Below, in pieces: positions 1 to 28,843 of a stretch of 28,843 bases of DNA. Position 1 is the first letter of the stretch. Each line of letters opens with the position of its first letter. The notes under the pieces are model-generated. The model saw only the letters and a program-made list of their open reading frames with translations, ran no database searches and was not told where the DNA came from. Source of the DNA: a virus (taxonomy: Duplodnaviria > Caudoviricetes); IMG/VR virus record IMGVR_UViG_3300033067_000911, positions 1 through 28,843 of that record. One strand, given 5' to 3'. The position numbers were made by a program, and so were the translations under genes.

Positions 1-71
1 GGGCTGTCGTTGTTGCCGCCTTGCAGGCTGTGGCGGTTCATCAGTAGCGCAATGTCTCGGTCTGTCAGCAT
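1..71 (-). CDS. Cassette A ORF, 5' part only (MLTDRDIALLMNRHSLQGGNNDS...), hypothetical
   Basis: ATG at 71 preceded by AGGAG; frame stays open to the window edge; same position relative to attC as the other cassette ORFs. Confidence 0.65.
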   Translation of the reverse strand, partial: MLTDRDIALLMNRHSLQGGNNDS

Positions 72-100
72 TCCTAGCTCCTATCGCCTTTCCACCGGCC

Positions 101-165
101 GGCTAACACCTCGTTCGAGGTGGACCTCCCCCTAGCGGCTCGGCCACTCAACTCGAACGTTAGGC
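101..165 (+). repeat. attC site 1 (65 bp)
   Basis: R'' GGCTAAC, 5-nt spacer, L'' GTTCGAG ... L' CTCAAC, 6-nt spacer, R' GTTAGGC; L'' has one extra C relative to L'. Confidence 0.88.
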
Positions 166-462
166 CCTGCGGTTGCGAATGGCCGCTTCCTTGCGCGCCA
201 TCCACAGCGGATCGTCCACAGTCCACGCGGCGTCCCAGATCACCTCGATCGCCGGGTGGTTCTGCGGCAGCGCCCAGGTCGCAAGGCCGAGCAGTCGGTT
301 TGCCATCCACTCGCGTGGCCGGCTGCGCTGGAACGAATGCGGGCTTCCAGGCCTCCGCACAACGTCCAAGCTCAGCACCAGCGGGCCAATGAACAGCACG
401 CGCCCCGCGTCGGGATCGCGCCGGAACTTGAGGCGCCAGCGCTTCTGAAAGTGGTACACCAT
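160..462 (-). CDS. Cassette B hypothetical protein (100 aa)
   Basis: ATG at 462 with GGAGAGG RBS; TAA stop lies inside R' of attC1. Confidence 0.75.
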   Translation of the reverse strand: MVYHFQKRWRLKFRRDPDAGRVLFIGPLVLSLDVVRRPGSPHSFQRSRPREWMANRLLGLATWALPQNHPAIEVIWDAAWTVDDPLWMARKEAAIRNRRA

Positions 463-478
463 CGTTGTCCTCTCCGTT

Positions 479-513
479 GCCAAGCGGGCGGCCGCTCAAG
501 TCAAACGTTGGGC
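479..513 (+). repeat. attC right half-site (L'-R' only)
   Basis: CTCAAG-TCAAAC-GTTGGGC; 479-509 is identical to 1708-1738; no R''/L'' arm to its left. Confidence 0.8.
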
Positions 514-890
514 GTCTCAGGCACCCAGCGAGCAACGCCACCGTCGTCGAACTGGATGCGTTTGAAGTCCTTCAGCCGCAGGAACGCGCAGCCCCACGGC
601 GCGTGGAAGTGCTGTGCCACCATGCCGACGTGGATCATCAACTCGGGCAGCAGCACAGCGCCGAAGCGCTGCATGAACTCCGCGCCCGCGAACTTGCCGC
701 GCCTCTCTTTGCGAAGCCCGGCCATGAAATCTTCGAACTGGTCTGCGTTCCTCGGCGCGGCTTGAAGCGCGTCGGGGAAGATCGTGTGGTAGCTCTCCAG
801 CAGGCGCGTGAGTTCGGCCAGGCTCTTGCACTTCGGCAGCGCCTCGTTGTAGTCGCTGGCCTGGTCGCTTGTGTAGCTGATCGGCTTCAT
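501..890 (-). CDS. Cassette C hypothetical protein (129 aa)
   Basis: ATG with GAGGA RBS; reads through R' (ends PNV) and stops in the L'-R' spacer. Confidence 0.8.
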   Translation of the reverse strand: MKPISYTSDQASDYNEALPKCKSLAELTRLLESYHTIFPDALQAAPRNADQFEDFMAGLRKERRGKFAGAEFMQRFGAVLLPELMIHVGMVAQHFHAPWGCAFLRLKDFKRIQFDDGGVARWVPETPNV

Positions 891-914
891 TCAGTCCTCT
901 GTTTATTCGTCGCC

Positions 915-1002
915 GCCCAACCCTTCACTCCAGCGGACCCCGTGTAGCACTGCGCATCACCACCGTGCGCGGGCGGGGTCCGCTGAGTTCCAAACGTTAG
1001 GC
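915..1002 (+). repeat. attC site 3 (88 bp)
   Basis: GCCCAAC-CCTTC-ACTCCAG-CGGACCCCG ... CGGGGTCCG-CTGAGT-TCCAAAC-GTTAGGC; long stem, extra C in L''. Confidence 0.9.
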
Positions 1003-1257
1003 GTCAATACCAGCGGCCTGGAACAGCACGCCTGCAGCAGCCTTCTCGGCCTCTTCAAGCGTCGCGCGCTCGAAGGCCGCTTCCGCCTTGTCCCAGCCGT
1101 CGTCGTCGTCGCTGAAGCCAAGCGCGAAGCTGCACACGCCGAGGCCGGGCGGCTCGGCGTACCAGCGCAGCTCGGGCGCGCCCGTCTCGTCGCTCCGGTC
1201 GATCTTGGCTAGCAGTTGCCCGTACTTCGCGCTCTCGAACAGCTTCGCAAATGCCAT
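997..1257 (-). CDS. Cassette D hypothetical acidic protein (86 aa)
   Basis: ATG with AGGAG RBS; TAA inside R' of attC3. Confidence 0.85.
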   Translation of the reverse strand: MAFAKLFESAKYGQLLAKIDRSDETGAPELRWYAEPPGLGVCSFALGFSDDDDGWDKAEAAFERATLEEAEKAAAGVLFQAAGIDA

Positions 1258-1276
1258 GTCCTTCTCCTGCCACCGC

Positions 1277-1334
1277 GCCTAACTGGGCGCTCAAGCGGGA
1301 CGCCTATCGGCGCCCCTTAGCTTCGACGTTAGGC
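1277..1334 (+). repeat. attC site 4 (58 bp)
   Basis: GCCTAAC-TGGGC-GCTCAAG-CGGGACGCC-TATC-GGCGCCC-CTTAGC-TTCGAC-GTTAGGC; classic short 59-base-element architecture. Confidence 0.92.
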
Positions 1335-1628
1335 CTCAAGAGCTAGTCGTGCGCGGCGCGTCATTTCCAGAACCGCGGCGCGTTGCCAGTCTCGATCATC
1401 CGGGCCATCGGTGCGGCCAGAAAGCGTGTCGCTCCCGTACTGGCGCACGGAGTCGAGTGCATCGCGCAGCCGCTTGATCTCGGCGCGAGCCTCGGTAAGT
1501 TCGCGGGCAGGAGTCAAAGCGGCATGCATCGCGCCTGCGCCACCAAGCGGCACTGCGGCATCTGTCAACTGGACGCAATACCCAACTTGCATCGCGTGCA
1601 GTGCCTTCAAGTCAATGTCACCAGCCAT
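1329..1628 (-). CDS. Cassette E hypothetical protein with coiled-coil segment (99 aa)
   Basis: ATG with AAGGA RBS; TAA inside R' of attC4; heptad-like segment ELTEARAEIKRLRDAL. Confidence 0.8.
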   Translation of the reverse strand: MAGDIDLKALHAMQVGYCVQLTDAAVPLGGAGAMHAALTPARELTEARAEIKRLRDALDSVRQYGSDTLSGRTDGPDDRDWQRAAVLEMTRRARLALEA

Positions 1629-1655
1629 CGCTATGTCCTTTCGCTCCGGCTACAC

Positions 1656-1742
1656 GCCTAACCCTTCCTTCGAGCGGACCGCCTATAGGTTGGTTCGCTC
1701 GCTCACCGCCAAGCGGGCGGCCGCTCAAGTCAAACGTTCGGC
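1656..1742 (+). repeat. attC site 5 (87 bp)
   Basis: GCCTAAC-CCTTC-CTTCGAG-CGGACCGCC ... GGCGGCCG-CTCAAG-TCAAAC-GTTCGGC; extra C and extra A on the left arm. Confidence 0.9.
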
Positions 1743-1743
1743 C

Positions 1744-2100
1744 TCAGCCCACCGCGAAGGTGTTGCCGTCGCCAGCGCCGACCGGAGTCAGTCGAGGCGC
1801 GTAGCTGTCCTGCACCACGTCGCCCATGTAGCGCGTGTGCAGTCCGCTCGGGGCCTGGCACGTCACGTAGGGCGGCGCGTGCGGGTAGTCGGCGCTGCCG
1901 GGGCTGCTCACCCAGAACGGCTGATACGGCGCCCAGGCCGGCGGGTACCGGTCGATGATGACGGGCGTCGTCATCGGCAGGCGGGGCGCGAACAACTCGG
2001 CCAGTTGCGCATACAGGTCGCGCGCCTCGTCGATGGTCATCGTCACGTCCTTTCCGCCGCGCGGCGTCAGCACGATCTTGGTCAACTTCAGCTTGTCCAC
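1744..2100 (-). CDS. Cassette F hypothetical protein, Pro-rich C-half (118 aa)
   Basis: GTG with AAGGA RBS; TGA lies just outside R' of attC5 (1-nt gap). Confidence 0.8.
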   Translation of the reverse strand: MDKLKLTKIVLTPRGGKDVTMTIDEARDLYAQLAELFAPRLPMTTPVIIDRYPPAWAPYQPFWVSSPGSADYPHAPPYVTCQAPSGLHTRYMGDVVQDSYAPRLTPVGAGDGNTFAVG

Positions 2101-2127
2101 AGTCTTCCTTTCGCTACGGCCCCAGAG

Positions 2128-2197
2128 GCCGAACTAGTTAATCGAGCGGGCCCGCCGAGGCAGGGCCGCGCTTCGTGTTAGCTTCAAAACGTTAGGC
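2128..2197 (+). repeat. attC site 6, degenerate or hybrid (70 bp)
   Basis: R'' GCCGAAC ... R' GTTAGGC with a GC-rich central hairpin, but L'' (AATCGAG) and L' (TTAGC) do not pair. Confidence 0.7.
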
Positions 2198-2272
2198 ATC
2201 AACCCACGCGCCACCGCCTAACTCATCGCTTGAGGCGGGACCCTTCGTCGGCGGGTGTCTTCGGTGTGTCAT
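2192..2272 (-). CDS. 26-aa mini ORF (MTHRRHPPTKGPASSDELGGGAWVDA) reading through the attC half-site
   Basis: ATG overlaps the upstream TGA (ATGA 2269-2272); TAA inside R' of attC6; below the ORF-track size cutoff. Confidence 0.5.
   Translation of the reverse strand: MTHRRHPPTKGPASSDELGGGAWVDA
2216..2243 (+). repeat. attC left half-site (R''-L'' only), terminal site of the array
   Basis: GCCTAAC-TCATC-GCTTGAG-GCGGGACCC; no matching L'/R' downstream. Confidence 0.65.
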
Positions 2273-2436
2273 GGCTTCCTCTTCGTTGCAACAGTCACGA
2301 ACTGCGCCCACTCCCCGCGCTGCACCGCCTCTTTGATCGCTGCGTGTACCTCACGAGGGGCGAAGATGCCGCGTAGCTCAGGGTCGCGGCGCTGGCGGTA
2401 CTCGGCGCTGCGCTGGCTTTGGGGCTTTGCTTGCAT
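2269..2436 (-). CDS. Small basic hypothetical protein (55 aa), possibly DNA-binding
   Basis: ATG just after the upstream stop; QRSAEYRQRR basic helix. Confidence 0.6.
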   Translation of the reverse strand: MQAKPQSQRSAEYRQRRDPELRGIFAPREVHAAIKEAVQRGEWAQFVTVATKRKP

Positions 2437-2437
2437 G

Positions 2438-2731
2438 TCAGATGCCGCTAGGTCGCGCAAGCTCTGCAGCGATCTTTACCGAAGCGTCGAAAAGTCTGCG
2501 CAGGCGGGCCAGCTCTGCCTGAGCGTCACGCGCCATCACGCGCCACTCTTCGCAGCCCTTCTCCAGCCATTCGAGGTGGTCAATGGCTCCCGTCACGACA
2601 TCAAGCCGCACGGTCACCCACTCCGCGTGCGGGTTCGGATGCGGCCCCTTTGGGATCGAATCGGCCAACGCCTTGCGAAGCTCGCTCGCGTCCCCGGTGT
2701 CGGTGACAAGGGCCTGTTCGGCCCCGCTCAT
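2438..2731 (-). CDS. Hypothetical protein (97 aa)
   Basis: ATGA-coupled to the upstream gene; coiled-coil-like C-terminus. Confidence 0.7.
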   Translation of the reverse strand: MSGAEQALVTDTGDASELRKALADSIPKGPHPNPHAEWVTVRLDVVTGAIDHLEWLEKGCEEWRVMARDAQAELARLRRLFDASVKIAAELARPSGI

Positions 2732-2934
2732 TGTGCACCCCCAACCGGCAGACGGTCGGTGCGGTAGCTGATGATCGCATCCCGTTCGTCGCCCTCCTCG
2801 GCGATCAGGTACTCGCGGGCTTCTTCTTCGGTGCAGCCAGTTGCCTTGACAACGCGCTCAACGCGGACGGCTTCTGTCCAGTTCTTGCGGTTGCTGACCC
2901 ACGGCGCGTAGAGGCTGACTTGTTGGGTGCTCAT
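2728..2934 (-). CDS. Small protein with UBA/NAC-like three-helix motif (68 aa)
   Basis: GGAGAG RBS; VVKATGCTEEEAREYLIAEEGDERDAII resembles the NAC C-terminal / EF-Ts N-terminal UBA-like pattern. Confidence 0.6.
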   Translation of the reverse strand: MSTQQVSLYAPWVSNRKNWTEAVRVERVVKATGCTEEEAREYLIAEEGDERDAIISYRTDRLPVGGAQ

Positions 2935-2964
2935 TTTCTCTCTCCGTTGCGTTGCTATGCCTCT

Positions 2965-2992
2965 ACTATAGGCGTGTTGCGCGGAACGTCAA
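2965..2992 (-). promoter_or_regulatory. Sigma70-like promoter pointing toward the cassette array
   Basis: Minus strand TTGACG-16 nt-TATAGT in an intergenic gap, upstream of the RBS and ATG at 2934. Confidence 0.7.
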
Positions 2993-2998
2993 GGGGAG

Positions 2999-3469
2999 TT
3001 ACAACTTTGCGCGTTGATAGCCTTCGAGCACGTCGGCCGCTTCGTCCATGAGCATTGCGTCCATGTTCACGTCCATGGCATGCGCGGCCTTGCGCAGCCG
3101 CGCGACTAGCGTTCCGTTGTGGTCACCTGGCGGGCCTCCGCCGCATGTCACGCGCTGCTCATCCGCGCTTTGCTCGCGCAGGTCGATCAGCGCTTGCTGC
3201 ATACGGTTCCAGTAGTTGATCGCCTCGCGCCGCGTGGCCCTGTTGAATCCGGGGTCCCTTGGCGAGTACATCGGGCATTGCTGCTCGTAAGGCCAGCCCT
3301 TGCCGACAGCAAGCTCGGCGCGGTCGCAGTTGACCATCTTCGTTATCGTGCCTTCGCGATCAACCTCCCACAGTGACGGCGGACCGCCACAGCAGGCGCA
3401 GTTCAGCGCCCTTGGGTCTTCGGGGCGCCATTCAAGCGGCTCGATCGTCTCTTGCCATCCGGTGCTCAT
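2999..3469 (-). CDS. Lar-like (restriction alleviation family) zinc-finger protein
   Basis: N-terminal LNCACCGG and TRREAINYWNR, similar to the Lar-family pattern (CPFCGG ... EAIxxWNRR). Confidence 0.55.
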   Translation of the reverse strand: MSTGWQETIEPLEWRPEDPRALNCACCGGPPSLWEVDREGTITKMVNCDRAELAVGKGWPYEQQCPMYSPRDPGFNRATRREAINYWNRMQQALIDLREQSADEQRVTCGGGPPGDHNGTLVARLRKAAHAMDVNMDAMLMDEAADVLEGYQRAKL

Positions 3470-3681
3470 GAGTAGTCCTCGTCAAACGTGCAGGATGTGT
3501 GCCACTGCTTGCCGCATCGCGGGCACTCCATGATGTCAACCTCGTCAGTCACGCCGCAGCAATCGACGCAGCGAGGCTCCGGGCATCGATTCTTGGCCGG
3601 CTGGCAAAGCTCAGGCTGCTCCGATGCGTGCAGCGAACAGCCGCCTACGATCCGATGGCCGATGTACTGTTTCTGTGTCAT
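3466..3681 (-). CDS. Cys-rich hypothetical protein (71 aa)
   Basis: CVDC and CPRC motifs; ATGA coupling at both ends. Confidence 0.7.
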   Translation of the reverse strand: MTQKQYIGHRIVGGCSLHASEQPELCQPAKNRCPEPRCVDCCGVTDEVDIMECPRCGKQWHTSCTFDEDYS

Positions 3682-3878
3682 CGCTCAACCTCCACAAACG
3701 GCCTCACCACAGGCCGCTCCACGAGCATCCCGCACACCCCGTCCCGATGCGTCACGCTCGCATCGATCACCTCGTTTCGGCGATTCTCTGGCGGCGGAGG
3801 CTCTGCGATGCGCCAGCGGCTGCAGATGTAGCAGGCGTCGATTCTGTGGGAGGGGTGGCAAGACGCTTGGTCGATCAT
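3678..3878 (-). CDS. Hypothetical protein (66 aa)
   Basis: Start re-called at the ATGA overlap; CYIC motif. Confidence 0.6.
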   Translation of the reverse strand: MIDQASCHPSHRIDACYICSRWRIAEPPPPENRRNEVIDASVTHRDGVCGMLVERPVVRPFVEVER

Positions 3879-4090
3879 TCGAACCACCCCGCAGAAAGCC
3901 ATCGGCCGGCTCCGCCTTTTGTCGTCACGCACACCATCACGCCCAGTTCGCACTGGGCCTTGCGAACTCCAGTAACACCGCAATGGTCAGGCAGATGGTT
4001 GACTTTGCGCTCTGTCTGGTTCCACAGCTTTATTGGCCTGAGCGCGTCTCCGACCTTGATTGACTCGGCGCGCTCTCTTGTCATGGTCAT
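3875..4090 (-). CDS. Hypothetical protein, possible SH3/KOW-like barrel (71 aa)
   Basis: GAGGAG RBS; IKVGDAL motif. Confidence 0.7.
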   Translation of the reverse strand: MTMTRERAESIKVGDALRPIKLWNQTERKVNHLPDHCGVTGVRKAQCELGVMVCVTTKGGAGRWLSAGWFE

Positions 4091-4160
4091 GATGCTCTCC
4101 TCATCCTGCTACGAATCTCAGCGATGCGCGCCCTGCCTAAGGATCGCGCGGCCCGGAGTG

Positions 4161-4388
4161 CTACACGCGACTCCTGTTGTCCCAGTTCCGCATCTTGTCG
4201 AAGTTCATGCGGATTCTGTGCGTCAGGCCCGGCCACAGCGCCGGGTCAGCCTCCCGGTAGTGCCAGAAGCACAGATCGTCGATTGAGCCAGCGTTAGGGC
4301 ATCCGTGCGCCTTGCAGCGGTAGTCTGTCCGCGCCTCCGGCCTGCCGCCTGACTGCTCGTGCTCTTGCTTCGCCTGTGAATAACTCAT
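4161..4388 (-). CDS. Small CCCH-type zinc-binding protein downstream of the initiator (75 aa)
   Basis: C-x4-C ... C-x2-H; coupled to the initiator stop codon. Confidence 0.7.
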   Translation of the reverse strand: MSYSQAKQEHEQSGGRPEARTDYRCKAHGCPNAGSIDDLCFWHYREADPALWPGLTHRIRMNFDKMRNWDNRSRV

Positions 4389-5203
4389 GCTGCTTCCTTG
4401 TAACGACCCTCGACCACCTTAGCCAAGTTTCCCGGCGTCATCAGCCACTCGAAGTCGGCCCGCCACACGCGATCCTTCCCGCCCCTGCGCCCGGTCAGGA
4501 ATGGGCTTGCCTCCACAGTCTTGAAGTACCAGCGGAACCACTCCAGCCCCTCCACTGCGCCCCACTTCTCAGCCGCACAGACTTCGACCCATCTAGCCCG
4601 GGCGTGCTTCTGGCGCATGTTCGTCAGGATCCTGACCTTTGGCAAGCTCGGGCACAACTCGTGATAGGCGGAAAGCAAGTCTTGAAAAGGACACGCCGGG
4701 ACGCTGTAGGCGTCGCCTTTGGCGACAAGCGCCGTAGGCGCCTTGTATTTATCTGCTTCTGCCTCTGCCTCTGTATTGGCTCTACAGAGTTCGACAGAGT
4801 TCGACTGAGTTCTACTCTGTTCTACATCTTCTACACGTTCGGCGGCACGACGGGTGTTGATGTAACGGCGCTTTGATTCCTTGATGCTTTCCTCGTCCCT
4901 GATCGCCCTGTACTTGGCGTGGTTCAGGAGCCTCCAGCCTCCATCTATGTCCTCGATGCGGCGCCCATCGAAGTCGCGGGTACGGCTGTACTTGTCTGGG
5001 CTTTTCAGGGCCCCTAGAGCGTCCTCGCATCGATCGATGCTGACACGGGCCATGTTTGCTAGCCCGGGGATGCTGGCCCAGACTCTGCCGTGGTGGTCGG
5101 CCATGGCAAGCATGGTGATCCAGACGATGCGGGTGTGGTCAGGCTCGGCCCAGATGGTTGACGCTGTGATGCTGGAGAACAATTTCGTAAAGGTCATGCT
5201 CAT
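4385..5203 (-). CDS. Phage replication initiator (replisome-organiser-like)
   Basis: N-terminal winged-helix-like domain, low-complexity linker with DNA repeats, C-terminal WRADFEWLM...KVVEGRY motif typical of phage initiators. Confidence 0.8.
   Translation of the reverse strand: MSMTFTKLFSSITASTIWAEPDHTRIVWITMLAMADHHGRVWASIPGLANMARVSIDRCEDALGALKSPDKYSRTRDFDGRRIEDIDGGWRLLNHAKYRAIRDEESIKESKRRYINTRRAAERVEDVEQSRTQSNSVELCRANTEAEAEADKYKAPTALVAKGDAYSVPACPFQDLLSAYHELCPSLPKVRILTNMRQKHARARWVEVCAAEKWGAVEGLEWFRWYFKTVEASPFLTGRRGGKDRVWRADFEWLMTPGNLAKVVEGRYKEAA
4752..4840. repeat. Iteron-like tandem repeats inside the initiator gene (putative origin)
   Basis: TC(T/G)AC-containing units at 4781, 4791, 4801, 4811, 4821 and 4830, next to TCTGCY hexamer repeats. 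Confidence 0.65.
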
Positions 5204-5236
5204 CTGACGCGCCGTTTCTACTGTAGAACTTAGTTT

Positions 5237-5437
5237 CTACATTGTAGCCAGTATGCCAGGCCACAGCGCAGACCACACGCGAGCGGCGATCTGCACGAGT
5301 TCAGTCCGCATGCCCGCCCCGCAGTTGTCGCACTCCATCGTGACTTCGCCGGGGGTCGCTTCGCCATGCTCCCACTGCCACAGGTGGCGCCGTCCGCAGG
5401 ATGGGCACTCCCATGCAATCGTGTCTTTCTTGCTCAT
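5237..5437 (-). CDS. Zinc-ribbon protein (66 aa)
   Basis: CPSC and CDNC pairs; start re-called at the ATGA overlap. Confidence 0.7.
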   Translation of the reverse strand: MSKKDTIAWECPSCGRRHLWQWEHGEATPGEVTMECDNCGAGMRTELVQIAARVWSALWPGILATM

Positions 5438-5691
5438 CGCTTGTGCTCCAATGTGTACATCGTCACCCATGCGCCGCCGCAAGTCTTGACCTTGCTGCGT
5501 GTGATGCGCTCGCCGGTGGCGCGCCAGTAGCCATGGGCGTCCTGCTCGTAGACTTCCCCTTGCGGGCCGGTAAGCTCCGACAGCCTTTTGTGGGGGCACC
5601 CGATGCGCAGATCGACGGTCAGCGTCATGTTCGTTGCCTTGCGGTGCGCGCGCAGGTAGTCTAGAACGCGCTGGCATTGAGTTTCTTTCAT
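5434..5691 (-). CDS. Winged helix-turn-helix protein (85 aa)
   Basis: TQCQRVLDYL...RLSEL pattern of small phage wHTH proteins; ATGA overlap. Confidence 0.7.
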   Translation of the reverse strand: MKETQCQRVLDYLRAHRKATNMTLTVDLRIGCPHKRLSELTGPQGEVYEQDAHGYWRATGERITRSKVKTCGGAWVTMYTLEHKR

Positions 5692-6053
5692 CTCACGCTC
5701 CACGCCGCCTCTAGCGGCAGTCTGTTTGCCATGGCCTGCTGAGCGATGCCGCAGGGGGCGGATGCCGGCCTGATGATGACGGTCCTTGACCACGCATCCT
5801 GCCCGCCAGTCTGCTCAGGCAACTCTTTGCCGGTCCACTCCCAAGTCACAACAAGCGCCGGGCCAGTCTCGCGCAGAGTCCTTACTTTCGGGCCGCGCTT
5901 GACGAGCCCGCTGATTACCATCTCGTTTAGTTGCCGGCTAACCTCTGTCGGGTCGCGGCCACCTCCAATGCGTTCGATGATCTCCAAGGTGCGCAAAGGA
6001 CCATCTGCCTTTAGCGCCTCGATCACTGGAATGCGGAAGGCCAGGTTTGTCAT
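5688..6053 (-). CDS. Winged helix-turn-helix protein (121 aa)
   Basis: GPLRTLEIIERI...VSRQLNEMVISGLVKR. Confidence 0.7.
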   Translation of the reverse strand: MTNLAFRIPVIEALKADGPLRTLEIIERIGGGRDPTEVSRQLNEMVISGLVKRGPKVRTLRETGPALVVTWEWTGKELPEQTGGQDAWSRTVIIRPASAPCGIAQQAMANRLPLEAAWSVR

Positions 6054-6283
6054 TTGACGCTTCTCCTGCGCAGCGCTTCGCATGTCTCTAGCTGGTCATG
6101 CAGGCGGATGAGCGGGGCCGCAAGGTCAAGGCACTCTTTGCGGATGGCTTCGATGTCGTTGGCGTGGATGGCGTCTTGCAGCTCGTTCCACTCTTCTAGA
6201 CAAACGCCCAAGGCCTCATGCATGCTGGTGAAGTTTCCGTAGCGTTTATCGGCCTTTGCAATGAGGTCATACAACCTACTCAT
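6050..6283 (-). CDS. MazG-like all-alpha NTP pyrophosphohydrolase (77 aa)
   Basis: EEWNEL ... ECLD acidic motif (EExxE...ExxD). Confidence 0.65.
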   Translation of the reverse strand: MSRLYDLIAKADKRYGNFTSMHEALGVCLEEWNELQDAIHANDIEAIRKECLDLAAPLIRLHDQLETCEALRRRSVK

Positions 6284-6486
6284 ACATGCCCCCATGTTTC
6301 GTATGATCTGATCTTCTCAATGGTCCGGTAGTGCACGCCGAACTTGGTCGCCAGTTGCTTTGCGGTCAGGTGGTCGCTCTGTCTGACCTCTCGCACAGAC
6401 TCTGGCGTCATCCGCGCGTGAGGTAGTTCGTTGCCGCGCTTGGCGTTGGCCTTGGCGGCCCACTGCTGGTAGTCGAACCGGTTCAC
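6280..6486 (-). CDS. Stand-alone HTH resembling the C-terminal domain of phage HNH endonucleases (68 aa)
   Basis: RGNELPHARMT..VREVR...LATKFGV...TIEKI....TWGHV; no HNH catalytic domain. Confidence 0.65.
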   Translation of the reverse strand: MNRFDYQQWAAKANAKRGNELPHARMTPESVREVRQSDHLTAKQLATKFGVHYRTIEKIRSYETWGHV

Positions 6487-7349
6487 GCAAACAACCCCTG
6501 CGTCTGCTGAGTTGCGCCAGCGAGGTTTGCGACGGCCTGCTGGTAATAGCTGGCCTTCAACTCGACGCCGACGAACTTGCGATTCATCTCGATGGCGACG
6601 TACCCCTCGCTACCAATGCCCATGAACGGACTCAGCACGATGTCGTCAGGATTTGTCCACAGCATGATGCCGCGCCGGATGACTTCCAGTTGCAGCGGGC
6701 AGATGTGCCGCTCGTCGTCGTGCTCACGGGCACTTCGGTATTGCAGGGTGTCGGACGGGTTGATGTCCATCCACACCGGGCTCGCGACCTTCTGCCACAA
6801 ATCGACGGGGTACTCTGCTCCATGGGTGACGCGCTCGCACTCGCCTGGCGCCCGCACGGTGATGAGATAGTCAGGGATGCCCATCCGGCACATTGCAGCG
6901 TTCTCGCGAACACTCTTGTGCAGCAGGCCGAGCGCCTTGGTCCGCTGCATCGCCGTCACAGGGTCTTTCCAGATCGTCGCCTTCGCATGGAAGATGAAGC
7001 CGTGACGCTCGAACGCACGCAGGAGATTGCCAGGGAAGTCCTTCAGGCCGATCACGCCGTCACGTTCCTTGCTGCTCGGCATGTCCATGCAGTGGAAGCT
7101 GATATTCCGCCCGGGCTTGATGACGCGCCGCAGTTCGGCGATGAGGTACTCGAAGTGCTCGAAGAACTCCGCATCGTTGCGGACGTTGCCCATGTCGCGC
7201 GGGCTGTTGCTGTAGGTGTAGAGGCTCGCGAACGGCGGGGAGAAGATGCTGTAGCCGATGGAGTGATCCGGCAGGCCTTTGAGCACCTCAACGCAATCCC
7301 CACGGTATGCGGCATAGCGGTCGTTCACAACTTGGTCGATGCAGTTCAT
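6483..7349 (-). CDS. DNA amino-methyltransferase (N4-C/N6-A, beta class)
   Basis: Catalytic SPPF near the N-terminus, SAM-binding SPFMGIGSEG near the C-terminus. Confidence 0.92.
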   Translation of the reverse strand: MNCIDQVVNDRYAAYRGDCVEVLKGLPDHSIGYSIFSPPFASLYTYSNSPRDMGNVRNDAEFFEHFEYLIAELRRVIKPGRNISFHCMDMPSSKERDGVIGLKDFPGNLLRAFERHGFIFHAKATIWKDPVTAMQRTKALGLLHKSVRENAAMCRMGIPDYLITVRAPGECERVTHGAEYPVDLWQKVASPVWMDINPSDTLQYRSAREHDDERHICPLQLEVIRRGIMLWTNPDDIVLSPFMGIGSEGYVAIEMNRKFVGVELKASYYQQAVANLAGATQQTQGLFA

Positions 7350-8728
7350 GCGGCGTCTTTCAGGAATGAAGGAATGGAGACGGCTTTCGTCGCCTCGTAT
7401 GGGTTCGTTTGACGGGTCATGCCGACGACTTCGGCCATCACTGCGTCGTGAGTCTCGGCGCTCAGTGACTCGGCCATCTGGTGCGCCTCGCGCTCCTTGC
7501 GCTTGAGGTTCGCGACGACGGCGCCCTCAGCTTTGCTGGCGAAGATGTGAACGTGAACCGGTCGCTTTTGTCCGAACCGCCAGCAGCGGCGGACGGCCTG
7601 ATAGTAGGCCTCGTAACTGTCAGTCACGCCGACGAAAGCCATTCGCGCCGAGTGCTGCCAATTCAGGCCCCATCCGCAGATCGAAGGCTTGCTGACGAGC
7701 ACGCGGAACTTGCCGGCCGCGAAGGCCCGCAGGCGATCTTCTTTCGTCTCGGTGTCGTCAGCCCCGGCGATCTGGACGGCGCCGTTGATGGCCTTCGTCA
7801 GCGCGTCACCCTCGGCGTTCAGGTCGCACCATACGACCCATGGCTCGTTGGCTTCTGCGTTGACGATGCTGGCGCACTCGGCGACTCGATCCTCTAGCGA
7901 GGCGCGCCTTGCTGCCCTGCGCTCGCTGAGCGTCACTGCCTCCATGGCGAACAGCATGCCATCGGCGCTTGCCTCAGTCTCGACTAGGTGCTCATGCAAC
8001 ATGAGCGGCGGCAGTTCATAGGCCGAATCATCGAACCCAAGATCGGAAGGCTTGCGGATCAGCGCGCCCCACGAACAGACCCAGCGCCAGAAGGCGTGTT
8101 TTGCATGCCCCTTCAATCGCCATACGCTCGTGTCCCCGCCGTCGTGGGTGAAGAACTCGGCCAGCATCTCGGCACGGGTGCAGACGCCCAAAAACTCGGC
8201 ATGCGTTCCCAACTCTGACCAGTCGTTAGGAGCCGGTGTTGCCGTGCATGGCAACTTGAACGGCGTATCCCTGAACGCGTCCGTCATGCGACGGAAGGTC
8301 TTCGCATCGTGGTGCTTGATGATGGACGACTCGTCAGGGGCGATGCCACCGAAGATCGAGCAGTCGAACTTGTGCAGCCGGTCATAGTTCGTCACGTTCA
8401 GGCCCGGCCGAACGTCCTCAGCCTCGCGGCAGATCGTCACCGGGATGCCGACAGACGCGCCCTCCAAGACAGTCTGCGGCGCCACGGCCAGCGGCGCCAG
8501 AATCAGGACAGGCTTGTTTGTGTAGCGCGAAACCTCGGCGCCCCATGCCAGTTCCATGCGCGTCTTGCCGAGCCCGGTATCCGCGAAGATCGCAGCCCGG
8601 CCACGGCGCAGCGCCCACTTGGTCAAGGCGGATTGGTGGCCGAACATTGGCGGAAGCGATGGCTCGCGCGTGATGCCTGTCGCCGGGACGGTGGACAGTT
8701 TGCGAGAAACGAATTCGTCGTAGCTCAA
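7346..8728 (-). CDS. SNF2-like superfamily 2 helicase/ATPase (460 aa)
   Basis: DTGLGKT Walker A, DESS Walker B variant, TAT motif III, QAVRRCWRFGQ motif VI; TTG start with GGAGAGG RBS overlapping the upstream TGA. Confidence 0.9.
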   Translation of the reverse strand: MSYDEFVSRKLSTVPATGITREPSLPPMFGHQSALTKWALRRGRAAIFADTGLGKTRMELAWGAEVSRYTNKPVLILAPLAVAPQTVLEGASVGIPVTICREAEDVRPGLNVTNYDRLHKFDCSIFGGIAPDESSIIKHHDAKTFRRMTDAFRDTPFKLPCTATPAPNDWSELGTHAEFLGVCTRAEMLAEFFTHDGGDTSVWRLKGHAKHAFWRWVCSWGALIRKPSDLGFDDSAYELPPLMLHEHLVETEASADGMLFAMEAVTLSERRAARRASLEDRVAECASIVNAEANEPWVVWCDLNAEGDALTKAINGAVQIAGADDTETKEDRLRAFAAGKFRVLVSKPSICGWGLNWQHSARMAFVGVTDSYEAYYQAVRRCWRFGQKRPVHVHIFASKAEGAVVANLKRKEREAHQMAESLSAETHDAVMAEVVGMTRQTNPYEATKAVSIPSFLKDAA

Positions 8729-9069
8729 TTCTTGTACCTCTCCATGCTCGACAGCGCCGAAGTCAGATCGTGCAGCGCGGCGCGCTTGTTGCCGGCCACC
8801 TTGAGCGCGGCAATGCGTGCAGCCTTCCATGCCACCACGGATTCGGCCGACCCGTTGACGATTGACTTCGGCACCCTCGCGCACAGCTCGTTGATGCGAG
8901 CCACGAGCGCGGCCTTTGCTTCGGCCTCGGGGTCGGCTTTCTTGGGGCGCGGCTTGCGTTCAGGTGCAGGGGTGTCGTCAAACAGGTCTGTCATCCGATC
9001 CTCGTTCAGTTGGAACCCTGCGGCTAGCAGGGCGGGGAGGTTGGAGAGTTGCCAGGCTTCGGGGGTCAT
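8725..9069 (-). CDS. Hypothetical protein following Cro (about 114 aa)
   Basis: ATGA-coupled to the Cro-like gene; an alternative start at MTDLFDD is possible. Confidence 0.7.
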   Translation of the reverse strand: MTPEAWQLSNLPALLAAGFQLNEDRMTDLFDDTPAPERKPRPKKADPEAEAKAALVARINELCARVPKSIVNGSAESVVAWKAARIAALKVAGNKRAALHDLTSALSSMERYKN

Positions 9070-9257
9070 GGCTTGCGGCGCATCACTCGCCTGTGCAACT
9101 TGATGAGCGCATCGCCCACCTCCCACAGAACGCGGCGCTGTCGGCCAGTCGCCAGGTCGTGAACGTGACTCTTTGAGGCAAATCCGCATTTGTCGGCTAT
9201 GTCCTGCAGAGTTACCCGCTTGCCGCGAATGTCGGCGATGATTGTGGACCAGTTCAT
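9066..9257 (-). CDS. Cro-like XRE helix-turn-helix regulator (63 aa)
   Basis: TLQDIADKCGFASKSHVHDLATG HTH; first gene of the replication operon at a divergent promoter region. Confidence 0.85.
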   Translation of the reverse strand: MNWSTIIADIRGKRVTLQDIADKCGFASKSHVHDLATGRQRRVLWEVGDALIKLHRRVMRRKP

Positions 9258-9263
9258 GAGAGC

Positions 9264-9292
9264 ATGCTAGTGCGTTTGAGCGAACGCGTCAA
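9264..9292 (-). promoter_or_regulatory. Promoter for the Cro/replication operon
   Basis: TTGACG-17 nt-TAGCAT on the minus strand; 6 nt separate the -10 box from the ATG. Confidence 0.7.
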
Positions 9293-9317
9293 GTATGTTT
9301 TGCCGAACAGAAAGCGC

Positions 9318-9346
9318 TTGACATCCTCGCCGCGCTGGCCGATAGT
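9318..9346 (+). promoter_or_regulatory. Promoter for the plus-strand early operon
   Basis: TTGACA-17 nt-GATAGT. Confidence 0.75.
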
Positions 9347-9388
9347 ACAGCCATGCCGCAAGCAAGCGGCGCATACAGGAGAGAAACG

Positions 9389-9532
9389 ATGAGCACCGGC
9401 GGAAACAAGAAGTCCAGCAGCCCCAGCGACGTGCGCTATTGGCAGCGGGCGCAGATGAGCAACTTTGCCGAGACCCACAAGGCCAAGCGTGTCGCTCGCC
9501 ACAAGAAGCGCATGGCGAAGAAGGCGAGCTGA
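9389..9532 (+). CDS. 47-aa Lys/Arg-rich peptide
   Basis: AGGAGAG RBS; MSTGGNKKSSSPSDVRYWQRAQMSNFAETHKAKRVARHKKRMAKKAS; not in the ORF track. Confidence 0.7.
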   Translation: MSTGGNKKSSSPSDVRYWQRAQMSNFAETHKAKRVARHKKRMAKKAS

Positions 9533-9534
9533 TC

Positions 9535-9843
9535 ATGCAAGACCCCCCCCAAATGCCGCCCCTGCAGCCCATCTTCAGCGCTGCGCAGCCGACGCCTTAC
9601 GAGCAGATGCTGACGACGCTGGCGCAGGCTGAATCGCTGCTGACGTTGGCCTACGCGCAGTGCACGAGGCTCCAATGCGGCATCCGGCACGAACTCGAAG
9701 ACCAGCTCATCGACGCATCGAACGCCGTTTCCGCCGCGCTGCGGTTCGCCCGCAAGCCTCCCGAGGCCACGGACGACGATCCGAAGTTCGCCCGGGACGA
9801 AGAATGGTACATGGAGCAGGCGCGCGAAAGGGGGATGCTGTGA
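9535..9843 (+). CDS. Hypothetical protein (102 aa)
   Basis: ATG just after the previous stop; GTGA-coupled to the next gene. Confidence 0.7.
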   Translation: MQDPPQMPPLQPIFSAAQPTPYEQMLTTLAQAESLLTLAYAQCTRLQCGIRHELEDQLIDASNAVSAALRFARKPPEATDDDPKFARDEEWYMEQARERGML

Positions 9844-10175
9844 GCAAGCATACCCCCGCGCCATGGCTGCTTGAGCAACAACTCGGCACCGATGGCATCG
9901 ACTGCGGGTGGTCCGCACTTGAGGCATATAGCAAGCCATACCGTGGTGAAATTTGCCACATTACGGACGCCGAGCATATCGACGGCATCACGAAGGCCGA
10001 GCGCGACGCAAACGCCCGCCTGATCGCTGCGGCGCCCGAGCTTTTGGGGGCGCTGCGCGGCATGTGCAGCATGTGGCGCACAGTGTGCAACTCGAAAGGC
10101 TGGGAGCCAGGGCATGTGACGCAGTTCGTCGCTGCTGTTGAGGCTCTGTCAAAAGCAACCGGAGAGCAGCCATGA
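9840..10175 (+). CDS. Common phage early-region hypothetical (HTPxPW...ANARLIAAAPELL family)
   Basis: Both signature motifs are present. Confidence 0.8.
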   Translation: MSKHTPAPWLLEQQLGTDGIDCGWSALEAYSKPYRGEICHITDAEHIDGITKAERDANARLIAAAPELLGALRGMCSMWRTVCNSKGWEPGHVTQFVAAVEALSKATGEQP

Positions 10176-10366
10176 TCGGCCCCGCCTTCATGACCCGCGA
10201 GACATCCGCCGCACTGCTGGCCCAGTCTCGCGCGTTCACCGAGCCGCGCCGTGCTGCGCGCGCAATTCTCGCCATGCTGTATGACGAGTTCAGGCGCATC
10301 GGGTTCGATGCAAAGGCTGCGCGCGAACTGGCGCAGATTCAATCAACCATCGGAGAGAAGACATGA
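10172..10366 (+). CDS. Hypothetical protein (64 aa)
   Basis: GGAGAG RBS; ATGA overlaps at both ends. Confidence 0.7.
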   Translation: MIGPAFMTRETSAALLAQSRAFTEPRRAARAILAMLYDEFRRIGFDAKAARELAQIQSTIGEKT

Positions 10367-11169
10367 CACGAGACTGGCTCCTAGGCTTCCCGCCCGTGCT
10401 ACTTGCGCAGGATGCGTGCTACGACGAGTTGTCGTTCCCGCTTGGCATCCCGGAGCGGGTTTACGCTGACCATGAGTCGCGCGCCAGCTACAAGCGCACT
10501 CGCGACCTGCTCGCCTTCGAAATGCGCGTTGCGCGCCCGGAAATCACCGAGGCCGACTGCAGGCAGGTGGAACTGCAGCGGGTCACGTACGTCGGCGGCA
10601 CGAGCCAAACCGGATCGATTTTCGTCAGCACAGGCCCAAACGAATGGGTGATGTTCGACGGGGTGAAGCCGAGCGCATACGACGAAGGCACGTTCACCGT
10701 TGCATCGGCGCCTGTCGGCGCGGAGTTCGCGCCGGCTGGGCAGTCTGCTTACACGGCCGATACCGGCGCTTCATTGGCTGGGACTGTCGCCACTGATCCG
10801 CAGCCCGGAGCGTCGCCAATCTCCCCGCCCGGCGTCTGGCGCAAGACCGCGGAGCACAAGCCGCCGAAGGTGGGCGAGTACAAGACCCGCATGGGCGAAG
10901 ACGACAAGCCAATCAATGGGTGGTCGTGGGACGGCGAGAGATGGTTCCGTGGCGACTTCTCCTCAAGCGCGACTGGCAAGTGGCAATGGCTCGACACCTC
11001 CGGAGAGTTCAAGGTCGGGGATCGGGTGCGGGTGAAGGATGGCGTCGAGTCGATCTACTGCAAGCCGGGGATGGTTGGCACAGTCAAGATCGTAGGGCGG
11101 TCAGTATGGTTTCGTGCCGATGGCGAAGAAACCGACTTCTGCGCTACCGACTGGCTGGAGCACGCATGA
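10363..11169 (+). CDS. Mosaic hypothetical protein with C-terminal KOW/SH3-like module (268 aa)
   Basis: GGAGAG RBS; FKVGDRVRV...PGMVGTV motif. Confidence 0.75.
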   Translation: MTRDWLLGFPPVLLAQDACYDELSFPLGIPERVYADHESRASYKRTRDLLAFEMRVARPEITEADCRQVELQRVTYVGGTSQTGSIFVSTGPNEWVMFDGVKPSAYDEGTFTVASAPVGAEFAPAGQSAYTADTGASLAGTVATDPQPGASPISPPGVWRKTAEHKPPKVGEYKTRMGEDDKPINGWSWDGERWFRGDFSSSATGKWQWLDTSGEFKVGDRVRVKDGVESIYCKPGMVGTVKIVGRSVWFRADGEETDFCATDWLEHA

Positions 11170-11261
11170 CCCACGAAGACATCGCCCATGCCCTGATCGG
11201 CTGGGGCTGCACCGTCGGGATCGTTGGGTTTGTGGCTTGCGTTCTACTGGGGGTGGCGTAA
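11166..11261 (+). CDS. 31-aa single-TM peptide
   Basis: GGAG RBS, ATGA overlap, hydrophobic C-terminal stretch. Confidence 0.55.
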   Translation: MTHEDIAHALIGWGCTVGIVGFVACVLLGVA

Positions 11262-11455
11262 TGAATTCCCGCGAACTGCAGCACGCGCTGCGCGAAGTCT
11301 ACGACCCGCAGGAGCCCATCGAAACCGAGCCCGCAGAGTTGGGCGAGGCCAAGCACGAGACGGAGGCGGGCGGGTTGTTCGCTGTCGCGCTGTTCGCGCT
11401 CGCCGTTGTGGGCGCACCGTTGTTGGTGTGGCTGATTCACACGGTGGCGAGATGA
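11261..11455 (+). CDS. Small protein with C-terminal TM helix (64 aa)
   Basis: TAATG overlap; GLFAVALFALAVVGAPLLVWLI. Confidence 0.65.
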   Translation: MNSRELQHALREVYDPQEPIETEPAELGEAKHETEAGGLFAVALFALAVVGAPLLVWLIHTVAR

Positions 11456-11835
11456 GGCGCACCGAGCCAACGCGCACGCTAGCCCAAGGCGCGCCCTACG
11501 GATTGGCCTATTCTCAAGCCGAAGCCATGAACATTGCGCAGTCTCTGTTTCAAAGCCAGTGGCTTTCTGCGTCTACTTTTGGCATGCAAGCCGAGCAGAT
11601 GAGCGCATTGCACGATTACTACATCGGTCAACAAGACGCGATGCGAAATGCGCTCGCGCCGCCCGGCCCACGCAAGACCATGCCAACTCGCACGCTCCTG
11701 CAAGGCGCGTCCTACGTCCCAAGCTGGGCCATGCACTGGCGCTCAACGCTGGTCCCGTACCTGGCAGGCCATCGCGGGCTTGTGGGCGGCTGGCGGGATC
11801 AGATCACGAGGAATGTGAAGGAGGCGGACAAGTGA
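11452..11835 (+). CDS. Hypothetical protein with internal PTRTLxQGAxY repeat (127 aa)
   Basis: ATGA overlap; motif occurs twice. Confidence 0.6.
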
Positions 11836-11930
11836 AACGCACGCGCCTATGCCCAGTTGGGAAGCCGCTGCTGTGGCGCCTGGCCGATTGGGCGTGGCGC
11901 GTGGTGTTCTTTTTCAGGGGGCCGCGATGA
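11832..11930 (+). CDS. 32-aa hypothetical peptide
   Basis: AAGGAGG RBS; GTGA and ATGA overlaps at both ends. Confidence 0.5.
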
Positions 11931-12133
11931 TCAAACTAACGCCACGCCAGAAGGAGGTGTTCTCCTTCATCAGAAAGCACATCGGCAACGCTGGCCGGCC
12001 GCCGACGCGACGGGAGATTGCCGATCACTTCGGCTGGTCCTCCGCGAACGCTGCCGAGGATCACCTACGAGCGCTGAGCCGCAAAGGCGCGATCACGATT
12101 GATGCGGGAAAGTCTAGGGGGATTGTGCTGTGA
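11927..12133 (+). CDS. LexA DNA-binding-domain-only protein (68 aa)
   Basis: LTPRQKEV...[29 protein letters not shown]....GKSRGIVL follows the LexA N-terminal domain; no linker or peptidase domain. Confidence 0.88.
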
Positions 12134-12243
12134 GCATGCTGCGTGACTTCATCAGCACATACCGCCAGTACCGCAAGGCACACGGCGTCATCTACAGCGC
12201 CCGTATCGCGTACGGGTGTGCCATCAAAGGATGCCCATTTTGA
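12130..12243 (+). CDS. 37-aa hypothetical peptide
   Basis: GTGA overlap upstream and TTGA overlap with the ERF start; exactly fills the gap. Confidence 0.55.
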
Positions 12244-12893
12244 AGAACATCGCAACCGCGCTGGTGAAGGCGCAACGGGAGTTCGGGCCTGCGCTCAAGA
12301 GCAGCACGAATCCGCACTTCAAGAGCAAGTATGCCGATCTGGCCGCCTGCGTCGAGGCGGTCATTGATGGCCTCAACAACAACGGCATCGCGCTCATCCA
12401 GCCGATGCACGAGAGCGACAACGGGGTGACCGTCGAGACGCTGTTTGTGCACGAGTCCGGCGAGATGCTGTCGGCCGGGAAGCTCCACGTCCCGGCAGCG
12501 AAGCAAGACCCGCAGGGGTACGGCTCTGCGCTGACCTACGCGCGCCGGTACAGCCTCATGGCGGCTTGCGGGATCGCCCCGGAGGATGACGACGGGAACG
12601 CGGCGAAGAAGCCTTCAAAACCGGCGCTTGAGAAGGCCTTCGCTGCGCCGCACAAGCCTACCGATGGCGCCATGGAGGCGCTACCGGCCGACGAACGCCA
12701 GTACATCAAAGAACTCGCCGATGATGTCTGCGCGATCGCCGGAGACAAGTCGCGAGGCATCGCTACCGCCTTCGACAGGATCGAGGTCGAGGGGCTGGAC
12801 AATGACCAGATGGTCGCCCTGTGGTCGCTGCTGCCGAGCAACGTCCGCAGCGGGCTCAAGGCAGAGAAGGGGCTGCGCATCGGGGCTGTGTAA
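12240..12893 (+). CDS. erf: ERF-family single-strand annealing protein
   Basis: NPHFKSKYADL, HESGE and QGYGSALTYARRYSLMAACGIAPEDDDGN motifs. Confidence 0.93.
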   Translation: MKNIATALVKAQREFGPALKSSTNPHFKSKYADLAACVEAVIDGLNNNGIALIQPMHESDNGVTVETLFVHESGEMLSAGKLHVPAAKQDPQGYGSALTYARRYSLMAACGIAPEDDDGNAAKKPSKPALEKAFAAPHKPTDGAMEALPADERQYIKELADDVCAIAGDKSRGIATAFDRIEVEGLDNDQMVALWSLLPSNVRSGLKAEKGLRIGAV

Positions 12894-13162
12894 TGTGGTC
12901 GAAGAATAAGCCGCGCCAGACTGCCCTAGAGGCCGCGCACGTCTCCAAGGTGGTCAGCGTGGACTGCGTTGTATGCGATGCGCCAGCGCCGAGCGAGGCT
13001 CACGAGCCGGAACAGGGGCTGTGGTTCGCGAGCGTGGCGTTGTGTACCGAGTGCCATAGAGGCAACGGTGGTTGGCATGACACGCGGCTTAGGTGGAAGT
13101 TGCGCAAGATGACAGAGCTGAAGGCGATCAACGAGACGCTGCGCCGCGTCGCGATGCTGTGA
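12893..13162 (+). CDS. Ref/DUF968-like zinc-binding HNH-type nuclease (89 aa)
   Basis: CVVC...EAH...ALCTECHRG...H. Confidence 0.7.
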   Translation: MWSKNKPRQTALEAAHVSKVVSVDCVVCDAPAPSEAHEPEQGLWFASVALCTECHRGNGGWHDTRLRWKLRKMTELKAINETLRRVAML

Positions 13163-13626
13163 ACTGCTTCTTCACCAAGACCCTATCCGGCACGCTAGCC
13201 CCGGCCGACTCAGAGACTGCGGCCTACGTGGCGCGGCTGAAGTTCGGGCAGGGCCTGCGAGCCGAGGTGAAGCGAGCGCGGAACATCCTCTTTCATCGCC
13301 GGATGTTCGCGCTGCTGAACTTCGCCTTTGACTTGTGGGACTGCCCTGAACTAGAGTATCAAGGCCAGCCCGTTGCGAAGAACTTCGACCGATTCCGCAA
13401 GGACATCACGATACTCGCGGGATTCTTCGATGCCGTGACGAACCTGCGCGGCGAGGTGAGGCTAGAGGCAAAGAGCCTCGCCTTTCACAACATGGGCGAG
13501 GAAGAATTCGAGCGCGTCTATAAGGCAGTTCTAGGCGTGGTCTGGGATCGCATCCTACGGTCGAAGGGCTATGAGAGCCCGGAGAAGGTTGACGCAATAG
13601 TGCAGGAACTGCTTAGGTTTGAGTGA
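13159..13626 (+). CDS. DUF1367-family protein (155 aa)
   Basis: RNILFHRRMFALLNFAF...FDRFRKDITILAGF...AKSLAFHNM.EEEFERVY pattern. Confidence 0.8.
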   Translation: MNCFFTKTLSGTLAPADSETAAYVARLKFGQGLRAEVKRARNILFHRRMFALLNFAFDLWDCPELEYQGQPVAKNFDRFRKDITILAGFFDAVTNLRGEVRLEAKSLAFHNMGEEEFERVYKAVLGVVWDRILRSKGYESPEKVDAIVQELLRFE

Positions 13627-13627
13627 C

Positions 13628-13786
13628 CTATGCTGACGCAGCCCGCTCCGGTGGCGCTGGAGGCTCCTGCTGAGGCGTCACCGTCTGCAGCGCGCAAGTA
13701 GCGCCCCACGGGCAATAGAGCATGGTGCCGAGGCGGGAAGTAGCGCAGCCGGTGAGCAGCAGGGCGGCGAGGATGGCGAGTTTCAA
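13628..13786 (-). CDS. Small lipoprotein (52 aa), possible o-spanin or exclusion protein
   Basis: TTG start with AGGAGA RBS; MKLAILAALLLTGC lipobox; two more Cys and a Pro-rich tail; not in the ORF track. Confidence 0.7.
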   Translation of the reverse strand: MKLAILAALLLTGCATSRLGTMLYCPWGATCALQTVTPQQEPPAPPERAASA

Positions 13787-13866
13787 TGTGGTCTCCTAAG
13801 GATCAACCTGACGAGAACGCGCAGCAGCGCCCATAGTGCGAGGATGATGCGCAGATATCCGCTCAC
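13783..13866 (-). CDS. 27-aa hydrophobic/basic peptide
   Basis: GTGA and TTGA overlaps at both ends; MSGYLRIILALWALLRVLVRLILRRPH. Confidence 0.5.
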   Translation of the reverse strand: MSGYLRIILALWALLRVLVRLILRRPH

Positions 13867-14138
13867 ATCCCTAGCTCACGCTTCACGCCGTTTGCGAAGC
13901 AGTGGAGCCAGCGCTTTACAGCCTCCACCTCGCGCGATTCCATGTCTTCCTCGCGGTCGTACTTGTGTCTGCGGATGCGGTAGCAGTGGACATCTGCGGC
14001 GCAGTCTATCTCGACGTATTCCAGCCCCGGGACATGCGGAGGCTCTTTGAGCGGCCTGCAAACCCCGTCGCACTCGGCGATACCCTTGCTACCGTTCCAC
14101 CACAATCGAGTGCAGGGCAGGTAGGCAAGGATGCTCAT
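13863..14138 (-). CDS. Hypothetical protein (91 aa)
   Basis: Start re-called at MSILAY with GAGGG RBS. Confidence 0.65.
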   Translation of the reverse strand: MSILAYLPCTRLWWNGSKGIAECDGVCRPLKEPPHVPGLEYVEIDCAADVHCYRIRRHKYDREEDMESREVEAVKRWLHCFANGVKRELGM

Positions 14139-14146
14139 GATTACCC

Positions 14147-14278
14147 TCACGGACGGGACAGCCAGTCTACGAAATCCGCCAGCACAGCCAGCGCCGCCAA
14201 TACCACCACAGCGATGATCACCACCGCCTCGGGGTCTGGCGCACATAGTTTGCGCAGGATACGACGGATGGGACGCAT
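14147..14278 (-). CDS. 43-aa single-TM peptide
   Basis: Basic N-terminus followed by AVVIIAVVVLAALAVLA; not in the ORF track. Confidence 0.5.
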   Translation of the reverse strand: MRPIRRILRKLCAPDPEAVVIIAVVVLAALAVLADFVDWLSRP

Positions 14279-14312
14279 GCATCATTGTGTGTCGGCGTGC
14301 TTCCGTTTGTAT

Positions 14313-14332
14313 ACCTGTAAGGTCTTACAGGT
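14313..14332. promoter_or_regulatory. Perfect inverted repeat containing CTGT-N8-ACAG (candidate LexA/SOS box)
   Basis: ACCTGTAAG-GT-CTTACAGGT, overlapping a stop codon and an intergenic gap. Confidence 0.4.
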
Positions 14333-14678
14333 GGATCTTGAGCAATAGTGCCGCAATCGCCGCGAACAGCGTGCCGAACAAACTCGGATCGAGATACCCG
14401 AACAGCGCTTTGCACTGTGCCTCACCGGGCGCCACCGCCCATGGCGAGTAAATGTAGAGTGAGCCGCAGCCGATGACTAGCAATTCCTCGGCCAGCCACC
14501 ACCCGGCAATGAACTTGCGCGCTCCTGAGGCGCCCCAAGCGCCTCCGCGGCCGAACAGCAGCGCGAGGACGACGATCGCGCCGGTGATGTTCCACACTTG
14601 CGCCTGATGCGCGGCGGGCACGAACTCCCACAGGTAGTGTCTCAGCAGGCACAGGATGAGGAGCGCGGCGGCGGTCAT
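14325..14678 (-). CDS. Multi-pass membrane protein (about 4 TM, 117 aa)
   Basis: Four hydrophobic segments; ATGA overlap. Confidence 0.75.
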   Translation of the reverse strand: MTAAALLILCLLRHYLWEFVPAAHQAQVWNITGAIVVLALLFGRGGAWGASGARKFIAGWWLAEELLVIGCGSLYIYSPWAVAPGEAQCKALFGYLDPSLFGTLFAAIAALLLKIHL

Positions 14679-15121
14679 GGGAATACGCCGAATGCGTAGA
14701 GGTGGTAATTTACCTGCTTGACCATCTGCCCGACAGCATGGCACAAAACCTCTTCCCCTGACATGTTCCGCAGGTTTGCCTTTGCCAACCTAGCCCACGC
14801 CATGCCAGCATGCGTGCACTCATGGGCGACAATCTCGCTAGGCCTATCGCGCAAGTCCTTCGTGTTCAGGTACATGCGGGCAACTATGCCGCGCGGTCGG
14901 ATAGCGAATCTGTCGCGATCAATCTTGCTGAACCAGTGGCGCACAAGGCCTTGCGTATCAACCCCCTCGCGGTGCCCGTCTATGCGCAGCATTTCTTCCC
15001 GCATGTGCCTACGGTTTCTGGCTAGCCTAACCTCGACGACGAATGGCCGTAACGGGTCAGGATGGATACGGAACACGCGCGCTGCGGTCGCGCGTTTAGA
15101 AAGCCTGTCTGGCTTCTTCAC
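14675..15121 (-). CDS. HExxH zinc-metallopeptidase-like protein (148 aa)
   Basis: VAHECTHAG with a downstream EEVLC; GTGA overlap. Confidence 0.7.
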   Translation of the reverse strand: MKKPDRLSKRATAARVFRIHPDPLRPFVVEVRLARNRRHMREEMLRIDGHREGVDTQGLVRHWFSKIDRDRFAIRPRGIVARMYLNTKDLRDRPSEIVAHECTHAGMAWARLAKANLRNMSGEEVLCHAVGQMVKQVNYHLYAFGVFP

Positions 15122-15576
15122 TCCACCACCGTAAACGGAATATCCACCGTCACCACGATCGGCACCAGCGAATGCACCTTGTTGCAGCGGTAGGAGAGCA
15201 CGATTTCCAGCCACGCAGGGCCCGGGGCAATGGTCGATGGGACGGGGACAGCTACCCGGAGTTTCCCCGGGTCCCTCATCTCCATCGCGGAAATCATTTG
15301 CGCCGAGGCGTGTGATGTCCCGAGGTCATACCGAATCCCGCCCTCGCCGAAGATGTAGCGGCTGAAAACCGCCTCGCATCCCCTGTCTGCATCCCTGCGG
15401 ACATCGGCGGTCAGCTTGAGCCATTCCCCGGGACGAACGGAGACATTCGGAGCCGAGAGCAAGGCAAACGGCGGCTCGCGGTCGAGAGCGAAGACGCACA
15501 GGATCACCAGCGATAGGATGATGACCGCCTTCCAGAACAGCATTAGCCGCTCTACGATGCGGTCAAGCAGCGTCAC
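15118..15576 (-). CDS. Membrane-anchored protein with beta-rich exported domain (about 152 aa)
   Basis: N-terminal TM segment followed by a beta-strand-rich region with a Cys pair. Confidence 0.7.
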   Translation of the reverse strand: MTLLDRIVERLMLFWKAVIILSLVILCVFALDREPPFALLSAPNVSVRPGEWLKLTADVRRDADRGCEAVFSRYIFGEGGIRYDLGTSHASAQMISAMEMRDPGKLRVAVPVPSTIAPGPAWLEIVLSYRCNKVHSLVPIVVTVDIPFTVVE

Positions 15577-15773
15577 CACTTGACGTGCGCCGTGAACCAC
15601 CGCCATACCTTTTCGAGTGTGTCCCATAGGGTCGTCAGGAATAGGATAGTCGCGGTGAGGAAGGTCGCCCAGCGCTTCCACGCCCCCGCAAGTCTCTGCC
15701 TGTAGGCGCGCTCCGCCTGGCGCTGCTGGTGCTCCTTGACCAGCGCGTCGAGGGCATCGTCCTTTTCTCCCAC
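15573..15773 (-). CDS. Small membrane protein, holin-like position (66 aa)
   Basis: Charged N-terminal helix then one TM segment; follows the tail genes. Confidence 0.6.
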   Translation of the reverse strand: MGEKDDALDALVKEHQQRQAERAYRQRLAGAWKRWATFLTATILFLTTLWDTLEKVWRWFTAHVKW

Positions 15774-15783
15774 ATCATCCGCC

Positions 15784-15900
15784 CTACTTGGTCGGGACGG
15801 GGCCGCCGCCGCCCTTGGTCTCGGGCGGTTTCCAACCGAGTTCGAGCAGCCGCTTTTGCACGGATGGCATGGACAGTAGGTAGTCGATTAGTTGCAGCAT
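15784..15900 (-). CDS. 38-aa peptide ending KGGGGPVPTK
   Basis: Fills the gap between the tailspike and membrane genes; not in the ORF track; weak RBS. Confidence 0.5.
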   Translation of the reverse strand: MLQLIDYLLSMPSVQKRLLELGWKPPETKGGGGPVPTK

Positions 15901-15920
15901 GATGCGATGTAGCCAGAAGT

Positions 15921-17138
15921 CTATGAAGAGTAGTTTCCATTCCCGCTCAGGCTGCCGCCAGATGCGTTCCCGCCGAAGTATGTGCCATCGGCGCTCTTGA
16001 TGTTCCCGGCCACCCGGATTGCCGAGGGGTCGGAGCCGAAGAAGTAGTTAACGCTGTCAATGCGCCATGACTGACAAGCTGGATCGATCTCGACGAAACT
16101 TTGAATATCCGTGCCGTTCGCCACTGCAATGGACAGCATCCCGATCCGGCTGTTTCGTGAGAGCCTGAGCGGCACACAGTTACCGGCCGGAGCCTCAATG
16201 TGCAACAGCCCGCTGACAGAGCAATAGGCCAGATCGATACCGACCTCGCGAGGTTGCATGACGACTATGCCGCCGCAGTCGCTTGGCCCTCCGAAGACCC
16301 TGTTGCGGCTGCAGTTCTGCAGCGTGATGTTGTGATAGATGCCGACATTGGACATCACGTCCAGGCCATACGCACCAAGCGCCGAATAGTCTCGAATCCA
16401 GATGTCCCGGACGTAGCCCTCGGTGCCGTGTTCCACCCCGTTGCGCCCCAACTCAAGGCCATGCGTCAGGCCGGGCAGATTGCGCCCGTACATTGCAAAC
16501 CCCTCAAGGATGATTTTCGAGGCAGACCCGCCGTCCGTGAAGTGCTTCCCAACAGTGCCATCCGGCGCGATGAAGTTCGTCGAATGCCTCCCGGCCGCGA
16601 ACATGCGATACGCAATCGGGAAGACAAGGTTCCCGACGAGCCAATTCCCTTGCCCGGCATAGACCGGGTGTATGGAAACCCCATCCGCCCGGCCGCTTGA
16701 TGTTGACGCGGCGATTGCGGCACGGAATGCCGCCGTGCTGTTCGTGCCGGAACCGTCGGCTCGTGCATCTCCGACTGCGCCCCACCACTGCGGGAAGATC
16801 ATCCCGCAAGTGTCGTAGCCGAAAACTACTCGGCCTGTCGCGCCAGCAAAACACTTGCCCGCCGGCCACGGGAATCGGCCATTGACCGTCAGCGTGTGGA
16901 CGCCGTAGTCGATGACTGCCGCGCCGGTGATGCGCAGAGTCATTGTCTTGGGGATGGTGATACTCGACGAAAGCGCCGTTGATTTGCCGACAATCAGCTC
17001 TCCGACCATCGTACCAACCGCAGCGACAGCCGTCTCAATGGAGCCATAGCCAGTCTCGACGCCATCAACGACAGCTCGGATAGGGTCGGCTGACTGGGCT
17101 ACGGAGTCGGCTCCCTGAATCGTGATGACCAGCGGCAT
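15921..17138 (-). CDS. Tailspike / beta-helix (pectate-lyase-3-like) receptor-binding protein
   Basis: PQWWGAVGD...NSTAAFRAAI...VY...GNWLV motif; AGGA RBS; position after the tail fibre. Confidence 0.8.
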   Translation of the reverse strand: MPLVITIQGADSVAQSADPIRAVVDGVETGYGSIETAVAAVGTMVGELIVGKSTALSSSITIPKTMTLRITGAAVIDYGVHTLTVNGRFPWPAGKCFAGATGRVVFGYDTCGMIFPQWWGAVGDARADGSGTNSTAAFRAAIAASTSSGRADGVSIHPVYAGQGNWLVGNLVFPIAYRMFAAGRHSTNFIAPDGTVGKHFTDGGSASKIILEGFAMYGRNLPGLTHGLELGRNGVEHGTEGYVRDIWIRDYSALGAYGLDVMSNVGIYHNITLQNCSRNRVFGGPSDCGGIVVMQPREVGIDLAYCSVSGLLHIEAPAGNCVPLRLSRNSRIGMLSIAVANGTDIQSFVEIDPACQSWRIDSVNYFFGSDPSAIRVAGNIKSADGTYFGGNASGGSLSGNGNYSS

Positions 17139-17172
17139 ATGTGTTTCCTGTCAGCCTGTATGCAATTGCACA

Positions 17173-17201
17173 TTGCATGTTGCGCGCAACGCGCCTACTG
17201 T
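17173..17201 (+). promoter_or_regulatory. Promoter of the inverted moron gene
   Basis: TTGCAT-17 nt-TACTGT with the palindrome GTTGCGCGCAAC in the spacer. Confidence 0.6.
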
Positions 17202-17222
17202 ATCTATACAGGAGGACGAATC

Positions 17223-17561
17223 ATGCTCTGCACCGCACTGGCTATCGGACTGCACCTCGGGACGTATCACTTCGACGCATCCAAGGGTTACAACGACTTC
17301 AATCCCGGCGCCTACGTCGTCTGCGACGGGTGGACTGCTGGAGCTTACCGGAACAGCGAGCGCAAACCGTCTGTCTACGCCGGGAAAACCTTCGCCTTCA
17401 GCGGCTTCGATGTCACCATCGGCGCGGTTACGGGCTACAGGCGCGCAGCGCTCACGCCGATGCTTGTTCCGTCGCACAAGTTCGAAAACGGCGTGCGTCT
17501 GAGCCTTCTTTTGCCTGCAGAGAAGGGAGGCGGTGGAGTACATCTGTCGTGGGAGTTCTAG
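17223..17561 (+). CDS. Putative small outer-membrane beta-barrel (PagP-like motifs), moron (112 aa)
   Basis: GGAGG RBS; TYHF, NPG, GAYRNS, SVYAG, GAVTGY motifs; ends VHLSWEF (beta-signal-like); opposite strand to its neighbours. Confidence 0.65.
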   Translation: MLCTALAIGLHLGTYHFDASKGYNDFNPGAYVVCDGWTAGAYRNSERKPSVYAGKTFAFSGFDVTIGAVTGYRRAALTPMLVPSHKFENGVRLSLLLPAEKGGGGVHLSWEF

Positions 17562-18757
17562 AGAACTTCGTACGAGAACGAAAACATATACGAAGTCGAC
17601 CCGGAGGCGGCCGAGTTCATCCACCGGACGCGTGCCCTGTCGTTTGTGGCATCTGCGTCGATAGACTGCGCGTTTAGGAAACCAGCCCCAGATTGATAGG
17701 AATTGGATGTGCCGCCAGCTTGGTATGCCGTGGTGAATGAGCTCGCAATCGGCAACGAAACGCCAACCTCGCTAGCAACCGTCCCAGTGGCCGTATGCGT
17801 GGCATCAAACTGCCCCGATACTGTAACCACGTTGCCTACGCGCACCCATTGGCATTGTCGGGCTGTGGTCGCTGAAATGTTTGCTACGCTGGTCAAGGTT
17901 GGCGTGTAGGTGCCGCTGGCGATGTGCTGGTTTGTCGTCCCGATAACCGACCCGGAATTGTTGTGCAACGCAACACCGTAGAAGCGCCCATCGCTGGTGA
18001 TGAAGAATTGGTCTGTGCTGCTTGTCCCGAATGCCAGCGTGTTAGAGGCTGAGGCGTAGATGTAGGTTTGCCCGGGCGTGTTCGTGAACGATAGCTTGTT
18101 GGTGCTTCTTACTTGAAGGCCGCCAGACACCTCTACTTTGGCGCCTGTCGATGGGGTGACGCCAAATCCGACATTGCCGCTCGAATCCCAATAGGCAGCA
18201 TCGGCAGACCCGGCGCCGATTGCAATGGAGCTGCTTGCGGGGGAGTAGATGTAGGCCTGCCCGGCAGTGTTACTGAACGACAGCTTGTTGGTGCTCGATA
18301 CCCGCGCGGCGCCCTCGACGACAAGACTTGCGAACAATGCCGCGTTCGAGTCCCGTGCGTAAAGGAAGCACCGCCACGCGCCTGATGCTGTCTGCACGAA
18401 TCCGGCGATGTCATTGGCTGCGGTCGTTATATTCGTCGCCCCCGGGAGCGCCAAATTCGATGAGTGCGTCAGCGTCAGGGCGCCCGCGAAGATGAAATAG
18501 ACGATGCGCCCATTCCATGAGTTCGTGGAGGCGATGGCGGTGATGGCCGTAGTGCCCGTGATGTTGAAACTCGAGCCGGTGGACGGAGGGGTGATCGAAC
18601 TCGCCGAGGCGATGTTGGAACCCGTCGTGACCAGCATCCGAATGAACGCATACGCCTGACGGAGCCCGTCATCCGCGAGGGTCCGCTGCTCTGAGCCTGA
18701 CGGGCCGTTGCTCGCTGCCGTCGTTGACAGGTCTTCGATGGTGGTCGGGATAGCCAT
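17558..18757 (-). CDS. Tail fibre protein (399 aa)
   Basis: Ser/Thr/Gly-rich; GNVGFG fibre motif; GTYTPTL...WVRVGNVVTV C-terminal motif; internal duplication. Confidence 0.8.
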   Translation of the reverse strand: MAIPTTIEDLSTTAASNGPSGSEQRTLADDGLRQAYAFIRMLVTTGSNIASASSITPPSTGSSFNITGTTAITAIASTNSWNGRIVYFIFAGALTLTHSSNLALPGATNITTAANDIAGFVQTASGAWRCFLYARDSNAALFASLVVEGAARVSSTNKLSFSNTAGQAYIYSPASSSIAIGAGSADAAYWDSSGNVGFGVTPSTGAKVEVSGGLQVRSTNKLSFTNTPGQTYIYASASNTLAFGTSSTDQFFITSDGRFYGVALHNNSGSVIGTTNQHIASGTYTPTLTSVANISATTARQCQWVRVGNVVTVSGQFDATHTATGTVASEVGVSLPIASSFTTAYQAGGTSNSYQSGAGFLNAQSIDADATNDRARVRWMNSAASGSTSYMFSFSYEVL

Positions 18758-18760
18758 GGG

Positions 18761-20359
18761 TTACCAGTCCGTTTGTTCGTCGATAGGCAAGCGCGAAGCA
18801 AGAAGCCCCGCCATCCGGGCGCGGTCTGCTGTTACCCCAGCCATGCCAAGCCCTCGCCCGGCCGCACCAGCAAGCCGCCCCGCTCCGTACAAAGAAGCGC
18901 CGACAGCCTTAGGGCTTTGGAATGGCAGAGCCGCCGCAATCATCGGGTTGTGCATCGTTGCAAGCCCAATGGTCCCAAGGTTCTCGGCCTGCCCGGCAAG
19001 TCCGCGTGCGGTCCACGAATTCATTGCCTGTCCCGCGATTGACGGCATCAGGCTTACGCCGCCCTCGCCTTCAAGGGTGCGCGCAAGGTCGAGGCGGTTA
19101 CCGTAGTTCGTGTTGACGTTGTTGCGAGACAGTGACTGCAGCTTGCGAAGCGCTGTGTCCTGGGATGCCTTGTTCCCGAGCGACAGCGCGCGTTCGATTT
19201 CCTTCTCCGTGCTCAGCGCCTTTTCATACTGAGCCATCGTCTCGGCATACTTCGGCGACTGATCGACAATGGTGTTTTTGACAGCGTTCCGAACGGTCGA
19301 TACAGCCCGCTGCACTTGCGACGGCATAGGGCTGTCAGGATAGACCGCGTCAAGTCTCTGCTTCAGAGCGTCAAGACCCATCGGCGTGTGCGCTGTCAAG
19401 TCAACGCGCCACTGCTGAACGACCTTTTCGATCTCCTTGATCTTGCTAATCTGATCGCCGCCGATCTTCCATTTGCCCTCATAGCGCATGGAATCGACCA
19501 CGTCTGCCAATGCCTTGTCGATTGGAGCGAAGTTCAGCCGCGTTTTGTCGGCCGCCGTCTCGGCGATGTTTGATGCGTAGAGCCCGCTGCGGGTCTCGCG
19601 CATGTTCCGCAGGCCGTCCCGGGCCTGCGTCAACACATCGGCCATTGAGGCTTCGCCGCTTAGGTTTGCAAGGAAGTCGGCATTCCCAGCCACGCCAGCC
19701 TTCGCCGCTTGGGCGATGTTCTCCGGTCCTACTCCAGTGGTCAGGCCAAGCGCGTACTTGCCGGCCGCGCCGATCCCCTTGGCAACCGGAGCGACGACGC
19801 TGAGCGGATTTGTGTACTTCGATGCGGTAGACAGCGCGGCGCCGATCCCTGGGGCACCGGCAGCTTTGGCGATACCTGCGCCGCCGCTCAACACGGTTGC
19901 AAGGTCTGCCGCAGTCCCTACAGGGTCCGTCTTGACCGTCTCGGCGATGTTCGATGCCCCGCCGTAGCGCTGTTTGTAGAACTGCCCGATAGAGTCGGCC
20001 GTCTGGTCCGCCCGGGCCACGTTCCCGGCTACACCCGGAGGATTCAGCTTGTTCAGCGACTCCTTCCATGATGCTGGAACGAGTTTCCCAACGGCGCCGA
20101 CAGCAAGATCAGCCACCCCCTGCGCAGTGTCCAGCGGATGAGCAATCGTCTTTGCGATGCCTTCGCCGAATCGCATTGCGCTGCCGGGGATGTTTTCCAG
20201 CGTTTGCTGTAGGTATCCCTTTGGCGCCTCAGGAGCAGCGCTTGACTCTTCGGCCTTTGCTTGTGCGTATGCCTTCGCTACCGTCTCGAAGTCTGGCGTT
20301 CCCTTCTTGTCAGCATTCTTGACAATCCAGGCAGCGTATTCGTCGGCGGTAGCCATCAC
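18761..20359 (-). CDS. Internal virion / DNA ejection protein (532 aa)
   Basis: Ala/Gly-rich and helical; last of three similar genes between nozzle and fibre. Confidence 0.7.
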   Translation of the reverse strand: MMATADEYAAWIVKNADKKGTPDFETVAKAYAQAKAEESSAAPEAPKGYLQQTLENIPGSAMRFGEGIAKTIAHPLDTAQGVADLAVGAVGKLVPASWKESLNKLNPPGVAGNVARADQTADSIGQFYKQRYGGASNIAETVKTDPVGTAADLATVLSGGAGIAKAAGAPGIGAALSTASKYTNPLSVVAPVAKGIGAAGKYALGLTTGVGPENIAQAAKAGVAGNADFLANLSGEASMADVLTQARDGLRNMRETRSGLYASNIAETAADKTRLNFAPIDKALADVVDSMRYEGKWKIGGDQISKIKEIEKVVQQWRVDLTAHTPMGLDALKQRLDAVYPDSPMPSQVQRAVSTVRNAVKNTIVDQSPKYAETMAQYEKALSTEKEIERALSLGNKASQDTALRKLQSLSRNNVNTNYGNRLDLARTLEGEGGVSLMPSIAGQAMNSWTARGLAGQAENLGTIGLATMHNPMIAAALPFQSPKAVGASLYGAGRLAGAAGRGLGMAGVTADRARMAGLLASRLPIDEQTDW

Positions 20360-21600
20360 TTGCCTTGCAAAATGGAATCGGCCTGCGAGCGCACATCGGT
20401 AGGCCCGCTTGAATCAAGGTACTCGCCCGGGATCTCCTTTTTGTGCGCTTTGTAGACGGCGGCACCACGGTTTTTCAGGTACTGCCGAGCCTGTGATATT
20501 TGTTCGGCCACACCCTTGTCGCCGAGCAGCAAAGCCTGCGGCGAGGTCGGGTCAACAAGCATGTTGTTCAAAAGGCTAAGGTCAGGCCCGGCCAAAGCGC
20601 CAAGTTCAAACGCATTCTTCAGGCCCATCTGCAGCGAGGTATATGCGCCTTGCAGGGCGGCCCGACGCTTGCCTAGTGCGATCGGCGACGATCCACTGTT
20701 GGATTTCAGCGTCTTTTCGTAGCTGTCCAATCCGTTTTTGAGTTCGTTCAATCCAGCAACAGACTTGTTGAACTCGACGGGATCTTGCTTCACATCGGGG
20801 GGCTTCTTCATCGGGGCGCCACTTGGCCCCGTCATAAGTTGCGGTTTGGCTCCCTCCCGGTTGCCGGGCTGCGCGTAGCCGATACTGCCGTCTCCAAGCA
20901 TCACAGGGACAGGGCTGCCATAGCTGATCGCAGTAGCCGCAGGAGCGTGCGTGGTTTCCTTTTGCATCCGCGCCTGAATCAACTTCTGTCCCTGCGGCGA
21001 TGCCGGGTCAATCCCGGACTGCTTCAGGAAGCGGATAAACGTGTCTTCCGCATCGGCCTTCGGGTTGTTCGCCAGTTGCCGGAACGTGACCGGATCAAGT
21101 AGCGTCTCGCCAGCGCCGAGTTTCACCGGCTGCAGCTGCTGCTTCTGCAATGCCGCTTGCTGCTTGATGCCCTCTAGCGGGTCGATCGACATCAGGCGTT
21201 TGATGAAATCGCCTTGATTGAACTGCGGTCCAGCCGCTGCCGCCTCGCTGGCCGAACTACCGCCGAATTCTGGGTTGCCCATGGCTGACTCGATCAGTGC
21301 CGGGTTCGTGGCCGTCGCCTTCTGCTGCGGGCTGACCATTGCCAGTTGCGCCGCTTGTTCGATGAGCTTCTGTCGCCGCTGGGACTCGGCCGCTTGGTCG
21401 TGCTCCATCTGCGCTCGCTCGAATGCGAGCTTCGCCATTTGCTGCTGCTGCGACGCTTGCTGCGTAGCCCGGACATCGCTCATGGCCCCGAGGCCAGACT
21501 GCCCCAAGGCTTGGCCTAGCCCGCCAGGCGTGGACATCAACCGCAGCCCAAGGGACAAGAGTCCTACAGACTGCGGGCCGTTCAGGTCGAATAGGCTCAT
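20356..21600 (-). CDS. Internal virion / DNA ejection protein (414 aa)
   Basis: GLLSLGLRLM hydrophobic N-terminus, Gln/Ala coiled coil; ATGA overlaps. Confidence 0.7.
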   Translation of the reverse strand: MSLFDLNGPQSVGLLSLGLRLMSTPGGLGQALGQSGLGAMSDVRATQQASQQQQMAKLAFERAQMEHDQAAESQRRQKLIEQAAQLAMVSPQQKATATNPALIESAMGNPEFGGSSASEAAAAGPQFNQGDFIKRLMSIDPLEGIKQQAALQKQQLQPVKLGAGETLLDPVTFRQLANNPKADAEDTFIRFLKQSGIDPASPQGQKLIQARMQKETTHAPAATAISYGSPVPVMLGDGSIGYAQPGNREGAKPQLMTGPSGAPMKKPPDVKQDPVEFNKSVAGLNELKNGLDSYEKTLKSNSGSSPIALGKRRAALQGAYTSLQMGLKNAFELGALAGPDLSLLNNMLVDPTSPQALLLGDKGVAEQISQARQYLKNRGAAVYKAHKKEIPGEYLDSSGPTDVRSQADSILQGK

Positions 21601-22529
21601 GTCATGCCCCCGAGATACCGCCATAGCCCGCTGTTCGCCTGCTTCTTGATGTCAGCAGGCATCAGGGACGGTTGCGCAACGTCCATGTATTGAGGCGTGG
21701 CCGTTGGGCTCCAATTGCCCCGAGTGATGGTGGGCATCGGGCCCGTGTAGTCGCCCCGCCCCTGCTGCCCTCCGGCACCGACCGCCCCGAGCAGTCCGCC
21801 TACCTTTGCAAGATCTCCGAGGTTGCCGACAGACGGGATGCCGATCTTCTTCATCGCGTCGCTGATGTTGCCGCTTAGGCTTCCGAACAGGCCCGTTCCG
21901 GCGCCACCGCCAGCGCCCGCAGAACTCGCCCCGTAGCCAGGCGTTCCGAGCGCAGAGTCGATCAAGGCCGGATTCGTCGCGTTCGTGTTGGCCGCGGCGC
22001 TACCAAGCAAGCCGGCGCCACTTTCGTAGGCGCCAAGGCCTGCCCCGGCGGAACTCGCGCCATAGCCTGCACTATTCAGCGCCGAGTCGATCAGCGCTGC
22101 ATTGGTGGCGCCGCCGCCTGCTGCGCCACCGGAGGATGCGCCAGCCGCGCCAGCACCTCCGCCAGCAATCGCAGTCCCGCCCATCCATGCCAGGGCCGCC
22201 GGAACGACAACTTCCATCACGTTGTCAAGCCAACTGTCTTTGCTGCCCTGGTACTGCTGCGTCGTCAGCGTCTTTCCGGTTGGGTCGGACAAGGCCGCCT
22301 CGAACAGGTTGTCGCCGATCTGCTTGCGGCCCAACTTGTAGCCCTGCAGCGCATCCCAGTTGACCGCGCCGCGTTGGCCGGCCAGATCACGCGCGCCGCC
22401 GGCATCGAACCCGCTCGGAGCGATTTGGCCCCAAAGTCCGGCTTGTTCGAGCAGTTGACGCACCGGCCCAAGGTCATCCGCGTTGACCTGGCCTGTCGGG
22501 GCAGCGGCCCACGAATAGTCCATCATCAC
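21597..22529 (-). CDS. Gly/Ala-rich virion (ejection-type) protein (310 aa)
   Basis: Glycine-zipper-like segment and two copies of an NxALIDSAL...GYGASSAGAG motif. Confidence 0.7.
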   Translation of the reverse strand: MMMDYSWAAAPTGQVNADDLGPVRQLLEQAGLWGQIAPSGFDAGGARDLAGQRGAVNWDALQGYKLGRKQIGDNLFEAALSDPTGKTLTTQQYQGSKDSWLDNVMEVVVPAALAWMGGTAIAGGGAGAAGASSGGAAGGGATNAALIDSALNSAGYGASSAGAGLGAYESGAGLLGSAAANTNATNPALIDSALGTPGYGASSAGAGGGAGTGLFGSLSGNISDAMKKIGIPSVGNLGDLAKVGGLLGAVGAGGQQGRGDYTGPMPTITRGNWSPTATPQYMDVAQPSLMPADIKKQANSGLWRYLGGMT

Positions 22530-23347
22530 GGCCGCCCGAAGTAGCCGAACAGCCCGCCGAGCACCGTGCCCCAGTCAGCACCGATTCCTAGCGAGTTGCC
22601 GAGTTGCGAGCCGACCAGGGCGCCGCCAAGCGTGGACGACGCCCCGGAGACGCCGGGCTGCGAATGCTGGGAGCCGAAGTTCATCCCGCCGAGAGCTTTG
22701 CCCATCACGTCGAGTTTCTGCTGCGGGAACTGCTGGGCCTCTTGCCACCAAGCGTAATTCTGGCCTGCGTTCCTGTCGGCGTAGCCCTGAGCCTGCGTCC
22801 CTGCGGTCAGGAGTTGGTTCGCATCGTAGTAGTCCTGCGCGGCGTACTGCGGCGCCATCCCGAGGGCTTGCTGCTGGAATCCTCGCTCGGTGTTGTATGC
22901 GTTGGACCGCATGTCGGAGCCGATCCGGCCCATGGCGTTTGCCAGATTGCCCTGAGCATTCCCGGCGAGTTCACCGATAGCGGAGTTACCGAAACTACCA
23001 GACTTGAGCGCGGAGGTTTCCCAAGAAGGTTTAGCCACCGTGTTCCACGACTTCGCCAGATCGCCCTGCGCGTTGCTGATCTGGGTGTCGAGGTAGGGAT
23101 TCTGTTGGCCTACGAACTTCCCAGACAGGGTGTCCATCAGGGTTTGATTCCCCGCGGACATCACGGGGGAGCCGCCCATAGCCCTGTTTGCGATGGCCTG
23201 CCAGCCTCCGGTCAGGAGGTCATTCGGCTGCGCGGTTTGTGTCGGGCTCTGGGTATACCCTTGGTTCGAGACTTCCTGAGCACGGCCCAGATAGTCCTGC
23301 ATGTAGGGCTGCACCCACGGGAGCGGCTGATTCTGGGTCGTGTACAT
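22526..23347 (-). CDS. DNA pilot/transfer-like virion protein (273 aa)
   Basis: PWVQPY and NPYL motifs, Gln/Gly/Ala-rich, C-terminal glycine zipper. Confidence 0.7.
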   Translation of the reverse strand: MYTTQNQPLPWVQPYMQDYLGRAQEVSNQGYTQSPTQTAQPNDLLTGGWQAIANRAMGGSPVMSAGNQTLMDTLSGKFVGQQNPYLDTQISNAQGDLAKSWNTVAKPSWETSALKSGSFGNSAIGELAGNAQGNLANAMGRIGSDMRSNAYNTERGFQQQALGMAPQYAAQDYYDANQLLTAGTQAQGYADRNAGQNYAWWQEAQQFPQQKLDVMGKALGGMNFGSQHSQPGVSGASSTLGGALVGSQLGNSLGIGADWGTVLGGLFGYFGRP

Positions 23348-23353
23348 ACTTCC

Positions 23354-23752
23354 TCACTCGAACATGACAACGACTGTACCCGTGGCGCTTGCGCCGTAAT
23401 CGACATACAGCCCGGTTTCGCAGGTGATACCTACCTGTTTTTCGATACGAGTCCCTGTCGCTGTCGTTGCGGGTATTGTATCGATTACCGTCCCGGAACC
23501 GGCTGAAGTTGCGTCCCGAATATCGATGGACGCAGTAGCCGTAGCCGCTGTGATGGTGAAGCCTCGATACACACACGGCCCTGATTTGACCAAGGCATCG
23601 GCAGTGATAGCTGAACTGTGGTTTGCCTTTGCCATGACGGTATCCGTTAGTTCGTTCGTCGACCCTGCCAAGTCCCGGAGAATCCCCAGCAGCGCGAATC
23701 TCAGATCCTTGTCCATGTTGGCCGGGAGCCGACCGTCGACAACGACCTTCAT
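23354..23752 (-). CDS. Virion-associated hypothetical protein (132 aa)
   Basis: ATGA-coupled to the nozzle gene; beta-rich C-terminal domain. Confidence 0.75.
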   Translation of the reverse strand: MKVVVDGRLPANMDKDLRFALLGILRDLAGSTNELTDTVMAKANHSSAITADALVKSGPCVYRGFTITAATATASIDIRDATSAGSGTVIDTIPATTATGTRIEKQVGITCETGLYVDYGASATGTVVVMFE

Positions 23753-25212
23753 CGCGTTCCCACCGGTTTGATCGGGACGCTGTATCCAATGACCTTGCAG
23801 TCACCGGTGAAATTGAACTTCAGCCGATGCCAACGGGCCGTTTGCCTGATAGGGAACGAGTTACTTCCGTTCGCCGGGACATCGTGCGCGCTTTGGCTGG
23901 AGCCGGCCCCAACAGAGCCGCCCGTCGCCATGGAATAGAACGCCGAGATATTGGCGGAGGTTGGCTGCTGCATATAACGCAGCGTCGCCTCTACCATGCT
24001 GGTCACTACCCCATCGTCCCCAATGTCGTGCAGGGTAAAAGATGATGCCCCGGGGTCTCCTGTCAATACCTGCATCACATGCGAGGTGTTGAACAGGGCA
24101 ACTAGCTTATTCCCTGCGGGGACTTCGTCGAAAGTACCCGTCGCAGCATCGAACGTCCCGGAGTCGGAATCGAACGTCTGCGAGGGTTGGATGAAGATCA
24201 GCGCCGCCTCGATGGTCGCGTCATCCCTGCCCCATTGGCCTGTTTTCAGGTGATAGACAAGGCACCTGTCAGGCCTGCCGGTAGAGGTTCCGGCGCTCGG
24301 GAAGTACACCCGCACCAAGTCGTTGTCCCGGTCAAAGATGACGATGGTCCGATAACGGTAAGTGCCAGACGAGTTGTCAATGAACCATTTCCGGCAGTCC
24401 GAAGCGATGGGCTGGGGACGTGCGCCGTCGAAGATGTAGATATTGTCCTCGCCGACCACGAAGTGAGCGGTTCCGAGGTTCGCCACTGCGTCGAGTCCGA
24501 CGCATCCAAACCCGGGCAGTTCCTCCCACGACCATACCCCGCCGTTCGCCCCAACGAAGGAGCCGAGATACAGGGATCGAGCCTTGTAGGCCACGACACG
24601 ATCAGACCCGAACTTGTGGGCTGTCAGAATCGGCCCCTCGCTTCCCAAGAGCCGTCCTGTCGCGCACAACTTGGCAACGCTCGGAGTCCAGCTCGTCACG
24701 TCGTTGACGGCGCAGCACCACCACCGATCAGGGGATGTCCCGAACGTCGCATCGATGGTGTTGAAGGCAAGAACGAACCCGCCCCCAGAGGACAGCACGG
24801 ACTCAATGACGGTAGCTTGCGGAGCCCCGGAGATGGCCGCGAACTCTGCGGACGACGTGCTTTGAATCACCTCGTCAATCGTGGCGGCTAGCGATGTATC
24901 CCCGAACTGCGCGAAGCACCAGCGCGAAGTCGCCCCGAGGGTGTAGGTTCCGCCCCCAGCGGAGACATCGGTCCAACTGGTGCCGGATAGCTCATAGAGC
25001 TTCGATGCGGTTCCCGCGAACACCCGGCGGGTGGCGTCGAGCTTCGTCAGCGTTTCGGCCCCAAGGCACTCGGCGGCCAAAGCGTCGGCATAGCTCGTGG
25101 CGGACTCGGCCGCGCGCATCCCTGACTCGTAGGGAATCCACTGCACGCAATCGACAATGACCCCCTCTGTCGTCGTCGGGAGGTCGGGGGCGAAGCCACG
25201 AAGCGGGGTCAC
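23749..25212 (-). CDS. Tail nozzle / packaged-DNA-stabilisation protein (P22 gp10 / tubular-B-like, 487 aa)
   Basis: All-beta propeller-like sequence directly after the adaptor; GTG start overlaps the adaptor stop. Confidence 0.75.
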   Translation of the reverse strand: MTPLRGFAPDLPTTTEGVIVDCVQWIPYESGMRAAESATSYADALAAECLGAETLTKLDATRRVFAGTASKLYELSGTSWTDVSAGGGTYTLGATSRWCFAQFGDTSLAATIDEVIQSTSSAEFAAISGAPQATVIESVLSSGGGFVLAFNTIDATFGTSPDRWWCCAVNDVTSWTPSVAKLCATGRLLGSEGPILTAHKFGSDRVVAYKARSLYLGSFVGANGGVWSWEELPGFGCVGLDAVANLGTAHFVVGEDNIYIFDGARPQPIASDCRKWFIDNSSGTYRYRTIVIFDRDNDLVRVYFPSAGTSTGRPDRCLVYHLKTGQWGRDDATIEAALIFIQPSQTFDSDSGTFDAATGTFDEVPAGNKLVALFNTSHVMQVLTGDPGASSFTLHDIGDDGVVTSMVEATLRYMQQPTSANISAFYSMATGGSVGAGSSQSAHDVPANGSNSFPIRQTARWHRLKFNFTGDCKVIGYSVPIKPVGTR

Positions 25213-25829
25213 TTCACCACCCGCACCTGTAGAGAGCCGCCGCCCTGCCGCATCGTTGAGCGGTTCAGGCCTGAAATCGCGGACTTGAGCATCCCGAACC
25301 AACCATTGATGCGCTCGTCAGCCCCGAGGAACGGGGCGCTTTCCATCAGGGCGGCATAGAGCAGAACACCGGGGGCATTGGTCAGCAGCCAATTCGTGTC
25401 AGCGTCAGCACTGAACGCCGTTAACGCCTTGTAGTAGTCCAGCGTATAGGACGAAGCTGAGCCGGGCACCTTGATCGCGTTGTCAAGGTAGGTGTACTCC
25501 ACCGGAAGGGCTGTGCTGTTAGCCACTTCCGAGAACCGCTCCGGCGGAATGTAGCCTAGGCTCCACGAGGCCCCGTTACTCGATACAGCGACGCGGATGG
25601 GCTCCAGAAAACCGGTCGGGAACGCGATGGAGCCTGCGGAGATGGTGCCCGTAGCCTGCTCCTGCATCGCCGGGATGCGCAACGGCTGCGACGGGTAGGG
25701 CATGTCCGCGCCGTAGTTGATGCGCTGCATCCCGAGCGTGATGAAGTCCGGGATGTACGAAGTCAGGTCGGCGCGGTTCAGGTAGCTCGCTACCGCCGTT
25801 TTCAGTTCCCCATAGGTGGTGATGCTCAT
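25209..25829 (-). CDS. Head-tail adaptor protein (206 aa)
   Basis: ITTYGELKTAVASYLNRADLT..IPDFI and TNWLLTNAP..LLYAAL.E..PFL motifs. Confidence 0.82.
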   Translation of the reverse strand: MSITTYGELKTAVASYLNRADLTSYIPDFITLGMQRINYGADMPYPSQPLRIPAMQEQATGTISAGSIAFPTGFLEPIRVAVSSNGASWSLGYIPPERFSEVANSTALPVEYTYLDNAIKVPGSASSYTLDYYKALTAFSADADTNWLLTNAPGVLLYAALMESAPFLGADERINGWFGMLKSAISGLNRSTMRQGGGSLQVRVVK

Positions 25830-26359
25830 AGCTCACTTGGCGAAACGAGCACGACGAAACCGCCCGGCGTGCGTTGGAATGACTGGAGGCAGAAGCGGTC
25901 CGTGATCTTCGGGAGCCACCACTCGGGAGGCTCTTGGATCAGGTGCGCATTCCTGCCGTCGGGGAGTGTTTTCCCGGCCGGGACGCAGGAGACAGTGAAT
26001 AGCCCGACACGGAGCGTGAGGCGCTTCAAGTCATCAAGCACCTCGAACAGGCACTCTGGCTCAATGTGCTCAAGGACATCGATGCAGGCCACCATCTCCG
26101 CTGGCTCAGGGGCCTTTGCGTACTGAGGAATGGCGGGCTCATACGGGATGTAGTTGAACGCCGACTTCGCCAGCCGTTTCTCGTTGATCGTTCGGATCAG
26201 CGTGAGCCTGGAGCCAGCCCCGTAGTCCAGAAGCGTCTTGACGCCGTGCGAGTCGATGACCTTCGCCACCATGGGTGCGTACTCTGCGGAGGCGACCCCG
26301 TAGAGGGTCGTCTCGTGCATATGCCGCTGCTGTTCGCGGTATTCAGGGCTGATCAGCAC
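25826..26359 (-). CDS. Class I SAM-dependent methyltransferase (about 177 aa)
   Basis: LLDYGAG motif I; CIDVLEHIEP; DGRNAHL. Confidence 0.88.
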   Translation of the reverse strand: MLISPEYREQQRHMHETTLYGVASAEYAPMVAKVIDSHGVKTLLDYGAGSRLTLIRTINEKRLAKSAFNYIPYEPAIPQYAKAPEPAEMVACIDVLEHIEPECLFEVLDDLKRLTLRVGLFTVSCVPAGKTLPDGRNAHLIQEPPEWWLPKITDRFCLQSFQRTPGGFVVLVSPSEL

Positions 26360-27024
26360 GGGGCTATTGCCTTTCGATACTCTGCCCACCACTCGGAAGA
26401 CCTTTCAGCCTCGGAATACTCCGGGAAGCACGGGGTTCCAACGGTGTAGTGATTGAGCTTTGCTTCAGCGTCCGGGTATTCTAAGACGAGGTGGTTCCAC
26501 TCGCGCGGGAGTTCCCCGATGCGGTCATCCTCCAGCCATTCGAACCGGTGCAGGTGAGAGCCTTTGGCTTTCTCGACGTAGGAGGGCGTCAAAACCCGGT
26601 TTCTGGCGTTCCCGCAGGCCCACAGCATGACGCTTGACCAGTTCTTGCGGGGATAGTCCTCGTTCTTGGCCCCGAGATACTTGGTCGGGTGCTTGGTCTT
26701 GTAGTCGTGCTTGACGACCTTCACAGCAGAGTAAAGGTCGCGCTCGGCCCAGAGTTCGGCGATGTCTGCCTTTACGATCATGTCGCCATCCACAAAGATC
26801 GCGTGCCCAGAAAACCCCATCATCCAAGGGATGAGAAACCGCGAGTAGATGAAGGCGTTTGACCCGTCTGTATGGGTCTCCTCGTACTGGCGGAGCATCC
26901 CCAAATGCAGAGGGTGGAATGACACGGGCACCGATGCCCGCTCGATGATGGATTGGCAGCAGACGTGATACGCCACTGCCTCACGGGGGTCGAAGCCTAC
27001 GAAAACAGGGATTGTCTCAACCAT
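26353..27024 (-). CDS. GT-A fold glycosyltransferase (GT8-like, 223 aa)
   Basis: FVGFDPRE, SRFLIP, FVDGDM (DxD), RKNWSS, EWNHL and HYTVGTP motifs. Confidence 0.88.
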   Translation of the reverse strand: MVETIPVFVGFDPREAVAYHVCCQSIIERASVPVSFHPLHLGMLRQYEETHTDGSNAFIYSRFLIPWMMGFSGHAIFVDGDMIVKADIAELWAERDLYSAVKVVKHDYKTKHPTKYLGAKNEDYPRKNWSSVMLWACGNARNRVLTPSYVEKAKGSHLHRFEWLEDDRIGELPREWNHLVLEYPDAEAKLNHYTVGTPCFPEYSEAERSSEWWAEYRKAIAPC

Positions 27025-28379
27025 TGCTTGATGCCGTCGAGTTCCCACTGCCCGAGCTTCTTTTGCCGGAACAGCTTGACGCAGGAGTACCAAGGGAGCG
27101 AATCCCCGGAGGCCCCGTAGCGCCATTGGGATGTTTTGGGGATGCCGGCAGCACAAGGAACACCCAGAGCGCCGGCCACGTGAACGGCCGTGCTCTGCAT
27201 CGCCACTACAGCGTCAAGCGAGGCAAACAGCGCAGCCGTCTCGTCATAGTCTCTTGCAATGGTTGCTTGCGGATACTGCACCAAGTCAATATCCGGGTAC
27301 TTGGCCCGAAACTCGGTGATTTCCTGAGCGGCGTCCTTGTATTGGAGGCTGACCCACTTTGCCGGGATGGTGCGCATGATCTGCGCCATTTCCTCGTGGC
27401 TCCACCTCCGATACATCGCGGCGGTTTCCTTCAGCCCCCCGGTCCACGCGATGCCGATTACGGGTTTACCCTTGTCCTTCCACAGCGCCTTCCACATGAG
27501 CACGCGCTCGGGGTCTGCTTTGAGGAACGGAGTGCCGGGGAAGTCTTCCGCCTTCTGGCGGAACAGTGCCCCCACTTGCATGGCAGCGATGGAGTAATCG
27601 ACCTTCTGGTCTTCCTCGGCCCAGTTCAGAACCTTGGCGCTGCGGGTGCCGTAGACCTTCGCCTCGGGGAATGACCGTTGGAACAGGTTAGCCAGCCGAG
27701 CGTCGCAGTCGATGATGACTTTCCCGGCACGCTTGATCGCATCTGGGATCATCGAAGCGGCGCATACTTCGTCGCCGATGCCCTGTTCTCCGAAGATAAC
27801 GACCGATCCACCGGGTTCGCCATGCCAAGTCGGCTCGCCCCCGTAGTTCCACGCAATACGCTGCGGAGACCCGACGGAAGCCTCGTACAGCCGCCATCCT
27901 TCTTTCCACTCTCCCGAGGCCAAGAGGCAAAGCCCCATGTTGTGACGTGACTTGAGGTGCTCGGGGTCGATCTTGAGCGCCTTTTCGCTGAACTGGCGCG
28001 CCTTGTCGAAATCTCCCATCTGGAGATGGACCGCGGCCAGGTTCGTGTAGATCGTCAGCCGCGTGTCGTCGTCCCCGGCTTTGAGTTGGGTCAGTGCTCG
28101 GGCATAGCACGCCTCAGCCTCGGCCATCCGCCACAGGGTATCGCAGCACTTCCCGAGGTTGATCCACCCCACAGGATTGGACGGGTGCGCCGCCGTGATC
28201 TGCTTGCAGACCTGATAGGCCAATGCAGGGTTGCCTTGCTTCTCCAGCATGAACGATGCGAGCAACAAACCCTTCGGGTCGTTCGGCTCTTCCGACAGAT
28301 GCGGCGACAGGATGCGCCACGCATCCGGATACTTGCCGGACTCCGCGAGTTCTCGCGCTTCGTTCAGGTCTGCCGCCAA
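26997..28379 (-). CDS. TPR-repeat + GT-B (GT9-like) glycosyltransferase (460 aa)
   Basis: N-terminal TPRs; GWRLYE, EQGIGDE, IGIAWTG, SLQY, HVAGALG and WRYG...PWY...LFRQ motifs. Confidence 0.88.
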   Translation of the reverse strand: MAADLNEARELAESGKYPDAWRILSPHLSEEPNDPKGLLLASFMLEKQGNPALAYQVCKQITAAHPSNPVGWINLGKCCDTLWRMAEAEACYARALTQLKAGDDDTRLTIYTNLAAVHLQMGDFDKARQFSEKALKIDPEHLKSRHNMGLCLLASGEWKEGWRLYEASVGSPQRIAWNYGGEPTWHGEPGGSVVIFGEQGIGDEVCAASMIPDAIKRAGKVIIDCDARLANLFQRSFPEAKVYGTRSAKVLNWAEEDQKVDYSIAAMQVGALFRQKAEDFPGTPFLKADPERVLMWKALWKDKGKPVIGIAWTGGLKETAAMYRRWSHEEMAQIMRTIPAKWVSLQYKDAAQEITEFRAKYPDIDLVQYPQATIARDYDETAALFASLDAVVAMQSTAVHVAGALGVPCAAGIPKTSQWRYGASGDSLPWYSCVKLFRQKKLGQWELDGIKQWLRQSLFS

Positions 28380-28711
28380 ATCTTCTTCTCCGTGAGTTTC
28401 AGGGCTGGATAGTGGAGTTCAATTTCCCGAGCAACCTTGGTCGCGTCTCGACCTTCCATGCTCGCTACATCAACGCCCTTCTTCAATAGCTCCGCCATGA
28501 CGGTGGACGGGATGATGGCTTGGGGAAACCACTTCTCATCGCCCTGCCCGATGTAGCTGGAAGGCCCGTTTGCGCGGGTCTCCGCTGCTACTTTCAGGAT
28601 TCCTGAAACGTCCTCTTCTCGACGGAAGACAACGAGGTCTTTTTCCTCGTCGTAGTCGAAAAGCGTCGTGACCCCTGTGATCGGGTCATAGCTAAAGTGC
28701 TCGAATGCCAT
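28364..28711 (-). CDS. Hypothetical protein downstream of the capsid gene (115 aa)
   Basis: Clean ORF directly after the capsid-gene terminator. Confidence 0.75.
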   Translation of the reverse strand: MAFEHFSYDPITGVTTLFDYDEEKDLVVFRREEDVSGILKVAAETRANGPSSYIGQGDEKWFPQAIIPSTVMAELLKKGVDVASMEGRDATKVAREIELHYPALKLTEKKIWRQT

Positions 28712-28712
28712 T

Positions 28713-28736
28713 GAAGAAAGGCCCCCGAAGGGGCCT
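28713..28736 (-). terminator. Intrinsic terminator after the major capsid gene
   Basis: AGGCCCC-TTCG-GGGGCCT hairpin (cUUCGg loop) followed by TTCTTC. Confidence 0.8.
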
Positions 28737-28741
28737 CCCGG

Positions 28742-28843
28742 TTAAGCGCAGGAAACGACCTTGCCAGAGGCCGCTTCGTTGCGGGACACCAGCCCGTACT
28801 CCGTGACGAGTTGGTACTTCTTGCCGTCGCCGGTCTTCGCCAG
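28742..28843 (-). CDS. Major capsid protein C-terminus (DUF5309/SU10-like), partial
   Basis: LAKTGDGKKYQLVTEYGLVSRNEAASGKVVSCA*, matching the LAKTGD...EY.L..RNE.A.G ending of this capsid family. Confidence 0.8.
   Translation of the reverse strand: MAKTGDGKKYQLVTEYGLVSRNEAASGKVVSCA

Follow-up and report, generated by a model that had tools for sequence, protein, structure and literature searches.

Integrons are regarded as devices of bacteria, with cassettes that face a promoter at attI. The DNA analysed here (the window, 28,843 nucleotides of a phage record that is 74% complete) carries at its left end a row of attC-like elements in which every gene runs against the sites beside it, and so poses the question of whether these elements are real attC sites, whether the cassettes between them move, and what would move and transcribe them. 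A first-pass annotation had read the locus as an undescribed system by which the phage shuffles its own accessory genes, with sites on the + strand and all ORFs on the − strand.

Layout of the array and identity of its sites

The array and the adjoining early region comprise the following features.

1..71 (−): 5' part of cassette gene 6, with start and ribosome-binding site in the sequence; cut by the contig end
101..165 (+): intact attC by geometry and score (47.9 bits); predicted crossover G|TT at 159|160
160..462 (−): cassette gene, 100 aa, no known function; TAA stop within R'
479..513 (+): only the right half of an attC, with L', spacer and R'; 31 bp shared with 1708-1738
501..890 (−): cassette gene, 129 aa, no known function; reads through R', stop in the spacer
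915..1002 (+): intact attC, 53.1 bits; G|TT at 996|997
997..1257 (−): cassette gene, 86 aa, phrog_9037 (function unknown); TAA within R'
1277..1334 (+): intact attC, 51.4 bits; G|TT at 1328|1329
1329..1628 (−): cassette gene, 99 aa; TAA within R'
1656..1742 (+): intact attC, 60.2 bits; G|TT at 1736|1737
1744..2100 (−): cassette gene, 118 aa, no known function; stop immediately adjoining R'
2128..2197 (+): degenerate attC, additional bases separating L' from R'; score 13.4 bits, z of the fold about −0.4
2198..2215 (no strand): 18-bp remnant without a gene, between two sites, from the sequence
2216..2243 (+): attC left half (R'', L'') joined to phage backbone, the array tail, from the sequence
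2269..2934 (−): three ordinary early genes, separating the array from the predicted promoter; from gene calls
2965..2992 (−): predicted sigma70-type promoter (10/12), directed from the tail into the array
4385..5203 (−): O-like replication initiator (phrog_345, E 2e-25), oriented as the cassette genes

All four intact sites read on the + strand as an R'' ending in AAC, a spacer of 5 nt, an L'' of 8 nt whose fourth position holds an extra C, an L' of 7 nt and an R' opening with GTT; their L'-R' spacers measure 6, 7, 6 and 6 nt in order. A geometric scan of the 28.8 kb returned exactly these four sites, against 0.05 matches per window in Markov-3 simulated windows at the same threshold. On both strands we ran a covariance model built from 55 attC sites, all bacterial. 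On + the four score 47.9, 53.1, 51.4 and 60.2 bits, with E values from 8e-9 to 1.5e-11 under a rough calibration, and the best match on − reaches 12.3 bits. Two references confirmed the strand convention: an annotated class 1 integron, in which attC lies on the strand of aadA, and the aadA7 oligos of Qi 2023 (Table S3, PMC9892861). In the lowest-energy fold of the bottom strand, three intact sites pair the R box (z −2.6 to −3.3) and the fourth, 101-165, leaves it unpaired (z −1.87); the degenerate site at 2128-2197 folds no better than shuffles. Judged by geometry and covariance score, the four intact elements are real attC sites with their top strand on +, where the first-pass annotation had placed it, and the half sites (479-513, 2216-2243) and the degenerate site also stand as it listed them. 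Three of the seven sites in the window are broken (two halves, one degenerate).

The proposed gene orientation held as well: all five whole cassette genes lie on the − strand, opposite to attC, and the + ORFs in 1-2300 all lack a positive coding score. A sixth gene, absent from the earlier list, begins at 71 and continues past the left end, which makes the array a truncated one; the contig is cut inside the array, 100 bp before the first site. Protein relatives were found for four of the five whole genes, numbering, beyond the window's own record, 9 for gene 501-890, 34 for gene 1329-1628 and 15 for gene 1744-2100, with gene 997-1257 matching phrog_9037; the exception, gene 160-462, recurs as DNA in other assemblies. 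About half of gene 1329-1628 is common to small proteins, one of which bears a Lar domain elsewhere. Pfam, NCBIfam and the protein atlas yielded no function for the cassette genes, gene 501-890 had no match among viral contigs, BLASTN of 1-2300 against GenBank phages gave zero matches, and Rfam returned two chance matches, neither in the array. The predicted promoter, a consensus match only, is the sole such match in 1-4500 (shuffles, 0.4 +/- 0.8). With at least two same-strand attC inside 4 kb and no intI in the contig, the window classes as an attC cluster without intI (CALIN), a call limited by the contig cut, as intI may sit beyond the left end.

Cassette exchange and its breakpoints

Natural variants carry the cassettes of the window beside other neighbours, joined at the core, in agreement with the G|TT exchange point proposed at first pass. 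In other studies' assemblies, other neighbours appear at 152, 156, 158, 504, 990, 1330 and 1734, and the units 160-479, 504-990, 1329-1736 and 1734-2131 are found with other neighbours at the core: gene 160-462 has, in other runs, three other left neighbours plus its own intact attC, the unit 504-990 has different flanks on both sides in X7, and pieces in X1 and X9 start at 1734 with other left neighbours. A core joint in X8 (1732-156) links the 1329-1628 cassette to the 160-462 cassette; seen in one contig of depth 3.3 with 76 letters on one side, it could be a reorder or an excised circle. The comparison drew on runs other than X10-X19 and X21-X23, whose shares were small, and stretches of the array lacking cover in the runs used were not counted as absent. 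Partners at core swaps share only about 6 letters. In arrays elsewhere, of 49 ends of blocks with at least 90% identity, 22 coincide in both contigs with a GTT core, where the figure for a random position in a single sequence is 9%, and 27 lie away from it. This comparative evidence suggests that the cassettes move as G|TT-to-G|TT units.

The expectation that breakpoints in other assemblies would fall exactly at G|TT is borne out by many joints, but several variants break elsewhere (966-1001, 1317-2253, 596-815, 1747-2268). The arm deletions 966-1001 and 596-815 have overlaps of 3-4 letters, 1317-2253 is a within-stem joint, and the right arm (967-1000) of the attC at 915-1002 is deleted in X1, X2 and X3. 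The half site at 479-513 is a deletion product fusing two cassettes: 479-509 and 1708-1738 are identical across 31 bp, and in X8 and X9 a whole, different attC follows 479. At the tail, X7 has an intact attC in place of the half site 2216-2243 (joint 1747-2268). Some sites are decaying by deletion. The claim that the phage shuffles its own accessory genes by attC recombination stands as far as real sites and core exchange in variants carry it; that the phage of the window is still shuffling is an inference, and three of its own seven sites are broken.

Integrase, attI and gene orientation in related phages

No intI lies in the contig and no attI motif in the window, the array head being missing, and the earlier statement that the window holds no integrase is accurate for the assembled 74%. 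In related phages, attI and intI lie on the side at which the contig breaks off. The suggested search left of position 1 came to nothing: extension reached only L308, a 60.5-kb phage whose 163-aa cassette gene matches gene 1..71 with 94% identity across 1-114 and which is otherwise unrelated, and L309, a 1.2-kb contig with a relative of different C-terminus, and neither attI nor intI was recovered. No attC was detected at eight loci with relatives of the replication initiator, nor near the relative of gene 997-1257 in L009 (one locus, 46% identity), so that this route led to no close relatives of the phage.

In related phages the whole platform is present, with intI, attI and inverted cassettes. 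The viral IntI sample comprised the best 80 of 216 matches to a phage query and is biased accordingly; phage IntI exceed the TIGR02249 cut-off (355-479 bits) and retain the catalytic set R-K-H-R-H-Y. In the tree, 59 viral IntI fall in one clade (support 0.99) that includes one of 54 bacterial or reference sequences, and this sole member has inverted cassettes and a phage integrase alongside. At viral intI loci with upstream attC, cassettes are inverted in 44 of 48 (L372, a class 1 mis-call, being left out of the inverted count), and attC lie opposite to intI in all 48 by majority strand; the recombination-site layout of intI, attI and cassettes is canonical, and the genes face intI. Of the 63 viral intI loci, 53 have the attI core motif, and in three sets of identical attI the sequence diverges directly after G|TT, with different first cassettes; after an attI-like site, B comes next in L012 and A then B in L288. 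Near-full intI was present in only 6 of 116 attC-bearing viral records searched (2 of 18 among those at least 90% complete). SOS control of phage intI is unsupported, a LexA-like box lying upstream of only 4 of 45.

Gene orientation was compared in viral and bacterial arrays selected with one proteobacterial-type attC pattern, by which both samples are biased. In GC-rich DNA the longest ORF is a poor guide to strand (it put 113 viral cassettes opposite and 68 same), so strands were called from a codon model and PHROG matches. All 157 gene-called viral cassettes, on 54 of 54 contigs, are inverted (181 examined, 24 without a gene call), whereas 61 of 64 gene-called cassettes in bacterial genomes are co-oriented (184 examined, 120 without a gene call); independently of the gene caller, PHROGs matched 34 of 100 opposite-strand and 0 of 100 same-strand ORFs. 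The three inverted bacterial cases are an IS30 transposase and two antitoxin-like or HTH genes, named by interpretation. Inverted toxin-antitoxin cassettes with their own promoters are rare exceptions in bacterial arrays; there, too, the gene opposes attC, but the phage case differs in involving whole arrays of promoterless genes. Normal orientation was found in phage TJE1, in Shewanella M16-3 and in a two-gene cassette at a phage-clade attI (L392), and no convincing array was seen in the first 45 kb of PH101. Inversion is general in the sample examined, yet not universal. Cargo among the 100 longest cassette ORFs includes 9 DNA methyltransferases and 3 Mom-like proteins.

Relation to known systems and biological meaning

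Phage attC arrays are already published: the sections of Qi et al. 2023 (PMC9892861) drawn on here describe CALINs in phage genomes which, like the present array, combine attC clusters without intI, small unknown genes and DNA methyltransferase cargo, and report that five of six phage attC tested recombined with attI1; antisense genes, inter-phage cassette exchange, phage attI or a phage IntI clade are not described in those sections. Two of these CALINs were re-checked, MW202573 proving inverted and TJE1 normal. The earlier label of an undescribed system needs qualifying: we found no description of the inversion relative to attC in phages in the literature as consulted, and the system itself is a variant of the integron, not an unrelated one. 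With canonical integrons (class 1 and sedentary chromosomal; PMC4889954, PMC5371416) it shares attC geometry and polarity, the G|TT crossover and, as seen in related phages, an intI that faces away from attC and insertion at attI beside it. It differs in that the phage genes occupy the bottom strand of attC and face intI, with attC ahead of its own gene, that the predicted origin of expression is the far end and not Pc (in the window, five of five whole genes oppose attC and the predicted promoter is at the tail), and that the cargo consists of phage accessory genes. In the 'inverted integrase' integrons of Treponema (Cury 2016, PMC4889954), intI is likewise co-directional with the cassette genes, but there intI is flipped against attC and the genes stay with attC, whereas in related phages the genes are flipped and the intI-attC relation is normal.

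We consider it probable that the window holds the tail of a phage-adapted integron array, with real attC sites and all genes opposite to them, likely read by an early promoter from the tail and likely shuffled by IntI. The gene for the integrase would lie past the contig end, or another phage or the host would provide the enzyme in trans, and transcription would start at the predicted early promoter. The mobile unit would run from G|TT to G|TT with attC ahead of the gene, whose stop codon often lies in the R' box. New cassettes would join at the promoter-distal end, and ordinary bacterial cassettes would arrive antisense, silent unless they brought their own promoter. The folding strand may be the lagging-strand template of a fork leaving the O-like gene, in the predicted direction of replication, and attC-arm deletions might lock useful neighbours together.

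That the array is instead a decaying relic from an IntI-bearing phage, reshuffled mainly by phage ERF/NinB between similar attC arms, is unlikely: ERF-like and NinB genes in the window, the two half sites and degenerate site, the short-overlap and within-stem joints in relatives and the lack of intI in the contig agree with it, but four sites keep their full asymmetric geometry, and swaps cluster at the core despite the few shared letters, where homology-driven exchange is not expected to favour a single position in a single orientation. Processing by a non-IntI recombinase appears distinctly improbable. Most array-bearing records do lack intI and other tyrosine recombinases adjoin the array in several, yet these score as ordinary phage integrases, many complete array records have no tyrosine recombinase, and the recombinase that stands at attI is a true IntI.

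Passive carriage of host-integron cassettes, inverted by chance or because their genes have own promoters as in toxin-antitoxin cassettes, is slightly less credible still, and we regard it as largely refuted. The high scores against a purely bacterial model, the three inverted bacterial cases and the Vibrio prophages with captured host arrays described in the consulted sections of PMC9892861 would suit it; against it stand the uniform inversion of 157 viral cassettes, cargo matching phage families, the absence of any BLASTP match between 654 viral opposite-strand and 1278 bacterial-array ORFs (a small sample), and a distance of only about 20-30 bp from gene start to attC, too short for a promoter. 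A metagenomic contig ending in a repeat-rich region invites suspicion of an assembly chimera or strand mis-call, but the chance of this is negligible: contigs X20 (1709-3600, probably from the source sample) and, independently, X4 (2087-2301) bridge the 2.2-kb junction where a chimera had been feared, control integrons were called correctly, and the PHROG strand test agrees.

Beyond the phage-adapted array tail itself, we advance only tentatively that phages possess an integron class of their own, with an IntI clade, attI and a mirror-image cassette pool across unrelated phages, insulated from host anti-phage cassettes by orientation only, in which native early genes become cassettes by off-target insertion upstream of the tail followed by deletion; if true, cassette birth could be watched in phage genomes. 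Gene families with and without attC would offer a handle on how cassettes arise, and annotation pipelines that assume gene and attC to be co-stranded would assign each phage gene the wrong site. As the same genes stand beside other neighbours in other samples, phages likely operate a mirror-image gene-swapping system of their own, whose reversed polarity predicts that cassettes crossing between host and phage would be silent and that phage arrays would often excise. Recent work describes integrons as stores of anti-phage genes (10.1101/2024.07.02.601686), and a reversed phage system rich in DNA-modifying cargo would give phages a counter-library built on the same chemistry.

Architecture and setting of the cassette array

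The linear 28,843-bp virus record G000 (estimated completeness 74%) carries, at its left end and downstream of a replication operon that runs leftwards, a series of attC sites, four of them intact, which the first-pass annotation had read as having their top strand on the plus strand, together with partial sites and neighbouring features:

101-165, +, intact attC
479-513, attC right half
915-1002, +, intact attC
1277-1334, +, intact attC
1656-1742, +, intact attC
2128-2197, degenerate attC
2216-2243, attC left half
2992-2965, -, predicted sigma70-like promoter pointing into the array (consensus match only)
4385-5203, O-like replication initiator

That strand assignment is borne out at the four intact sites, where a geometric scan of the window (background of 0.05 hits per simulated window) recovers the complete attC geometry, its top strand on +, and finds no attC beyond these four, and where a covariance model run on both strands yields scores of 47.9-60.2 bits on + and at most 12.3 bits on -. 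Because the 55 bacterial attC sites used for training had been chosen by our own detector, the strand convention was verified separately: an annotated class 1 integron has aadA on the strand of its attC, and the aadA7 strands as published are consistent with this. Bottom-strand folding pairs the R and L boxes in three of the four intact sites (z -2.6 to -3.3) but leaves the R box unpaired in the lowest-energy fold of 101-165.

As had been proposed, the genes of the array run opposite to attC: a codon model whose training set combined the window with retrieved viral loci calls five genes on the minus strand and none on the plus strand within 1-2300, and a sixth cassette gene starts at 71 and leaves the window at its left end. 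Three of the stop codons are the TTA of the R' box read backwards, one adjoins R', and one gene reads through R', so that each unit from G|TT to G|TT carries its attC in front of its gene. A search for function in all five whole cassette genes found none. The window likewise lacks a detectable intI, in agreement with the first reading, within a contig that is 74% complete.

Other products encoded in the window include a DNA methylase, a helicase, ERF-like and NinB recombination proteins, an SU10 adaptor and an ejection protein. Amid the virion genes (25826-28379) lie a methyltransferase, a glycosyltransferase-8-like gene and a TPR protein; a stand-alone LexA DNA-binding domain gene occupies 11927-12133, and the minus-strand late region contains a single plus-strand gene (17223-17561) that has a strong ribosome-binding site. 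From 2427 to ~2935-2973, genes are swapped in relatives at points unrelated to attC while the predicted promoter region is kept; this replacement (2427-2973) is ordinary mosaic exchange adjoining the array. The best-matching aligned metagenome runs are recorded as sludge, wastewater and biofilm, and run X20, which lacks such a record and holds 0.97 of the window's words, is probably the source sample.

Inverted cassettes and the phage IntI clade

A single attC pattern was run over viral contigs (128 loci; ~280 stretches estimated) and bacterial genomes (135 loci, 2 of 64 parts), omitting 11 duplicate viral, 12 duplicate bacterial and short loci and adding 21 refetched or newly found viral regions. 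Among 181 cassettes at 88 viral loci, 157 are inverted, none is co-oriented and 24 have no gene call, and all 54 viral contigs are inverted; the 184 cassettes at 68 bacterial loci comprise 61 co-oriented, 3 inverted and 120 without a gene call, the three inverted cases resembling an IS30 transposase (one) and antitoxin or HTH genes (two). Swapping the codon models preserves the pattern (viral, 134 inverted versus 2; bacterial, 62 co-oriented versus 6). Furthermore, in a strand test independent of gene calling, PHROGs matches were obtained for 34 of the 100 longest of 179 opposite-strand viral ORFs versus 0 of the 100 longest of 165 same-strand ORFs, the matched cargo including nine DNA methyltransferases, three Mom-like proteins, a Lar-like protein, a PAPS reductase, two DHH phosphoesterases and an HNH nuclease. 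The stop codon falls within R' in 66 of the 157 inverted viral cassettes and directly beside it in 26 more. Comparison of 654 viral with 1278 bacterial cassette ORFs, a small sample, gave no protein match.

Several loci show further peculiarities. L289 (G052) and L028/L049 bear two arrays of opposite polarity per phage contig, each antisense to its own operon; an identical 101-bp attC pair (L309:258-358 and 715-815) apparently holds the next gene's ribosome-binding site and start codon in its central loop; and a bacterial array (L138:2700-8500) contains ~15 near-regular 296-bp cassettes without called genes.

A search of 116 attC-bearing viral records recovered a near-full intI in 6, in one of them disrupted at the 5' end, and intI is present in 2 of 18 such records at least 90% complete. 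Of 216 viral IntI stretches the best 80 were kept; the upstream DNA was too short at 23 of these and no attC was detected at 9, and at 44 of the remaining 48 attC faces away from intI and the genes face towards it. Three of the other four are class 1-like, and the last, L392 (2653-3900), has a normally oriented two-gene cassette at a phage-clade attI, with an apparent promoter of its own and a tandem duplicate. The attI core TGTCGnnGAATTnnnG|TT is found in 53 of 63 viral intI loci with enough DNA, and in three groups that share an identical attI the sequences part at the base after G|TT, with four, three and two distinct first cassettes respectively. A tree of 118 IntI places 59 of the 64 viral sequences in a single clade (FastTree support 0.99), together with one of the 54 bacterial or reference sequences: L432, whose cassettes are inverted and which has an adjoining phage integrase. 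Selection of the viral set by its similarity to a phage query makes clustering more likely, and to offset this ten bacterial hits, among the closest in 401 genomes of a single order, were added; none of the conclusions depends on the two unpublished genomes included in these searches.

Sites resembling attI but of other sequence types stand at array heads without adjoining intI (L288:5630-5665, L012:2580-2615, L010:4130-4165, L058, L025, L014). A short tandem duplication in the 5' part of a phage intI (L303:10053-10150, G047) appears frame-breaking, and two near-identical phages (L304/L305; G036, G012) carry intI mid-operon, followed by what we read as a 640-aa ParB-like gene and an ssb-like gene, and differ in their cassette sets.

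Evidence for cassette movement and decay

Contigs of eight metagenome runs, those other than X20 representing five studies, were aligned to the array. X8 has cassette 1329-1736 fused at the core to cassette 160-479 (joint 1732-156; six ambiguous letters), an arrangement known from one contig of depth 3.3 that could reflect either a reordering or excision as a circle. To the left of cassette 160-479 stand three other neighbours (X4, X7, X9), and in X8 and X9 a whole attC of its own follows it after 479, indicating that the window's half site at 479-513 is a deletion fusing two cassettes. The 504-990 unit has other flanks on both sides in X7, the last cassette has other left neighbours from 1734 onward in X1 and X9, and the window's first 114 bases find a 94% match in the inverted array of an unrelated phage. 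Variation at G|TT, which the first reading proposed to look for, is seen at joints in X4, X7, X8, X9 and X1, but several breaks lie elsewhere, namely an arm deletion (966-1001 in X1, X2 and X3) and joints 1317-2253, 596-815 and 1747-2268. Beyond this phage, viral contigs share blocks of at least 90% identity whose ends fall at the GTT core in both partners in 22 of 49 cases, compared with 9% expected when a position in a single sequence is picked at random, and 27 of 49 lie away from it. Where L012 has the order attI-like site, B, L288 has attI-like site, A, B. Taken together, the core-aligned variants and the off-core breaks and arm deletions indicate that these arrays both shuffle and decay.

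A probable phage-adapted integron variant

The array had been put forward as a candidate undescribed system; the reversal of its genes relative to attC stands, but it is an integron variant rather than an unrelated system. We consider it likely to be the tail of a phage-adapted integron with genes reversed relative to attC, the direct observations being the geometry of the sites, the strand of the genes, natural variants that align at the core and, in related phages, the layout of intI, attI and inverted cassettes. This layout matches neither of the two named in the literature, regular and inverted-integrase (Cury 2016, PMC4889954; PMC13323075). It also differs from that of Virus Rctr41k (KX853513; L313:4680-9434), an inverted-integrase layout in a phage, where an array of ~128-bp attC-like sites with co-oriented genes has an IntI-like gene annotated xerD upstream, pointing in the direction of the array. 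Qi et al. 2023 report 17 phage CALINs (attC clusters without intI), with five phage attC recombining with attI1, and the text of that article (PMC9892861) does not describe antisense genes. Upon re-checking, one of these CALINs, MW202573, is inverted (four attC on -, genes annotated on +), another, TJE1, is normal (three attC and genes on +), and Shewanella M16-3 has normal orientation. A literature search, with most subscription journals out of reach, found neither systematic inversion nor a phage IntI clade described, which does not prove absence.

IntI recombines the folded bottom strand, fixing insertion polarity at attI (10.1101/2022.09.11.507474), and excision is reported to be higher when this strand serves as the lagging template (PMC5371416); should a fork move leftwards from the O-like gene, that template would be the minus strand, and hence the attC bottom strand. 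Phages without an intI, such as this one, may depend on an enzyme in trans. Speculatively, a native gene could acquire a 5' attC when an off-target insertion upstream of the tail is followed by a deletion; the 18-bp remnant that holds no gene, the half sites, the multi-gene cassettes and the families found both with attC and without it (phrog_9037, Lar-like, methyltransferases) fit such a route from native gene to cassette, and do not prove it. Capture of a host cassette in normal orientation can happen, as L392 shows with one at a phage-clade attI. With intI and attI at the end of an early operon and intI co-directional with it, only reversed cassettes would be expressed, so that selection would build a mirror pool, and host cassettes, anti-phage ones included, would be silent in the phage.

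Follow-up and report, generated by a model that had tools for sequence, protein, structure and literature searches.

A cassette array of integron type with reversed genes in the early region of a tailed phage

The left end of the virus record IMGVR_UViG_3300033067_000911 holds a row of short genes separated by inverted repeats. This raises the question of whether these genes are mobile integron cassettes and how a phage might operate them. The initial annotation had described four units in which the R' box left of the gene is the exact reverse complement of the R'' box to its right, and had taken this as the footprint of a circular cassette opened at G|TT.

Phage context and attC sites

The window, i.e. 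the whole stretch of DNA that was analyzed, is the entire virus record (28,843 bases, linear, 74% complete). It encodes an O-like replication initiator, a helicase, a DNA methylase, ERF, NinB, an SU10 adaptor and an ejection protein and is therefore derived from a tailed phage. A LexA-like DNA-binding protein (PF01726) is encoded at 11849–12133 (+), and virion genes are interspersed with methyltransferase, glycosyltransferase-like and TPR genes (25826–28379, −). Distant blastn with positions 1–3000 gave no match among GenBank phages, and Rfam gave no match within 1–3200. The sequencing runs which carry parts of 1–3200 came mostly from sludge and wastewater. Eight of these runs were compared as contigs (X labels, including X2–X7 and X10); X2 and X3 are RNA runs which, seen as contigs, hold no strand or level information. 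The features of the window are as follows (score, bacterial attC model; z, bottom-strand hairpin).

1..159, +: truncated cassette with a minus-strand gene that begins at 71 and continues beyond the contig start
101..165, + as top strand: attC site A, score 54.3, z −1.87
160..462, −: cassette gene g0, 100 aa, no family; stop codon within the reverse complement of R'
479..513, +: half site, right arm only, a deletion relic
508..996, +: cassette u1, R' at 507, R'' at 915, own pair 8 bp
501..890, −: cassette gene g1, 129 aa, no family, reversed
915..1002, +: attC site B, score 63.0, z −3.26
997..1328, +: cassette u2, own pair 8 bp, common and uninformative box
997..1257, −: cassette gene g2, 86 aa, phrog_9037 of unknown function, reversed
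1277..1334, +: attC site C, score 47.0, z −2.88
1329..1736, +: cassette u3, own pair 7 bp, possibly chimeric
1329..1628, −: cassette gene g3, 99 aa, no family, reversed
1656..1742, +: attC site D, score 68.6, z −2.58, fully canonical, L boxes 7/7
1737..2191, +: cassette u4, rare GTTCGGC box pair, own pair 10 bp
1744..2100, −: cassette gene g4, 118 aa, no family, reversed
2128..2197, +: site E, hybrid or decayed attC, arms unmatched, z −0.44
2192..2260, +: gene-less relic unit, left-arm half site at 2216 (left-arm score 18.2)
2269–2436, 2438–2731 and 2728–2934, −: three small phage genes between the promoter-like site and the array
2965..2992, −: predicted sigma-70-like promoter facing the array, 10/12 matches
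12216–12893: ERF, annealing recombinase gene
13093–13626: NinB, recombination gene

The boxes of an attC site follow the order R''-L''-L'-R'. Sites were called with a model trained only on 172 bacterial attC sites, which replaced an initial scorer that had missed sites A and C and had a noisy null. In the 28.8 kb of the window this model called sites A to D only, all on the + strand and with scores of 47–69; site E was not called, and 20 shuffles gave no hit. The layout R''-5 nt-L''...L'-6 nt-R' with conserved AAC/GTT is present in sites A, C and D. The spacer of site B measures 7 nt in the window and 6 nt in X10. L-box pairing reaches 6–7 of 7 positions in sites A to D, and site E fails the layout. 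An extra C at position 4 of L'' on the + strand of all four sites gives an extrahelical G on the bottom strand, in agreement with the extrahelical G and bottom-strand rule of attC (PMC2727003, PMC8946536). Furthermore, all seven sites or half sites scored higher with + as the top strand. By their sequence, sites A to D are integron attC sites with the + strand as top strand.

Related arrays were collected with a right-arm pattern, which found 110 viral loci and at least 171 bacterial genome rows (in 7 of 64 parts of the set), and with a left-arm pattern, which found 9 viral loci. Long attC loops in the viral arrays L044, L086 and L294 often hold a ribosome site and a start codon on the bottom strand; small frames thus start inside these loops.

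Box pairing, circle junctions and movement of the units

Pairing between the R' and R'' boxes of one and the same cassette is textbook integron biology. All eight motifs of the initial annotation were found at their places, and the unit borders 508–996, 997–1328, 1329–1736 and 1737–2191 proved correct. The boxes of each unit pair with each other over 8, 8, 7 and 10 contiguous bp in this order. Within single sites the arms are often mismatched, as had been noted, and the in-array pairs reach 3, 7, 3 and 3 bp. The own pair matches in all four units, but the match is informative for unit 1 (GTTGGGC) and unit 4 (GTTCGGC) only. GTTAGGC, the box of units 2 and 3, accounts for 58% of these boxes in the viral arrays, and the R' at 996 pairs over 9 bp with the R'' of unit 3 versus 8 bp with its own R''. 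For the complete match in the window a permutation gave p = 2/24, or 6/120 including the empty unit 2192–2222, and the box frequencies of the population gave 0.002. Taken alone, the four matching pairs are weak evidence.

The junction of each circularized unit folds better than the in-array site (by −3.3, −3.3, −2.4 and −9.4 kcal/mol for units 1 to 4), as expected from the circle reading. This test is blind to the top strand because either strand choice rejoins the same boxes. In a swap test with six tails the own tail was best for units 1 and 4 and marginally best for unit 2, with the R boxes mostly unpaired (0.25). For unit 3 the own tail was not best, and the tail at 996 paired better. Units 2 and 3 may be chimeras.

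Across the viral arrays, the own R'/R'' pair is perfect in 187 of 239 units from 61 contigs, compared to a mean of 117 and a maximum of 137 in within-contig permutations. With one unit per contig the own pair was perfect in 52 of 61 cases versus 27 for the in-array pair, and the circle junction was more stable than the in-array site in 203 of the 239 units. Hence chance hairpins or terminators between phage genes, against which the initial annotation had already argued, have a practically negligible probability. The p value of 0.08 for the four-pair match alone would still allow them; they are refuted by the attC model, with its scores of 47–69 and no hits in the shuffles, and by the 187 own-pair matches, and 1–3200 contains a single terminator-like hit versus 2.7 expected. 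In the viral arrays an identical R-box pair with its flanks recurs around unrelated genes, as if genes had been replaced within a retained frame; seven of nine units which begin like u1 also end like u1.

Units were also found next to different neighbors, as expected of mobile cassettes: u1 on both sides, u0 and u4 on the left side, none shown for u2 and u3. In X10, u1 is aligned over 504–990 and continues to G|TT, and both flanks differ from those of the window. Thus, u1 has moved with exact borders. Other left neighbors of g0 extend up to 147–159 in five runs (X2, X3, X4, X7 and X10). X3 carries an intact R''-L'' after 479 which is complementary to the R' at 159, as predicted by the circle model. 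In X4 and X7 unit u4 has another left neighbor from 1734 onwards, and in L294, an unrelated phage contig, a u4 homolog keeps the rare box pair (13 bp) among other neighbors. These cases, together with the attC scores, uphold the reading of the units as integron-type mobile cassettes opened at G|TT. At the left end, the truncated cassette has a homolog in L057 (89.7% over 116 bp), and the left box of L057 complements the R'' at 101.

Among 13 homologous unit pairs, 10 of them in changed context, the interior on the R'' side was more alike in seven and the upstream interior in one. The interior of the own attC was identical in only two of the ten changed-context pairs, and one unit pair with 99% identity has both attC interiors changed. 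L057 and L294 carry different interiors behind the same R''; consequently, exchange near R'' also happens.

The array also decays in ways that do not follow the cassette borders. Positions 479–509 are identical (31 bp) to 1708–1738, the right arm of site D. This repeat could be left over from a second u3 copy or from a different cassette whose site belongs to the same family; similar sites occur in X10. Deletion joints in the eight runs (966–1001, 1415–2234, 1317–2253 and 939–2269) ignore G|TT, and the close relative L295 has lost u2 to u5 without regard to it. The right arm of site B is deleted in X4, X5 and X6. X7 carries a matching right arm after 2170, where site E of the window is unmatched. 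At the position of the relic unit 2192..2260, probably the oldest end of the array, relatives end in different half sites, and 2269–2427 is conserved in them. Joints from 2427 to 2935–2973 in X4–X6 skip two genes of the window. Overall, cassette content varies among close relatives. Neither a circle nor a clean G|TT-to-G|TT excision joint was seen in the eight runs; this is no evidence of absence because contigs drop rare variants. The array has thus also been eroded and remodeled by other recombination, probably by the ERF and NinB of the phage.

This decay permits a further reading, in which the inherited attC repeats now serve mainly as short homologies for the annealing recombinase of the phage (ERF, NinB) and genes are swapped without IntI or circles. 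Both proteins are encoded in the window, all deletion joints ignore G|TT, near-identical genes occur with different attC interiors on both sides, and the window contig holds no IntI. Nevertheless we consider this reading rather unlikely, since u1 is bounded by G|TT on both sides in X10, the box pairs are unit-specific in 187 of 239 units, and related phages possess attI-like heads and whole intI genes (see below).

Integrase genes and attI-like sites in related phages

No match to the recombinase family PF00589 was obtained anywhere in the window, a record that is 74% complete and whose array is cut by the contig end. Likewise, no attI-like site lies within the window, the array head being off the contig. 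Scans with anchor genes for the missing head gave only a short relative, L295, and a weak hit, L296, and did not recover it; the lack of intI therefore applies to the contig only.

The search for IntI in related phages covered 50 out of 65 candidate loci, the remaining 15 being for the most part contigs shorter than 11 kb. IntI above the TIGR02249 cut-off was found in 3 of these 50 viral records and N-terminal pieces in two more; none of the eight records with at least 90% completeness had an IntI above this cut-off. Phage IntI of this kind matches PDB 2A3V at 3e-80. All five carriers hold tail, head, lysis or primase genes. In each of them intI lies at the (top-strand) head of the array on the bottom strand, co-directional with the cassette genes and 41–59 nt from an attI-like G|TT. 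One carrier of an intI piece, L057, shares the cassette that is cut by the contig start of the window. In a phylogenetic tree a branch (99/96) separates the three whole phage IntI from 27 bacterial IntI, although the phage branches are long and the bacterial rows only 27. For one phage IntI at least 120 relatives with 69% or more were found, on contigs of at most 56 kb.

A profile of the attI-like sites from the five heads matched 10 times in 92 loci, on each occasion at an array head; one match is a training site, and the others mark 9 further viral array heads, at a chance level of 3 hits in 358 kb. Complete records without IntI carry such sites as well (G012 and G044), which points to a supply of IntI in trans.

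Bacterial intI genes are often under LexA control. No LexA-type box was present at any of the five phage intI heads (200 nt each); this comparison is uneven, with 200 nt for the phage heads and whole loci for 15 of the 27 bacterial ones.

In L310 a phage integrase (phrog_1, 6073–7365) follows directly after intI in the same direction, forming tandem tyrosine recombinases. The intI remnants L312 12325–12654 and L313 12373–12735 are reduced to approximately their N-terminal 100 residues and border directly on the late operon end. Virus Rctr41k (KX853513) has an IntI-like gene in a phage operon (L344, 4680–5678; 46% to the L309 protein), and no attC site was called in the 11.6 kb analyzed.

Reversed cassette genes and the proposed mode of operation

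In a classical cassette the gene lies on the top strand and ends at its own attC site. The five cassette genes of the window are all encoded by the minus strand. They run opposite to the attC top strand and in the direction of the phage early genes, and three of them stop within the reverse complement of R'. Gene strands were called with a codon and ribosome binding site score trained on long genes of the window phage, since calling by longest open reading frame was too noisy (160 reverse and 77 forward among viral units). The score was 31.7 vs 4.1 for g1 (10 homologs) and 29.8 vs 3.6 for g4 (16 homologs). Scored in the same way, 231 of the 239 viral units and 58 of the 61 viral contigs are reversed; of 162 bacterial units 124 are forward and 37 reversed. 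Only two clear forward units were seen among the 239, in L023 (573-bp unit) and L092 (726-bp unit), and these are candidate captured host cassettes. Twelve of the 162 units in bacterial assemblies are clearly reversed (L127, L166, L158, L170, L188 and L191); they may stem from prophages or binned phage contigs or be cassettes with their own promoter.

If minus were the true top strand, a normal forward array would simply have been misread. The R boxes are symmetric and three stop codons lie in the box on the minus strand, as this would require. This is highly improbable, however: the extra L'' base, the 5-nt and 6-nt spacers and all arm scores favor +, the same + pattern yields forward genes in bacteria, the site interior travels on the R'' side in X10, and intI and attI lie at the + head in all five related phages.

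The cargo was compared with known protein families. Pfam gave no family for g0 to g4, PHROGs matched g2 only, and PADLOC matched none of 8 proteins. In the ESM Atlas g1 had no usable match, and the matches of g4 were limited to unnamed viral clusters below 0.9. Relatives of g1, g2 and g3 sit in phage operons without attC. A g1 relative of this kind was found in L293 and a g2 homolog in L001. Homologs of g3 cover residues 46–97 only; these C-terminal homologs have another attC at their end in L002 and L096 and no attC in L003 and L004. Among 212 viral cassette proteins none matched any of 94 bacterial ones and 54 matched another viral locus, in a small sample with overlapping loci unmerged. PHROGs matches do not separate the two pools (12 of 40 viral versus 9 of 40 bacterial cassette proteins, drawn from the 212 and 94). 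In L086 (2700–3050) a homolog of the gene 2728–2934 and its upstream promoter-like region adjoin an attC site; compared with 2728–2992 of the window this suggests that promoters may travel in cassettes.

These data also bear on the view that a host chromosomal integron block was captured once by the phage and then frozen, i.e. an ordinary host-derived CALIN. The sites fit a model from betaproteobacteria-rich bacterial arrays, 29 of 40 such bacterial genomes encode IntI, and captures of this type are described by Qi et al. 2023 (PMC9892861). On the other hand, most host cassettes are forward, the relatives of g1, g2 and g3 belong to phage operons without attC, the viral cassette proteins match other viral loci and, in this small sample, none of the bacterial ones, and content differs among close relatives. 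A single capture is consequently very unlikely.

We favor an integron cassette array in the early region of the phage, whose circles were likely inserted at G|TT by IntI and whose reversed genes are likely transcribed from a promoter of the phage in the direction of the array head, and give this reading a probability of about 0.78. IntI would insert cassette circles at G|TT at the head, left of position 1, and the oldest units would then lie at the right end, where decay is worst. The promoter-like site 2992–2965, the only one in 1–3200 (0.3 expected), reads the bottom strand into the array. From this predicted promoter transcription would proceed through the array towards attI and intI. With intI and an attI-like site at the head in line with the reversed genes, one early transcript would span old cassettes, new cassettes and intI, and a bottom-strand phage transcript would express only the reversed genes. 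The integrase might be encoded in the missing part of the contig or act in trans from the host or another phage.

The array shares with classical integrons (class 1, Vibrio VchIntIA and sedentary chromosomal) the order R''-L''-L'-R', the extrahelical G and the G|TT crossover (PMC2727003, PMC5027507, PMC8946536), and own R'/R'' pairing of 9–11 nt is described there (PMC2727003). Unlike in classical integrons, the window genes oppose the top strand, and instead of Pc a phage promoter would drive their transcription in the direction of attI; intI of the related phages starts 41–59 nt from G|TT, with no LexA-type box in five of five. Whole cassettes inserted backwards have not been seen according to PMC5027507; here site and array agree in direction and the gene alone is turned. 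The array thus works like an integron cassette array in its attC sites and cassettes, with genes that are not forward.

A CALIN is defined as at least two attC sites on one strand within 4 kb with no integrase nearby (Cury et al. 2016, 10.1101/030866). The window has four whole sites on one strand in 101–1742 and no integrase, the latter for the contig only; it differs from a CALIN in being phage-borne, in its reversed genes and in the array head missing from the contig. On a contig without the array head, the array may belong to a complete integron or be a CALIN. Phage CALINs have been published, and of six phage sites that were assayed, five were recombined by IntI1 (Qi et al. 2023, PMC9892861). 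They resemble the present case in that attC sites are clustered in phage genomes without a visible integrase, and in DNA methylases, which also occur in the cargo of arrays related to that of the window. In contrast, the published TJE1 array is forward, its three sites and annotated genes all being on + in our own check. The accessible text of PMC9892861 reports neither array-wide reversal nor a phage-specific IntI group; TJE1 is the one of its 17 CALINs that was compared here. Neither array-wide reversed cassettes nor a phage IntI group was found in the literature, of which few subscription journals were covered.

In a wider and more tentative reading, to which we give slightly less than even odds, phages would run a mirror-image integron. 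Their own IntI lineage and a compact attI, shared in trans by integrase-less phages, would shuffle reversed cassettes that derive from ordinary early genes of phages and form a pool of their own. Many host integron cassettes reportedly encode anti-phage systems, as stated in a 2024 preprint. If the wider reading is true, the reversal could, speculatively, keep captured host cassettes silent inside the phage, and phage cassettes silent inside the host. Genes that occur in both forms, with attC or lacking it, would then show cassettes being born, and the origin of cassettes would become testable. The R'/R'' footprint itself is ordinary integron biology and marks these phage genes as real cassettes. 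A large reversed phage pool would contribute site-specific shuffling to phage mosaicism, in addition to its known causes. Through the relatives of g1, g2 and g3, which are plain genes of operons lacking attC, it would also connect phages with the unsolved origin of cassettes.
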